Assembly (NCBI GenBank): GCA_963664225.1
Contig: OY760937.1
Location: 448,001 to 512,000 of the forward strand
Length of the DNA: 64,000 nucleotides
Reading direction: 5' to 3'
Origin: Verrucomicrobiia bacterium
Lineage (GTDB): Bacteria > Verrucomicrobiota > Verrucomicrobiia > Limisphaerales > UBA1319
Shown: positions 1-64,000 of the stretch, piece by piece
Layout: every line of letters begins with the position of its first letter
Numbering within the stretch: position 1 is the stretch's first letter
Program-made: the position numbers and the translations under genes
The notes under the pieces: model-generated
What the model was told of the DNA's origin: nothing
Seen by the model: only the letters and a program-made list of their open reading frames with translations
Database searches by the model: none

Positions 1-68
1 CTTTTCAAGCCAATCAATGAAGGAAATAAAGAGATTGCAAACAGTTATTAATGTGCTAAAAATCAGTC

Positions 69-1709
69 ATGACAACAACGATGACGAAAGGAAACATTAT
101 TGATATTCTGGCCGTATCGCGTTTGAGCCTCATTTCAATGGTGCTTCTCTTATCCAGCCTGCCAACGCCGGTCAGAGCCGACACGTTTGGCGATTTCACC
201 TACACGACCAACAACTCTTCGATCACCATCACCGAATACAATGGTCCCGGAGGCAACGTGACCATTCCAGAGACCATCGGGGGTTTGCCCGTCATCCGTA
301 TCGGGGATCGCGCGTTCGATTCCTGCACCAGTCTGACGAATGTGACGATCCCTGACAGTGTCAGCAGCATCGGACCCAATGCGTTCGCTTGGTGCAAGAA
401 CCTGCCCAGCATCACGATTCCCAATAGCGTGACCAACATTGGGAACAGCGCGTTCGATTCCTGCATCAGCCTGACGAATGTCGCAATCCCTGACAGCGTC
501 AGCAGCATCGGATACGGTGTTTTCGCTAACTGCAAGAACCTGCCCGGCGTCACGATTCCCAATAGCGTGACCAATATCGGAACCCAGGCATTCCTGTTCT
601 GCACCGGCCTGACCAACGTAATCATTGGCAGTGGCGTCATCACTATTGGCAGCGAGTCCTTCTATGGCTGCATCCGCCTGACCGACACCACGATCCCCAA
701 TAGCGTCACCACCATCGGAGACTATGCGTTCTCTGGCTGCAGCAGCCTGTCCAGCATCACGATCCCCAACAGCGTCACCCGCATCGGGAACTATGCATTC
801 AATAATTGTGGATTGACCGGCATTACGCTCGGTAACAGCGTCACCAACATCGGAAGTTATGCCTTTGGCTGGTGCTACAGTCTGCCCAGCATCTCGCTCC
901 CTGCCAGCGTCACCAGCGTCGGAAACCTGGCGTTCAACCAATGCCGCAGCCTGTCAGCCATCTCTGTCGATGTTTCCAATGCCGTCTTTTGCAGTGTGGA
1001 CGGAGTCCTGTTCGATTACAGCGGGACGACACTCCTCGTATATCCACCCGCCAAAGCCGATCGTTACACCATCTCCAACAACGTCACCCGCATCGGTGAT
1101 GGGGCGTTTAATTACTGCACCAGCCTGACCAGTATCACGATTCCCGAAGGTGTCACCACCATCGGAAATGTGGCATTCAATGAATGCACTCGCCTGACCA
1201 GTGTCACCATTCCCAACAGCGTCACAAATATCGGGCACAGTGCGTTCGCCTACTCTGCCTTGACCAATGTCACGATCGGGAGCAGCGTCACCAGGCTCGG
1301 AAACAATGCGTTCGATTTCTGCGAAAACCTGGTGGATGTCTATTTTCGAGGGAATGCCCCCAGCCTTGGTTCGGGGGGGTTCTTCAGTGACGATAAAGCG
1401 ACGATTTATTACCTGCCGGGGACCACAGGCTGGGCAACGACTTTTAACGGACGTCCGACCTCAAAATGGGTGCTTCCGAATCCGGTGATTTTAAATTTCG
1501 GTCCCAGCTTTGGAGTGCAAACCAACGGATTCGGTTTCACCATCTCGTGGGCTACAAACGCGCCCGTCATCGTGGAAGCCTCCACCAATCCGGCCACTCC
1601 CAGTTGGTCTCCTGTGACTACCAACACACTCAGTGAGGGGACCGCGTATTTCCGTGATGCCGAGTGGGCCAATTATCCCAGTCGCATTTATCGCCTAAGA
1701 ACGCCTTAG
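69..1709 (+). CDS. Secreted BspA-type leucine-rich repeat (LRR_5) protein with a C-terminal beta-rich domain
   Basis: Signal peptide ending in VRA-D; many ~23-aa repeats of the type CTSLTSITIPNSVTNIGxxAF; C-terminus VEASTN...W...RIYRL. Confidence 0.9.
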   Translation: MTTTMTKGNIIDILAVSRLSLISMVLLLSSLPTPVRADTFGDFTYTTNNSSITITEYNGPGGNVTIPETIGGLPVIRIGDRAFDSCTSLTNVTIPDSVSSIGPNAFAWCKNLPSITIPNSVTNIGNSAFDSCISLTNVAIPDSVSSIGYGVFANCKNLPGVTIPNSVTNIGTQAFLFCTGLTNVIIGSGVITIGSESFYGCIRLTDTTIPNSVTTIGDYAFSGCSSLSSITIPNSVTRIGNYAFNNCGLTGITLGNSVTNIGSYAFGWCYSLPSISLPASVTSVGNLAFNQCRSLSAISVDVSNAVFCSVDGVLFDYSGTTLLVYPPAKADRYTISNNVTRIGDGAFNYCTSLTSITIPEGVTTIGNVAFNECTRLTSVTIPNSVTNIGHSAFAYSALTNVTIGSSVTRLGNNAFDFCENLVDVYFRGNAPSLGSGGFFSDDKATIYYLPGTTGWATTFNGRPTSKWVLPNPVILNFGPSFGVQTNGFGFTISWATNAPVIVEASTNPATPSWSPVTTNTLSEGTAYFRDAEWANYPSRIYRLRTP

Positions 1710-1878
1710 GAGTCGGGTGATAGACTGCTTAGATCACACAGAAAACAGGGCAAAGACGAAGCCGCCACAGATTCACATGGGGCAACACAGATTTGGAGCA
1801 TCGGAGGAAATCATCCGGGGGGGATGGCCTCCAAAACACTGGTCAGGGAGTCGGGTTTCGCGCTAGGGTGGGGCCAGA

Positions 1879-3051
1879 ATGAAGACGTTACACGGTTATT
1901 TGACGCGACAGGTATTGGCCACATTGGTCATGACCGTGGCTGTGTTCGCCTTCGTGCTGCTTTTGGGCAACGTGCTCAAGGAAATCCTGATGCTGCTGGT
2001 GAACCGTCAGGCCACACTCTGGCTGGTGATTCAGGCCATCGCGTTATTGGTTCCCTTTGTGCTCGTGTTTGCGCTGCCGATGGGAATGTTGACGGCCACG
2101 CTGCTGACCTTTGGGCGGTTCAGCGCGGATCAGGAATTGACGGCGGCGCGTTCCAACGGAATCAGCCTGTTGGCGCTGGCGATGCCGATCCTGGTTTTGA
2201 GCGTGGTCCTGAGCGGGTTGAGCGCGGTCTTCAATATGAAGCTGGGGCCGCAGTGCCGGGTGGCCTACAAGGACCTGCTCATGCAGTATGGAACGCGGCA
2301 GCCCACGTCGATCATCACCGAGGGCCGCTTCATCACCGATATTCCCGGTTACATCATTTATGTGAACAAGGTGAAGGACAATCACCTGGACGATGTGCTT
2401 TTTTGCAGGACCGAAAACGGACAGATTGTGCAGCGCATCCGGGCCGACAGCGGACAGTTGGTTCAGGGCACTAATTCGCGGCAATTCCTTCTTCAATTGA
2501 CCAACATCTCGATGACCATGTATCTGCCTGACAAGCAGGAATGGATTCCTACTTCGGCGGATGAAAACACGGTGACCGTGGATTTTAATTCCGCGTCAAA
2601 ATCGCGGGACAACCTCAATTACAGCGACATGACCTTTGCGCAATTGGTGGCGGAGAAGCGGCAGTTGGAGAAACTGCTGATGGAGCCGCCGGTGAAGGGG
2701 CAGACCAATGGCGCGGAAATGCGCAAGGAAATCCAGCGCATGAGCTCGATGAAAGAGGATCTGCTCATGCCGATCACGGTGCAGATGAACCAGCAGGTGG
2801 CCTTTTCCTTTGCGTGCATCGGGTTCACCCTGGTGGGCATTCCGCTGGGCATCCGGGCGCATCGTCGTGAAACCAGCGCCGGCATCGGAATCGCCCTGGT
2901 GTTGGTGTTGGTTTATTACAGTTTTATCATTCTGGCCCAATCCCAGCAAACCCACGCTGAATTCGCGCCGCAATTGATTGTCTGGCTGCCGAATATTGTT
3001 TTCCAGGCCGTTGGCGCCGTCCTGCTTTGGCGCGCGAACCGGGGCATTTGA
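1879..3051 (+). CDS. lptF: LptF/LptG (YjgP/YjgQ) family LPS export permease
   Basis: MKTLHGYLTRQ N-terminus, FGRFSADQELTAARSNGIS motif, 3+3 TM helices around a periplasmic domain, WLPNIV near the end. Confidence 0.85.
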   Translation: MKTLHGYLTRQVLATLVMTVAVFAFVLLLGNVLKEILMLLVNRQATLWLVIQAIALLVPFVLVFALPMGMLTATLLTFGRFSADQELTAARSNGISLLALAMPILVLSVVLSGLSAVFNMKLGPQCRVAYKDLLMQYGTRQPTSIITEGRFITDIPGYIIYVNKVKDNHLDDVLFCRTENGQIVQRIRADSGQLVQGTNSRQFLLQLTNISMTMYLPDKQEWIPTSADENTVTVDFNSASKSRDNLNYSDMTFAQLVAEKRQLEKLLMEPPVKGQTNGAEMRKEIQRMSSMKEDLLMPITVQMNQQVAFSFACIGFTLVGIPLGIRAHRRETSAGIGIALVLVLVYYSFIILAQSQQTHAEFAPQLIVWLPNIVFQAVGAVLLWRANRGI

Positions 3052-3102
3052 TTTCAATAACAAGGTTGACAGGCGGGCCGGGACCGGATGATGCTCCCGC
3101 CC

Positions 3103-4620
3103 ATGAATCACGCAAAATATCTCACGGCATTGTTGGCCGTATCCGCCCTGTCCATGGGGTTGGCACACCAGGCGCAGGCGGACGTCCGGCTGCCCGGGGT
3201 TTTCTCGGATCACATGGTTCTTCAACAAGGCGCGCGCACGGCCGTTTGGGGCTGGGCCGATGAAGGGGAAGCGGTCACCGTCCAATTCCGGACCCAAAAG
3301 GTTCAGGTCGTTGCCAAAAATGGCCAGTGGAGCGTCAGCCTGAAGAATTTGAAGGCGGGCGGCCCCGACACCCTGACCGTGACGGGTAAAAACACCCTCT
3401 CCCTTCACGATGTGCTGGTGGGTGAGGTCTGGGTCTGCAGCGGTCAGTCCAACATGGAATTTGCCATGAAAGGCTCGTTCCAAAGCCAGGCCGATATCGA
3501 GAATTCGACCAACCCGAACATCCGCTTTTTCACGGTGCCCAAGTTGAAAGCGAACACCCCAACGAACGATGTTCCCTCCTCGTGGCTGGAATGCAATCCG
3601 CAGTCCACCGTGTGGTTTTCGGCGGTGGGATATTATTTTGGACGCGATCTTCAGAAAGCCCGGGGCGTTCCCGTGGGGTTGATTCACACCTCCTGGGGTG
3701 GTTCGCCTGCGGAAGTCTGGATGAGCGAAAAAGCGCTGGAGTCAAACCCGGCCTACAAAAAAGATATTCTCGACGTTTATCCGGCTCAGTTGGCCCAATA
3801 CGAGCAGGATCTGGCGAAATGGAAGCAGGAGACCGCCGCCCTGGAGAAGGAGGGAAAGAAGCAAACCCGCTGGCAGCCCTGGCCTTCCTGGAAGCCCACG
3901 GAATTGTATAACGGCATGATCGCGCCGCTGATTCCCTACACGATCAAGGGCGCCATCTGGTATCAGGGCGAGTCCAATGCCGGGCGCGCCTGGCAGTATC
4001 GCACCTTGTATGCGGACATGATCCGCAATTGGCGGCTGGACTGGCATTCGGGCGATTTCACGTTCCTTTGCGTCCAATTGGCGCCGTTTACCAATATCCA
4101 GCCCGCTCCCGGCGAAAGTGACTGGGCGGAATTGCGCGAGGCTCAACTGATCTCCACCAAGGTTCTGCCCAAGGTCGGCATGGCGGTCATCACCGATGTG
4201 GGTGACGAGAAGGATATTCATCCCACGAAAAAAGAGCCGGTGGGCGCGCGCCTGGCCCTGGCGGCCCGCGGCATCGCCTATGGCGAGCGGATCGTCTATT
4301 CCGGCCCCGAGTATAAAAGCATGAAGGTCAAAGGCAGCGAGATTATTCTGAGCTTCAAATCCGTGGGTAGCGGACTCGAAGCCCGTGGCGGCGATCTGAA
4401 GGGCTTTGCCATTTGTGGCGCGGACAAGAAATTTGTCTGGGCCAAGGCCGAAATCAAGGGGAACAAAGTGGTCGTCAGCAGCCCTGACGTGGCCGCTCCT
4501 GTGGCGGTGCGTTATGGCTGGGCCAATTATCCCGTGGTCAACTTGTGGAACAAGGACGGCCTGCCGGCCACGCCGTTCCGCACGGACGACTTTACGATGA
4601 TTACGGCGCCCAAGCTGTAA
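3103..4620 (+). CDS. Sialate O-acetylesterase (SGNH/SASA) family secreted esterase
   Basis: GEVWVCSGQSNM, WYQGESN and DIHP motifs; signal peptide. Start moved from 3088 to ATG 3103 because a promoter-like sequence overlaps 3088. Confidence 0.88.
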   Translation: MNHAKYLTALLAVSALSMGLAHQAQADVRLPGVFSDHMVLQQGARTAVWGWADEGEAVTVQFRTQKVQVVAKNGQWSVSLKNLKAGGPDTLTVTGKNTLSLHDVLVGEVWVCSGQSNMEFAMKGSFQSQADIENSTNPNIRFFTVPKLKANTPTNDVPSSWLECNPQSTVWFSAVGYYFGRDLQKARGVPVGLIHTSWGGSPAEVWMSEKALESNPAYKKDILDVYPAQLAQYEQDLAKWKQETAALEKEGKKQTRWQPWPSWKPTELYNGMIAPLIPYTIKGAIWYQGESNAGRAWQYRTLYADMIRNWRLDWHSGDFTFLCVQLAPFTNIQPAPGESDWAELREAQLISTKVLPKVGMAVITDVGDEKDIHPTKKEPVGARLALAARGIAYGERIVYSGPEYKSMKVKGSEIILSFKSVGSGLEARGGDLKGFAICGADKKFVWAKAEIKGNKVVVSSPDVAAPVAVRYGWANYPVVNLWNKDGLPATPFRTDDFTMITAPKL

Positions 4621-4634
4621 TTTGAAGGCGTTTC

Positions 4635-4673
4635 AGGCGGATGGGCTGATCCAATGGTCCATCCGCTTTTTTT
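4635..4673 (+). terminator. Rho-independent terminator
   Basis: GCGGATGG...CCATCCGC stem followed by T7, just after the esterase stop. Confidence 0.75.
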
Positions 4674-4774
4674 ATGAACTCGTCGTGGTCGTTTTTATCA
4701 AATTCCAAAGTCCGCATGGTTTCTTAACGGAATATTGACGTTGAGCCCACTTTGACCGCTAATCTAGCGCACAC

Positions 4775-5386
4775 ATGAAAACACTTATTACCAGGATGGC
4801 GCGAAATATCGCCTTGGGTTGTCTCCTGCTGGCCTGCGTGGCCCCAACCGCGCGCAGCGCCGAAGCCGAGTGGACCACCCTATTTAACGGAAAAGACCTC
4901 ACCGGATGGACGGGGGTAAACGATGTAAGTTTTGAGGTCAAGGACGGCAATCTGCGCCTGGTTAAAGGCATGGGTTGGCTGCGCGCCGAAAAGGAATATG
5001 GCGATTTTGTATTGGAACTCGAGTTTCGCGCGTTGGAGGAAAAATATGACAGCGGCATTTATTTCCGCAGCGGACTCGTGGGCAAACCCTGGCCCGATGG
5101 CGGCTGGCAATTAAACCTGCGGTACGATGCCCTCGCCGGACTGGTCAAGGGCTACTCTCCCATCGTTCCCTCGGAGACGCCCAAGATCGCGTTGAACAAA
5201 TGGATGAAACTGCACCTGGTGGTCAAGGGTAAAAAGGTGACGCTGGATGTGGATGGCGAACGCGCCTGGGAATACGATGGCATTGATAAGGAGCGCGGCT
5301 ACATCGGCATTCAGGCTGAGAACAAATCGTTCGATTTCCGCAATATACGGATTCAGTCGCTCGCGAGTGACGCCCCGGCCAAGTAA
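4775..5386 (+). CDS. DUF1080 / 3-keto-disaccharide hydrolase family protein
   Basis: Signal peptide, WTTLFNGKDLTGW, YGDFVLELEF, GYIGIQ, FRNIRI motifs. Confidence 0.88.
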   Translation: MKTLITRMARNIALGCLLLACVAPTARSAEAEWTTLFNGKDLTGWTGVNDVSFEVKDGNLRLVKGMGWLRAEKEYGDFVLELEFRALEEKYDSGIYFRSGLVGKPWPDGGWQLNLRYDALAGLVKGYSPIVPSETPKIALNKWMKLHLVVKGKKVTLDVDGERAWEYDGIDKERGYIGIQAENKSFDFRNIRIQSLASDAPAK

Positions 5387-5406
5387 TCCGTTTCCGCAGA
5401 TTTTCG

Positions 5407-5450
5407 AAAAGGGTCCGTTTGGCAAATCAAAATGCTGAACGGACCTTTTT
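5407..5450. terminator. Bidirectional terminator between convergent genes
   Basis: AAAAGGGTCCGTTTGGCA...TGCTGAACGGACCTTTTT inverted repeat with A and T tails. Confidence 0.75.
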
Positions 5451-5451
5451 A

Positions 5452-6858
5452 TTATTTGCGCGCGAGCGCTTCAGAGGCCGGTTTATCTGCGGCATCGGCC
5501 ACTTGAGTGGGAGGCGCCAGAGAGGATAAATAATCACCCAGCGCCTGGACTTCATCGGGGGTGCCGACCATGGGAGGCATAAAGGCGCGATAAGGAGAGT
5601 CTGGTTTGTAATCGTGCAGAATCTTGAGGAGACTGCTGATGGCTTCGCGATTCCTGCCCGCCAGCAGACGTTTCATGGGACGATAGACATCCCGCGTATG
5701 GCAGGCCAGGCACTGACCACGAAAAATGGCTTCACCCCGCGCAAAAGTGTTCGTGGTAGCCGCTCCCTGGGCGACCCATAAAGTGTGCTTGAGATAGCCT
5801 TCCGCATTGATCTTCGCTACGTCGCTTTTTCGTACTCCGTTGGAGAACATGTGCTGGCCGATCACGTAGGGTTTGCGGAGCATCTCGCGGGCGTATTCGG
5901 TGGAGGCCGTCGCCATCAGCGCCAGAAACATCACGGCCAATGCGTGCGCGCGACTGAAATCGTTCGGCGTGCGCCAGGCGAAGAAATACACGACACCGGA
6001 TATCGTGGCCGAGGTCATGACGATGATCAGCACGGTGCGGGTGACCTGCGTGAACGCCCCGGTGCCAATGGTCGATATGCCGAATTGGAGCAACGCGCGC
6101 TGGCCCTCAGGCACCATCCACAAAAACCACGCCAGGCAAAACGGCATCAGCAGAAAAGCGGGGACGAGCCATTTGGCGCTCCAGCGCACGAGTTCCGTTT
6201 TAAGTTTGGCATTATTGGAAATCTCGATGCGGCTGCAGTTGAACAGCGCCCAAACACCGGCGAGCGATACGCAGGCCAGCGCCCTCAAGAACAGGCTTGG
6301 CCAGTAGGTGGGGTTAAAGAACGCCTGCCAGAATCGGCTGGCTTCATGGCCTGTGCCCGCGACTTCCAACCAGGATCCTCCGGGCGTGAGCATGAAGGTC
6401 AGAATGCCGTTGATGATGACCAGCGTGAAGATCGAGGCGACGGCATAGACGTAGCCAATCTTTAAATGCAATTCCTTCGAGACCCGCCCCCAAGTGTAGT
6501 AATAAACCGCCGCCGTGGTCAGCTCGACCATGAAGAAGACCCACTCGATGGCCCAGCCGAAGACGAAGTTGTGAATCAACGTGCTGGTGGCTTCGGGATT
6601 CGTGAGTCCAATGGAAAACCAGATGCCTACACCCGACACGGCTCCAAACACGCCGGTCAGCACCAGAAAGAACTTGGAGTGTTTGTGCAGGATTTCGAGC
6701 CAGTCCTTGCGGCCCTCGCGCAAGGCCTTGCTTTCCGCCATCGGCAGATAAAGGCCGCCTCCCACCGCAAAGTGGGAAATCATGACGTGAAAAATGGCTA
6801 TGATGCCAATCACCCAACCGCTGCCCAGGTGGGGAACATCCCAAAACGGATAATTCAT
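5452..6858 (-). CDS. Cytochrome bd subunit I (CydA)-like membrane protein fused to a C-terminal c-type heme domain
   Basis: CydA-like motifs IFHV, GAVSGVGI, WAIEWVFF, INGILTFMLTP, REMLRKPY; C-terminal CLACH plus FMPP (candidate distal Met). Confidence 0.75.
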   Translation of the reverse strand: MNYPFWDVPHLGSGWVIGIIAIFHVMISHFAVGGGLYLPMAESKALREGRKDWLEILHKHSKFFLVLTGVFGAVSGVGIWFSIGLTNPEATSTLIHNFVFGWAIEWVFFMVELTTAAVYYYTWGRVSKELHLKIGYVYAVASIFTLVIINGILTFMLTPGGSWLEVAGTGHEASRFWQAFFNPTYWPSLFLRALACVSLAGVWALFNCSRIEISNNAKLKTELVRWSAKWLVPAFLLMPFCLAWFLWMVPEGQRALLQFGISTIGTGAFTQVTRTVLIIVMTSATISGVVYFFAWRTPNDFSRAHALAVMFLALMATASTEYAREMLRKPYVIGQHMFSNGVRKSDVAKINAEGYLKHTLWVAQGAATTNTFARGEAIFRGQCLACHTRDVYRPMKRLLAGRNREAISSLLKILHDYKPDSPYRAFMPPMVGTPDEVQALGDYLSSLAPPTQVADAADKPASEALARK

Positions 6859-6886
6859 ATTACAACCAACATGTTAAAATACTTCA

Positions 6887-7966
6887 TTAGATCGCCAGAT
6901 ATCCCCAGACGGTTGTCACAATCGTCCCGATGAGCACCGCCAGACCGAAATAAGTGGCCACACGCGCGCGTCTTCCCGCAGGGGACTTGATGTTGTAAAG
7001 CGGCACCAGCATCCACAAAACGATGCCCAACGTGAATACGCCCATTCCCAGGAATTCACCCGCCACGCCGGGCACCCAATCGCCCAGCACCTTCAAGACT
7101 TGGAATTGGCTCATGAAATACCATTCCGGATGGATGCCTTTTGGCGCGGGCTTGAGGGAATCAGCCTGCACGCCCAAATCCCACGGAAACAGCGAGGCCA
7201 GCAGCGCGAGAATGTTCAGTGCGATGAGCCACATGGCCAGATCTTTGGCCATGAAATTTGGGAAAAACGGAATGCTCTTGCGCTCCGCCGGCGGTTTCAA
7301 TTCCTCCGAAGGGGGCACGGCATTTCCGTGTTTTTGCACGAGCCAGAGATGAAATCCGAGCAACGGCAGAAACAGCGCGGGCAGCACAACCACATGCAGG
7401 GCGAAGAACCGCTGAACGGTGAATTCGTTCACCTCAGTGCCACCGCGCGCCAGCGTGGCGATCGTATGTCCCAAAACAGGCATCGATTCGGGAATGGCCA
7501 GGCCGACTTTGGTGGCGAAATAGGCCAGTTCGTTCATCGGCAGCAAGTAGCCGCTGAATCCGAATACCATCGAGAGCATTAGTAATCCCATGCCGCTCCA
7601 CCAGCCGAATTCGCGCGGCTTCTGGTAGGCTTTCATGAAATAGACCGAGAACATATGGATGAAGATCGACGCAACCATCAGGTTCGCCGCCCAGGAATGG
7701 GCCGAGCGTATCAGCCAGCCAAAATTGATCTCGAAGGTCAATTGACGCACCGATTCAAACGCGTCCGGCCCGGGGCGGTAATAGACCAGCAGCAGCACGC
7801 CAGTGAAGGCTTGCACGAGGAAGAAAAACAGCGAGAGCCCGCCCCAGTAATACCAGGCGGAATGGCGATGGAGCGGGACGGTTTTCTTGCTGGCAAAATG
7901 AACCAAATCGGCCAGTCCCAGCCGGTCGTCCATCCAATGGTATATCGATCCCATCAACGCTTTCAT
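6887..7966 (-). CDS. petB: Cytochrome b of a Rieske/cytochrome b complex (b6 and subunit IV fused)
   Basis: Four heme His ligands (SAHSW, FIHMF, ALHVV, FHLW), FSGYLLP, PFFPNF, PEWY. Confidence 0.92.
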   Translation of the reverse strand: MKALMGSIYHWMDDRLGLADLVHFASKKTVPLHRHSAWYYWGGLSLFFFLVQAFTGVLLLVYYRPGPDAFESVRQLTFEINFGWLIRSAHSWAANLMVASIFIHMFSVYFMKAYQKPREFGWWSGMGLLMLSMVFGFSGYLLPMNELAYFATKVGLAIPESMPVLGHTIATLARGGTEVNEFTVQRFFALHVVVLPALFLPLLGFHLWLVQKHGNAVPPSEELKPPAERKSIPFFPNFMAKDLAMWLIALNILALLASLFPWDLGVQADSLKPAPKGIHPEWYFMSQFQVLKVLGDWVPGVAGEFLGMGVFTLGIVLWMLVPLYNIKSPAGRRARVATYFGLAVLIGTIVTTVWGYLAI

Positions 7967-8019
7967 CGGTTGCCCTGGAAAAAGTTAAATGTCATATCGC
8001 TCTTGTTTAGCGCTCTTGT

Positions 8020-8499
8020 TTAGGCGCGGGAAACGACCACCCCATCGGGAGTCACTTTGGCGTTGTAGCGTTTGAGGGGACGCGGCGGCGGGCCGCTGAC
8101 ATTTCCCCCGGTTTTGGGATCATAAACGCCGCCGTGGCAGGCGCAATGTATCCGGTTTTGCGCCGCCTCATATTCGACCGTGCATCCCAGATGAGTGCAG
8201 ACCGCGTCCAGCGCGACCCACGAATCATCCGCATGATGAATCAGTAAGGCCGGTTTCGAGCCAAACTTGAACATGAGCGAGGTGCCCTTGCCGAGTTTTT
8301 CGGCGTCTTTAAGGGTTACTTCCGTCACGGCTGTGGCATTTTCGGAGCGTTCCACAGGCGAGGCGAGATACCGGTAAACCGGGTATCCAATGGCCGCCGC
8401 GTAACACGCCCCCACGCCGCCCAAGGCGACACGAACAAAGGTGATCCGGCTCATTAAATCCGGCGCCGGTGTGTTGATTGCTGCTGGTTTATTCTTCAT
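8020..8499 (-). CDS. Rieske [2Fe-2S] protein
   Basis: CTHLGC and CACHGGVY boxes, GPPPRPL loop, Tat-like N-terminal anchor (SRITFV). Confidence 0.92.
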   Translation of the reverse strand: MKNKPAAINTPAPDLMSRITFVRVALGGVGACYAAAIGYPVYRYLASPVERSENATAVTEVTLKDAEKLGKGTSLMFKFGSKPALLIHHADDSWVALDAVCTHLGCTVEYEAAQNRIHCACHGGVYDPKTGGNVSGPPPRPLKRYNAKVTPDGVVVSRA

Positions 8500-9611
8500 C
8501 AGGCGACTTTCTCAGAGACGGGTTTTGCATTTCTGGTGACCCACACCAGCCAGGCGACCGTCGCCAGTCCGGCCACAAATAAAAACAGGAACAGCCCCAC
8601 AACCGACCAGTTGGTTTCCACCTGGCGGTTCCAGACATCCAATCCCTTGCCTGCGAGGGTCAAATCGCGGATTCCATCGCGGAACATCGTCCAGGCAAGC
8701 ATTCCCACCAAACCGCAGATACCTGCGATCCATCCCAGGGCCTTGCCGGTTGGTTTTGCGAATGCAGACCAAATTCCAACCAGAAAAACCAGTGCGGCGA
8801 TTCCAAACCCGACGTAAGCCGCTATTTGATAGACCGGGTTGGACGTGAGGCCCTGACGCACGGTTTCCGGTTGCGCCTGGAAAACCTTCCAGGCCACGAA
8901 GGATTGAACGATGACCATGACCACGGCGATGCGGCCGCCATTTCCTGACAGAAAACTGCGGACATCTCCGGAGAGATTTTTGCGGCCTGCCAGATAAAGC
9001 ATCCACAGACCCGCCATCGTTAAACCGCCTGTGATCATGAATCCCCAGCGCGCCATCGAGGTGGCATCATGCGGCGGCAAATGGGCGCCAATGCCCGAGG
9101 CCGAATACATCTGATTCCACACTTCGGGCCGCAGCATCAAGGTCATGTTTGTGGTGTAAATCTTGGCGATGCTGGCAGCCAGCAGCCACGAAACCAGACC
9201 CAAGGGCCACGCGGTCCGGCCCGACTCGATGCGCGCGGCAAATTGATAAAGCAGCCAGTAACAGGCCATGAGGAGGAAAACCACGCCAATCCAATAGACG
9301 CCAATCAGGATGCTGCTGGTGTAGAGGGCGCGTCCGTAGAGCACCTGCGCGAACAACAGCGGCGGAACCCCCAGGTTGATCACATAGGTCATGACGATGG
9401 GCAGACGCCGCGCCATCGTCGATGCGGCGTTCAAATGCACCGCCGAACCGCTCAATTTGCCACGAAAACTCAGCCACACCGCCACCAGTATTCCACCGAG
9501 CATCATTTCCACGGAAATGAAATGGAGCGCCAAAGTGAGAATATGCAGCGCCTTGAACATCCAGACCGGCGCGGGCAGGGGAATGGGATCGACAGCGGGG
9601 AATAGGTTCAT
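8499..9611 (-). CDS. Polytopic membrane protein, probable second (CydA'-like) subunit of a bd-like oxidase
   Basis: About 9-10 TM helices; His in helix 1 (ALHFIS), INLGVPPLLFAQVLYG, late FRDGIR paralleling the AREMLR motif of 5452-6858. Start placed at ATG 9611 (MNLFPAVDP). Confidence 0.55.
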   Translation of the reverse strand: MNLFPAVDPIPLPAPVWMFKALHILTLALHFISVEMMLGGILVAVWLSFRGKLSGSAVHLNAASTMARRLPIVMTYVINLGVPPLLFAQVLYGRALYTSSILIGVYWIGVVFLLMACYWLLYQFAARIESGRTAWPLGLVSWLLAASIAKIYTTNMTLMLRPEVWNQMYSASGIGAHLPPHDATSMARWGFMITGGLTMAGLWMLYLAGRKNLSGDVRSFLSGNGGRIAVVMVIVQSFVAWKVFQAQPETVRQGLTSNPVYQIAAYVGFGIAALVFLVGIWSAFAKPTGKALGWIAGICGLVGMLAWTMFRDGIRDLTLAGKGLDVWNRQVETNWSVVGLFLFLFVAGLATVAWLVWVTRNAKPVSEKVA

Positions 9612-9797
9612 GGGTTCACGAGGTGGGCAGGCCGGAGCGACGCAAACCCGCACATTTCAAAGTGCGGGAGGCGCGCCTTGGGCTCAGCGGTACTCCGGTT
9701 ATTGAGAACGATTTTCATATCGATTGGAGCGAACTTTATCATAAAACCAATATTGTGCAAATTAACTATAATAATGCAAACAATAATAAACCATAAT

Positions 9798-9829
9798 AAA
9801 AAAACACCCCCGGTTTTGGAGGTGTTTTT
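9798..9829 (-). terminator. Terminator of the 9881-10405 gene
   Basis: On the minus strand AAAAACACCTCC-AAAACC-GGGGGTGTTTTTTT. Confidence 0.7.
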
Positions 9830-9880
9830 GCGCCGCCCGGTTTCCTGCTTTTCGACAGGCAGATGGAGCGGTTTTTGGAA

Positions 9881-10405
9881 TTAGTTGCTGATCATGGGAC
9901 AACCATCCATATACCCTTTCCCCCTGCCCCATCCCATGCCCATTCCACGTCCACAATTGCGTCCATGGCGACCACGTTGCATTCCGAATGGATCCATCCG
10001 TTGTAAAAAAGTCTGGTCTGCGGCGCCAAGGGTGCCAGCCGCTTTTTTTGCGTTTAACGCTGCAACGGCCGGGCACACGGGGGCTGTTGTGCCAAACGCC
10101 TGCGGGGTAAACGCACGACCAGCTCCGCGCGCCGGGGTGCCGGTGATGCAAATACCGCCGCGTTGTTCAGCCTTGTCGAGCCAGGCTTGTTCGGCCGCAT
10201 TGAGGGTTCCAGCAGCTTTTTTGGCGCGCAAAACTGCAACGGTGGTTTGCATTAGTTCGCGGCGCTGAGAACGTTGTTCAGAGCTCAGGCCCAGTCCCCG
10301 GCCCCTTTCCAGGGACGGCAGGGGATTGGTCTGTGCGTTGACATCTGCCATCAGGGCGACCAACCCTGCGAGCACCGTGGCGAGGTATCGAATTCTTATT
10401 TTCAT
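9881..10405 (-). CDS. Small exported protein with an internal repeat and a Gly/Arg/Met/Cys-rich tail (CpxP/ZraP-like accessory candidate)
   Basis: Signal peptide (VNA-Q); repeat LRAKKAAGTLNAAEQAWL / LNAKKAAGTLGAADQTFL; GRNCGRGMGMGWGRG tail; divergent from a two-component system. Confidence 0.6.
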   Translation of the reverse strand: MKIRIRYLATVLAGLVALMADVNAQTNPLPSLERGRGLGLSSEQRSQRRELMQTTVAVLRAKKAAGTLNAAEQAWLDKAEQRGGICITGTPARGAGRAFTPQAFGTTAPVCPAVAALNAKKAAGTLGAADQTFLQRMDPFGMQRGRHGRNCGRGMGMGWGRGKGYMDGCPMISN

Positions 10406-10513
10406 GATATTCTCTTTCTCTTTTTGTTCATACCAGGAAACGCCCTGGAATCTCTGTCTTCACTATAAATAGACTCCCCCTTTGTTAAGCTTTCGTGTGC
10501 AAGCGGCAGGAAT

Positions 10514-10532
10514 ATTGTAAAGGGATTGTAAA
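10514..10532. promoter_or_regulatory. Candidate OmpR/CpxR-family binding site
   Basis: Direct repeat ATTGTAAA-GGG-ATTGTAAA (11-bp period) in the divergent promoter region. Confidence 0.5.
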
Positions 10533-10609
10533 AGTTGGAGCATTCCTGAAATGGATGCCATAATGTGAATTGGAGATCACCGGGAATGTGCGATGTCGGA
10601 CGCTGCATC

Positions 10610-11377
10610 ATGAATGAACCAAAGCATGCTCAAAATGTTCGGGAAACGGATGCGGAGGGCCGTCACCGTCTTTTGATGATCGATGATGACCGGAAATTGT
10701 GCCGCCTCATCAGGGATTACCTGGAACCGCTCGGTTATGAGGTTCATGCCGTTTACACGGGGCCGGATGGTTTGCAGAAGGCGCTTGGAGAGACATGGCA
10801 GGCGGTGCTCCTGGATGTCATGCTGCCAGGGATGGATGGCTTGGAGGTTCTCAAACAGATTCGTGCGAAATCCGATGTTCCGGTGTTGATGCTGACCGCG
10901 CGCGGAGAGCCGCCGGACCGTATTGTCGGTTTGGAGTTGGGCGCGGACGATTACCTGCCAAAGACCTTTACCACGCGCGAATTGCTGGCCCGCCTGCGCG
11001 CGGTGATCCGTCGAAGTGCGATCCAGAAACCAAACGCAGTGGGGCAGGGGGCGGAAGAGTTGGTTGTGGGCGGTTTGCGGATTCTTACCGGACCACATCT
11101 GGCTACCTTCGGGGATCAACCGCTCTCGCTGACTCCCGTGGAATATGATTTGTTACTGGCACTGGCGCGGGCCAAGGGCCGGGTGAAAACGAGGGAAATG
11201 CTTTTGGAGGATATTCGGGACCGCCAGTATGAGGCGTTTGACCGGTCCATCGACGTGCACATTTCATCTTTGCGCAGGAAGTTGGGGGACGACCCGAGGA
11301 CGCCCCGATATATCCGCACGGTGCGCGCCGCTGGTTATATGCTGGTCGATCCCCGGGAACCTGACTTTGAGCCATGA
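10610..11377 (+). CDS. OmpR/CpxR-family response regulator
   Basis: Receiver (IDDD, LLDVMLPGMDG, GADDYLPK) plus winged helix (RSIDVHISSLRRKL, IRTVR). Start placed at ATG 10610. Confidence 0.93.
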   Translation: MNEPKHAQNVRETDAEGRHRLLMIDDDRKLCRLIRDYLEPLGYEVHAVYTGPDGLQKALGETWQAVLLDVMLPGMDGLEVLKQIRAKSDVPVLMLTARGEPPDRIVGLELGADDYLPKTFTTRELLARLRAVIRRSAIQKPNAVGQGAEELVVGGLRILTGPHLATFGDQPLSLTPVEYDLLLALARAKGRVKTREMLLEDIRDRQYEAFDRSIDVHISSLRRKLGDDPRTPRYIRTVRAAGYMLVDPREPDFEP

Positions 11378-12864
11378 AAACGGGACTGCCACTTTACGCA
11401 AAAATCCTGATCTGGTTTTTTCTGAACCTGCTGCTCCTGGTTCTGGCCTTTTGGATTGGCATTCGCGCGCAATTATACTCGGGATTCGATACGCTGCTTT
11501 CCGCGCGCGCGGGTGAGCGGATGCAGGTTCTGGGTGATTTGGTGGGAGGCGAGTTGAGGGACAGCCCGGTTGCCGAATGGAATCGCGTTTTGGCACGGTT
11601 CAGCGCGGCCTACAAGGTTCAACTGATTCTCTTGGACGGGAACGGCAAGGTGCTGGCGGGAGGGTCTGTTATACTGCCGGAGGCGGTGTTGAAAAGCATG
11701 GGCACTCCGGCTTCGATGAGTGTTACACGTCAGCGCGGCCGGGGCGGGCCTCCCTGGGCCGTTTCCGGCACAACCACGACCGATGGGGGTGGCATTGGGA
11801 TGGGGATGGGAGGCGGGGCGGGGTTGGGGTGGGAATTCAAGTTTTTCATTCGCACAGACAGCCCAACGCGTTACTGGGCGGGGATGCGATTGCCAGCCGT
11901 GGCGGCGGGTCATCCCGATTGGCGTCCCATCACGCTTGTGGCAGTGTCGGATTCGTTGAGCGGCGGGGGGCTGTTTTTCGATGTTGGCTCATGGCTGGCC
12001 GTGGCTGGGGCCGTGGTCGTGCTCTCCGTTTTGTTCTGGCTGCCATTGGTGCGTGGCATTACGCGCGCCACAAGCCTCATGACAAAGGCCACGGGGCAGA
12101 TGGCCGAGGGTCATTTGGAAGCCCGGGTGGAACTGCACCGGAGTGACGAACTGGGACGGCTTGCGCAATCCATCAACCTCATGGCCGGTCGTCTTGAGAC
12201 TTACGTTTCCGGTCAACGCCAGTTTCTGGGAGCCACAGCGCACGAATTATGCTCGCCGCTGGCGCGCATTCAGGTCGCCCTTGGAATTCTCGAGCAGCGC
12301 GCCTCATCGCAGGAGCAGGAACGCTTCAAGGATTTGCGCGAGGATGTCGATTCCATGTCCCGAATAGTGCATGAATTGCTGTCCTTTTCGAAAGCCTCCT
12401 TTGGCACCGCCGCGGTTCAACTCCAGTCGGTCCCGCTGTTTTCCGCGGTTGAGCGTGCTGTACAACGGGAGGTTCCACCCCCAACGACAGTCCAGATTCA
12501 CATTCCCGGGAGCCTGGCGGTGATGGCCGAACCGGACCTGCTGCAACGCGCCCTGGGCAATATCCTGCGCAACGCGGTTCGATACGCGGGCGACGCCGGG
12601 CCTGTCATCATTACGGCGGAGAAGAACGCGGATGGTGCGATCCTGTCCATTGCGGACAGTGGGTCTGGGGTGCCCGAGGAGGCGCTCCCCATGTTGTTCG
12701 ATCCGTTTTATCGCGTGGAAAGCTCCCGTTCGCGCGATACCGGCGGGGCGGGGCTTGGTCTGACGATCGTGAAAACGTGCGTTGAAGCGTGCGGAGGTAC
12801 GGTGAGTTGCCATAACCGGAAACCTGCGGGATTCGAGGTTGTGGTGAATCTGACCTGCGGTTGA
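11374..12864 (+). CDS. HAMP-domain sensor histidine kinase (CpxA-like)
   Basis: Two TM helices, HAMP (DELGRLA), H-box AHELCSPL, NAVRY, DSGSG, FYR, GAGLGL; ATGA overlap with the regulator. Confidence 0.93.
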   Translation: MKTGLPLYAKILIWFFLNLLLLVLAFWIGIRAQLYSGFDTLLSARAGERMQVLGDLVGGELRDSPVAEWNRVLARFSAAYKVQLILLDGNGKVLAGGSVILPEAVLKSMGTPASMSVTRQRGRGGPPWAVSGTTTTDGGGIGMGMGGGAGLGWEFKFFIRTDSPTRYWAGMRLPAVAAGHPDWRPITLVAVSDSLSGGGLFFDVGSWLAVAGAVVVLSVLFWLPLVRGITRATSLMTKATGQMAEGHLEARVELHRSDELGRLAQSINLMAGRLETYVSGQRQFLGATAHELCSPLARIQVALGILEQRASSQEQERFKDLREDVDSMSRIVHELLSFSKASFGTAAVQLQSVPLFSAVERAVQREVPPPTTVQIHIPGSLAVMAEPDLLQRALGNILRNAVRYAGDAGPVIITAEKNADGAILSIADSGSGVPEEALPMLFDPFYRVESSRSRDTGGAGLGLTIVKTCVEACGGTVSCHNRKPAGFEVVVNLTCG

Positions 12865-13001
12865 GAGGCAAAACGACCTTGATTAAGGCGCGAGCGTTGT
12901 TGATTCAGGAAAGGGTGGGATTGGGAGCTTAAACCGCGAACATAGGGGTTGACGATGGCGGCGTTGCCACGCCTCCTGTATCAAAGTAAAAAATAAGAAC
13001 C

Positions 13002-14186
13002 ATGAGCGATCAGGAATCGAAACCGTTGTATAAGGCTGGGGCTGGGATGGCTGGCAGGGAGTCACACGATGCCCAACTGGATCAATTGCGCGGGCAAATC
13101 GACAGCATTGACAAACAATTAGTCGAACTCCTGGCCCAGCGAAAGCGCACGGTCGAGCAGGTGGTCCAGGTAAAGCAACAGCATGATTTACCGACATTCC
13201 ATCCAGCTCGCGAAGAGAACCTGATCTCGGCTCGCCGAAAACAGGCCGGGCAGGCTGGATTGGATCCTGATTATATCGAGGACCTGTTTCGCACGGTTCT
13301 GCGACATTCGCGCGTAGGGCAATTGGACACCCTCGGACGTCGGGGCGTTCGACCGGGCGCGAAGGTGCTTATCGTTGGCGGACGAGGAAATATGGGCCGG
13401 TTTCTGGCTCGATGGTTCACACAATCGGACTACGAAGTGCGCATCCTGGATCAGGAGGATTGGCCCCGGGCACAGTCACTGGCAGCCGACATTGATCTAT
13501 GCCTGCTGGCGGTACCCATTGGCGTTACCCCCACCGTAGCCGTCCAGATCGCGGGCCATCTTCCACAAGGTTGCGTTCTGGCCGACATTACAAGCCTCAA
13601 AAGCGAACCGTTGGCAGCCATGCTGCGGGCGTACAGCGGACCCGTTGTGGGCCTCCATCCGCTCTTTGGCCCGGCGACAACCACCATGGACAAGCAGATT
13701 GTCGCCATCTGTCCGGGACGCCAACCTGAGGCCTGCAAATGGCTGCTCGACCAATTGACCCTTTGGGGAAACGTCCTGGTCGAGACCCCGGCCGAGGAGC
13801 ATGATGAGATCATGGGCATTGTGCAGTCCGTGAGACATTTCGCCACGTTTGCATTTGGTCAGTTCCTGTGTTCGCAGCAGGTTCCCATTCTCCGCACGCT
13901 CGAATTGTCGAGTCCGATCTACAGGCTGGAGTTGGCGATGGTGGGTCGGCTTTTTGCCCAGGACCCATCCCTGTATGCCGAAATTGTGTTTGCCACGCCT
14001 TCGCGCATTTCGCTGCTCAAGACCTTTATCGATTCACTAAACGGGAATCTGAACCTGATCGAGCGAGGGGATAAAGAGGAGTTCGCCGCCCGGTTTCGAA
14101 AAGTGGCCGAGTGGTTTGGGCCCTTCAGCGAACAGGCGATGCGGGAGAGCACATTCCTGGTGGAAAAGCTCGTGCATCGCTTTTGA
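13002..14186 (+). CDS. tyrA: Bifunctional chorismate mutase / prephenate dehydrogenase (T-protein)
   Basis: AroQ-type LRGQIDSIDKQLVELLAQR, Rossmann IVGGRGNMG, DITSLK, LHPLFGP, HDEIMGIVQ, RLFAQDP. Confidence 0.9.
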   Translation: MSDQESKPLYKAGAGMAGRESHDAQLDQLRGQIDSIDKQLVELLAQRKRTVEQVVQVKQQHDLPTFHPAREENLISARRKQAGQAGLDPDYIEDLFRTVLRHSRVGQLDTLGRRGVRPGAKVLIVGGRGNMGRFLARWFTQSDYEVRILDQEDWPRAQSLAADIDLCLLAVPIGVTPTVAVQIAGHLPQGCVLADITSLKSEPLAAMLRAYSGPVVGLHPLFGPATTTMDKQIVAICPGRQPEACKWLLDQLTLWGNVLVETPAEEHDEIMGIVQSVRHFATFAFGQFLCSQQVPILRTLELSSPIYRLELAMVGRLFAQDPSLYAEIVFATPSRISLLKTFIDSLNGNLNLIERGDKEEFAARFRKVAEWFGPFSEQAMRESTFLVEKLVHRF

Positions 14187-14219
14187 TCGCTCACGCCAGA
14201 CTTGGCCCAGACGGAAGCG

Positions 14220-15176
14220 TCACCTTTGATGGGTTGATCCCGCGATCTTTTTGAGACGGTTTGCAATGAATTCGGGCGACTTTAATTCCGGGTAAAGCGC
14301 CACGGTATATTGCAGGTGAAATGTATCACCGGCATGGTAGGTAAGGGGATTGTTATCCAAACCCTGAGTCGCTGAAACGTAGGCAAACGGCTTTCGCATC
14401 GTGAAAAACCGCGCAGGACCTCCCGCGTTGTCTGGATGACCGTAAATCACCAGGGTGGCCGGTTTGCCAGGCGCGTCGAAGGAGACGGATGCCCAGTCGC
14501 CGGGCGCCACGTCCTGTTTTTCATCACTAAGGTCAGGTGTGTTGCCGGAGTTCAAGTGCCGGGCCAGAGGATCCAATTCCTTAAGAAAACGCATTCCGAG
14601 TCCGAAGTAGTTGGCCCCGGTGAGTGTGACCCGGTTGGTCTTTGCGCCCACCTCGAAATTTGAAGCCCATTGCAGGGCCGTTTCCGATGTTTCCTCATCG
14701 AGGATCAGCGTGAGAGTGCGTTGTTCGACCAGCAGTGCCACTTTTGAGGTATCCGGCAGGAAGGCATCCTCTGGCGTCAGCCAATGAATGGTCTGCGTGA
14801 ATGTGGCTTGTGGCTTGCCTTGGGCATTGGTGATCACTTCCGGTTTGCTCGTTTTGACCGATTTCTGCACGCCGCAACCGGGTGTCTCAGACCAAAAATC
14901 GATGCCGTTGACCGCGATGCCATACATGAGCCCGTGATGGTGCAAATGATCCGAAGGCGCATCGCGCAGAACATTCTCGCCGCGCAGGGTGTGGAGTTCC
15001 TTGACGTAAGGTTTGTATGTCCCTGGCGCAAAGGAATAGACGAACACATCCTGGTCATGGAACCGCAGGGTCCAGGCGGTGGGTTGCTGGGTGGCTTCGA
15101 CCCCAAGAGGGGCCTTCTCCGCCGCTGTCAGGCAGACGGTGAGACTGGCACAGAATAAAAAGAGCGTGAGTTTCAT
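14220..15176 (-). CDS. PmoA-family (DUF6807-like) secreted beta-sandwich protein
   Basis: Signal peptide; KPY...DHLHHHGL...IDFWSE pattern typical of this PVC/Bacteroidota family. Confidence 0.65.
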   Translation of the reverse strand: MKLTLFLFCASLTVCLTAAEKAPLGVEATQQPTAWTLRFHDQDVFVYSFAPGTYKPYVKELHTLRGENVLRDAPSDHLHHHGLMYGIAVNGIDFWSETPGCGVQKSVKTSKPEVITNAQGKPQATFTQTIHWLTPEDAFLPDTSKVALLVEQRTLTLILDEETSETALQWASNFEVGAKTNRVTLTGANYFGLGMRFLKELDPLARHLNSGNTPDLSDEKQDVAPGDWASVSFDAPGKPATLVIYGHPDNAGGPARFFTMRKPFAYVSATQGLDNNPLTYHAGDTFHLQYTVALYPELKSPEFIANRLKKIAGSTHQR

Positions 15177-15218
15177 GTGTTTCTGATCTTGGAATGGCTT
15201 CTCGTTGAGGGATTCACC

Positions 15219-16502
15219 TTATAGAAGGATGTCCTCTTTGGTAAAGTCGAACTGCGCCACCTTTTTGTGCAACAGGCTGAGCATGGCCATGTTCAGCGCG
15301 ACCTGCACCTGATAGCCAAACTCGACGTCGCTGGCTGGTTTTTCACGCGTGCGCACACAGTGGATGAAGTTTTTCCAGTGCGGATAGGTGGCGTCCATTT
15401 TCCCGGCGGGGATCACCTGTTTTTCCCCCTTGAAAGGAATTACCGTCACGCTGTCGAATCCGACATTCCACTCGCCAGGATTCTGAAGGGTGATGGTGCC
15501 TTCGTCACCGCGGATGGCCGGTTCGGTCGAATAGTCGTTGGCCAGGGTGTTGACGATCACGATGGAAAGTTTCTCCGGGTAATCCAGGCACATGTTGAAA
15601 GTGTCGGGCACCTCGCGGTCATAGGTGGTGTATTTGAAAATGCCGCCAGACGCCACCGCGAGCGCCGGAAATTTGAGGCCCAGCGCGCTGACGAACGGGG
15701 TGAACACATGAGGGAACAAGTCCGTGCAAGGTCCGCCGGCGTAGTCCAGGTATTTTCTCCAACTGAAATACCGGTCCACAGTGAATGGAACCTTAGGGGC
15801 ATCGCCCAGAAAGGCCTCCCAATCCAATTCAGGCCCGGGTTTGACGTTTTTATCGGGAATGGGCATGCGTTCACCCCAATCGCCGAGGCGATAGAACCCG
15901 GCCTGGACCAGCTGCACTCTGCCGATGGCCCCTTTTTTAACCAGCTCGCCCACCTTCCTCCAGGCGGGGCTCGAGTTGCCCTGGTTGCCGATTTGCACAA
16001 TCCGCTCCAATTTTTTGGTCTCCAGGTAGAACTGTTTGCTCAGGGCCGTTTGCGACCAGTGGCCCATCGGTTTCTCGCAATAGACGTCCTTGCCCGCGTG
16101 AATGGCATCCAGGGCCTGTGGCACATGGAGCCGGTCGGGTGTCGCGATACAAACGATGTCCACGTCCTTGGACGCAAGCAACTCCTGGTGTTTTGCATGC
16201 GGCCTGGCTCCCGTCTGGCGGGCGGCTTCCTGGAGACGAAAATCATAGGCGTCGTTGACGGCGACGATCTGCAAATTCTCTCCGTCCTGTATCAGGCGCT
16301 TGACGGTGGCGACATGGCTTGAGCCGCGTCCGCCGACGCCGATAAAGCCGACCCCGAGGCGTTCATTGGCCCCCAGCACACGGTTTGAAACAAAAGGAAA
16401 CGCGCTGATGGTGCCGACCGCCGCCGTTGCCCGCGTGGCTGTTTTCATGAATTGGCGGCGATTGATCGGATTCTCGTTTTTAATGGATGTTGAATCTTTC
16501 AT
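15219..16502 (-). CDS. Tat-exported Gfo/Idh/MocA family oxidoreductase
   Basis: NRRQFMK twin-arginine signal, IGVGGRG, IATPD, GKDVYCEKP. Confidence 0.92.
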   Translation of the reverse strand: MKDSTSIKNENPINRRQFMKTATRATAAVGTISAFPFVSNRVLGANERLGVGFIGVGGRGSSHVATVKRLIQDGENLQIVAVNDAYDFRLQEAARQTGARPHAKHQELLASKDVDIVCIATPDRLHVPQALDAIHAGKDVYCEKPMGHWSQTALSKQFYLETKKLERIVQIGNQGNSSPAWRKVGELVKKGAIGRVQLVQAGFYRLGDWGERMPIPDKNVKPGPELDWEAFLGDAPKVPFTVDRYFSWRKYLDYAGGPCTDLFPHVFTPFVSALGLKFPALAVASGGIFKYTTYDREVPDTFNMCLDYPEKLSIVIVNTLANDYSTEPAIRGDEGTITLQNPGEWNVGFDSVTVIPFKGEKQVIPAGKMDATYPHWKNFIHCVRTREKPASDVEFGYQVQVALNMAMLSLLHKKVAQFDFTKEDILL

Positions 16503-17035
16503 AACTTGGCAGTCTGTCTAAAGTTCAATTCCAGATCTGTGAATGGCACGCCCGGGCCCATCGCCCCATGAACTTTCATCCTACGGTTTAATGTGGCATT
16601 GGCGCTTTTGGAACAGTCCAACCCTACTCTGGCGGCAATGTGTTTCAATGACAATGTCGCTGTAATGAAGAAAGGGGGAGGTCTCCGACAAAGCCGGTCT
16701 CGGCCTGACGGTCCTGAAAATCTGCATTCAAGCCCGCGCGGGCACGGTCAGTTGCCGCGATCGACAACCCTCAGGCTTCTAGTTTTCCCGCGAACTTATC
16801 CGCAGTTTGGAAAGCCGTCGCAAAAGACAAATCAGTCGCTTGAGTTTCAAGAAGAACGTGGCAATCTCCACGGTAAATATGTCGAGTATGACGCCAGTTG
16901 TTTTGTTTGCTAATGATCGTTCCGATCATCCAAGGGCAAATGAACTGGCAGTGAAAACAGCGTTTTATGTTTTTTTTGGGGGGACGGTGCCAAACAGCAC
17001 GCCCAGTTTACCATAATTCGCAAACTACTTGAAGA

Positions 17036-17791
17036 ATGAGCATAATGTCCAATGCATCCGAGAAGATATCGCCGGGGACTCTGATTATGAGTGTCCTCCG
17101 GGGGACCGCGTCTGGCATTGTGGAAATCGTACGCCGTCATTCGCGGACTTACGTTGCGCAGCGGCGTCATCCCGGCGTGATGTTCGCTCCCGGCTCAACT
17201 GCCGACTGCCACTGTAGCTTTGAGTCGCCGATCCGGATCTGGCACGGCACGATGCTAAGCTATGTAAACATGGGACGGCACGGCATCTGTGCGTTCAATT
17301 GCAAAATCAATCATTGCACCATTGGACGATTCTGTTCCATCGGTTCAGAGGTGTTGATTGGCCTGAGTATGCATCCCACAGATTGCGTCTCCACCTATCC
17401 AGGCTTTTATTCCGCCACAGCTCCCAATGGAAACTTCTGCGTTAACCCCCAAATAGCCGAATATCGGCCTGTTGTCATTGGTCACGATGTCTGGATTGGC
17501 CAGAACGCCATAGTGATGGGCGGTGTCACCATCGGCGACGGTGCGATAGTTGCAGCGGGTGCTGTCGTGACCAAAGATGTGCCGCCTTATGCCATCGTGG
17601 GAGGGGTTCCCGCCCGTCTCATACGCATGCGTTTCGCTGACGACATCATTTCGCAATTGTGCGCCTTGCAGTGGTGGAACTGGGAAGACGAACTGATTCA
17701 CGAGATGGCGGAATATTTCGTCAACCCGCCCTTGCTCCTGCAAAAAGTTCAGGAGCGGAAGAGCTCAATGCATGCACAGGGCAAAAAATAG
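17036..17791 (+). CDS. CatB/Vat-like hexapeptide-repeat O-acetyltransferase
   Basis: [45 protein letters not shown]. Confidence 0.88.
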
Positions 17792-17797
17792 GTTAGC

Positions 17798-18835
17798 ATG
17801 GCATCCACATCACCAGGCGCAGGGAGTTCTGATTCTTCGGACACGTCGCGTTCTGATAAAGGCTCGCAGTTGGACAATAGAGATCATCACGAGGCCGCCA
17901 GGGATTCACGCATGCTGATTACCGTGGCCATTTGCACCTATCGCCGACCTGACCGCGTGGATTGCGCTCTGGCCAGCCTGTGTCGCCAGACCCCGCGCCT
18001 TCCGGATTGGGAAATCCTGGTGGTGGAGAACGATACAGAGCCTGGTACCGCGATGGCGGCGGTGTGCCAAAAATACATGTCGCAACTCCCCCTGCGGCAC
18101 GTTGTCGAGACCACCATTGGCGTCGCTCATGCGCGCAACACCTCCGTGCGCGAGGCTCGTGGCGAGTATGTGGCGTGTCTGGATGATGACGCGGAGGCCG
18201 ACCCGGGCTGGCTGGCGCTGCTGGCAGATTGCTGCAGGGAGTATGAACCTGATTTTTGTGGAGGTCCGAGCTATCCGCTGTATCGCGTCCCAAAACCCTC
18301 CTGGTTTCTGGACGCCTACGGCACGGCCAATTTCTATGGCGATCAGCCCCGATGGCTGGTGCAGGGTGAATGGATGGCCAGCATGAATCTGGTTCTGAAG
18401 CGCTCTCTCTGCGGGCAGATTGGAGAATTCAATACAGAATTGGGCATGATCGGGAGCAAGACCGCGTATGGCGAGGAAACGGAGTTGATGATGCGCGCCT
18501 GGGCCGCAAATCCACAGCTCAAGGTCCGGTATCTGCCTCAAGCCAGCGTGCTGCACGAGGTGCGCCCGGAAAAAATGACCATCCGCTGGAAGTTGAACTC
18601 AGCATGGGCTGGTGGCAAATCCGCAGTCACTGTTTATCCAATCACCCGCACAAGGGCCACACTCGGACTCCTGGCCAGCGCCTTGAGATTGGTCATCGCA
18701 ATCGCCAGGGCGGCGCCCTGTTTTCGGCGGGACGAATCCCAACGCTTGCGCTGGCAGCAATGGTTGTTTGAGAGCTTCCGCGTCTGGCTTTGGAACTTTT
18801 CACGCAGTCTGCATGCGATTTTCGGAAGGCGATGA
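17798..18835 (+). CDS. Glycosyltransferase family 2
   Basis: TVAICTYRR, ARN, YVACLDDD, YGEET; start may be later (MLITV). Confidence 0.88.
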   Translation: MASTSPGAGSSDSSDTSRSDKGSQLDNRDHHEAARDSRMLITVAICTYRRPDRVDCALASLCRQTPRLPDWEILVVENDTEPGTAMAAVCQKYMSQLPLRHVVETTIGVAHARNTSVREARGEYVACLDDDAEADPGWLALLADCCREYEPDFCGGPSYPLYRVPKPSWFLDAYGTANFYGDQPRWLVQGEWMASMNLVLKRSLCGQIGEFNTELGMIGSKTAYGEETELMMRAWAANPQLKVRYLPQASVLHEVRPEKMTIRWKLNSAWAGGKSAVTVYPITRTRATLGLLASALRLVIAIARAAPCFRRDESQRLRWQQWLFESFRVWLWNFSRSLHAIFGRR

Positions 18836-18915
18836 CTGTGCCAGACATCACCGATGGATCAGAACTCGCGCGATATTCTACGATAGCAAGCGGATGAAGA
18901 CGGCGAAGTGCTTTT

Positions 18916-20568
18916 TTATAGCCGCGCGGTGTCTGGTGTGACAGGAGCTGGATTGTCGAGCCTCGTCTGCAATGGCTTTGTCGTTGGCGGCAGGTTCTCG
19001 GAAATGAAGCCCGCCACGTCAAAAAAATGCCGTTCCACCTCTGGGAGTCGCTCTGCCGGCCAGTTCCACCACGCAATCTCCATGAGTTTGCGGATGATTT
19101 CTTCAGAAAAACGGTAACGCTCGATCCGCATTGGGCATCCGGCGACGATCGCGTAGGGCGGGACATTTTCTGACACCACACAACCGGCGCCTATGACCGC
19201 TCCGTCGCCCACAGTGACGCCGTCCAGGATGGTGACATTCATGCCAATGAAGACGTCGTTGCCAATGGTTACCGGTTTCCGCTCCTGCACTTTGTTCAGG
19301 CGGCTGAGGGAAAAACCATTTTGCCTGAGCGTGGAATAGAACATGGGGGAGGTGGAAACACCATCGACAGGTGCCAATCCCGAACCGCAGCAAAAATCCG
19401 GGCCTATGGAGCAGAACTTCCCAATCCGCGCCTGAGAGACCCATGAATTTCTGGCCAGACAGGAGTAATCCCCGATCATTGATTCACTGATGTGATGGGG
19501 CGGATACACTTTGGCTGTGGCTGCCACAGTTGTGCCACGAAGGCTGTTTGGGATGACGCCGAATTCCGGGCGCGTTTGATCAAGGATGTTCAGCTCGGGA
19601 TGGAAGTAACTCAATACCCGACGTGCGGACGAACGAAACGGACGGAATAAAAATTCCAACTTCCGCCGTACAACTCCCATGAACCAGGCTGCATTCATAA
19701 CTCTGAGTCCTCGGCAGCCTTTCCTCCAAATAAGGTCGATCTCCTTGCGCAGTCTCAGGTCTTCCTGCACCGGCTGCTTCCTGACCTCCAGATATTCAAC
19801 CGTTTCCCCATTGTAGAAAGGAGCAGGCGAATGCACGCCCGTGCCGTCGTGTCCGATGTTGGTCAGCAGCGACTTGCTGGGAAAGAGAGAGTAGCCGCCG
19901 GCAGTGAGCCAGGAGGCATACCAACGAACGGCCCAAGTGTAGATCCTGCCCTCTTTGTTATTGATCAGTTGCTGGTAAAAGGTGGCGCCACCGTCGATGT
20001 CGAATTGACGCGGCGCTATGCCCTGATCCCCGAGCCGCTGAATCAGCACATCAACATTGTGATCATAATGGTCCCAGGCTCTCTTCCAAGTCCCCCAACC
20101 ATTGCAGGAAAGCACGCGCAGAAACGCGGTTGAACTTTGTGTTGTATTGGGTGTTCCGAAAATCATGGCGCTGACATGCATCACCTTGGGATCGTCGGCA
20201 TAGATTTCAAGGGCCTCGTTCATGAACCGGAGGAAACCCTTTCGCGTGACAATATCGTCTTCAAGCACGATCACCCGTCCGTGCCGATTCACGACATCGG
20301 TAACCCCCGAAACTATGGAGTCGGCCAGCCCTTTGTTAAATTCCGACTCGATAACGATGACCTCTTTGCACCATCGCCGGCTGCGGATGACCTCGCGCAA
20401 CTGGGCGATCTTTCGAAGATTCTCCGCCGAGGCGTTGCACTTTGGCCCGTCGGCATAAATGTAGAGTGTGGACTGGTCAGCCAGGTCGTTGGAAGCCAGG
20501 GCCTCCAAAGTCCGCCGGGCGTGGTCCGGGCGGTTATACACAAATACTATTATTGGAGCGAAGTTCAT
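18916..20568 (-). CDS. Fusion of a GT2-like glycosyltransferase and a CatB-like O-acetyltransferase
   Basis: N-half APIIVFVYNRP, IVLEDD, WGTW, NIGHDGTG; C-half IGKFCSIG, IGNDVFIG, VPPYAIVAG, WWNW in one open frame. Confidence 0.82.
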   Translation of the reverse strand: MNFAPIIVFVYNRPDHARRTLEALASNDLADQSTLYIYADGPKCNASAENLRKIAQLREVIRSRRWCKEVIVIESEFNKGLADSIVSGVTDVVNRHGRVIVLEDDIVTRKGFLRFMNEALEIYADDPKVMHVSAMIFGTPNTTQSSTAFLRVLSCNGWGTWKRAWDHYDHNVDVLIQRLGDQGIAPRQFDIDGGATFYQQLINNKEGRIYTWAVRWYASWLTAGGYSLFPSKSLLTNIGHDGTGVHSPAPFYNGETVEYLEVRKQPVQEDLRLRKEIDLIWRKGCRGLRVMNAAWFMGVVRRKLEFLFRPFRSSARRVLSYFHPELNILDQTRPEFGVIPNSLRGTTVAATAKVYPPHHISESMIGDYSCLARNSWVSQARIGKFCSIGPDFCCGSGLAPVDGVSTSPMFYSTLRQNGFSLSRLNKVQERKPVTIGNDVFIGMNVTILDGVTVGDGAVIGAGCVVSENVPPYAIVAGCPMRIERYRFSEEIIRKLMEIAWWNWPAERLPEVERHFFDVAGFISENLPPTTKPLQTRLDNPAPVTPDTARL

Positions 20569-20952
20569 TGAGAACCTGTTTTAAACTCAACTCTGCACTT
20601 TGCGACAATGATGATTTGTGCCTCGTGCGCGGCACCAGGGTCGCCGAAGCCCTGACAGGCCTGGCCATGCCCTGTCCGATACTCTGTCGCCGGGTCAAAC
20701 ATTAGTTTTTAAAACGGGCACTAATCATAACACTGGATGAGTATTATTCATTCCATTCATCGGGGGCAAGGCGCGAATCCATGTCAGGACGAAGTTCCGA
20801 TACGCGAAAAGGACCTGCTTTTGTCCACCTTTCCACAACGCATTAAAACACGCTCCCGGAAAAAGGCGTTTTTTTGCCTCCCCGGGCCATCGGCGGAGAA
20901 AGGGATTGGATAAATTCTTCAAAGCGGGTATTTCCTTCGTCTGTCTGAACGA

Positions 20953-21414
20953 ATGAATACATCCGAAGTCACTGACAATCTGGAATCCGCGCTGGTGCGC
21001 ATTGGCCCGTCGGGCATTGAAGGCACCGGCGGATTTGCCCATGCGCCGATTTCCAAGGGAACGCGCGTCATCGAGTATAAAGGGGAAAGAATTTCCAAGG
21101 CCGAGTCGTTGGTGCGCTGCGAGGCCAGTAATCCTTACATCTTCAATCTGGACGGCGAGACCGATCTGGATGGAAACGTGGAATGGAATCCGGCGCGTTT
21201 TCTTAACCATAGTTGCGATCCCAATTGCGATGCGGAGTTGATCGAGGATCACATCTGGATCGTGGCCAAACGGGACATTGCGGAAGGCGAGGAAATCACA
21301 TTCGACTACGGCTATGACTGGGAGGATTACAAGGATCATCCCTGCGATTGCGGCGCAGCCAATTGCTTCGGATTCATCGTGTCCGCTGACTTGAGAATAC
21401 CGAAGAAACTGTAA
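20953..21414 (+). CDS. SET-domain protein-lysine methyltransferase with post-SET zinc motif
   Basis: [32 protein letters not shown]. Confidence 0.93.
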
Positions 21415-23972
21415 TGGACCATCCCCTGTATCGTTTATTGCCCAAGGGCGACCGCGTCACCAACGACGATTTGCTGGACCGTTTTCTGGAATTTGTGCGC
21501 GAGCGCGGCCTGGAGCTTTACCCCGCGCAGGAGGAGGCCATACTGGCCTTGTTCGACGAGCAGAACGTCATTCTAGGCACGCCCACCGGTTCCGGCAAAT
21601 CGCTCGTGGCCACAGCCCTGCATTTCAAGGCGCTGGCCCAGGGGCGGCGCTCGGTTTACACCTGTCCAATCAAGGCGCTGGTGAACGAGAAGTTTCTGGC
21701 ATTGTGCCGCGATTTCGGTCCGGACCAGGTGGGGATGAGCACCGGGGATGCGACGGTGAATCGCGACGCGCCGATCCTGTGCTGCACGGCGGAAATTCTC
21801 GCAAACATCGCAATGCGCGAGGGACCGCGCGCGGATGTGCGCGAAGTGATCATGGATGAATTTCATTATTACGCGGATCGCGAACGCGGTGTGGCCTGGC
21901 AGGTGCCGTTGCTCACCCTGCCGCAGGCCCGGTTTTTATTGATGTCCGCGACCCTTGGCGACACCACATTTTTCGAGAAGGAACTCACGCGCTTGAATCG
22001 TCGGCCCACGGTGTCCGTGCAGTCGGAAACGCGCCCGGTGCCGCTCGCGTATCAGTATTCGGAAACGCCCCTGGACAAGACCCTGGAGGAGCTGGTTCAG
22101 GAGAACAAGGCGCCGGTTTATATCGTTCATTTCACCCAGATCGATAGTGCCGAGTCGGCGCAGAATCTCCTGAGTCTGAACTTTTGCACGCGGGAGGAGA
22201 AGGCGGCCATCGCTTCCGAATTGGAGGGAATCAAGTTCAGCAGTCCATACGGGCCGGAAATACGCAAATTTCTCAAGCACGGCGTGGGACTGCATCACGC
22301 GGGCCTTCTGCCCAAGTACCGCGTGCTGGTGGAACAACTGGCGCGCAAGGGTCTGTTGAAGGTGATTTGTGGCACGGACACGCTGGGCGTGGGCATTAAC
22401 GTCCCATTGCGCACCGTTCTTTTTACGCGTCTCTGCAAATTCGATGGTCAGAAAACGGGCATTCTCACCGCGCGCGATTTTCACCAGATCAGCGGTCGCG
22501 CCGGGCGCAAGGGTTTCGATGACAAGGGCTGGGTGGTCGTTCAGGCCCCCGAGCATGTGATTGAGAATCTTCAGATGGAGCAGAAATGCGCGGGCGACGC
22601 GAAAAAACTGCGAAAGTTCGTCAAGCGCAAGCCGCCGGAAAAGGGGTTCATCGTTTGGAACAAGGACACGTTCAAGAAATTGGTGACCTCCAAACCCGAG
22701 CAACTGGTTTCCCGATTTCAAGTAACCCACGGCATGTTGTTGAACGTGCTCAGCAGGGAAGGGGATGGCTGCCGCGCGTTGCGTGAGCTGATCCAGGATT
22801 GCCATGATTCCCCAAACGCGAAAAGGGCCCATGGCAAGCGGGCCTGGCAACTGTTCCGCTCGTTGCTGGATCGGAAGATCATCGAGTTCGCGCCGCCGTC
22901 GGACACCGGATCGTACTTGCGCGTGAATGTGGCCTTGCAGGACGATTTTTCGCTGGATCAAACGCTTTCGTTGTATGCGCTGGACACCCTGCAATTGATC
23001 GATCCGGCAACGCCGGACTATGCGCTGGACCTGTTGACCGTGGTGGAATCGATCCAGGAAAATCCGGACATCATTTTGCGCAGGCAGCTTGACCGGGTGA
23101 AGGACGAGAAGATGGCCGAAATGAAGGCGCAGGGCCTGGAATACGACAAGCGCATGGCGGAACTGGAGCTGCTCGAGTATCCCAAGCCGCTGCGCGAATT
23201 CATCTACAGCACCTTCAACGCGTTTTCAGACAAGCATCCCTGGGTGGGGCAGGAGAACATCCGTCCCAAATCCATTGCGCGGGAGATGTTCGAGAACTTC
23301 ATGTCGTTCGCCGATTACATCCGGTCGTATGAATTGCAGCGGGCCGAGGGCGTGCTGTTGCGCTATCTGACATCGGTTTACAAAACGCTCTCCCAAAATG
23401 TTCCCGACTCCGTGAAGAACGACACGGTGCTCGAAATGGAGACTTACTTTGGCACCATGATCCGGGCCGTGGATTCCAGCCTGCTGGACGAGTGGGAGAA
23501 AATGCGCAATCCCAATTATGTGGCGCGTGAAGGCTCGACGGAATTGAAGCCCGGCGGCGATGACGCGGAGGACATCACGCGCAATCGCAAGGCATTTGGG
23601 GCGCTGGTGCGCACGGAGATCTTTCGAGTGTTGCGGGCGCTGGCCAATGACGATTACGAGGTGGCCATCGAACTCCTGAATGTGCCCAATGACGCAACCG
23701 GTACGCCCTGGTCACCGGAGTCGTTTGAAGGGCGGATGAAGGCCTACCACGAACAGCATCAGCACATTTTGCTCAATCCAGAGGCGCGCAACATCCGGCA
23801 CACTTACATCAAACCGTCGGACGACCATTCGAGCTGGCAGGTGCAGCAAATCCTCGTGGATCCGGAGGCCCACAACGACTGGATCCTGGATTTTAACGTG
23901 GACCTGGCACGATCCCGGGAATTGAAAAAGCCCCTGCTTCAGCTCAATCGCATTGGGCCGGTTGGCGGCTGA
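21414..23972 (+). CDS. Ski2/HelY-like DExH helicase with DUF3516-type C-terminus
   Basis: [48 protein letters not shown] overlap with the SET gene. Confidence 0.88.
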
Positions 23973-23995
23973 TCCGCGCTGGCGCGCCCACTGGA

Positions 23996-24367
<372 letters not shown>

Positions 24368-25801
24368 TTAATCATTGTAAGCCTTTTCGCCATGTTGCGA
24401 GAGGTCGAGGCCGAGGCTTTCCTCATCCTCATTCACGCGCAAGCCGACCAATGCATCCACAATTTTCAAAATGATCAGCGTGGCGACGGCTGACAGCGCT
24501 ATGGTAAACAATACGCCCTTGAGCTGATTTGCAAACTGGCTCATCCCGCCCGCCAGCGCCACAACCTGGTTGTTCACCTTGAAGGACGTGTCCAGGGCGG
24601 CATTGACATGGCCGCTGGCCAGGAAGCCCAGGAGGAGCATTCCCGTGATGCTTCCCACGCCATGCACACCGAACACATCGAGCGAGTCGTCATAGCCGAA
24701 GGTCGATTTCAATTTGGTGACCGCCGTGTAGCAGACCGCACCGGCCACCAGTCCGATGCAAAAAGCTTCCGGGATTCCCACAAACCCCGAGGCCGGGGTG
24801 ATCGTGGCCAGTCCCGCCACCATGCCGGAAGCGGCGCCCAGCACGCTGGGGCGTCCCTTGGTGATCCATTCCACTCCCGCCCAGCTCAACGCGGCCGCCG
24901 CAGCCGAAAAATGCGTGGCGGCAAAGGCGCTGCTCGCCAAGGCTCCGGCGCTCACGGCGCTTCCCGCATTGAATCCAAACCAGCCCACCCACAACAACCC
25001 CACGCCAATCAGGCTCAAGACCACGTTGTGCGGCGGCATCGGTTCGCCGGGGTAGCCCATGCGTTTTCCCAGGACCATGGCGCAAACCAGGGCGGCCACA
25101 CCCGAGCTGATATGCACCACCGTGCCTCCCGCAAAATCCAGCACCGGGATCGACCCGCCCAACGCCCAGTTGAACATCCCGCCCTTGCCCCAGACCATGT
25201 GCGCCAGCGGAAAATAAACCACCGTGGTCCACAACACCATGAACAGGACGTAGGCGCTGAATTTCATGCGCTCGGCAATCGCGCCGCTGATGAGTGCAGG
25301 GGTGATGATGGCGAACATCATTTGAAAAAGCATGAACGTCTGGTGGGGGACCGTGGCCGCGTAATCCGCATTCGGAGCGGCGCCCACGCCCTTGAGCATG
25401 AAGTATTGGAGGGGATTTCCGAAGAACGCGTTTCCTTCTCCAAAAGCCATGCTGTAGCCATAAACCATCCAGATTGCCGACATGATCGCCATCAGGACCA
25501 GGCTGTGCATCATGGTCGCCAGAACGTTTTTACTCCGCACCAACCCGCCGTAGAACAGGATCAAACCCGGCGCGGTCATCATCAGCACCAGGGCGGCGCT
25601 GGCCAGCATCCAGGCATTATCCCCGGAACTGATCGCCGATGCCGCGGGCATTGCCTTGAGGCTTTGCTCGATTTGCGCCACGCGCTGTTCGAGTGTGGGT
25701 GCCGCGTCTGCCGCGTTCAAACGGGCGGCGCAAAAGGCAAATGTCAGTCCTGCCAGAATCCACGTCGCAAACCATGAATTCAACTTGGTCGGTATGTTCA
25801 T
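24368..25801 (-). CDS. amtB: Ammonium transporter
   Basis: FYGGLVRSKN, FQMMFAIIT, DFAGGTVVH, WFGFNAGS, DDSLDVFGVHG, HGEKAY. Confidence 0.96.
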   Translation of the reverse strand: MNIPTKLNSWFATWILAGLTFAFCAARLNAADAAPTLEQRVAQIEQSLKAMPAASAISSGDNAWMLASAALVLMMTAPGLILFYGGLVRSKNVLATMMHSLVLMAIMSAIWMVYGYSMAFGEGNAFFGNPLQYFMLKGVGAAPNADYAATVPHQTFMLFQMMFAIITPALISGAIAERMKFSAYVLFMVLWTTVVYFPLAHMVWGKGGMFNWALGGSIPVLDFAGGTVVHISSGVAALVCAMVLGKRMGYPGEPMPPHNVVLSLIGVGLLWVGWFGFNAGSAVSAGALASSAFAATHFSAAAAALSWAGVEWITKGRPSVLGAASGMVAGLATITPASGFVGIPEAFCIGLVAGAVCYTAVTKLKSTFGYDDSLDVFGVHGVGSITGMLLLGFLASGHVNAALDTSFKVNNQVVALAGGMSQFANQLKGVLFTIALSAVATLIILKIVDALVGLRVNEDEESLGLDLSQHGEKAYND

Positions 25802-25928
25802 TGGCGGGTGAAATTAGGGATTCTGTCAAAATTCGCAAGTCTCCATTACGCGTTTGAATTGAAGTCTCCGAGTCCAGCGCCATCCCAAAATCTTCAGGCT
25901 CCCGAAGAAGCGCATGACGCGCTGGAAA

Positions 25929-25959
25929 TAAAAAAGCGGAATCCTTCACGGATTCCGCT
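25929..25959 (-). terminator. Rho-independent terminator
   Basis: Minus strand AGCGGAATCC-GTGAA-GGATTCCGCT followed by a T run. Confidence 0.75.
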
Positions 25960-25982
25960 CGCAAAATGCCTTTTAACACAGC

Positions 25983-26882
25983 TTACCAGGTGACCGTGCT
26001 CAAATAGCGCAGACTCTCGGGTATTTGCACCCTGGAGGACGGGGATTCGTCTTCGATGAAATAGTATTTGATCTTGGCTTTTTTGGCGGCGCTCAGAATG
26101 GCTGGAATATTCATCTGTCCCGCGCCAATGGCCACGTCGTTGCTCACATCGGTGCTGCCAGAGAGGCTGCCCGTTTGCACGCCCTTGCGCATATCCTTGA
26201 GATGCATCAATTCCCAGCGGCGGCCATATTTTTCGAGCAGCTTCACAGGGTCCTGCCCCGGGAAAACCACCCAGAAAATATCCATCTCGAAGCAGACATA
26301 GTGCGGATTGGTCTGCTCCATCATCAGGTCCAGCAGCGTTCCCTGACCCCAGGGGGCAAACTCATAGCCATGCTGGTGATAAAAGAATTTGATCCCGTGA
26401 CTGGTGAGAACCTCGCCCGCGCGGTTGAAGACCGCAATGGCCTCCTGGCATTTTTTGATATCGAATCCGCCATCATGGGGAATCCAGGCGCAACCGACAT
26501 ATTTGAGATGCAGGGCCTTGGCCTCTCGCACCACGCCGTCGATGTCATCCTTGAGCCGGTCATAGGGGAAATGGCCGGAGATGGCCGTCATGTTATGATC
26601 GCCGAGCATCCGGCGAAAACGATCCGGTTTCTCATTGTACGTCCCCGCCAACTCGACCAGATTGAAGCCAAGTTTGTTGGCCAGGGTCATTGTTCCAGGC
26701 ACATCTTTCGAAAACTCGTTCCGCAAACTGTAGAGCTGGAGACCCACCGGCCCCTCGAAATGCATGACTCTGGGGGCCTTTCCGGCCTTTGTGGCCATGA
26801 TGGCCTTTTCAGCACCCAATCCGTCGACGGCGCCGACAGCCAGCGCGCCGCAAAGAACCAATGCGTAAAGGATATGTTTCAT
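25983..26882 (-). CDS. Sugar phosphate isomerase/epimerase (xylose isomerase-like TIM barrel), exported
   Basis: GLQLYSLR, YHQHGYEF, EMDIFW, HLKD, FIEDE. Confidence 0.85.
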   Translation of the reverse strand: MKHILYALVLCGALAVGAVDGLGAEKAIMATKAGKAPRVMHFEGPVGLQLYSLRNEFSKDVPGTMTLANKLGFNLVELAGTYNEKPDRFRRMLGDHNMTAISGHFPYDRLKDDIDGVVREAKALHLKYVGCAWIPHDGGFDIKKCQEAIAVFNRAGEVLTSHGIKFFYHQHGYEFAPWGQGTLLDLMMEQTNPHYVCFEMDIFWVVFPGQDPVKLLEKYGRRWELMHLKDMRKGVQTGSLSGSTDVSNDVAIGAGQMNIPAILSAAKKAKIKYYFIEDESPSSRVQIPESLRYLSTVTW

Positions 26883-27003
26883 AAACTGACTTTAACAAAA
26901 GACATGTGAATGAAAAGCCAATGTTTTTCAGGCGTGCATCGATAAGCCGGCTCCGAGGCGGCAATGAACACCCACAAATACGGACGTCCTTACACCAGCA
27001 CGC

Positions 27004-29304
27004 CTATTTCTTGGCTTTTTTGAGCTTCTTTTCGGTTTTGTCCAGCCGCTTCTGCTCTTCGATTTTATTATCCTGTTCCGCGGCAATCACTCCCGGCAGT
27101 TTTCTCTTCTCCATTTCCGCGACCAGGGAGGCGTCCTTCGGTGTTTGCAGCACGGTCGGTCTCATGAGCACGATCAGCTCGACACGTTTTTCGGTCTTGC
27201 TGTTGCTGCGAAAAAGATTACCCAGCAATGGAATGTCTTTGAGGACGGGGACTCCGGACTTGGAGTTGCTTTTTGCGGATGTGATATAGCCGCCGAGCAT
27301 GATGGTTTTACCATCTTCGACAGACACCGTGGCCTGCTGCCGGCGACTCGTTGTGGTCGGCACATCGTTGTTATCGATCTTCACGTTGGTGCCCAATTGG
27401 CTGATGTCCTGGGAAATTTCCATCACCACCAGGCCGTCAGGCGTGACGTAGGGCGTGACGGAAAGGGTGATACCCACTTCCAACTGCTGGTATTGGGAAC
27501 GGCTGCCCGTGCTGTAATCCGAATAATAGGAGCCGGTGATGTAAGGCACGGTATCACCCACGAAAAATTCCGCAGGCACCGCGTGCGTCGTCTGAATGCG
27601 GGGCCGCGACATCACGTTGACCGTGGAGTCTGCGGCAATGGCCTGCACGGTGATATCCAGATCGTTGCCCCATTTGCCGAAATACGAGAGGCCGCCGCCG
27701 CCGCCGGTGGCGGAATTGGTGGCCAGATTTCCCAGATTATTCATGAAACCGCCGCCGTTATCCATCACCCCGGCACTGGAGAACCTCCCAGAAGTCTGGG
27801 GCCTTTGCAGCGCGCTCACACCGTATTTCAGCGAATTATCCAATGTGACTTCCATGACGATGGCTTCGATCAGAACCTGCGCGAGGGCCACATCGAGTTT
27901 GCCCACAATGTTGGTGATCGTCATCATGTCCTTCTTGGTCGCATAAACCACCAGGGAGTTGGAGCGGTCATCGGGAATGATCTTCGCATCACCCAGCATC
28001 TCGCTCTCCCCGCCCGCGGCGCGGCTGACGATTTGCTGCAACCGCTGTTGGAAGGCGCTTTGCGCCGCCCCGGCCGCAGGCTGCGCGGTTTGCCCGGGCT
28101 GCATGCCGCCCATATTACGACGGTTCAGACTGCTGTTGGCGGATCCGGCGCGGTTGCCTCGCGCGCCCGCGCCTCCCGTGGTGGTTCTGGGGCGTGTTGA
28201 CGCCACGCCGCCGCCTCCTCCGCCCCCGACCAATCCAGACATCACGTTGTAGATGTCCTCAACCTTGCCGTACTTGATGGGAAACACCTCGAGCTTGTAG
28301 TCCGAATCGCTGGCCACATCGATCTTCTTGATCACTTCCAGCATGCGTTTGACGTTGATGGCGTAGTCGCGAATGACGAGAATTTGGCTGCTATCGATCG
28401 GAACAATGCCGCCGCCACCCTGTACCTTGGCAAAGGGTGTGATGGCGGGCACCACTTCGCTGGGCATCGCATTGGTCAATTGGACAATCTGCGTGATGAA
28501 TTGCGCCGCTTCGGGCAGGTTCTTGCCCGCTTCCGTGCTGAAAGCCGATCCTTCCTGCAGGGCATTGGCGATGGGCACCGCAGTGATGAATTTCTCGCCC
28601 GTGGGAATCATCGCGATGCCGTTCAGGGAAAGCACCGTGTCGAGAGCCTGTCGCGCTTCAGTGCGGGTCAGCGGGGTTTGTAACTCCAAAGTGATTGTCG
28701 TGTTTTGTGGAATCAGTGGGTGTTTGAGGATGGTGCGTCCAACCAGCTCCGCATAGAACTTCAGCACTTGATCGACCGGGGCGAGCGGAAACCGCATGGC
28801 GACCGGCGGGACCATCGTGTCATCAGGGTCGGCTGTGCCGGGGGCGTTTTTGGTCGCAGCCTGGGCTGCGGCATCGGCAGTAGTAGTAGCAGTTGGACTC
28901 GCGGCGGGAGTTCCGAATCCGGGCGGGCCGCTTGCAACAGGAGCCGTCGGGGTTGCCGTGGCCGGAGCGCCGAATGCCGGCGGATTCGCGGGGGCCAGTG
29001 CCGGTGAACCTGGGATGGTGCCTTGCGCGGCAGTCTCCGCGGTATCCAGGGCCACTGCGGCGGGATTATTTGTAAGGGCCGTGATAATGGGCGTCGCATT
29101 GGTGGGCGCCTCCACCTGGGGCGCGGTGGAGATCACCGGCGGGTAGGTCGCAGGCGCGCCATACGAGGTGCGCGGCGGCGCCGAAGGGATCCTGCGCACC
29201 GCGGGTTTGGGCGCTGGGCCGGCTGTGTTTGTCTGTCCGTAAGCCCCTATCCCCGCATCAAGCAGGCTCAAGGCCACTAAGAGAATGGACCAATACGTTT
29301 TCAC
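27004..29304 (-). CDS. gspD: Type II secretion secretin
   Basis: Signal peptide, Pro/Ala-rich linker, N-domains, LDVALAQVLIEA, VGITLSVTP, GVPVLKDIPLLGNLF. Confidence 0.9.
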   Translation of the reverse strand: MKTYWSILLVALSLLDAGIGAYGQTNTAGPAPKPAVRRIPSAPPRTSYGAPATYPPVISTAPQVEAPTNATPIITALTNNPAAVALDTAETAAQGTIPGSPALAPANPPAFGAPATATPTAPVASGPPGFGTPAASPTATTTADAAAQAATKNAPGTADPDDTMVPPVAMRFPLAPVDQVLKFYAELVGRTILKHPLIPQNTTITLELQTPLTRTEARQALDTVLSLNGIAMIPTGEKFITAVPIANALQEGSAFSTEAGKNLPEAAQFITQIVQLTNAMPSEVVPAITPFAKVQGGGGIVPIDSSQILVIRDYAINVKRMLEVIKKIDVASDSDYKLEVFPIKYGKVEDIYNVMSGLVGGGGGGGVASTRPRTTTGGAGARGNRAGSANSSLNRRNMGGMQPGQTAQPAAGAAQSAFQQRLQQIVSRAAGGESEMLGDAKIIPDDRSNSLVVYATKKDMMTITNIVGKLDVALAQVLIEAIVMEVTLDNSLKYGVSALQRPQTSGRFSSAGVMDNGGGFMNNLGNLATNSATGGGGGLSYFGKWGNDLDITVQAIAADSTVNVMSRPRIQTTHAVPAEFFVGDTVPYITGSYYSDYSTGSRSQYQQLEVGITLSVTPYVTPDGLVVMEISQDISQLGTNVKIDNNDVPTTTSRRQQATVSVEDGKTIMLGGYITSAKSNSKSGVPVLKDIPLLGNLFRSNSKTEKRVELIVLMRPTVLQTPKDASLVAEMEKRKLPGVIAAEQDNKIEEQKRLDKTEKKLKKAKK

Positions 29305-30059
29305 TTTGTCTTTGGAGATTCAGGAGGTTTGGGAGTCACTGTCGGCTTGGGTGTGACCGTTGGCATGGGCGCCTCGCGCGTTGTAGGCCTGGATGGGTTC
29401 AGAGTGCGTCCGCCCGGCGGCGCCAGCGCCGGTGTGGCCGCGCCCGGTTTGGCGGTGGTGTCCGGCTTTTTGACCAGCGCCGTGGCATCGGCTTTGCTGG
29501 GCCGGCTTCTTTGATAACTGGCCACCAGCGTGATGGTCCCTTGCAGGCGCATTTGAGAGGGATCCGGTCGCAGGTTCATGCTGCGCACGCGGATCATCGA
29601 GTTGGTCGAAGCCAGCGAAACAAGAAATTCAACCAGCTCTTTTTCCCCGGTCACAACATTGATCAGACGGGCCTTTTCCTCGAAGAACGCGTTCGTTCGT
29701 GTGCTGGTCGTGGTCTGCACCTCGGAGTTGGCGGTGATGGTGACCCCGCTCTGAACGGCCTGGTTTTGAATGGAGCGAATCAGGTCCAGCGATTGTTCGG
29801 ATGGCGCCACCGCGCTTCCCTGGCCTTCCAGCTCTTTAAGGCGCTTTTGATATTCCGCAATCTTGGCGGGCTGAGTCTCGCGTTCGAACAGGGCGAGCGT
29901 CGTTTTTGCCTTGTCCAGATCCGCGTCCGCCTTGCTCCAGTCGTGCCGGTGCGGCAGGACGAACCAGACGTTGATCACCACAAAGAACACCACCGCCACC
30001 GCCACAACCAGGCGGCGCTCCTGCGGACGCAAATTAAGTCGTTCCAAGGGCCCGGTCAT
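29301..30059 (-). CDS. GspM/PilO-like inner-membrane platform protein
   Basis: LRPQERRL followed by one TM helix, coiled coil and ferredoxin-like fold; position between gspL-like and gspD. Confidence 0.65.
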   Translation of the reverse strand: MTGPLERLNLRPQERRLVVAVAVVFFVVINVWFVLPHRHDWSKADADLDKAKTTLALFERETQPAKIAEYQKRLKELEGQGSAVAPSEQSLDLIRSIQNQAVQSGVTITANSEVQTTTSTRTNAFFEEKARLINVVTGEKELVEFLVSLASTNSMIRVRSMNLRPDPSQMRLQGTITLVASYQRSRPSKADATALVKKPDTTAKPGAATPALAPPGGRTLNPSRPTTREAPMPTVTPKPTVTPKPPESPKTK

Positions 30060-31459
30060 TCAATATCCTTGCGGTTGAGTTCGCAGGTAAAATTCCAGGC
30101 TTGGATCCCGCCCACCCCGGCGCGGCTGGTCGTGTTGTAGGGCTGGACCTTGCTGAACAGCAACTGGCCGTTGGTTCCATCCGTCTGGTAATGGCTCATC
30201 GCTTGATTGTACTCGATGATCTGGTTGACCTGATCCGCCGGCGCCATGCCATTGATGGTCAGCGTTTTGCCTTGAAACAACGAAAGATCCGTCAGGGTCA
30301 AATCCTGCGGCAGCAATGTCGCCGCCGCCTTCCAGCAATCCAGGGCCGCGAATTTCAAATTAACCTGGTCCTGCAACACCTGGAGACGCGCCTTAAGCTG
30401 CATGGAATTGGTGTATTGGTCGCTCAGGGCGGTCACCTTGGTCTCCACCCGGTAGGTTTTGAAATGAATCCATTGGACCGCCACGAAACAAACGGCAAGG
30501 AACAGCATGTACAATCCCACAATCGCCCCCAATCCCCGCATCCACAAACGATCGACGAATTGCTGCCGGTAACGCACCGCAAATTCAGGCGGCACCAGGC
30601 TGGCCGACATCTCCGATATGGCCAGACGTTGCGCGTTTGCGGCCGCCAGTTCGGAAGCCGCCAAAGGCGCCTGCAAATCAACCCTCACCCCCAGCGCTTC
30701 CGCCAGCGCCGGTTCCCACACCGACACCGTCTCGGGACCGCCCACCAGCACGATGCGATGAACCCCCTGGCACCATCCCTCCATTTCCCCGGCCCATGCG
30801 ATTTGGGTCAGCTCTTCAAGAAAGACCTTCTTCCATTCCGGTCCCGCGGAAATTCTCAGCAAATTCACATTGCGCAGGAATCCCTTTTGCCACCACGCGG
30901 ACAGGCAATATTCCTTGACGCCTTCAGTCAATGGACACAGCCAGAGACCGTCCCCCTCGAACGGCTGGGCCTGCAACTGCCGCAGCGCCGGCAATTCGAG
31001 CCGGTCCGCCATATAGCCCTGTCCCTCCAGTCCGCCCAGGAATTCCTCCACCGCGTTCCGCGCCGCAATCAGCACGATCACGGTCTGTTCGCCCGGTTCC
31101 GGAGAAGGAACGGCCTCGGCGCTCCAGACAATCTGGGCCACCGGCAGGGGGGAGAGCTTTTCCAATTGCAGCTCGACCATCGCCAGCGCCTCGGAAAATT
31201 CCTTCGCGGGAAGCTGGACGACGCGCAAAAAGACCTGGTCGATGGGCAGCCAGGCCACATTCACCTTGGGCTGCCACAGGCATTGCCAGTTTTTGCCCGC
31301 CACTTCCGGGGGCAGGCGCTGGCCGGCGGGAACATCCTGTGCCGGGCCTGGACGCACCTCCGAACCGCTGAAGCCAAACTGCCATAGCCGCAGTTTCTCC
31401 GCGCCCGTCTGCAGCACGTTGCATGTATGGATGCGGGTTGTCTTTACTTTTTGACCCAT
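30056..31459 (-). CDS. GspL / PilM-PilN-like protein
   Basis: Cytoplasmic domain (FLRVVQLP...LEKLSPLP), single TM helix, periplasmic PilN-like region; operon context. Confidence 0.6.
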   Translation of the reverse strand: MGQKVKTTRIHTCNVLQTGAEKLRLWQFGFSGSEVRPGPAQDVPAGQRLPPEVAGKNWQCLWQPKVNVAWLPIDQVFLRVVQLPAKEFSEALAMVELQLEKLSPLPVAQIVWSAEAVPSPEPGEQTVIVLIAARNAVEEFLGGLEGQGYMADRLELPALRQLQAQPFEGDGLWLCPLTEGVKEYCLSAWWQKGFLRNVNLLRISAGPEWKKVFLEELTQIAWAGEMEGWCQGVHRIVLVGGPETVSVWEPALAEALGVRVDLQAPLAASELAAANAQRLAISEMSASLVPPEFAVRYRQQFVDRLWMRGLGAIVGLYMLFLAVCFVAVQWIHFKTYRVETKVTALSDQYTNSMQLKARLQVLQDQVNLKFAALDCWKAAATLLPQDLTLTDLSLFQGKTLTINGMAPADQVNQIIEYNQAMSHYQTDGTNGQLLFSKVQPYNTTSRAGVGGIQAWNFTCELNRKDIE

Positions 31460-33192
31460 ATTCCCGCCTTCGTATCAGCCACCAATCCCATATGCTCTTC
31501 GATTTGGGTTACCCGGAGCACTTCCTCAATCGTTGTTTTTGCTTCCCGCACCTTCACCCATCCGTCCGAGCGCAAAGGCCGCATGCCTTGCTCGACCGCC
31601 TTATTGGCAATGGTCGATGCGGGAGCGCGGCTCAAAATCAACGGCCGGATGGTTTCATTAATGAGCAGCAATTCGTAAATACCCATGCGGCCCTGATAGC
31701 CCAATTGACGGCAGTTTTCGCAGCCCTTGCCGTTGTAAAACTTCGCGGTTTCAATCTCCTCTTCCGGATAACCGATGCGCATCAGGTAATCGCGGTCCAC
31801 CTTTTGCTCGGTCTTGCAGAACGGACAAATCGTGCGCACCAGTCGTTGGGCCATGACCGCTTCCACCGAGGAGGCCACCAAAAACGGTTCGATTCCCATG
31901 TCGATCAACCGGGTGAACGCGCTCGGCGCGTCGTTGGTATGCAACGTGCTGAAGACCAGGTGACCCGTCAGGGCGGCGCGAATGGCGATTTCCGCCGTCT
32001 CCAAATCGCGAATTTCACCGACCATGATCACATTTGGGTCCTGCCGCAATATATGGCGCAGCCCCATGGCGAAGGTCAGTCCGATATCGGCCCGCACCGC
32101 AATCTGGTTGATGCCCTTAAGCTCATACTCCACCGGTTCCTCAATCGTGATGATCCGCTTGTGCACGGAATTGATCGTGCTCAAGAACGCATAGAGGGAG
32201 GTGGACTTGCCCGAGCCGGTCGGCCCCGTCACAAGGAAAATACCGTGGGGTTTGACAATGATCTCGCGGATGGCGTTTTCGTCCCTGGGCGCGAAACCCA
32301 ATTTGTCGAGGCTCAGGAAAATCTTGCCGCGCGTCAGCAACCGCAGGGAAACGCTCTCACCATACACCGTCGGAACCGTCGAAACGCGGATGTCGATTTC
32401 CTCCCCCTTGATTCGCACATTGATGCGCCCGTCCTGCGGCAGACGCTTCTCGGAGATGTCCATGCCAGACATGACCTTGATTCGGGATATAAGAGCCGCC
32501 TGGAAGCGCTTCAACTGGGGCGGCATCGGGGTCTGGTGCAGGATGCCGTCAATGCGGTAACGAATGCGCAATTCATCTTCCGCCGGTTCGAAATGAATAT
32601 CCGTCGCCCGGTCCTTGAAGGCCTCCCAGATGATCTGATTGACAAACTTGATGACGCTGGCTTCCTGGTCGCCCTCGGTGATTTCCTTGTCCTCGCCCAC
32701 CATCAACTCGAGCGGTTCGTCCTCGGCCATCTCATCGAGCGTTTCGGCGCCCACGCCGTAATACTTTTTTAACGCCTTCTCAATTTCCGCCTGCGGCGCG
32801 AGCGCAAATTGAACCGGGCTTTGGGCGTCGAACTGCACCGCCGTCAGCAATGCCGTATTAAATGGATTGCACACCGCGATTTGCAGCGTGTCATTCTCAA
32901 ATTGTGTCGGCAGGGCGTTGTATTGAAAAGCGACTTTGGTTGAGATTTTTTGGCGCACTTCAGGGGCAACCGTCAGTTTGGGAAGGTCCAGATAGGGCCA
33001 GTGCAGCGCCTCGGCCAGCTTCTGAAGCATTTGCTCCTCCCCGATGCCCCGTTCACGACAGAGAAAAGCCAGTTGAGACTCGACCGAACCGCTCTCCACC
33101 GCCACCCTCCAAGCTTTCATCCACTCGTCGAATTGGACACTGGTGACCAATCCCGCGCTCTCAAAAACCGACTTGATAGATGCAAAAGCCAT
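31444..33192 (-). CDS. gspE: GspE/PulE family secretion ATPase
   Basis: ATDIHFEP, LPQDGR, GPTGSGKST, LRQDPNVIMVGEIRD, TGHLVFSTLHTN, two CxxC motifs. Confidence 0.95.
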   Translation of the reverse strand: MAFASIKSVFESAGLVTSVQFDEWMKAWRVAVESGSVESQLAFLCRERGIGEEQMLQKLAEALHWPYLDLPKLTVAPEVRQKISTKVAFQYNALPTQFENDTLQIAVCNPFNTALLTAVQFDAQSPVQFALAPQAEIEKALKKYYGVGAETLDEMAEDEPLELMVGEDKEITEGDQEASVIKFVNQIIWEAFKDRATDIHFEPAEDELRIRYRIDGILHQTPMPPQLKRFQAALISRIKVMSGMDISEKRLPQDGRINVRIKGEEIDIRVSTVPTVYGESVSLRLLTRGKIFLSLDKLGFAPRDENAIREIIVKPHGIFLVTGPTGSGKSTSLYAFLSTINSVHKRIITIEEPVEYELKGINQIAVRADIGLTFAMGLRHILRQDPNVIMVGEIRDLETAEIAIRAALTGHLVFSTLHTNDAPSAFTRLIDMGIEPFLVASSVEAVMAQRLVRTICPFCKTEQKVDRDYLMRIGYPEEEIETAKFYNGKGCENCRQLGYQGRMGIYELLLINETIRPLILSRAPASTIANKAVEQGMRPLRSDGWVKVREAKTTIEEVLRVTQIEEHMGLVADTKAGIWVKK

Positions 33193-33379
33193 TTTTCGTT
33201 ATTCGTTTAGAACAGCAGAGGCTAAAAAAAGTTGCGTTCAGGGTCAAAGAAATAGGGAAACTATTCCAAGGATCGATTTTATCCACGCCGCCTGACTGTG
33301 CCATAAAGTCTCATTTGCGGTGTCTGAACAGCGATGAACAGTGCGCCAATCCATTTCGAGATTCGTCCAGAAACTGTTT

Positions 33380-34615
33380 TTATGATGGTTTCGGATGAGT
33401 TTGGGTGGTGAGGCACGATTCCAATGCCCTGATGAATTCGGGAGTCAGGGCTTTCTTTTCGAATTGCCCGGCCAGCGCGGAATTCCTCAAATCCGGGAGC
33501 GTTTCCGGTTTGGCCTGCAGACCCTCGATAAGGCTCTGAACTTTTGCGATATCCCCGTGGAGCGCGCAGCGAATATTACCCCGATTTGGATATTCCTGCT
33601 TCAGATCGCTCACATGGCTGGGTTGCGGCCCGATATAGAGCACCGGGGTGCCAACGGCCAGAATATTGTAAATCTTGCACGGGTGAACAATCCCGATAAA
33701 CGGATTCCCCATGACAACCACCTGCAAATCGGCGGCGGAGAGAGACGCCGACAGGGCGTTCAAAGGTTGGTAGGGCAGACACAAAATGTTCTCCAGTTGA
33801 TGCGTTTGAGCGAATTTTTCGACTTTTGGATATTCGCTACCCCCACCAACAAAGCAGAACATGATTCCTGGATTCTCCCGGAGCCGCAATGCCGCTTGCA
33901 GCAGCGTGTCGAGCGGATGGCATGGGCTGTGATTTCCCGAATACATCACCACAAATTTTCCATCCAGTCCGTGTTCGCGTCGGAACCGGCCGCGTCCCTC
34001 CGGGTCAAATCGCACCCAATCCTCGTAGGCCCAAGGGGGGATCACCGTGATTTTTTTCGAGGGAATGCCCTTGGTTTGAATCAAATGACTCATGAACCGG
34101 TCCAACGCAATGATCCGTTCCGCAGAGCGAAAACTGTATCGGGACATCCATTCCAGTGTCCGGCCCGCCATGGACCCGGGCCGCAGCCATTGAGCCGCGA
34201 TCGCCTCGTCCGGGTTCAAATCCATCACCCAGTAGCAAAACCGGCATCCGCGCACACGGGCGAAAATCGCCGCCAGAAATGAAATCAGGGGAGGGGAGCT
34301 TAACGCCAGCACGACATCCGGCTTTTTCTCGCAGAGCAATTGAAAGCAGCAACTCATCGCAAACGATGCAAAATCCACCGCGCGACGCCATTTCGATTTC
34401 TTCCCAAAGCGCGTGGATGGCACGCGCCGGATGCCGATCCCGTTCCATTCTTCGCGCAATGGGAAGACCCTGTCCGGCGTGTCATACCCGCGCCGTCCGC
34501 AAATCACCCGCACGGAATGCCCGCGCTGCTTCAATTCCAGCGCCAGCGATGTCAGGTGCTGCGCCGTCGAGACCACATCCGGATGAAAAGTTTGATTGAG
34601 CAGCAATATATTCAT
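33380..34615 (-). CDS. Glycosyltransferase family 4 (WcaI-like)
   Basis: NILLLNQTFHPD, WVMDLNPD, MYSGN, PCKIYNILAVG; start placed at ATG 34615. Confidence 0.87.
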   Translation of the reverse strand: MNILLLNQTFHPDVVSTAQHLTSLALELKQRGHSVRVICGRRGYDTPDRVFPLREEWNGIGIRRVPSTRFGKKSKWRRAVDFASFAMSCCFQLLCEKKPDVVLALSSPPLISFLAAIFARVRGCRFCYWVMDLNPDEAIAAQWLRPGSMAGRTLEWMSRYSFRSAERIIALDRFMSHLIQTKGIPSKKITVIPPWAYEDWVRFDPEGRGRFRREHGLDGKFVVMYSGNHSPCHPLDTLLQAALRLRENPGIMFCFVGGGSEYPKVEKFAQTHQLENILCLPYQPLNALSASLSAADLQVVVMGNPFIGIVHPCKIYNILAVGTPVLYIGPQPSHVSDLKQEYPNRGNIRCALHGDIAKVQSLIEGLQAKPETLPDLRNSALAGQFEKKALTPEFIRALESCLTTQTHPKPS

Positions 34616-34839
34616 GGCCATTTGCACCGCCTGTTTCGTGCGGTCCAAACTTCATCCATTTTGGAGGCGCCTCCGCGCAAGGCAAGCCTGGTTGTCTTCA
34701 ATTCTTGCACCCCTTTCAATCGGACGGTTCGTTGACAAACAATCACTCATGAACAAGTTTAAACGCAGCACAGGTCGTTTGCGTTCCGGTTACAGCCCCG
34801 GATGGGCGGCCTGGCACTTGACCAAGGAGCGATGGCTTT

Positions 34840-35622
34840 ATGAAATTAATGGTTCTCTCTATTGTTGCGGGGACGGTGTTCACGGCAAATGGCGTTCCTG
34901 CGCAAAGCATCCTGTTCGATTTTGAAAATGCCACTCAATACACCCCTTTCCCCATCAGCCTGACTGTGGGCGGCCTGACAGCGCAGTTTTCCGGCACAGG
35001 CGGTGGGTATTCCATCCAGGCGGCCAACACCATGGGCTTCACCCCAGCGGGTTTCTCCGGCCTCTGCATTTATCCCGCCGGTATTAATCTCGCCGATCTC
35101 AAGATTTCCTTCTCCAAAACGCTAAGCGCATTCTCCATCCTGTACGCCCCCCAGGAACTGGCGTGTGATTCCTCTGCGCGCATGAGGGTGACCGCCTATG
35201 GGAATGACACCCTGGTGGGAACCAACACCATGGTGGCCGATCCCCCGGGCACATGGCCCACAGCCACACTTGCCATACAATCCCCGCAAGGCTTTAACAA
35301 CGTGGTGGTCCATTACGATGCGCCGCCACCCACCGGCGGCGACTACGGCACCATCTTCATGGCGGACAACATGAACGTGACAGTCCTCCGCGCTCCCTTC
35401 ATTGCCGGCGTCCTGCCTGCCGTATCCAACATGATCTTGAGCGGCACCAACGGCCTGCCGGGCGCCGGTTTTCATGTTCTCAGTTCCACCAATGTGGCGC
35501 TGCCGCGTTCCCAATGGACACCCCTGGCGACCAATCAATATGATCTGAATGGAAATTTTTCCTGCCCTGTTCCAATGAATGCAGACACCGCGCCGCATTT
35601 CTATTTCTTGCAGGAACCCTGA
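34840..35622 (+). CDS. Secreted hypothetical protein with C-terminal beta-rich domain
   Basis: Signal peptide; C-terminus LSGTNG...VLSSTN...W...HFYFLQ. Confidence 0.65.
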   Translation: MKLMVLSIVAGTVFTANGVPAQSILFDFENATQYTPFPISLTVGGLTAQFSGTGGGYSIQAANTMGFTPAGFSGLCIYPAGINLADLKISFSKTLSAFSILYAPQELACDSSARMRVTAYGNDTLVGTNTMVADPPGTWPTATLAIQSPQGFNNVVVHYDAPPPTGGDYGTIFMADNMNVTVLRAPFIAGVLPAVSNMILSGTNGLPGAGFHVLSSTNVALPRSQWTPLATNQYDLNGNFSCPVPMNADTAPHFYFLQEP

Positions 35623-35665
35623 ATCAGGGAGCCGGTTGACAGACTGCGCCGGGTTCCAGAATGAA

Positions 35666-36790
35666 TCAAAAGTTCACGCGCAACGCGACGGACCCAAAGG
35701 AATCGGTTTGCGGCTGGCCCACGTATTCCTTGGTTCTCAAAGTATGCGTATAGACCAATTCCGCGCATTTGAAGGGGATGGCCGCGCCGAATTTGAGATC
35801 GCCCACCAATGGGTATTTGGTCACATGATGGCTGTCCTGAAAAATATTGCCGTCCAGAAAAGTGTTGAAGCCCACAGCCCGGCCCTCGACCCCGCCAAAA
35901 AAGTAAAATCCAAAACAATGCCCTGAACCATCCTGTGGCATTCCTCCGCTCAACGGCACAATCGTATCGATGGTATTCACTCCAAAGCCCCCTGGAATAT
36001 GCCAGCCGGCGCGCACCTGGCCTCCCGCCGCTCCGTAGGTGCCCACATTCCCCAGACTCGCGCCCGCATAAGGCAGAACCTGGGCCTCCCATCCACGCGC
36101 CTGGCCCGTGGAAAGCTGCCAGCACCGCTCATACTGCAAGGCGATGCCCGGCTCGGTCTTTAACTGATTCCTCCAGCCTTGCGCCTCAGGGAGATTCCGC
36201 ATGCGATGCACCGTGTTCTGGGCCTCTTCCGCCAGGGATGCCGCCCCGATGACACCGACCACCGCCTGCCAATGATCCATCTGCGCCAGATGCCCGGTTA
36301 AAAAGGTCCGCCTCTGTATGAAAAAAGAGGTGTACAGAAATCCCGCGTAGGGGCGGTCATTCTCCAGTAATGCAGAGGTCGAAGTGTCGGACGGCGTGTA
36401 AATATTCTGGCCCAGCGAAACCCCCCAGCGCACCGCCTCGGGCTCAAATCCAGTTTCCGGAAGCCAACGGCCCGTCTCTGCGACACAGCCCGCATCGTCT
36501 TGCGGTTGCTCGGAGGCCATGTAAGTGATTCTGAGACCCTGCGTATAATGCCGGTCCGTGTGAACAACCGTGTCGTTTTCTTCCACCAGCATGACCGAAG
36601 GCCTGGCCAGACCATCCTCAGCCAGTGATTTCAAGCCGAACGAAGCAAGGCACGCCAACGCAAAGCAAATATTGCGCGTTGGTTTATAAGCTGGAAAAAT
36701 TCCGCCGCCCAGTCCCAACCGATCCCCGCGATATTCCAAGCCACTCCACATATGGAGTGGCCATAAACCACATTCTCCGCATTTAGGCAA
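35666..36790 (-). CDS. Lipid A 3-O-deacylase LpxR (DUF2219) family outer-membrane protein
   Basis: EEND...DRHYTQG, GQNIYTP, DRPYAG, QNTVH, GWRNQL, FLDGN, terminal Phe; true start probably downstream of 36790. Confidence 0.8.
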   Translation of the reverse strand: MPKCGECGLWPLHMWSGLEYRGDRLGLGGGIFPAYKPTRNICFALACLASFGLKSLAEDGLARPSVMLVEENDTVVHTDRHYTQGLRITYMASEQPQDDAGCVAETGRWLPETGFEPEAVRWGVSLGQNIYTPSDTSTSALLENDRPYAGFLYTSFFIQRRTFLTGHLAQMDHWQAVVGVIGAASLAEEAQNTVHRMRNLPEAQGWRNQLKTEPGIALQYERCWQLSTGQARGWEAQVLPYAGASLGNVGTYGAAGGQVRAGWHIPGGFGVNTIDTIVPLSGGMPQDGSGHCFGFYFFGGVEGRAVGFNTFLDGNIFQDSHHVTKYPLVGDLKFGAAIPFKCAELVYTHTLRTKEYVGQPQTDSFGSVALRVNF

Positions 36791-36846
36791 GTCGCCATTG
36801 GCGATTTCTCAAGCCTTGCGAACCCTTGATTAAGTCAAAAAAGGCT

Positions 36847-37599
36847 CTAAAAACTGAAAATCGTGGTATTCGTCCGCCAGGACATTTCCGTGGCCCAGAG
36901 GTTGATGGGCGTGAAGGATTTGCCGAATTTCAACATCCGCGTGCTGCCATCGACAAAGGCGTAATTCGAGCCGCCGCTCCGCGTGTGGACTCCGCCCGCA
37001 TGCCGGCTTTGCTCGACTTCGGTCACATCGTTGCCAATCGCTCCTTCGAGGAAATCCATGAAATACTGGCCGGAATTATGTTCCTTCTCGCCAAACAGGA
37101 CGGTTTCCACAGGCTGCCGAATGCCCGTTTCACGAATTCCTTCCGGGTAAACCCCCGCCATGTATTTGTTTTTAAATGAGTCGGCATCCAAAGCGGAGTT
37201 AAAATAATCGTTCCATCCGTTATAAATATAACTGCGCGGCGCGGAATCCGCCGGATTATTAACCGGATCGGTTCCCGAGGTCTTCGGATCTCCCGGACCA
37301 TCGCTCGCGCAACGCAAGGTCCTCAGGTCATTGATTTTCACGAGAATCGCCGTCGGCCAGCGCTTTGTGGATGAGCGCGGCATGAACATCCCATTGTTGT
37401 CGTCACAATAAATGCGCGCGGCCAGGCCCAGTTGGCGCATGTTGTTCACACACGATATCCGCCGCCCCGCCTCTTTGGCGCGAGCCAGCGATGGCAATAA
37501 CATCCCCGCAAGAATCGCGATGATGGCAATGACCACCAGCAATTCGATCAAAGTAAAAGCGTTCCGATGGGGGACTAAGCGGGTGCGGGGCGTTCTCAT
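36847..37599 (-). CDS. Prepilin-type N-terminal cleavage/methylation protein (DUF1559 / H-X9-DG type)
   Basis: [34 protein letters not shown]...SNYAFVDG; start placed at ATG 37599. Confidence 0.9.
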
Positions 37600-37725
37600 G
37601 TCATCTAAAAGAATCATAATTCGTTCGTGCGCAATTACATGCGTTTCAATACGCAGCGAGCGATCTGACGAATTATCCTTCATAACCCTGAATATTTCCG
37701 CGCTGAATGCGTCAGAGATTTCAAG

Positions 37726-38178
37726 ATGACCAAAAAATCCAGCCTGTTAATCTCTGTGGCGGTTGCGCTTGCCGCGTGTTATCTTTACTACTTTACAGAC
37801 TGGATTAACCCTCCGGTTATTCAGATTCTTCCGCAGTTGCGTCCACCGCGCAATCCGGCGCGCACTCCCTCCTCGGTTTATCAAGTCAGTTTCAACCTCG
37901 ATGGAAAATACAAGCTTACTTCGGTGAAAGTGATCCCGATTCAGGCCCTTGAAACCAACAAAAACGCCGCGCCGATCTGGAACCTGACCACCAGCTCCAA
38001 CTCCCTTCCCCAAAAAGGATTCTTTTACGGCGTGCCCATTCCCGGCATGCGGCCGGCCATCACCAACGCGCGCCCCCAGCGTCTTGAACCCGAAATCGCA
38101 TATCGTCTTTTTGTGAAGGCCGGACGCGCAAAAGGGCAGGTGGACTTTAAAACCCACGCCTTACCCCTCGACCAGTGA
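37726..38178 (+). CDS. Hypothetical membrane-anchored protein
   Basis: N-terminal TM helix followed by a beta-rich domain; fills a gap with no competing gene. Confidence 0.6.
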
Positions 38179-38427
38179 GGGTGGATGGCCGTGGGCAGGC
38201 TGGCATTAAGAATCGGCCTCTGGCTGGTGCCGCTTAACCTCGCTGTGCACCGGCAATAAACTCATCGCCTTAACACGCCGCCCGGGATGCGTCGCCGGGT
38301 CCGACTGCCCTTATTCCTGGAGGAGGAAAGGACGATCAGTTTTTAATCCGTGGAATCAGTGCAATCCGTGGTCGAATCCCATACAGATTGGATTTGGATT
38401 GAATTTTGTCAGTCTTGATGGTCCGCT

Positions 38428-38880
38428 TCAATCCGGCTCCACAACGGTGATTGGCGCATCCGTGACCCCGGCATAAAACACGAGAATTTCGGCGGGAACC
38501 TTTCCGTGGTTAATCCCATAGTGCGAAGTGTTCACCAGCTCGATGATGGGATCGCCTGCTTTGAGTTGAAGCGTTTTGCCATCCCTGGCCACGACCGTGA
38601 GTTCTCCGCTTAAGAGCATGCCTGCGTTGATCACCAGATGATGGTGCGTGTGGAGCTGGGCGCCCGCCGGGATGGTGATGCGCAGAATCGTAACCCTGGG
38701 CTGACCTTGTGGATACGCAGGCAACAACGCCCCATCCCAGCTTTGCGAACTCCGGGCAAGTTCCTTCACGACGATGGGCGCTTTGGCGGTCTCCTGTTTG
38801 ACTCGAACTGTTCCGCAACCGGTTTGAAGCAATAGAAAGATCGAAATTGCCGCCAGACCTCGAATGGTTTGTTTCATCAT
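38428..38880 (-). CDS. Cupin-domain lipoprotein
   Basis: Lipobox-like LQTGC; cupin motifs LHTHHH...G..LSGEL and LKAGD.IIE....HYG. Confidence 0.8.
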   Translation of the reverse strand: MMKQTIRGLAAISIFLLLQTGCGTVRVKQETAKAPIVVKELARSSQSWDGALLPAYPQGQPRVTILRITIPAGAQLHTHHHLVINAGMLLSGELTVVARDGKTLQLKAGDPIIELVNTSHYGINHGKVPAEILVFYAGVTDAPITVVEPD

Positions 38881-39055
38881 GGAATTGCCTTCGCTCAAGT
38901 CAGGTTATGCACCGGGCCGACACAGGACGCAATGCCGAACGTGCAGCTCGCTGAGTCACTAAGACACGGCCGAACTACCCAGTAAACCGCAACAACGGAA
39001 GTTATCCTGACCAGGCCGGTTGGCTTCAATGCTCGATCGTCAAGCATCGGTCATA

Positions 39056-39451
39056 TCAAACCTTTGTTCCATCAACGTATGGCCTCATTGGCTGCCAGAC
39101 ACGAAAGAGGAACACCCAAGTGAACACCAGGAGCGGTATCCAAATTCGCCGCACATAACGCCAATGCACTTCTGTCATCCGTGGTCGGTTGTCACGCGGA
39201 ATCCGATTGATGGCCTCCTGGTAAATCGGAGAACTCTCCAACTGGCTCTTGGGCACTCTTTCCTCCCGGTTGTCAACGCGAACCGCCACCATGTCGCGCT
39301 CCCAGAACAAGCTCACCCGGATGTCAGGATATGAAACGCCCGAATAAGGTTGATAGACTGGCCGCTGAAAGTACGAGGATAAAGCAAGCAAAGACAAAAT
39401 TGCGACAGCCGCGAAAATCCCTGACCTGATCACGATGTCGTTTCGTTTCAT
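39056..39451 (-). CDS. Hypothetical membrane protein
   Basis: Two hydrophobic segments; start at ATG 39451 avoids overlap with the upstream gene. Confidence 0.45.
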   Translation of the reverse strand: MKRNDIVIRSGIFAAVAILSLLALSSYFQRPVYQPYSGVSYPDIRVSLFWERDMVAVRVDNREERVPKSQLESSPIYQEAINRIPRDNRPRMTEVHWRYVRRIWIPLLVFTWVFLFRVWQPMRPYVDGTKV

Positions 39452-39488
39452 GGCACATTGAGCATGGCCAACCCAGTTTCTGGTGCTC

Positions 39489-39830
39489 TCATTCTGTGTG
39501 AAAGAAAAGTAAAAACTCCAGAACAAAGTAAATCGGGAGAAAAAGTACCTTTGCCAAAAACCAGCCTGCCCCGTTCCGTCCCTGCCAGATTGCCTGCAGT
39601 ACGAACGCAATGATGCCGCCCCAAAAGAACCAGGGCAGTAAATGGCCCAGCGATGTCGTAAACGGCGTCAGGTGATACTCATATGCCCGTTCCCCAGCAC
39701 CGTGAGGAATGCGAACACGCTCGGCGAAGCTTCGACCGTCGTAAATAATTCCCAGGACAATAGACGGCAGAAGCCAAAGAAGCCCACTCCAGTGCCGCAG
39801 AAGTGATTCGCGTGAAAATATTTTTATCAT
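39489..39830 (-). CDS. Hypothetical membrane protein
   Basis: 113 aa, three hydrophobic segments. Confidence 0.5.
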   Translation of the reverse strand: MIKIFSRESLLRHWSGLLWLLPSIVLGIIYDGRSFAERVRIPHGAGERAYEYHLTPFTTSLGHLLPWFFWGGIIAFVLQAIWQGRNGAGWFLAKVLFLPIYFVLEFLLFFHTE

Positions 39831-39952
39831 GGATTCGCCTATTAGCGCTCAATCTTAGCCCTGCCACCGCCCCAATAGCCGCGTCGAAATTGCCCCACAA
39901 CATTCGCTTCCAAGATTATTGCGTTTGGTTGGATCGGTCTAATATCCCACCT

Positions 39953-40234
39953 TTATAAGTATCCAGGCACCATGTGCGCAAGGATACTAATCCAGAATGC
40001 GCACCACGAAATGATCCCCAGTCTTCTGTGCCGTTTCATCAATAATAAACACAAAAGCAGCAAGACTCCCAATGAGGCTAACTGCAGATATATCCACCAC
40101 CTCGGCGCAAGCACAGCGCTGCCGACAATGAACATCTCGTAGAGAGGCTGCAACCATCCCGTGGTCAACGCACAGCCGATTGTGACGAATACCAAGACAC
40201 GAAGCATCAATGGCGCTACCTCATTCTGAGCCAT
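39953..40234 (-). CDS. Hypothetical membrane protein
   Basis: About 93 aa from ATG 40234, three hydrophobic segments. Confidence 0.4.
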   Translation of the reverse strand: MAQNEVAPLMLRVLVFVTIGCALTTGWLQPLYEMFIVGSAVLAPRWWIYLQLASLGVLLLLCLLLMKRHRRLGIISWCAFWISILAHMVPGYL

Positions 40235-40469
40235 AACTTGGAAAGTTGAACAATAACCGACTTGCGACGCAAACCACGATAGTGGAATAAGTCGCCGTCG
40301 CTCCGGTATAATCGGCCCACCCAGGCCCGAAGGGACGAAATTGGCAAGCCTGTGCTGGAACGAGTCTTCGAGCGGAGGCCCAGAGAACCTCCGCCCCAAT
40401 GACAAAAACACTGAAAGTGCGGCCTAAAACACAAACGCACCTGACCTCTCTGATCAGGCGCACCGTCCC

Positions 40470-40760
40470 TTAAATGGCCGGCTTATCGGCATCGAGAACC
40501 GGGGCCTTGGTCGTCGCGGGGGACTTCTTCACGGCCTTTTTGCCATGCTTCGCACTTTTCTTGGCCGTCTTGCCCTTGACGCCTTTTTTGACCGATTTTT
40601 TGTGAATGCTGTTTTTCACCGCAGGTGTGGTGGCTGTAGCGGGAGCGCTCACTGCGGCGGGTCCGGTTGCGGGCAATGCCGGAGCTTCCGCCTGGGCCTG
40701 GATGACCATGGGCATGCACAGAATGGCCGCAACCATCAAAAGACTGAACGTTTTTTTCAT
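40470..40760 (-). CDS. Small secreted Lys/Ala-rich low-complexity protein
   Basis: MKKTFSLL signal peptide, Pro/Ala linker, KKSVKKGVKGKTAKKSAKHGKK; hairpin at about 40437-40461 downstream. Confidence 0.7.
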   Translation of the reverse strand: MKKTFSLLMVAAILCMPMVIQAQAEAPALPATGPAAVSAPATATTPAVKNSIHKKSVKKGVKGKTAKKSAKHGKKAVKKSPATTKAPVLDADKPAI

Positions 40761-40793
40761 GGGAAATTTAAAAAAGGATTGTTTTAATTTTGA

Positions 40794-42725
40794 TTACTTG
40801 TCACCAAAAAGCTTTTCAAGCTCCGGATTCTTGGGATGCCCCAGCATGATCGCCTTCTGATAATGGTATTTGGCCAGGGCGGTGAATGGCGGCGTCTGTG
40901 TCGCATAGACAATGGCCAGGTTGTGATGCGCGCTGGCGTAATCGGGCGAGATTTGGATCGATTTGCGCAAAGCCGCCTCTGCGGCTTCCCGCTGTCCCTT
41001 TTGGCTGAAGGTGATGCCCAGATAATTCTGGGTTTCCGCGTTGTTCGGATCCAATTTTGCGGACCGGCTCAAGGCATTCAGCGCCTCGTCGAATTTATCC
41101 TGACGGAACTTCAGGATGCCCAGCAGGGAAAGGTTGTAGGCATCGTCCGGGGCCGTGGCCAGCGCGACTTTCAGGTTCTTCTCGGCATCGTCGAAACGAC
41201 CGCGCTCCAATTGAATGGCGGCGAGATTGCCCAGCGTGAATGCGTTCTTCTCATCCAGCTTGAGCACCTGGGTGTATTTGCGCTCGGCGTCGTCAAAGCG
41301 TCCCGCGGAGAAATCCCGGCGCGCCTCGGCCACCAGCGTGCCCGCGCCCGCAGGCAAATCGTTCATGCTGCGCTTGGCGGGAGCGGCAGCCGTCGTCGCA
41401 GCCATCTCCACAGGCCGACTGACTGCGGCGACCGGCGTCGGGGCTTTGAACAGAGCCAGTTCCTCGGCGGTGTAGGGTGTCTTTTTGGCCTCATACACCT
41501 CAATCCGCGCCTGGAGTGCGTCCAGATCCTTTTGCAATTGTTGCGCCTTCTTCGAGCTTTGCTTCCCATTGGTGGCCGCGTCCAGTTTGAGCTTCAAATC
41601 GTCGCGCTCCTGCTGAAGTTTGATCATCTGTTGCGCGTTCTCGTGCGACGGCTCCGCAACAACGACATCGGGTGCTCCCTTGAGGGTGGGGGGAGTCATC
41701 GCCTTGGTCTTCAAAATGGCGATATCCTTCCTCAACGACGCATTTTCAAACTGTAACTTCTTGAATTCCTCGCTGACGGCGGGCGTGGCCGCAATGGTTG
41801 TTGGTGCGCGGCTGGACAACTCGGTCTTCAACTGGGCCACCTGCTGTTTCAGGCTCGCATTCTCGTTCCTCAGCGCCGCGACTTCACCATCCGTTGCGGG
41901 AGTTGCTTTCTTGAACTCGGCGAGCTGCTTTTTGAGCGCCTCGTTTTCCGCCTTCAATTTCTTTGATGAAGACCGGGTCAGTTTTGGCTCGGCTTTGAGC
42001 TTGGAATCGAGAATCTGCTTCTCCTCGCGCAGGACGCCGATGGTTTTATTTTGTTCCTCGATTTTGCGATTCGCCTCGGCGAGCAGTTTCTTCGTTTCCG
42101 CCACCGAAGCCGGGTTGGTTGATTTGGCCATGCGGGCCTGGTCGTCCTTGATGGTCGTTTGCAAAAGCTCCCTCTCCTGCTCCAGCGCGCGAATCCGGGC
42201 TTCAGCCCGGGCCAGTTCCTGCGGCGCCACCGCTGCCGGTTGCGCGGACAATGCCTCCCTGAGTTTGGCTTCCAGAAGCTCCTTTTCTGAGGCCAGGCGG
42301 CGGTTCTCATCCGTCAGCGCCTGCACCTTGTTCTCAAGCCCGCCGGAGACCACGGGATTCTCAACCAGCGGCGTCATTGCCGGGCTGGCCACGGCGGCAG
42401 GCGCGATATTGGTCACGGCGGGTGTCGCAACGGCTGGAGCGGGCATCGATGGACGCAACCGATCGATCTTATCGTTCACGTAGTTGAGGCGGAACTGCAC
42501 CAGGCGTTCGCTCCAGTCCGGATAGGCCTTGTGCAAATTATTCAAACCGCTCTGCGCCTCGATCAATTTATCGTAGGCGGCGCGGTTCTGGCCATTTTGG
42601 AGGAGGTTATCCGCTTCCCGGATGGCGTTATAAATCCGGATGTATTGCGTGTCGGGTCCATCCGCGCGCGCATTGGCGCCACAAGCCACAAGCAGGGCGG
42701 CAATTAAGGCCATCAAAACTTTCAT
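40794..42725 (-). CDS. Exported coiled-coil + TPR protein
   Basis: Signal peptide, long heptad region, about five C-terminal TPR motifs. Confidence 0.8.
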   Translation of the reverse strand: MKVLMALIAALLVACGANARADGPDTQYIRIYNAIREADNLLQNGQNRAAYDKLIEAQSGLNNLHKAYPDWSERLVQFRLNYVNDKIDRLRPSMPAPAVATPAVTNIAPAAVASPAMTPLVENPVVSGGLENKVQALTDENRRLASEKELLEAKLREALSAQPAAVAPQELARAEARIRALEQERELLQTTIKDDQARMAKSTNPASVAETKKLLAEANRKIEEQNKTIGVLREEKQILDSKLKAEPKLTRSSSKKLKAENEALKKQLAEFKKATPATDGEVAALRNENASLKQQVAQLKTELSSRAPTTIAATPAVSEEFKKLQFENASLRKDIAILKTKAMTPPTLKGAPDVVVAEPSHENAQQMIKLQQERDDLKLKLDAATNGKQSSKKAQQLQKDLDALQARIEVYEAKKTPYTAEELALFKAPTPVAAVSRPVEMAATTAAAPAKRSMNDLPAGAGTLVAEARRDFSAGRFDDAERKYTQVLKLDEKNAFTLGNLAAIQLERGRFDDAEKNLKVALATAPDDAYNLSLLGILKFRQDKFDEALNALSRSAKLDPNNAETQNYLGITFSQKGQREAAEAALRKSIQISPDYASAHHNLAIVYATQTPPFTALAKYHYQKAIMLGHPKNPELEKLFGDK

Positions 42726-43045
42726 GGGAGGCGATCATAGCGGACTGGACGAAAGCCAGGCAAGATGAGAGTGGCGAAAAACTTCACAGTCGAAATCCAG
42801 TCCCTATGATCAAATAAAGCCAATCCGGGCAAATTCGGCCACTCGTTGGACCACAGCTCCATCCATTAAGAAATCGGCTTCCTGCGTCTGAATCTGCGGA
42901 TTGTAACGATGGGACCTGAAATAAATGAAAAGACTCACTCTTTTTGTGACTATTTGTTGAACACGCTGTAAATTGCACGGTCCAATACATGAATGCGTCA
43001 ACGACCGCTGAAAACTGAAATCAGATTGAGAGCCTCTCAAGGGCC

Positions 43046-43062
43046 TTGGTATGGTTTAAGCT
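43046..43062 (+). promoter_or_regulatory. Candidate sigma-54 (-24/-12) promoter
   Basis: TTGGTATGGTTTAAGCT has GG-N10-GC spacing, 30 nt before ATG 43093. Confidence 0.4.
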
Positions 43063-43092
43063 ACACAATCTTTGACGAGCAACGGAAAACCT

Positions 43093-43251
43093 ATGACAAA
43101 GATACTGGATCAAATAGACGAAGTCATTCGAAATCCTAAACATCCCTTCCGGCAGGTTGCTGACCGACCGGAAAAACCTCAGAAACATCGGTATGAACGC
43201 CGCAAAGTAAGAGAATTCATGAAAAGCGGCGACTGGTCCTCTGAAAAATAA
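43093..43251 (+). CDS. Small basic hypothetical protein (52 aa, not in ORF track)
   Basis: MTKILDQIDEVIRNPKHPFRQVADRPEKPQKHRYERRKVREFMKSGDWSSEK; own promoter candidate and terminator. Confidence 0.65.
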   Translation: MTKILDQIDEVIRNPKHPFRQVADRPEKPQKHRYERRKVREFMKSGDWSSEK

Positions 43252-43276
43252 CTAAATTTACATTTCACAATTAATG

Positions 43277-43303
43277 AAAGGCCACGCGGGAGCGTGGCCT
43301 TTT
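43277..43303 (+). terminator. Terminator, possibly bidirectional
   Basis: AAAGGCCACGC-GGGA-GCGTGGCCTTTT. Confidence 0.8.
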
Positions 43304-43354
43304 GTTTGCCCGACTCCTGGGCCTTTTCCGGCAGACTTTTCCCCGGTTTAAGGT

Positions 43355-43741
43355 CTAATCCAGCGGTTCCCGTCCCGCATATCCGGCCCCCAAATCGTGC
43401 CAGTATCCGATATCCTCCTCACTCGATTCCCAGCACAGAAACACTTCGCGCCCATCGAGAATCGACGGAAAATCGACCAGCCCGCGGTCCAGATCCTTCA
43501 ATACGATTTGTCGGCGGCTGAATTCCAATAGCAGAGACTGCAATTCAGTCAGATTGGAAACCCAGCGATGAATCGGTTCGCCGCCCAGATCGCAACCATC
43601 GGCCAGTTTATGCGCGAATCGCTTGTCGAAATCCCGCAAATCCTCCCGGTATTGAACAATTTTAGCCAGCCATGCCCTGATTTCAGGCAATAGTTCGCGG
43701 GCTTCCTCGCGCGTATAATGTTTTTTGAACTGCAAATCCAT
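43355..43741 (-). CDS. DUF2203 family protein
   Basis: YTREEARELLP, LKDLDRGLVDFP, FLCW, YWH...GYAGREPL. Confidence 0.85.
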   Translation of the reverse strand: MDLQFKKHYTREEARELLPEIRAWLAKIVQYREDLRDFDKRFAHKLADGCDLGGEPIHRWVSNLTELQSLLLEFSRRQIVLKDLDRGLVDFPSILDGREVFLCWESSEEDIGYWHDLGAGYAGREPLD

Positions 43742-43778
43742 GGGTCACGGAAGGTTGGCAGCTCAAACCAGGCCCATT

Positions 43779-45506
43779 TCAAGGCTTGGCCGAGACGGCA
43801 TTCATTTTTTTTCGGACCTCGTCGTTCGCTTCGATCTCCAAGGATTTCCTCCAGGCCTCCACCGCCTTGGAAGTCTGGTTCAATCCCATATGAATATCCC
43901 CCAGGTGATCGTAGAGCGTCGCATCGGGTTTGGGGGATAAGGAGATCGCTTTCAATATCTGCGCCAGGGCCTCTTTGTGCTTCTTGAGTTTGAAAAGCAC
44001 CCACGCCTCACTGTCCAGATAAGCCGGATTTTCAGGATCGAGCTTGAGGGCCTTCTCGATCAGTTGACGCGATTCCTCGAGTTTCATCCCGCGATCGGCC
44101 CACATATACCCCAGATAATTCATCGTCTCGGGATCGTTGGGCGACATATCCAGCACCTTTCGAAAATACTTCTCCGCCTCGGCGTATTCCCCCATGCGTT
44201 CATGCGTGGATCCCACTTCAAAAAAGAAAACCGGCGTCAAACGGTTGGTTTCATTGCCGCTGGCGATGACTTCAGCCCGCGTAAGATGGCCCAGGGCCTG
44301 CGGATATTGCTTCATCCGGCTGCACGCCAGGGCGGAATAAAATTCAAGCTGGAATGTCTGCGGGAATCGCTCTTTCACGCGAGCCAGCGTTGCCAGCGCC
44401 GCCTCGGGTTGGTCATCGGCGATCTGCATCCCGGCCAGGTCGTAATAAACCGGTTCGAATCCGGCGTTCAATTGAATCGTCCGTTGGAAATAATCGATCG
44501 CCTTCTTGAAGTCCTTCGTATCGGAGGCCAGCACGCCCAGTAAATAAGTGGCTTGAGGATTGTTGGGATTCTGCCGGACAATGCCTTCAAGCAACTCGAT
44601 CGCCCGCTTCTTGTCGTTATTGCGCAGATACACATCCGCCAGTTTTTCCCGCAAAGCCGGCAGGGAGGGATTTTCCTTGAGAAGTTGCGCGTAAATTTCC
44701 GAGGCTTTCTCCAACAGACCCAGGTCCGCATAGCGCTCCGCAATGCGCTGCCGCAGGGCGACCTCCGAGGGCTTGAGCTTTTCAGCGCTATTCAGGGCAT
44801 CGATGCCCCATTGCTTGAGCCGGTTGCCATCCGCCCCGGCCAGATTCCTGAAATGCACCATCGTATCGGCCAGATCCACATAATATCCCGGATCATCGCT
44901 CTTCTGGTGCGCCGCCGATTCAAGGATCTTGACGGCCTGCCGCGGTTGACCCGCTGTAAAATACATTTGCGCCAGGCTTTGAGAAGCGAGGATTTGCAGC
45001 GGATCCTTTTTCAGGGCGCTGCGGAAGGAAACGATGGCCTGGGGGTTATGATTCAGGGCGTTATGGGCCACGCCCAGCCACGCGTCGATGGCGCCCGACG
45101 CCCCGGGTTGGCTGGCGGCCTTGGTGAGTAAAAAAATCGCCTTGTCTGGATTCTTGCTTTGAAGAAGCTGTCGTGTGACATCCAGCACAAGCTCTTCATT
45201 GCCGGGGTCGGCCAATGCCGCCTCGTAAAAGTGCTTTAATGCCTCCGCTGGCGCCTGGTTCCATTCATACACCAACCCCGTCGTGAAATGCGCATACGCT
45301 TTGGCGCGTTTCTCAGCATCGGACGAGCCATTCAGGGCGGGGGACACCACCTCCACACTCCTGTCCGCAGGCCCGTTGGAACCCTTGTTTTCCGCGGCAG
45401 TGCCGCCGTTTTTGGTCCGATTGGAAGCGCATCCGCTCGCGCAAATCAGTAAAGCGCTCAATACGACCAACCAGCCGTTGCGCCAACTTTTTTGAGTTTG
45501 TGGCAT
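43779..45506 (-). CDS. TPR-repeat lipoprotein
   Basis: Lipobox ASGC, many TPRs, NYLGYMWAD...YLDS.AWV...DHLGD. Start moved to ATG 45506 because GTG 45527 lies inside a terminator hairpin. Confidence 0.85.
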   Translation of the reverse strand: MPQTQKSWRNGWLVVLSALLICASGCASNRTKNGGTAAENKGSNGPADRSVEVVSPALNGSSDAEKRAKAYAHFTTGLVYEWNQAPAEALKHFYEAALADPGNEELVLDVTRQLLQSKNPDKAIFLLTKAASQPGASGAIDAWLGVAHNALNHNPQAIVSFRSALKKDPLQILASQSLAQMYFTAGQPRQAVKILESAAHQKSDDPGYYVDLADTMVHFRNLAGADGNRLKQWGIDALNSAEKLKPSEVALRQRIAERYADLGLLEKASEIYAQLLKENPSLPALREKLADVYLRNNDKKRAIELLEGIVRQNPNNPQATYLLGVLASDTKDFKKAIDYFQRTIQLNAGFEPVYYDLAGMQIADDQPEAALATLARVKERFPQTFQLEFYSALACSRMKQYPQALGHLTRAEVIASGNETNRLTPVFFFEVGSTHERMGEYAEAEKYFRKVLDMSPNDPETMNYLGYMWADRGMKLEESRQLIEKALKLDPENPAYLDSEAWVLFKLKKHKEALAQILKAISLSPKPDATLYDHLGDIHMGLNQTSKAVEAWRKSLEIEANDEVRKKMNAVSAKP

Positions 45507-45517
45507 CGGAACAATGG

Positions 45518-45549
45518 AAAAGCGCACCCCGAACTAACGGGGTGCGTCT
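45518..45549 (-). terminator. Terminator after the bS22-like gene
   Basis: Minus strand CGCACCCCG-TTAGTT-CGGGGTGCG-CTTTT. Confidence 0.7.
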
Positions 45550-45579
45550 CGTAAAACCGCTGTGATGTACACCGGCCGC

Positions 45580-45681
45580 CTACTGCTGCCAGGTGCGCTT
45601 CTTGTGACGGTTGGCGCGCATCTTCTTACGGCGCTTGTGTTTATTAATTTTTGCTTTCCTGCGTTTCTTTAATGATCCCAT
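45580..45681 (-). CDS. 33-aa bS22 / mS38 (AURKAIP1/COX24, DUF1713)-like small ribosomal protein (not in ORF track)
   Basis: [33 protein letters not shown] matches the MGS.xKKRR..m.KhK.rK..r..R pattern. Confidence 0.85.
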
Positions 45682-45702
45682 AATCTAAACCTTAACCGCG
45701 TT

Positions 45703-46584
45703 TCAATATACCACCTTGTTCAGTGGATATTCAATAATTCCTTCCGCGCCAGCGGCCTTCAGGCGGGGAATCAACTCTCGCACGACATGCTCGTCGATTA
45801 TCGTTTCGACCGCGACCCATTCTGACTGGCTCAAACTTGAAACGGTTGGATTACGCAATGCGGGCAAACATTTCAACAACATTTCCAAATTTTTCTTCGG
45901 AACGTTCATTTTTACACCCACTTTGGCCTCCGCTTCGAGCGCTCCTTTGAGCAGCATGGCGATCGTTTCGATCTTCTCACGCTTCCAGCCATTCTTCCAG
46001 GCCGTGTGGTTGGCAATGAGCCGCGGTGTGGACGACAAAAGCGTATCGACGATGCGCAAGTTGTTCGCCTTCAAGCTTGAACCGGTCTCCGTCAATTCCA
46101 CGATCGCATCCACCAACTCGGCCGCCTTGAACTCCGTGGCGCCCCATGAAAACTCAACTTCGGCCTTGACGCCATGCTTCTTTAGATATTGGCGTGTGAT
46201 GTTCACCACCTCGGTGGCGATCCGTTTGCCTTCCAGATCCTTCACGGTCTGAACCGGCGACTTTTCCTGCACCGCCAAAACCCAGCGCGCGGGCTGACGC
46301 GTCGTTTTGCTGAAAAGAAATTCGCCCACTTCATGCACGTTGGAGCTGTTTTCCTGAATCCAATCGAACCCCGTGATGCCGCAATCCAGGTAGCCGTGAT
46401 CCACATAACGACTGATTTCCTGCGCCCGAATAAGCCGGATTTCCAACTCCGGATCATCCACATAGGGAACGTAGGAACGGCTGCTGACCCGGATATTAAA
46501 GCCGGCCTTGGCCATTTTTTCAATGGTGGCCTCTTGCAGGCTGCCTTTGGGCAACCCCAGTTTTAATACATTAGTTTCCTTCAC
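45703..46584 (-). CDS. hisG: ATP phosphoribosyltransferase (long form)
   Basis: [34 protein letters not shown]-terminal regulatory domain. Confidence 0.95.
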
Positions 46585-46593
46585 AGACGCTCA

Positions 46594-47232
46594 CTATACC
46601 GGAGTCCCGGCATCTTGCCAGTACGTTTGACGTCCGCGCACTGAAATCTGGCCCCGCGCGAAGGCCGCCGCCACTTCCGGATACACCGTCCGCTCCTGCT
46701 CTTGTATCCGTTCGTGCAGGGAGGCCGGGGTGTCGTTTTCAAGAACAGGCACCACCCTCTGGGCAATGATCGCTCCGGTATCCACCCCCTCGTCCACAAA
46801 ATGAACCGTGCATCCCGTAAACTTCACGCCGTAGTCCAGGGCTTGCTTCCAGGACTGAATCCCGGGAAACGCCGGCAACAGGGACGGATGGATGTTCACG
46901 ACCTTTTGAGGAAAGGCCCGCAGCAATCCGCCCTTTAAGATCCGCATGAATCCAGCCAGCAACACCAATTCCACGCCAGCCTCCTGCAACGCCGCCACAT
47001 AGGCCGGTTCGCTCGTCTCGTCGAGTTTCGTGCGAAAACGGCCCGGGGGTATGTGGCGCGCGGGTAATCCAAACGAAGCCGCATGGCTCAGGATGCCCGC
47101 ATCGGGGACATCGCTGATGACCATCGTGATTTGCGCCGGGATGGCACCCCGGGCGCAGGCCTCGGCAATGGCCACCATGTTCGACCCCTTGCCGGAGCCA
47201 AGTATTCCGATTCGAAATTGTGACGGACTCAT
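46594..47232 (-). CDS. purN: Phosphoribosylglycinamide formyltransferase
   Basis: [44 protein letters not shown] 47232 overlaps the rpoD stop (ATGA). Confidence 0.95.
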
Positions 47233-49076
47233 TTTGGCGATTCTGTCTCCAGAAAACCCTGGAGGTGGCAAATCCTAGTCGGATGCCGCATTTTCCTCAA
47301 GGCCTTTGCCTCGATTTGACGAATCCGTTCCCGCGTCACTTTGAATTGTTTGCCAACCTCTTCCAGAGTCCGGGCATATCCATCGCCCAGCCCGAACCGC
47401 ATTTCCAAAACCTTCCGTTCCCTCTCGGTCAGACTGGTGAGAACATCGCCCAGCCGGTCCTTTAAAATGCTGAAACTCGTCGAATCCGATGGGTTTTCCG
47501 CGGATTTGTCCTCAATGAAATCCCCATAATTGGTATCCTCCCCGTCTGAAATGGGCGATTGCAGTGAGATCGGCTGCTGGGACATCTTCAGGATCGCGCG
47601 CACCCGCTCCACAGGCATCAGCATCTCATCGGCCACTTCATCCGCGGTCGGTTCCCGCCCATAATCCTGAACCAGCCGTTTTTGCACCCGGATCACACGA
47701 TTGATCGTTTCGATCATGTGAACGGGAATGCGAATCGTCCTTGCCTGGTCGGCTATCGACCGCGTGATCGCCTGCCGAATCCACCAGGTGGCGTATGTGG
47801 AAAATTTGTATCCGCGCCGATACTCGAACTTCTCCACCGCCTTCATCAGCCCCATGTTTCCCTCCTGAATCAGATCCAGAAAATTGAGGCCGCGGTTCGT
47901 GTACTTTTTGGCAATCGATATCACCAGCCGCAAATTGGCCTCCACCATCTCGATCTTCGCCTGGTTGGCCCTGGCGTCCGCCTGGTGGATTTGTCGGCAG
48001 ACTTCCATATAATCGGACCACGGCATCCGCGCAAATTGCTCGAGTGACCGGATTTTTTCCTGCTCGGCCTGAATTTGTTCGGCGTGATTTCCGGACGCCT
48101 CGTTCCGGTCCCGCAGAAGCGAATTCATGCTGATCTGCATTTTTTCCAGGACATTTTCCGAAACCAGCGCGATTTCCTTGATGATATTTTGTTTGTAGCA
48201 GAATTTGGGGAACATCTGCCGCATTTTCTCATTCCATTTCTTAAACGCCTTCCAACGCGCCGCTTTGGCCGCTCCGGCAGGGGCATCCCGCCATGTGATG
48301 TAGGCGTCCCCCACGATCTGATCCATGGCCTTGACTTCCTTGGCCAGTTTTCGCAGAAACCGCAGGTGCCCGGCCCGGTTCTCGAACTTCTTATCGAGAA
48401 TCACACGGTCAAATCGTTCCTTCGGTGGTTCGCAAATCAGTTTTTCTGCAACCGCGATATGCTCCTTCGCGGCAAAGCCCAAACAGTAAACCGCGCTTTT
48501 GACTTCCTCCTCGGCCTTCTCAATGCGTTTGGAGATGGCCACCTCCTGATCCCGCGTCAGCAGCGCAACCTGGCCCATCTGCTGCAAATACATCCGCACA
48601 GGATCATCCAGGATGTCCAGACGGCTTTTGTTGTCATCTCCGTCCTCCTGCTTCACATGGTCCACCTCGGCCTGATCGACAATCTCGATTTCAAGATTTC
48701 TCAGTTTGATGTGGACCGCTTCCACGTCCTCTGCGGTCACGGCGGATTCAGGCAGCACCTCCGATATGTCGCCATAGGTCAAACAACCCTGCTCCTGCGC
48801 CAGTTTGATCAATTCCTTGACCTTCTCCGCGATAACCGCCTCCGGAAGCGGGAGGATGGATGCCAACGGCGCTTTGACTTTTTTTGTTTTGCCGTTGGTC
48901 TTTTCTACAGAGCGGTTTTTACCGTTTGGTGGGGGTGGATTCTTAATGAACTGGCATTTGCCATCGTTCTTATTGCTTTGGGGCTGGCCTTTTCTTCCCG
49001 CCCGGCCGAAGTGAAATGGACGGGACTTGGTCATTGGTGCGCTATCAGCCTGTAATTTAGACATAGTTTTGCACAC
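47229..49076 (-). CDS. rpoD: RNA polymerase sigma-70 factor, RpoD-type
   Basis: Region 1.1, [69 protein letters not shown]. Confidence 0.93.
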
Positions 49077-49233
49077 GCACTTGATTACTCCGATCTAAAA
49101 CCATCCCTATCTTCCTGCCGCCGTTTCGATTGTCAAGCGTTTGACAGTCTTTTTCTCAGCTTTTTTCCATTTTCACACAAACTACGTCTCCCGAAAACCC
49201 TGCAGCCGTCTTTTCGCAATAATTCAAGCGTGC

Positions 49234-51282
49234 TCACGCCTTGCGCAGACCCTTGGATTTGCGGGAACTCCCTCGCCCTTTCGGGTAGGTAACCGCCTGA
49301 GTTTTCAAATCTTGAACAGCAGAGCCTGTGCCGCGTTTCAATTCGCGAATTTGATCCCGCAAATGCGCCGCTTTTTCAAACTCCAGATTCGAGGCCGCCT
49401 CGAGCATTTCCTCCTCCAACTCCCTGAGCGTCTCCGTGACATCGAAATTGCCACCGGCGTCGTTAATCACCGAAACGGCCGCCGCATCGCTCCGCAACGG
49501 CGAAAGCCTCTCCTCGACAGGGCGGCTTACTCCATAAGGCGTGATGTTGTGCGCAAGATTGTATTCAATCTGCTTCTTGCGGCGATACTCCGTAACCGCC
49601 AGGAATTTCTCAATACTGCGGGTGCGGACGTCCGCATACAAAATAACCTCGCCATGCAAATGGCGCGCGGCCCGTCCCGCCGTCTGTATCAAGCTCGTCG
49701 CCGAACGCAGGTATCCTTCCTTGTCCGCGTCCAGTATCGCCACCAACGAGACTTCTGGAATGTCCAGCCCCTCCCGCAATAGATTAATGCCCACCAGCAC
49801 GTCAAACTCGCCCTTTCGAAGCGCCCGAAGTATCTCCACCCGCTCGATCACATCAATCTCGCTGTGGAGATAACGCACGTTAATTCCAATATCCCGGAGG
49901 TAATCGGTCAACTCCTCGGCGGTGCGCTTGGTCAGGGTGGTCACCAGCACGCGTTCCTTGGATTCGACACGTTTCCGGGCTTCGTTGATCAGATCGTCGA
50001 TCTGGCCCTTGAGCGGCTTGATCGTCACGGCTGGATCGATCAGGCCTGTGGGTCGCACGATTTGTTCAATCACACGGTCCTTGGACCAGCCCAGTTCGCG
50101 CTCGCTGGGCGTGGCGCTCACGTAAATGGTCTGCCCCTGCATCTGCTGAAATTCGTCGAAATTCAACGGCCGGTTGTCCAGCGCGCTGGGCAGGCGAAAA
50201 CCGAAATCGACGAGCACCTGTTTGCGGGAACGATCCCCCGCATACATCCCGCCGATTTGAGGCACCGTTGCGTGGGATTCGTCGATGACCAGCAGGTAGT
50301 CCTCGGGGAAGAAATCGATGAGATTGCAGGGTCTGGAACCCGGCGCGCGGCCGCTGATATGACGGGAATAGTTCTCGATGCCCGAGCAAAACCCCATTTC
50401 CAGCATCATCTCGAGATCGTATTCCGTGCGCATTTTGATGCGCTGCGCCTCGATGAGCTTGTTGTCTTTTTCCAACTGCGCGATCCGGTCGGTCATTTCC
50501 TCACGAATCGTGAGAGCGGCGCGCTTGAGTTTTTCCTGCGACGTCACGAATTGCTTGCCCGGGTAAATCGTCACCGCCTCAAGATTCTCAATAGTGTCCC
50601 CGGTCAAAGGCTCAAACCGGGTCAGCCGTTCGATCTGGTCCCCGAAAAACTCGAGCCGCACCGCATCCTCGCTATAGGCCAGACAGACTTCGACCGTGTC
50701 CCCGCGCACACGGAAATGGCCCCTCGAGAAATCGATATCGTTGCGATTGTATTGGAGGTCCACCAGGCGCAGCAGGAATTGGTCGCGTCCCATCTCCTGG
50801 TCCACATGCACGGGAATGACCATGGCCTCGTAGTCTTCCTTGCTGCCGGTGCCGTAAATGCAGGAAACGCTCGCCACCACGATCACGTCCCGCCGTGCAA
50901 AAAGCGAACTCATGGTCGAGAGCCGCAACCGCTCGATCTCCTCGTTTATGGCCGAATCCTTCTCGATAAAGGTATCCGTGCTCGGGATGTAGGCCTCAGG
51001 CTGATAATAATCGAAATAACTGACGAAATATTCGACCGCGTTCTTCGGGAAGAACCCCTTGAATTCGGAATAAAGCTGGGCCGCCAGGGTTTTGTTGTGA
51101 GAAATCACCAACGTCGGCCGCCCAATGTTCTGGATGACATTGGCAATCGTAAACGTCTTGCCGGAACCCGTCACGCCCAGCAGCGTTTGATGCTGGAACC
51201 CCTCCCGGATGCCCGCCGTCAACTGGGCGATCGCCTGAGGCTGGTCCCCCTGTGGAGGAAACGGCGCACACAACTCAAACAT
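49234..51282 (-). CDS. uvrB: Excinuclease ABC subunit B
   Basis: GDQPQAI, GVTGSGKT, YFVSYFDYYQPEAY, DESH, FRLPSALDNRPL, C-terminal UVR domain. Confidence 0.97.
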   Translation of the reverse strand: MFELCAPFPPQGDQPQAIAQLTAGIREGFQHQTLLGVTGSGKTFTIANVIQNIGRPTLVISHNKTLAAQLYSEFKGFFPKNAVEYFVSYFDYYQPEAYIPSTDTFIEKDSAINEEIERLRLSTMSSLFARRDVIVVASVSCIYGTGSKEDYEAMVIPVHVDQEMGRDQFLLRLVDLQYNRNDIDFSRGHFRVRGDTVEVCLAYSEDAVRLEFFGDQIERLTRFEPLTGDTIENLEAVTIYPGKQFVTSQEKLKRAALTIREEMTDRIAQLEKDNKLIEAQRIKMRTEYDLEMMLEMGFCSGIENYSRHISGRAPGSRPCNLIDFFPEDYLLVIDESHATVPQIGGMYAGDRSRKQVLVDFGFRLPSALDNRPLNFDEFQQMQGQTIYVSATPSERELGWSKDRVIEQIVRPTGLIDPAVTIKPLKGQIDDLINEARKRVESKERVLVTTLTKRTAEELTDYLRDIGINVRYLHSEIDVIERVEILRALRKGEFDVLVGINLLREGLDIPEVSLVAILDADKEGYLRSATSLIQTAGRAARHLHGEVILYADVRTRSIEKFLAVTEYRRKKQIEYNLAHNITPYGVSRPVEERLSPLRSDAAAVSVINDAGGNFDVTETLRELEEEMLEAASNLEFEKAAHLRDQIRELKRGTGSAVQDLKTQAVTYPKGRGSSRKSKGLRKA

Positions 51283-51377
51283 GGCCCAAATTTAGTGCGC
51301 TCCCCGCCAAATAACCACCCATTTTTCAAATCGTGTCCTGTGTCGGCGGTCCATGGACCTGTTCCCTGGTCGAATGG

Positions 51378-51578
51378 TCATTTGCGGCTGCGCTCGGCAA
51401 GGTAGTCCTCCAGAGGGCGGTATTGAAGCCGCTTGCGGCGGGCTTTCCTGAACCAGCCTGTGTCCTCCGCGTCCTCAACGCGCTCCAACAATTCTTCGTA
51501 ATCCTTGATGGGAAGGATGACGGAGACAGGCTTTCCTTTGCGCGTGACTATTTCCACTTCGGGCAGTGGCCTTTTCAT
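51378..51578 (-). CDS. Phd/YefM-like antitoxin (no adjacent toxin seen)
   Basis: IVTRKGKPVSVILPIKDYEELLERVEDAED pattern. Confidence 0.65.
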   Translation of the reverse strand: MKRPLPEVEIVTRKGKPVSVILPIKDYEELLERVEDAEDTGWFRKARRKRLQYRPLEDYLAERSRK

Positions 51579-51822
51579 GGCGGAAATCTCTCAGCCAATT
51601 GGTTTTGAGTAAATCTCACTTTGGTTTTGGTCTCCGCTTTGAAATGGGCGTTGTCCGCATTGGTGCTGGCTTTCGGCAACGAAATAGGTTCAAATCCAAG
51701 TTCTTTCGGACAACGTGGAGCCATTATGCGCGGGAAATATTTCGTGGTGTAATGGCCGTTTGCCTGGTGGCATTATGTCCATGCTTTGCTCTGGCAACAA
51801 CACACTGAATGAAGGCCATTAA

Positions 51823-52122
51823 ATGAGCGATGAGCCATTGCCAAAATCTGAAATAATTCTCTACCAGACGGAGGATGGCCGCACGCGCATCCAGTGCCGG
51901 TTCGAGAATGAGACGCTCTGGCTGACGCAGGCACAGATTGCGGAGCTTTTCCAGACCACCCCGCAGAACGTGACCCTGCATTTGAAAGCCATATATGCCG
52001 ATGGGGAATTAACCGAGGAGGCAACTTGTAAGGAATACTTACAAGTTCGTTCCGTTGACCAAATGTTTTCGTTTCAGCGTTGGTGTGGGAATTTGGAGAG
52101 AGAAAAATTCAACGCGCTATGA
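51823..52122 (+). pseudogene. Truncated virulence RhuM-family protein (N-terminal fragment)
   Basis: IILYQTEDG...ETLWLTQAQIAELF...HLKAIY.DGEL..EATCKEYLQVR, after which similarity stops. Confidence 0.7.
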
Positions 52123-52361
52123 AGAAACTCATGAAAAGGGATCGGATTCCGCCTCCTTACTCCTCCGCGCTGGCGTTTGGGATCGTGGCGTTGGGCGGTT
52201 TAATCCTTGAAATCTGCTTCCGCAGCGTCGGCTTTCTCGGATTGGGGATAATCCTTGGTGGAGGGCTTGCTTTGATGCTTAAATCTGCGGCTGAGGCATC
52301 GGACAGGGAGATTTGGCAGCATTTGCGCTGGCTCATCGGTCGGTCAGGCCCAAAGCGATGA
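52119..52361 (+). CDS. Small hypothetical membrane protein
   Basis: Two hydrophobic helices; ATGA overlap with the preceding ORF. Confidence 0.4.
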   Translation: MKKLMKRDRIPPPYSSALAFGIVALGGLILEICFRSVGFLGLGIILGGGLALMLKSAAEASDREIWQHLRWLIGRSGPKR

Positions 52362-52537
52362 AGCCATACTGGCTAGGTGCCAGGACGTTCCTTGCCTACA
52401 TTGCGATGGCAATGCCAGGGTATTGCTTCCTCGGCAGGCTGGAATGAGTTTGCATAAACAGCACTGGATCAGGAGCCATTTTACGGCAACCATTTAAATT
52501 CGGAACCGTAACTACTATGGGTTGAACTCTCTACAAT

Positions 52538-52858
52538 TTAGCCCGATTTGGATTTTCCAGGGTTATTCCGTTGACCGCTTTGCTTCGAAATCGGTCGTTT
52601 TTTCTTTTTACTCACGCCGTCAACATCGTCCATCTCCTCAAGAAAAGCACAAAACCCATCAAGTTGCCGCACGCTGACGTAAAACAGAGCGTTGGTTGCT
52701 AGTTTCAGCAATCCTCGTTCATACGTTCGGGCCGGAAAACCACTTCTGATCTTATTAATTAATGTTGTTCCATTGCCCAATTCTTTAAAAAGCTCAACCC
52801 TCGCGTTAGCGTCGGCCAGTGCTTCCTGTGCTTTTTTCAAGTTTGTTTTCGATTTCAT
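52538..52858 (-). CDS. Hypothetical protein (AT-rich)
   Basis: 106-aa ORF with ATG start in a low-GC patch. Confidence 0.45.
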   Translation of the reverse strand: MKSKTNLKKAQEALADANARVELFKELGNGTTLINKIRSGFPARTYERGLLKLATNALFYVSVRQLDGFCAFLEEMDDVDGVSKKKKRPISKQSGQRNNPGKSKSG

Positions 52859-53012
52859 ATCTAAAACGCAACAATTGGAAAACTGTTGATCGGTTCACCC
52901 CCTCGTTTTGAATGCTTTTCATCTTCTGTTTGGTTCTTAGCCCGATCACCAGAACCGTGCCCGCCACGATCGCGCCCATTTCCCCGTCGCCCGTTGTTTC
53001 TTACCACAAAAT

Positions 53013-53043
53013 ATTGTCAATTGTCAATTATCCATTATCCATT
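53013..53043. repeat. Heptamer tandem repeat
   Basis: ATTGTCA ATTGTCA ATTATCC ATTATCC ATT. Confidence 0.7.
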
Positions 53044-53126
53044 TCCTCAGGCCTCCGTCTTCCTCCTTTTCCCTCCTTTACGGTTGAAGTGCTGGCGATT
53101 TGCGTGAATATTGGCCATCTAAAGTT

Positions 53127-55220
53127 ATGAAACGCTGCCTGAAATCTCTTGCCGGTCGGGCCCTGACCGCCCTGGCTTTTGGCCTTTGTCTCACCAACAT
53201 GAACGCGAATGAAGGAATGTGGCTCTACACCAACCCGCCCAAGGCGGCGCTGAAGGATAAATACGGGTTCGATCCCGATCCGTCCTGGTACGATCACCTC
53301 CAAAAATCCTCCGTTCGATTCAACAGCGGCGGCTCCGGTGAATTCGTCTCCGCGGACGGTCTGATTCTCTCCAATCATCATGTGGGTGCGGACGCACTTC
53401 AAAAATTCGGCGATGAGCAGCACAATTATCTGCGGGATGGGTTTTATGCCCGCACGCACGAGGAGGAGAAGCGCTGCCTGGATCTGGAATTGAACGTCCT
53501 GATGAGCATTGAGGACGTCACGGCTCGTGTGAACGCCGCCGTCAAGGCCGAAATGGCGCCCGCCGAGGCCTTTGCCGCCCGGCGCTCGATCATGGGGGAA
53601 ATCGAAAAGGAATCCCTCGATAAAACCGGCTTCCGCAGCGATGTCGTGACGCTCTACCAGGGCGGTCAATACCACCTGTATCGTTTCAAGCGTTACACCG
53701 ATGTCCGGCTCGTCTTCGCCCCGGAACAGCAAATCGCCTTCTTCGGTGGGGACCCTGATAATTTCGAATATCCCCGGTTCGATCTCGATATCTGCCTTTT
53801 CCGCGCCTACGAAAATGGCAAGCCCGCACAGGTCGCCAATTACTTGAAATGGAGCACCAAAGGCGTTTCCGATGGCGACCTGGTGTTCGTGTCCGGCCAT
53901 CCCGGCCACACCAGCCGGTTGCTCACCATGGCCGAATTGGAATACCAGCGGGATGTTCGCATGCCTTACGCCTTGAACTGGCTCCATCGTCTCGAAGTCC
54001 TTCTCACCGCCTATAGCGCGCGCAGCGAGGAAAATGACCGGCGTTCCAGGGACCTTCTGTTCGGCATTCAAAACAGCCGCAAAGCCCGCACCGGCATGGA
54101 GGCTGGCCTGATGGATCCTGTGTTGATGGCCCAGAAGAAAGCCAACGAAGCCAAACTGCGCGAAACGGTTTCCAAAAAACCGGAGCTAAAGGGCGCCATG
54201 GATGCCTGGGATCGCATTGCGGAGGCGCAGAAGGTCATTCACGAAAGCGCCACCACGTATAACCTGCTCGAAGGGGGACAGGCCTTTAACAGCACCCTCT
54301 TTGGAATCGGACGCACCCTGTTGCGCGCCGGTGAGGAACGTCCCAAGCCCAGTGGCGATCGCCTGCGTGAGTTCCGCGATTCCGCCCGCGAATCGCTGGA
54401 GCTGGAGCTGTTCTCCGAGGAACCGCTCTATGACGACTTTGAGCAGCTCAAGCTCGCCGATTCTCTGACCTTCCTGGCCGAGCAACTCGGTTTCGAGAAT
54501 CCCATCGTTCAAACCGTTCTGGCGGGCAAATCCCCGCGTCAGCGCGCCTCCGAATTGGTTTTGGGCACCAAGCTCAAGGATGCCGCCCTGCGCCGCAAAC
54601 TTTATGAGGGTGGCTCTGCGGCGGTGGCTGCGGCCAAAGACCCCATGATCGAACTCGCCATGTTGGTCGATTCCCAGGCCCGCGCGCTGCGGAAAATCAT
54701 GGAAAACCAGGACGAAATCAAACGCCAGGCCTACGCGAAAATTGCGGATGCCAAGTTTGCGATCGAGGGCGCCAGTTCCTATCCCGACGCCACGTTCACG
54801 CTGCGTCTGGCCTTTGGCGAGGTGAAGGGCTTCACGGAAAATGGTGTGGCCATTCCTTTTCAGACAACTCTGGCGGGCCTTTATCAACGTTCCGCCGAGC
54901 ACAAGAACGCCGCCCCGTTCGATCTGCCCCAGCGTTGGATCGACCGCAAGTCCAGCCTCGATCTGACCACGCCGTTTAACTTCATTTCCACGGCGGACAT
55001 CATCGGCGGCAATTCCGGCAGTCCCGTCGTCAATCGGGCAGGGGAGTTCGTCGGTATTATTTTCGACGGCAACATTCAATCCCTGGTTCTGGATTACGTT
55101 TACACCGAGGAACAGGCCCGGGCCGTCTCCGTCAACTCGCAATCGATCATCGAAGCCTTGAGAAAAGTCTATGACGCACCGGCTCTGGCCGATGAGTTGC
55201 TGGGTAATAGCGGGAAATAA
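53127..55220 (+). CDS. S46 family dipeptidyl peptidase (DPP7-type)
   Basis: NEGMW, SNHHV, FFGGDPDNFEYPR, DIIGGNSGSPV, FDGN (Gly at the S1 position as in DPP7); start placed at ATG 53127. Confidence 0.92.
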   Translation: MKRCLKSLAGRALTALAFGLCLTNMNANEGMWLYTNPPKAALKDKYGFDPDPSWYDHLQKSSVRFNSGGSGEFVSADGLILSNHHVGADALQKFGDEQHNYLRDGFYARTHEEEKRCLDLELNVLMSIEDVTARVNAAVKAEMAPAEAFAARRSIMGEIEKESLDKTGFRSDVVTLYQGGQYHLYRFKRYTDVRLVFAPEQQIAFFGGDPDNFEYPRFDLDICLFRAYENGKPAQVANYLKWSTKGVSDGDLVFVSGHPGHTSRLLTMAELEYQRDVRMPYALNWLHRLEVLLTAYSARSEENDRRSRDLLFGIQNSRKARTGMEAGLMDPVLMAQKKANEAKLRETVSKKPELKGAMDAWDRIAEAQKVIHESATTYNLLEGGQAFNSTLFGIGRTLLRAGEERPKPSGDRLREFRDSARESLELELFSEEPLYDDFEQLKLADSLTFLAEQLGFENPIVQTVLAGKSPRQRASELVLGTKLKDAALRRKLYEGGSAAVAAAKDPMIELAMLVDSQARALRKIMENQDEIKRQAYAKIADAKFAIEGASSYPDATFTLRLAFGEVKGFTENGVAIPFQTTLAGLYQRSAEHKNAAPFDLPQRWIDRKSSLDLTTPFNFISTADIIGGNSGSPVVNRAGEFVGIIFDGNIQSLVLDYVYTEEQARAVSVNSQSIIEALRKVYDAPALADELLGNSGK

Positions 55221-55224
55221 CAGG

Positions 55225-57561
55225 ATGAAAATCATCAAGGCGCTCTCCCAATGGGCAGGGACGGTTTTCATTTGTCTGATCGCCCAGGCGGTTGTTCACG
55301 CCGCGGCGGATCCGCGAAAAAGCATCCAGAACGAGTTCGTAAAGGTCACTTACGATCCTCAAACCCAGCGTTTCGTTCTGTCCGATAAAGTCACCGGTAT
55401 CATTTTTGCCTCGGATGGCTATATCGTCGGCGCGCAGGGGATCCCGAAGATCGTGCCAGTCAAAGATCCCATTTTTGGCCAGGGCCAGGCCATTGAGATC
55501 ACCGGCTCCCGGGAGATTCAGGGTCGGCTCATGGTTTTTCCAAAACTGCCTTTTGCGTTGATTAAGGGGGTTCTCTGCAATCCCACGATCGATCCCATCA
55601 CTCTGAACAAGGTATCGCTCGCCGCAATGCGCATTAATCTGGGTCGTCCGGCTGGCGACTTGAAAACCTTCGGCACAGGCGGGCTCAAGTCGCCGGATAC
55701 CAATTCCGGCAGTTACACCTGGCAGGTCGTTGTGGACCCCGAAACGCGCCGTGGCGTTGTCAGTGGGTGGCTCACCCAGGATCGCGCCAGCGGCGTGTTC
55801 TTTACACCGGTGGAAAACAACCAGGTCGGTTTGCAGGCCCAGGCCCAGTATGGCCGGCTGCGTCTTGAAGGCGGCGCCAGCGCTCCATCGGAGACTCTGG
55901 CCATCGGTTTCTTTCAAGATGCGCGTTTGGGCCTTGAAACCTGGGCCGATACCATAGCCCGCGTTTACACCATCCACCTGCCCAAGCAGCCCACCGGATA
56001 TTGCACCTGGTATGCCGAAAAGCATGGCGGATCGTCCGACGAAAAATCCCTCCGCGAATTGGCCGACTTTGCCGCCACCAATCTCAAACCCTATGGGTTC
56101 AACTTGGTCCAGATCGATGACGGCTGGCAGGCGGGCGACAGCCAGAAAAACGGTCCCAACAAAAATTTCACCCAGCACAATCCCAAAGGGCCGTATCCCG
56201 GCGGAATGAAGGCCACCGCGGATCATATTCGCGATTTGGGAATGACCGCGGGCATCTGGTTCATGCCATTCGCGGGCACCTATAACGATCCCTGGTTCAA
56301 GGACCATCAGGATTGGTTTGTCAAACATGCCGACGGCACTCCCTACAACACGGAGTGGGGTGGCACCTGCATGGACATGACCCATCCCGGCGCGCGCCAA
56401 TATCTCAGCAATTACGTCCAGCGCATCACGCGGGATTGGGGCTATCGCTACATCAAAATCGACGGTCTTTACACCGGCACCGGCACCCAGCAGGTCTATG
56501 TCAACGATGCCTATCGCGAGGACGGCATGGGCGACGCGGTCTTCTCCGATCCCCACAAAAGCAACATCGAGGCTTTCCGGAGCGGTTTGAAACTGGTGCG
56601 CCAGGCGGCCGATCCCGCCACCTTCATCCTCGGCTGCTGTGTCCCTCAAAACATGCGCTCCTACGGTGGCGCGTTCGGCCTCGTGGACGCCATGCGCATC
56701 GGGCCGGACAATTCCGGCAGTTGGAAAGGCTGGTATGGTCCAAGCCCGATTTTTGGCACCCGCAATTATTTCCTCAACGGCCGTGTCTGGTACAATGATC
56801 CCGATCCCGGCTACGCCCGCGCGGGCATCGGCCTCGAACAGGTGAAGTTGATTTTCTCCTGGATGGCGATCTCCGGGGGATTGAACACCAGCAGCGATTG
56901 GCTCCCCGGATTGACCCCGGACCGCCTCGAAGTTCTAAAGCGCACCATGCCCTCGCATGGCCTGTTTGCACGCCCCGTCGATTTATTTGAGAACGAACCC
57001 GCCCGCATGTGGCTGCTCACAGACAAGCGTCAGGCCGCGCGCCGCGATATCGTTGCCATGTATAACTGGCGGGACACCCAGGCCGTCGTCAACGTCTCCC
57101 TGCCGCGCATCGGTCTCACGGAAAGTGACGATTATGTCGCCTTTGATTTTTGGGCCAACATCCTGCTTCCGAACATCCGGGGCCGCCTGCAATGCAACGT
57201 CCCTGCCGATTCCTGCCGGATTCTTGCAATGCGCCCCGTCTCGGATCATCCCCAACTCATCAGCACCTCGCGTCATGTCACCCAGGGAATGGTCGATGTC
57301 ACCGAAGAAAAATGGTCTCCACTGGGCAAATCCCTGAGCGCGCGCAGCCAGGTCGTTGGGAACGATCCCTATGAACTGCGCATTGTCACCGAGGGCAGGG
57401 GAGTCGCATGGACCATCAAATCCGTTCAAATCTCCGCAGCGGACAAGGCGGCGGGTGTGACGGCCGATTTCCAACAAACCGACGATCTGGCCCGAATCAC
57501 CATTCACTCCCAGGACTCCCGCACCGTGTCCTGGAAACTCCAGTTCACCGCCGCCAAATAG
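55225..57561 (+). CDS. Alpha-galactosidase-like glycoside hydrolase (clan D, GH36/GH27)
   Basis: GYCTWY, QIDDGWQ, YIKIDG nucleophile, MRIGPD acid/base, NDPD; signal peptide from ATG 55225. Confidence 0.85.
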   Translation: MKIIKALSQWAGTVFICLIAQAVVHAAADPRKSIQNEFVKVTYDPQTQRFVLSDKVTGIIFASDGYIVGAQGIPKIVPVKDPIFGQGQAIEITGSREIQGRLMVFPKLPFALIKGVLCNPTIDPITLNKVSLAAMRINLGRPAGDLKTFGTGGLKSPDTNSGSYTWQVVVDPETRRGVVSGWLTQDRASGVFFTPVENNQVGLQAQAQYGRLRLEGGASAPSETLAIGFFQDARLGLETWADTIARVYTIHLPKQPTGYCTWYAEKHGGSSDEKSLRELADFAATNLKPYGFNLVQIDDGWQAGDSQKNGPNKNFTQHNPKGPYPGGMKATADHIRDLGMTAGIWFMPFAGTYNDPWFKDHQDWFVKHADGTPYNTEWGGTCMDMTHPGARQYLSNYVQRITRDWGYRYIKIDGLYTGTGTQQVYVNDAYREDGMGDAVFSDPHKSNIEAFRSGLKLVRQAADPATFILGCCVPQNMRSYGGAFGLVDAMRIGPDNSGSWKGWYGPSPIFGTRNYFLNGRVWYNDPDPGYARAGIGLEQVKLIFSWMAISGGLNTSSDWLPGLTPDRLEVLKRTMPSHGLFARPVDLFENEPARMWLLTDKRQAARRDIVAMYNWRDTQAVVNVSLPRIGLTESDDYVAFDFWANILLPNIRGRLQCNVPADSCRILAMRPVSDHPQLISTSRHVTQGMVDVTEEKWSPLGKSLSARSQVVGNDPYELRIVTEGRGVAWTIKSVQISAADKAAGVTADFQQTDDLARITIHSQDSRTVSWKLQFTAAK

Positions 57562-57575
57562 CCACTGCTCCCATT

Positions 57576-58265
57576 GCGCCGGTCTTCGGACCGGCTTTCT
57601 AAAACACCGGGCGCATCCCTTCCAGTATCGCAGTCGGTGCGCCGGTCTCCAGACCGGCTTACGGTATGCGTGAATCTAACGTTTTCAAATGCGCCGCGAA
57701 CCCCGCATGCCGCTGTTTTCGGTGCTCCGGTCTCCAGACCGGCTTACGGTATTCGTGAATCCAACGTTTTCAAATCCGCCCCGATCCCCGCATGACGCTG
57801 TCCCCGTTGCGCCGGTCTCCGGACCGGCTTACGGCATTCGTGAATCCAACGTTTTCAAATCCGCCCCGAACCCCGCATGCCGCTGTTTTCGGTGCGCCGG
57901 TCTCCGGACCGGCTTACGGTATTTGTGAATCCAACGTTATCAAATGCGCCGCGAACCCCGCACGCTGCTGTCCCCGGAGCGCCGGTCTCCAGACCGGCTT
58001 ACGGTATTCGTGAATCCAACGTTTTCAAATGCGCCGCGAACCCCGCACGCCGCTGTCCCCCGGAGCGCCGGTCTCCAGACCGGCTTACGGTATTCGTGAA
58101 TCCAACGTTTCCAAATGCGCCGCGAACCCCGCACGCCGCTGTATCCGGTGCGCCGGTATCCAGACCGGCTTACGGCATTCGTGAATCCAACGTTTTCAAA
58201 TCCGCCGCGAACCCCGCATGACGCTGTCCCCGGAGTGCCGGTCTCCAGACCGCCTTTCTAAAACA
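57576..58265. repeat. Tandem array of 85-bp units, each carrying a REP-like palindrome (BIME-like)
   Basis: GCGCCGGTCTCCAGACCGGC-type hairpins start at 57576, 57639, 57724, 57809, 57894, 57979, 58065, 58150 and 58235; linkers between copies 2-9 are near-identical. Confidence 0.95.
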
Positions 58266-58276
58266 TCCTGACCGGC

Positions 58277-58372
58277 TACCCGGAACGGGTTGCAATCACT
58301 CAGCCCCGGGTTGGCCGCCGGGGCCTACCCGGGGTAATCGCCCCCTGAAATTCCCAACACTGTAAGTGTTGA
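58277..58372. repeat. Second REP-like multi-hairpin element, interrupted by the IS
   Basis: Hairpins ACCCG-GAA-CGGGT(TG), CCCCGGGT...ACCCGGGG and CAACAC-TGTAA-GTGTTG. Confidence 0.6.
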
Positions 58373-58394
58373 CTGGAGTTTGGCCCCCTTACGA

Positions 58395-59972
58395 TCAGTT
58401 AAGACTTAGAAAGATGGCGGCTTCTAGTGGTGGATCGCATTTTCTGCCGTTCTGGGTGGGAATGGTATTTGATGAGAGCGGCAGAAAATGGGTGGTTAGG
58501 GCTGTAGCCCAAAGTTCATAACGCAATTGCGTGATTAATTCGTTGGTTGTGGCTCTCTGGCCGGGCTTACGTTTGTACCAGCACGGGCGTTTGAAGGTCT
58601 CCGGCTGGCCGTCGGCACCGTAGGTTTTGACGGCGCCCAGGAGCAGTAGCGCGTAGGCTGCCACGGCCAGCGCCGGGGCATTCTGATTGGAAGCCTCGGA
58701 CCGAACCTGGGCCTGTCCGACCCCCAGAAGAGTTTTCTCATCCCGGAAGTTGACTTCGATATCCCATCGCCAGAGATAAAACTGCACCACCTTTTCCAGG
58801 GGCAGATTCAGATCAGTGCAGATGAGAAAAGCCGGTTCGCGCCGTTCCAGCTTGCTGGACCTGGTACGGCGGTAAGCCACCGGCTCGATGACGACCAGAC
58901 GCAGGGAGTGGCCGGCCTTGTCCATCTGCGAGTAGACGGGCGCCAGGGTTTTGACCCGGAACTGGTAGCGTTTGCCTGCCGCAAAGGCCTCCACGGTTTG
59001 CCAGGGTTGGGCCGGGTCCTTGAGCAGTTGTTCCGGCGTGGGGCAGTGGGCCCCATACTTGCGTTTGCGGCCGTGCGCGGCCTGCCCTGTCGGGGGAAAG
59101 TAAAAGGCCGAGTCCTTGCGCACGCGGCCAATGAGGGTGGTCCGCTCCGGAATCTGCCCCAGAACGGTGCCATTGGTGAAGCGGCCATCGAGGGTGGCAA
59201 TCAGCGGCCGCTGGCTCGAACCGCTTTGATCCATTTGCCGGCGCATGTGGGTCAGGCGATTGCGGCCCGCCACATTGATATTCATTTTGGCCCGTTGCTC
59301 CCGGTAGGCGGCCCAGCGCTCTGGCGCGGCATCCTTGCGCGGCTTGGCGGGCAGGGCCGCATGCTGGAAGTCCACCGGAATCATCCGTGCCGCCCCTTGT
59401 GAGCCCAGCGGCACGGCCGCAGAAATCTGCAGGACCCGCAGACCCCGGACAAAGTTGACCTGGAATGGGGGGCTCAAGGGATCACGCTGAAAACGGGAGC
59501 CAAAGATGCGCGGACCGGTTTTGCGCAAGAGCGAGTCGTCCATGGCCACGACCAGAGGATCCTTGGACGGGAAGTCCTGCTCGATTTGGGCGCGGATCCG
59601 GTCGAAAACCCAGTCCTCGTCGAAATGATCCTCGGAATAGAAGCGGTAATCGGCCGTCCAATCCTGTTGGGTGCGGTTTTGATTGCGCAAGAGCCCTGTA
59701 ATGGTGTGGCGGCCGAAGCACACCAACTGGGAAAGCAGATGGCGGCGGCCCCGAGCCCAGGCCTGCGGGGAAGAGAAGCCGGGAGCACATAGATCGATCA
59801 GCTCCTCGATTTGGTCGAGGAGGGAGGCGTTTTTTTTAAAGCGACCGGGTTGGGGGGGACCTGGTCGCGCGAGAGAATGAGGTGACCTTTGTCGGCAATG
59901 GTCCACCGGACATCCTCTCCCTTGTCGAAATCCATGGCCTGGGCGATGGCGGAGGGGAAGTTGATGTACCAT
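58395..59972 (-). CDS. DDE transposase (OrfB), probably entered by -1 frameshift near 59830-59840
   Basis: VVAMDDS.LRKTG, LDGRF, YLWRWDIEVNFRDEK (Y-2-R-3-E-6-K); the first ~44 codons overlap OrfA and look non-coding in this frame. Confidence 0.9.
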   Translation of the reverse strand: MVHQLPLRHRPGHGFRQGRGCPVDHCRQRSPHSLARPGPPQPGRFKKNASLLDQIEELIDLCAPGFSSPQAWARGRRHLLSQLVCFGRHTITGLLRNQNRTQQDWTADYRFYSEDHFDEDWVFDRIRAQIEQDFPSKDPLVVAMDDSLLRKTGPRIFGSRFQRDPLSPPFQVNFVRGLRVLQISAAVPLGSQGAARMIPVDFQHAALPAKPRKDAAPERWAAYREQRAKMNINVAGRNRLTHMRRQMDQSGSSQRPLIATLDGRFTNGTVLGQIPERTTLIGRVRKDSAFYFPPTGQAAHGRKRKYGAHCPTPEQLLKDPAQPWQTVEAFAAGKRYQFRVKTLAPVYSQMDKAGHSLRLVVIEPVAYRRTRSSKLERREPAFLICTDLNLPLEKVVQFYLWRWDIEVNFRDEKTLLGVGQAQVRSEASNQNAPALAVAAYALLLLGAVKTYGADGQPETFKRPCWYKRKPGQRATTNELITQLRYELWATALTTHFLPLSSNTIPTQNGRKCDPPLEAAIFLSLN

Positions 59973-60022
59973 TGCTGGCTTTGCTTGCGTTGGATGAGCT
60001 GGACTTTAGTTGGATAACCCAT
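59798..60022 (-). CDS. IS OrfA, AbrB/MazE/SpoVT-like DNA-binding domain
   Basis: TKVQ...QWYINFPSAIAQAMDFDKGEDVRWTI..KGHLILSR follows the AbrB pattern; alternative start at 60031. Confidence 0.75.
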   Translation of the reverse strand: MGYPTKVQLIQRKQSQQWYINFPSAIAQAMDFDKGEDVRWTIADKGHLILSRDQVPPNPVALKKTPPSSTKSRS

Positions 60023-60032
60023 AGTGGCCATA

Positions 60033-60050
60033 TCTAGTCACATAACTAGA
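60033..60050. promoter_or_regulatory. Palindromic operator candidate in the IS promoter
   Basis: TCTAGT-CACATA-ACTAGA; overlaps a TTGCGC-N18-TAGATA promoter candidate on the minus strand. Confidence 0.45.
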
Positions 60051-60440
60051 CCACGCGCAACAAAATAATAATCCCACCAGCGGTTTGTCTAGTCCGGGGC
60101 CAAACTCCAGCCAACACTGTAAGTGTTGAATCAAAACCACACGCCGTGCAATCCGTCTCCAAAGGTCAGGCCATTCGGCGGTCCTGGCGGGAAGCTTGGT
60201 GAACTAAAATCCATCGAGCGAGGTGCCCGCGCCAGGCCACCATGGCGAAGCGCAAGTCATCCGATGCTTCAATGCGTAGCCCTTTCAATGGGAATCGAGA
60301 TCTTGGATGTCTTGCGCGGCTCCGGACTGGCTTGTCCTGCTCGGGGATGCATAGGATTCCGGGACAGACAATTTTGGGTCACAATGCTAAAAAACGAACC
60401 AAATAATGGGTGAACTTTTTTACGAACAACTTCAAGTGAT

Positions 60441-61139
60441 TTAGCCCTGCAGTGACGACTCCCCTTCGGTTTCGGGATGACGTGGCGACAACGTGGGGAC
60501 ATCGTTCGCCGCAGCGTCAGGTTCAACATAATTTTCCGCATAAGCCTTTGCGATTGCAGTAACGAGCATTATGGCAAAAACGTTCAGAAACACATCCATG
60601 GCGTCAGAAGCAAGATTTGCCATGGCTGAATGCACGTATCCTTGTGCGTTGTTTTCCCGCAGGGCAAGCCTCATTGCGAGCCTCCCAAGGGAGTTGGACA
60701 CGAGCCAGAGAAACCACCACCAGCCAAGTATCGAGCTGCCGTTTTCCCCGCCACGATGCGCCACCAACCAAATCTCTTTCATTGCCTGGTAGGGTTTGAA
60801 GAGGTTCGCAATTGGAATGAAGTACCAACCGATGGACCAGCCGGGGCTAAAGTCCATTGGAACCGAGGAGAGGATGCGAAGATTTTTGTTTGCTCGATAT
60901 ATCCAACGGAGAAACGTGATTCCAATAAAGATCGCCAGAGGGAACTGGAGGAGCCCCATAACCGCGTTCGCAATGTCAGAGGTGAGCAACGTTTCTTCGA
61001 CTTCCATGTTGGGGGCGAGATTGGAGTATTCAAACCAACCGTAAAAATCGGCCGGAATAGCCAAAGCCAATAGTCCGATTTGGACTTTAAGTAGAAAGAC
61101 TAGTAGCCGCGTGAGTTTTGCAAGGGGTTTGAATCTCAT
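60441..61139 (-). CDS. DUF4328 family membrane protein
   Basis: FLRWIYRANKN, SPGWSIGWYFIPIANLFKPYQAMKEIW, GWWW. Confidence 0.8.
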   Translation of the reverse strand: MRFKPLAKLTRLLVFLLKVQIGLLALAIPADFYGWFEYSNLAPNMEVEETLLTSDIANAVMGLLQFPLAIFIGITFLRWIYRANKNLRILSSVPMDFSPGWSIGWYFIPIANLFKPYQAMKEIWLVAHRGGENGSSILGWWWFLWLVSNSLGRLAMRLALRENNAQGYVHSAMANLASDAMDVFLNVFAIMLVTAIAKAYAENYVEPDAAANDVPTLSPRHPETEGESSLQG

Positions 61140-61179
61140 TTCACGTCATGGATTAAGCTTTTAAAGGTGTATCGATCAC

Positions 61180-61343
61180 TTTCCATGTTCTGATTTATTC
61201 CCAAACCAGCCTCCAGACCTGTGCCCACCCGGACCAATCAAGGCCATCCAATATAATTTGGCCTATGGCTTGGCCGTTCTCATGGCAATCGCATCGTTGA
61301 CAATCAATGCAGCCTGTTCCCAAAACACCGCCTTGGCAACAGG
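61180..61343. repeat. Dispersed direct repeat, copy 1 (~164 bp)
   Basis: Ungapped match to 61842-62005 (offset 662), including 54 identical bp TTCCCAAACC...CCATCCAA. Confidence 0.9.
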
Positions 61344-61841
61344 AACTTTTCCGCCCTCTGGCTTGCGGGTGCAGGACAAAATTCTTCAGGAAATCCCAAA
61401 AGCCCTTAAAACGCCATAAAAGTATATAGGGAGAATTGCCTCGCTCAACCGTATGAAACGGACGCGCGATCTTCTCTCTCGCCCAGCGAGACACGAGCAA
61501 GAGAGCCGGAGAGAGTTTCATTAAGAGTCCTTCCTTTTTCACCGAAGAATTTTGTCATGCACCTCTGGCTTGCTTTCCCATTCCTTCGTCCGTCAACCCT
61601 ACGCGGCGGCACTTTCCAAATCATCCAATCGTCCAGAAAATGCGAAAAAGTCCTCCCTCTCCGCTCTGGGGACCACGATGCGCGAAGCGCACATCCCTTA
61701 TTGGGCTACCAACTCGTGGCGGGCTTGGGAAGCCATTGGGTCGGGGTGAGGTGGCTTTTCGGGTCCATTCCACCCTAATTCTCCGCGTTCTCCTCGGCTC
61801 CGCGTGATACATTTTCCCGCCCATTAGCGCTCATCGTTTAA

Positions 61842-62005
61842 TTTTCATGTCCCGATTTCTTCCCAAACCAGCCTCCAGACCTGTGCCCACCCGGACCAAT
61901 CAAGGCCATCCAACATGATTTGGCCTTTGGTTTGGCCGTCCTCATGGCAATCACGTCGTTGACAACAAACGCACTCTGCTACCCAAACACCGCCTTGGCA
62001 ACAGG
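61842..62005. repeat. Dispersed direct repeat, copy 2
   Basis: See copy 1; both end in AAACACCGCCTTGGCAACAGG. Confidence 0.9.
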
Positions 62006-62205
62006 TAAATTGCCGCCCGCACCCCGCTTTTTTTCTATGAGATCTTCGATCTTTGCGGTTAAGTCCCCCTTTTCCCTCCCGTCCTGACCGCATTCGCGAA
62101 TCTCTTCGTTTATTTGTTTGTCTCGGCGCGCGGTTTTTATTAGAATATCTTAAATTCGGAATGGGGGCTGCGTATGAAATATCCTTTATTATTTCGGAGG
62201 ACCTC

Positions 62206-63723
62206 ATGTTAAGCGCATTGCGCATCTTGTGTTTTTCAATGTGGATGGCGGGCCTCGCCTGGCCTTGCCGGGCGGCGGAATGGCCGCAATTTCGCGGTGC
62301 GGCCTCGGACGGAATATCCCCGGAAAAAATTCTCAAGGAATGGCCTGTTGACGGCCCCGCCAGGAACTGGCTGGTGCCGATGAGCGACGGGTTTTGCACC
62401 CTTTCCGCCAGCAAGGGCAGGGTGTTGACACAGGTCATCCTGAATATCGACGGGCAACTCAAGGACGTCTGTCTTTGCTTGAACGCCGCAACAGGAGAGA
62501 CGAACTGGACCGCTTCATTGGAGGACAGTTATTACCCGGATGGCCAGGCAGGCGCAGGGGATGGTCCGCGTTCGACACCCACCGTTTCAGGTAATCGCGT
62601 TTTTGTGCTCACTTCATGGCTCAAGCTGATCTGCCTGGATATTGAGAACGGGCAGGAGGTTTGGCGCGTGGATTTCCGGGCGGATTACGCGGCCACGGTC
62701 ATTCCATGGCAGAATGCCGCGTCGCCATTGGTCGCGGGTGATTACGTTTATCTCAATGCCAACGGACTCACGGACAAGCTCTTTTGTCTGCGCAAATCCG
62801 ATGGCAGCGTGGTCTGGAAAGGGCAGAAGGACAAAATGACGCAGGCCAGTCCTGTTGCCGCGACCATTTTGGGCGTGCCGCAGATTCTTTTCTTTGCCCA
62901 AACCGGACTTGTTTCCGTGCAGCCGGAAACGGGCGCGGTTCTATGGCGATCCCCGTTTCCCTACAGCACCTCCACAGGGGCCTCGCCTGTGGTGGGGGGC
63001 GATATCGTGTTTTGTTCCGCCGGATATGGTGGCGGTTCAACGGCCGTGCGCCTTTCTTTGACGAATGACACCTTTGTCGTGAAACCGCTTTGGCGGCTCA
63101 GCAGCCTGATGTCCCAGTGGATGACGCCGGTTTACATGGACGGCTATCTCTACGGCCTTTTCGGTTACGGCCAGAACAACACCGCCCCTCTCAAGTGCGT
63201 CGAAATGGCCACCGGCAAGACCATCTGGTCCCAACCGCAATTTGGTCAGGGCGGCACCATCGGTGTGGACGGCCACATCCTGGTCCTCAGCGAATCCGGC
63301 GAACTGGTCCTGGTAAAAGCCGATCCGGCTCAATACACCGAGGTGGCCCGCTTCAAGGCCTTGAATGGCAAATGCTGGAATGCCCCCATTGTGAGCGATG
63401 GGCACATCTACGCGCGCAGTATCTCTGAGGCCATTGCCCTGGATGTGAGCCTTCCCGCACCCAGTCCCTTGCGGATGAGTTCAGCACTGCGCGGTCCGGA
63501 CGGCGTGTTTCGATTGAGCGCGGTCTCTGCCGATGGGGCTGACGTCGATCCGGCACGCGCCACACATATTTTTGTGCAGGCAACCTCGGATCTGCTGGCG
63601 CCATCAAATCAGTGGCTTGGCGTGAATGGCCCGCTGACGATCTCAAACGGGATGATCCATATCGAAGACTCCGAAAGCACAAATTTCCAACAACGGTTCT
63701 ATAGAATATTTGAGAACCCGTAA
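62206..63723 (+). CDS. PQQ-like beta-propeller (BamB-like) secreted protein with C-terminal beta-rich domain
   Basis: GGAGG RBS before ATG 62206, signal peptide, EWPQFRG, GPRSTP, repeated G..xW motifs, C-terminal QRFYRI. Confidence 0.85.
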   Translation: MLSALRILCFSMWMAGLAWPCRAAEWPQFRGAASDGISPEKILKEWPVDGPARNWLVPMSDGFCTLSASKGRVLTQVILNIDGQLKDVCLCLNAATGETNWTASLEDSYYPDGQAGAGDGPRSTPTVSGNRVFVLTSWLKLICLDIENGQEVWRVDFRADYAATVIPWQNAASPLVAGDYVYLNANGLTDKLFCLRKSDGSVVWKGQKDKMTQASPVAATILGVPQILFFAQTGLVSVQPETGAVLWRSPFPYSTSTGASPVVGGDIVFCSAGYGGGSTAVRLSLTNDTFVVKPLWRLSSLMSQWMTPVYMDGYLYGLFGYGQNNTAPLKCVEMATGKTIWSQPQFGQGGTIGVDGHILVLSESGELVLVKADPAQYTEVARFKALNGKCWNAPIVSDGHIYARSISEAIALDVSLPAPSPLRMSSALRGPDGVFRLSAVSADGADVDPARATHIFVQATSDLLAPSNQWLGVNGPLTISNGMIHIEDSESTNFQQRFYRIFENP

Positions 63724-63787
63724 CACGCGGGTGAACACACAGTGTGCATGAAGATTTCATGAATTTGGTCTGATCACAACCAACCGT

Positions 63788-64000
63788 ATGCCGACCCAGG
63801 GAGAAACTCGTATTGAACGGTCGAATGCCCGCCTCGCCACGCCGCAGAAGAATGGGCGCGAGGGCAGGGGACTGCCGCTGCGTTCCGCAAAGGCGTTCGC
63901 GGCGTTTACATTGATCGAGCTCCTTGTGGTCATCGCCATCATCGCCATATTGGCCGGGCTTTTGCTTCCCGCATTGGTCAGCGCCAAGGAAAAGGCCCGT
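63788..64000 (+). CDS. Prepilin-type N-terminal cleavage protein, partial (runs off the window; not in ORF track)
   Basis: In frame from ATG 63788: ...[33 protein letters not shown]. Confidence 0.88.

Follow-up and report, generated by a model that had tools for sequence, protein, structure and literature searches.

Gene content and boundaries of the locus

Within the window, by which we mean the whole stretch of 64,000 nucleotides analyzed, ORF analysis revealed four closely spaced open reading frames on the minus strand between positions 5452 and 9611 (Table 1). In the direction of transcription, they encode a membrane protein (here, the partner subunit), a Rieske iron-sulfur protein, a cytochrome b, and a CydA-like protein with a heme c motif (here, the catalytic subunit). 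The stop codon of the partner gene and the start codon of the Rieske gene overlap by one base (TGATG), and the other two gaps are 53 nt (Rieske/cytochrome b) and 28 nt (cytochrome b/catalytic subunit). The longest frame of the first gene begins at a GTG at 9653, but the start shared by 27 orthologues is the ATG at 9611, which is also where the preliminary description ended the locus.

Behind the last gene, between convergent genes, lies a long hairpin preceded by an A-run and followed by a T-run, likely a two-way terminator ending the operon. Since 12 terminator-like sites were found in the region against 7.7 expected (standard deviation, 3.6), a single match counts for little by itself. Upstream, another terminator-like hairpin, assigned to the preceding gene, separates the cassette from that gene, and an AT-rich stretch with short direct repeats probably contains the promoter; a sigma-70 scan of the upstream region on the minus strand gave no passing promoter-like site. 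The preliminary description of four tightly packed minus-strand genes ending at a terminator was thus borne out.

Table 1. Positions of the genes, motifs, and flanking features of the cassette in the window
Feature	Position	Strand	Basis
Long hairpin, A-run before, T-run after, between convergent genes	5407..5450	.	Terminator scan, 18 pairs
Catalytic bd-like subunit with monoheme cytochrome c, 468 aa, OR-C1a-like	5452..6858	-	PF01654
Cytochrome c domain of catalytic subunit	5527..5745	-	Pfam
AFMPP, with Met427, likely heme c ligand	5572..5586	-	
CLACH, residue 383, heme c binding motif	5698..5712	-	Motif scan
CydA core of catalytic subunit	6247..6816	-	
Cytochrome b, unsplit, b6-type, 359 aa	6887..7966	-	PF00033 + PF00032
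PEWY, cytochrome b residues 280-283	7118..7129	-	
Rieske iron-sulfur protein, 159 aa	8020..8499	-	PF00355
Rieske cluster box CACHGG	8128..8145	-	
Rieske cluster box CTHLGC	8182..8199	-	
Partner subunit of bd-like enzyme, 370 aa, OR-C1b-like	8499..9611	-	Fold, alignment
Upstream region of cassette	9612..9829	-	Terminator scan + sequence reading
AT-rich stretch with short direct repeats	9745..9799		
Terminator-like hairpin assigned to preceding gene	9800..9829		

Features of the four proteins

The catalytic subunit matched PF01654 (Cyt_bd_oxida_I) with an E value of 9.4e-19 over residues 15 to 204 only, and a weak Pfam match to cytochrome c (E value of 2e-4, under the curated cut-off) covered residues 372 to 444; its profile also weakly resembled small cytochromes c. 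The predicted model consists of eight long helices joined by short loops, followed by a C-terminal helical domain, and the first 10 ranks of a Foldseek search against the PDB were all CydA chains. The protein has the four-helix N-terminal core of CydA, complete with the His that ligates heme and the two Glu residues of the proton path. His24, Glu105, Glu112, Arg192, Glu321, and Glu325 were invariant in 27 orthologues, and in an alignment with the canonical CydA encoded in the same genome, His24, Glu105, Glu112, and Glu325 fall on its His, Glu, Glu, and Glu. The quinol site has been lost, with no Q-loop in the model and the invariant Arg192 replacing the heme b558 His of CydA. Judged from its sequence, the catalytic subunit is a member of the cytochrome bd superfamily similar to OR-C1a. 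After about eight helices comes the C-terminal CLACH, the only CxxCH that a motif scan detected among the four proteins, with none in the Rieske protein or cytochrome b. Each of Cys383, Cys386, His387, and Met427 was conserved in at least 90% of the 27 orthologues, Met427 being the likely Met ligand of heme c.

The partner subunit, a membrane protein of about nine helices, had no match in Pfam or NCBIfam and no similarity to the catalytic subunit by BLASTP, while hhalign gave a weak match between the profiles of the two (probability, 24%; E value, 8e-4). Its AlphaFold2 model (pLDDT, 83) retrieved CydA chains from the PDB at Foldseek ranks 1 to 9, with CydB chains next, and by this model the protein has the fold of a cytochrome bd subunit. 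In an alignment of 27 sequences, His30 was invariant and followed by x8-Gly-Gly, a helix-1 spacing common to the partner and catalytic subunits, and the Glu pair was absent. Among the matches listed, all named homologues were annotated as "hypothetical protein."

The Rieske protein has an N-terminal membrane anchor and matched PF00355 (E value of 4.8e-14); its best NCBIfam match was b6f PetC, short of the cut-off. All four Cys and both His residues of the cluster boxes were invariant in 26 sequences. Along similar lines, cytochrome b matched PF00033 (E value of 3.8e-43) and PF00032, and its best NCBIfam match, again short of the cut-off, was cytochrome b6. The heme ligands (His90/His104 and His191/His206) and the PEWY motif were invariant in 27 sequences, and the protein contains no cysteine. 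A profile search with the cytochrome c1 family PF02167 gave no match anywhere in the genome.

These results uphold the preliminary claims that the cassette lacks cytochrome c1, that its sole heme c is fused to the CydA-like subunit, and that the large proteins are relatives of CydA, as seen with Pfam for one and Foldseek for both. The label CydA'-like given to the first protein agrees with the predicted fold, the helix-1 spacing, and the weak profile-profile match, but finds no support in the Pfam, NCBIfam, and BLASTP searches.

Conservation of the cassette and fused relatives

The preliminary description would have been refuted by a linkage that is not conserved, but 64/64 related loci with at least 3,000 nt of upstream sequence have the partner, Rieske, cytochrome b, and catalytic subunit genes in this order on the same strand. 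The remaining 16 of the 80 loci were cut short and held as many cassette genes as fit, and another 17 metagenome loci contained all four genes. As in the window, the Rieske and cytochrome b genes of all 64 lie between OR-C1b-like and OR-C1a-like genes, which are adjacent in more distant two-gene relatives (L094-L096). The related loci span about eight phyla, the carriers being recorded as Verrucomicrobiota, Acidobacteriota, Hydrogenedentota, Chloroherpetonaceae, Planctomycetia, Omnitrophota, Nitrospirota, and Chthonomonadaceae. Public genomes and metagenomes contain thousands of homologues of the catalytic subunit, mostly from bacteria of soil, peat, and freshwater that are difficult to cultivate. 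The cassette is patchy: sampling turned it up in 4 of 300 other genomes from the phylum and in 18 of 150 from the order, a distribution that fits an accessory or niche role.

In one related clade (L097, L098, and L099-L101), the partner subunit is joined head-to-tail with a complete Rieske protein in a single polypeptide. This fusion was found in 7/120 partner homologues among the matches listed, and two full-length representatives were only 45% identical to each other. Such fusions argue for physical contact between these subunits. Cytochrome b was absent from all four fused-form loci with room downstream, where the neighbors are housekeeping genes. Two fused-form genomes (92 to 93% complete) encode complex I, and no cytochrome b, heme-copper oxidase, or ordinary bd oxidase was found in them, the oxidase search covering the known O2-reductase superfamilies. 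The fused Rieske domain is the only one in these genomes, and the catalytic subunit retains all active-site residues. Given these relatives without cytochrome b, a Rieske protein can serve the bd-like enzyme without a bc-type Q-cycle, so that the term "obligate bc-bd supercomplex" may not do justice to the entire family.

Proposed electron path, alternatives, and related systems

In the textbook view, cytochrome bd oxidases draw electrons from quinol without passing through complex III, at the price of a low energy yield. Our favored reading, which we hold to be rather probable, is that the four genes form one operon encoding a hard-wired respiratory chain from quinol to oxidant in one self-contained machine. 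Judging by their motifs, the Rieske protein and the b6-type cytochrome b would oxidize membrane quinol, probably menaquinol, at a PEWY-type Qo site. The Rieske cluster would pass one electron to the c-type heme at the periplasmic C terminus of the catalytic subunit, where the fused heme would substitute for cytochrome c1 or f; we infer this transfer because the cassette has no other heme c and the linkage is conserved. The electron would then reach a cytochrome bd-type site, predicted to hold two hemes by means of His24 and Glu325, where a small oxidant, most likely O2, would be reduced with cytoplasmic protons delivered via Glu105 and Glu112. As part of the same reading, the family-less 370-aa protein would be a paralogous second bd-like subunit in the place of CydB. 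By the textbook mechanisms of the Q-cycle and of bd oxidases, such a chain would conserve, with no copper, roughly double the charge that an ordinary bd quinol oxidase conserves per electron. If the reading is true, a bd-type site fed by Rieske/cytochrome b would be a third way to end an aerobic chain, requiring no copper at roughly twice the yield of an ordinary bd oxidase. The quinol-to-bd wiring of the preliminary description is, overall, partly supported by the missing c1, the sole heme c on the bd-like subunit, the invariant active site, and the fusions.

The same wiring could lead to an acceptor other than O2 (NO, nitrite, peroxide, or another small oxidant), in the service of detoxification or anaerobic respiration. 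The carriers include Chloroherpetonaceae, Omnitrophota, and Hydrogenedentota, which are usually held to be anaerobic or microaerophilic, and a further O2 reductase looks redundant in a genome that already has a cbb3 oxidase, a canonical cydAB (L093), and a quinol NO reductase, three terminal reductases acting on O2 or NO. Moreover, no biochemical test of the OR-C family appears in the passages of Murali et al. considered here. We nevertheless judge this option unlikely, given that the retained residues are exactly those of the bd O2-reducing site and proton path and that the two fused-form genomes combine complex I with no other O2 reductase found among the known superfamilies. It is highly improbable, in our view, that the locus encodes a normal complex III on an unusual anchor, its fused heme c replacing c1 to reduce cytochromes c for the cbb3 oxidase and its bd-like parts being an anchor or relic. 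The operon does lack both c1 and f, some bacteria use unrelated cytochromes c in place of c1, and the cbb3 oxidase requires reduced cytochrome c. However, in a relic His24, Glu105, Glu112, and Glu325 would not have stayed invariant from one phylum to the next (60 to 76% identity), the cbb3 genes adjoin an alternative complex III, and the genome encodes another Rieske/cytochrome b pair in which cytochrome b comes with a cytochrome c of its own. A heme-copper oxidase was not found in 2/5 cassette-bearing genomes examined or in either fused-form genome. Given these other complexes, together with cydAB and the NO reductase, and the two carriers in which no heme-copper oxidase was found, the cassette is not needed as a general complex III.

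Gene neighborhood alone is no proof of binding, and the cassette might comprise two separate cotranscribed enzymes that exchange electrons by collision. We give this little credence, since the two bd-like subunit genes flank the Rieske and cytochrome b genes without exception (64/64 loci), the partner stop overlaps the Rieske start, and partner and Rieske are one polypeptide in the related clade. Equally doubtful to us is a core formed by the Rieske protein and a bd-like pair with its own quinol site, cytochrome b being a later add-on, or serving another purpose, rather than the point of electron entry. The fused forms speak for it in that they dispense with cytochrome b, at all four loci with room and in both nearly complete genomes, contain the only Rieske domain of their genomes, are flanked by housekeeping genes, and keep their active site. 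On the other hand, the four heme His residues and the PEWY motif are invariant in the four-gene cytochrome b, as in a working Qo site, and the bd-like subunits have no identifiable quinol site. A broader idea, which we offer tentatively and consider somewhat unlikely, makes the Rieske protein a built-in subunit of a distinct, copper-free class of bd-like oxidases. Its minimal form would have two genes (the partner-Rieske fusion and the heme c catalytic subunit), oxidize menaquinol without cytochrome b, and be the sole terminal oxidase of some small-genome Verrucomicrobiota, the four-gene form having added cytochrome b and gained a Q-cycle. If the two-gene enzyme does so, a new kind of quinol-oxidizing site would be implied. 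With only two genes, the fused form lacking cytochrome b is a convenient system in which to put the idea to the test.

Returning to the hard-wired chain, we read the enzyme, on sequence grounds, as belonging to the OR-C1 branch (OR-C1a/OR-C1b) of the bd superfamily, named from genomes by Murali, Gennis, and Hemp (2021, bioRxiv 10.1101/2021.01.16.426971). As described there, the OR-C1 catalytic subunit likewise shares only its first four helices with CydA, has about eight helices, no quinol site, and a C-terminal periplasmic heme c part, and comes with a paralogous partner that lacks the Glu pair. In contrast, the two subunit genes in the window are separated by the Rieske and cytochrome b genes. 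The word "Rieske" does not occur in the main text of that preprint, whose Figure 1 or supplements may include this operon context; the donor proposed is a cytochrome c.

With canonical CydAB, the cassette shares the fold of both subunits, the His, Glu pair, and Glu of the two-heme O2 site, and the absence of copper. Unlike CydAB, its catalytic subunit lacks a Q-loop and has Arg for the heme b558 His, so that electrons would have to enter via the fused heme c and not directly from quinol, and its partner subunit retains the helix-1 His. Common to b6-like Rieske/cytochrome b complexes are the four His residues, with 14 residues between the helix-D pair, the PEWY motif, the Rieske boxes with disulfide cysteines, and the lack of c1. 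Compared with b6f proper, cytochrome b is unsplit, with both Pfam halves, and without a cysteine it would bind no covalent heme ci. Members of the bc1/b6f superfamily have their own c-type subunit (c1, f, or a fused cytochrome c), whereas here the acceptor heme c resides in an oxidase subunit of the bd-like type. In the b6-like complex of green sulfur bacteria, electrons pass to a membrane cytochrome c-556 (PMC10172866).

A further parallel is the actinobacterial bcc-aa3, an obligate complex III-IV supercomplex bridged by a bound heme c, with no soluble cytochrome c step. One structure of this type is cited in PMC8407424. The cassette would likewise place a bound heme c between quinol oxidation and terminal oxidase, but its oxidase is of the bd superfamily rather than heme-copper, and the bridging heme is fused to the oxidase rather than to complex III. 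In genome surveys, the catalytic subunit is annotated as "cytochrome bd ubiquinol oxidase subunit I" and its partner as "hypothetical protein," and metabolic reconstructions therefore probably mistake the cassette for an ordinary bd oxidase accompanied by an ordinary bc complex.

Gene content and conservation of the cassette

As the preliminary description had it, the cassette consists of four tightly packed minus-strand genes ending at a terminator, and the reading frames bear this out: the stop codon of the gene for the partner subunit (a membrane protein of no family) shares one base with the Rieske start, gaps of 53 and 28 nt separate the remaining genes, and a hairpin lies 3' of the catalytic-subunit gene. 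Given the tight spacing and the hairpin at either end, the four genes look like one operon. No promoter was identified in the upstream region, and a longer partner-subunit frame starting at GTG 9653 was not conserved among orthologues.

Coordinates of the cassette genes, the adjoining hairpins, and the partner-Rieske fusion genes of other loci (window positions unless a locus is named)
Feature	Position	Strand	Remarks
Partner subunit, 370-aa polytopic membrane protein	8499-9611	-	start ATG 9611 conserved
Rieske protein, 159 aa	8020-8499	-	Pfam Rieske, E 4.8e-14
Cytochrome b, 359 aa	6887-7966	-	Pfam cytochrome b, E 3.8e-43, plus C-terminal domain
Catalytic bd-like subunit, 468 aa	5452-6858	-	Pfam Cyt_bd_oxida_I, residues 15-204
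Long hairpin, A- and T-runs on its flanks	5407-5450		3' of catalytic-subunit gene
Terminator-like hairpin	9800-9829		between cassette and gene upstream
Partner-Rieske fusion	L097:6335-7999	-	one reading frame
Partner-Rieske fusion	L098:6306-8015	-	one reading frame
Partner-Rieske fusion	L101:4998-6662	+	one reading frame

Directly upstream of the first start codon of the cassette lies a 10-nt inverted repeat (9647-9668), and short AT-rich direct repeats (9745-9799) are found in the presumed promoter region; these repeats are possible regulator sites or may be due to chance. Two further reading frames were considered as cassette members and rejected: a 69-aa ORF (10402-10611) with no family match in Pfam or NCBIfam, and a 174-aa signal-peptide protein (9881-10405, minus strand), with the terminator-like hairpin in between. 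The latter, a protein of no family with internal repeats and a Gly/Met-rich tail, is encoded divergently to a response regulator of the OmpR type and a HAMP histidine kinase (10565-12864, plus strand). Since it was absent from all 80 related loci (see below), it probably belongs to an envelope-stress-like unit of its own and does not regulate the cassette.

The catalytic subunit had more than 5,000 homologues at an E value of 0.001 or better, the best 120 of which were 68 to 99% identical; these homologues include one, at 70% identity, recorded for Fontisphaera persica. A scan of species-representative genomes provided 251 relatives. The 80 best loci (60 to 76% identity) were kept; as they were picked by likeness to the query, they represent one orthologous group. 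The synteny search that the preliminary description had proposed found the gene order kept: all 64 loci with at least 3,000 nt upstream had the other three genes on the same strand and in the same order, and the remaining 16, which are shorter, carried as many cassette genes as fit. According to their record titles, the 80 loci belong to Verrucomicrobiota, Acidobacteriota, Hydrogenedentota, Chloroherpetonaceae, Planctomycetia, Omnitrophota, Nitrospirota, and Chthonomonadaceae, and another 17 loci with the complete gene set came from a metagenome scan. Occurrence was patchy: of the other genomes sampled, 4 of 300 in the phylum and 18 of 150 in the order had the cassette. This pattern, combined with the high identity between phyla, suggests that the four genes travel together.

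Extra genes were located within the cassette in Acidobacteriaceae loci and one Verrucomicrobia locus (L057:3542-4306, L057:5555-5950, L073, L047, L064, L048, and L026). Between the Rieske and cytochrome b genes lies one inserted ORF, short-chain dehydrogenase-like and 254 aa long; the remaining ORFs (125 to 181 aa) are putative "four-helix-bundle / 23S rRNA intervening sequence" proteins. The catalytic subunits of L031 and L044 (titled Hydrogenedentota and Nitrospiraceae) were near-identical, with branch lengths of 0.019 and 0.011, which points to a mis-binned contig or a very recent transfer.

The Rieske/cytochrome b pair and the two bd-like subunits

Both members of the Rieske/cytochrome b pair named in the preliminary description were matched by Pfam, and their motifs were invariant: the heme-binding His 90, 104, 191, and 206 and PEWY (280-283) in 27 cytochrome b orthologues, and the boxes CTHLGC and CACHGG in the Rieske alignment. 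The helix-D His pair of cytochrome b has a spacing of 14 residues. The best NCBIfam matches, both below the curated cutoffs, were cytochrome b6 and, for the Rieske protein, PetC of b6f. The cytochrome b of b6f bears a covalently bound heme; the whole 359-aa protein of the cassette has no cysteine and therefore cannot carry one. The earlier claims that the operon has no cytochrome c1, and that its sole heme c sits on the CydA-like subunit, also held: no match to the c1 family was found anywhere in the 5.78-Mb single-contig genome, and the CLACH at residue 383 of the catalytic subunit is the only CxxCH among the four proteins. The twin-arginine motif of the Rieske protein is degenerate in the window (S-R-I-T-F; residues 14-21, window 8440-8460); R-R-x-F is present in 20 of 26 aligned orthologues, and the window and five others retain the first Arg only.

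The catalytic subunit was rightly called CydA-like. Its Pfam match is limited to profile positions 4-192 of 418, and all 10 best Foldseek matches in the PDB to its AlphaFold2 model (pLDDT 75; a small C-terminal helical domain after eight long helices) were CydA chains. His24, Glu105, Glu112, Arg192, Glu321, and Glu325 were invariant among 27 orthologues, and Cys383, Cys386, His387, and Met427 were at least 90% conserved, the exception being one frameshifted record. In an alignment with the genome's own canonical CydA (L093), which has a full-length Pfam match, His24, Glu105, Glu112, and Glu325 pair with a His, two Glu, and the Glu within E-V-G-R-Q-P-W, respectively, and Arg192 with the second His. 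In the CydA numbering, the ligands of the two-heme O2 site and of heme b558 are His19, His186, and Glu445. By literature numbering, His24, Glu105, Glu112, and Glu325 correspond to ligands and proton-path residues of the two-heme O2 site, and Arg192 to the lost ligand of heme b558. Glu99 and Glu107 of CydA are numbered as proton-path residues in the preprint of Murali et al. (10.1101/2021.01.16.426971).

The partner subunit had likewise been described as CydA-like, and the predicted fold agreed. No match was obtained with Pfam, NCBIfam, or BLASTP against the catalytic subunit, a profile search of PDB sequences gave chance-level matches only (best E, 0.21), and every named homologue was labeled "hypothetical protein." Its model (pLDDT 83, pTM 0.83, about nine helices) retrieved CydA chains at Foldseek ranks 1 to 9 (E, 2e-5 to 1.5e-3; TM, 0.59 to 0.65) and CydB chains thereafter. 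Both bd-like subunits share an invariant helix-1 His followed, after eight residues, by Gly-Gly, and profile-profile alignment with hhalign gave a weak match between them (probability, 24%; E, 8e-4). The Glu pair is not present in the orthologue alignment of the partner subunit. In the ESM Atlas, clusters without a name ranked highest, and an archaeal cluster of the CydA family came no higher than rank 21 (score, 0.84), a lead only. The protein fits the "b"-type partner subunits as described in the preprint of Murali, Gennis, and Hemp. Its RPEVW was considered as a mimic of the PEWY quinol motif and rejected: hhalign sets it opposite MLTPG of the catalytic subunit, which in turn aligns with FMNTPQG of Geobacillus CydA, so it is a shared bd-superfamily motif and not a Qo motif.

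Two-gene and fused architectures and the proposed electron path

The differing architectures of distant relatives are the most informative result. In the two-gene form (L094 to L096), with a catalytic subunit 31 to 39% identical, the partner gene is the sole cassette neighbor, and no Rieske or cytochrome b gene was present at these loci; active-site residues were kept in two of the three. A genome of the same family as that of the window (G419) encodes two catalytic subunits, one of the four-gene type (74% identity) and a distant one of the two-gene type (39%, L094), so both forms are present there side by side as separate paralogues. In the fused form, partner and Rieske share a single frame, directly followed by the heme c catalytic subunit, and no cytochrome b was found at L097, L098, or L101. 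L097 and L098, relatives at about 50% identity and from the same order as the window's organism, have fusions of 554 and 569 aa whose Rieske part is complete, with membrane anchor and cluster boxes retained. The same form was found in metagenome loci L099 to L101, with housekeeping genes flanking the pair in L101. Fusions made up 7 of the 120 listed partner-subunit homologues (one looks frameshifted) and also occur as two full-length representatives, 45% identical to each other. Since the nine-helix partner ends in the cytoplasm by the positive-inside rule and is followed by the Rieske anchor, the cluster domain is predicted to be periplasmic. One partner-subunit homologue, P0349 (560 aa), has a C-terminal Tll0287-like domain (PF11845; E, 3e-28) where the Rieske domain would be, a second kind of periplasmic domain attached to this membrane protein.

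In the two fused-form genomes (92 to 93% complete drafts), which both have a complex I gene cluster, we found no cytochrome b, no heme-copper oxidase, no CydA besides the bd-like one, and no Rieske besides the fused one. A tree of 30 catalytic subunits, covering the three forms and the genome's own canonical CydA, had a backbone without resolution, with the two-gene forms on long branches, and gives no order of architectures.

The best-supported reading of the gene set, folds, conserved residues, linkage, and fusions is a hard-wired quinol-to-oxidant chain, presumably a stable assembly running a Q-cycle. Quinol, likely menaquinone by analogy with the related genus Limisphaera, for which a published account gives MK-7 as the sole quinone detected (PMC13608581), would be oxidized at the Qo site of cytochrome b and Rieske. 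The electron would pass from Rieske to the heme c fused to the catalytic subunit, and from there to the bd-type two-heme site, if the heme types are as predicted, where the oxidant, putatively O2, would be reduced with cytoplasmic protons. The partner-Rieske fusions are the strongest argument for contact between Rieske and the bd-like enzyme. They also open a bolder reading, in which Rieske together with the two bd-like subunits may form the core enzyme, to which cytochrome b was added.

Known types and the rest of the respiratory chain

The two bd-like proteins fit OR-C1a and OR-C1b, types introduced in the genome-based work of Murali, Gennis, and Hemp on the bd superfamily, with cytochrome c as the proposed donor (10.1101/2021.01.16.426971). 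The main text of that preprint makes no mention of Rieske, operon contexts being placed in its Figure 1 and supplements. Our literature search found no description of an OR-C-type enzyme linked to a Rieske/cytochrome b pair, and a term search within the text of a review of bc-complex evolution gave no match (PMC5600118). A passage in an acidobacterial O2-transcriptome paper refers to "two possible bc1 complexes" in one strain (PMC8407424).

The window's genome also encodes canonical cydAB, an NO reductase of the quinol type, and a cbb3 oxidase whose genes adjoin those of an alternative complex III. Elsewhere in it, another Rieske gene immediately precedes the gene for a 622-aa cytochrome b-cytochrome c fusion (G000:C1:2589872-2591958; L090:4090-5958), and the two make up a distinct Rieske/cytochrome b-c unit of a more conventional kind. 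Given these other components, the cassette is not needed as a general complex III. Among five other cassette-bearing genomes, heme-copper oxidase was not found in two (93% and 96% complete) and was present in three.
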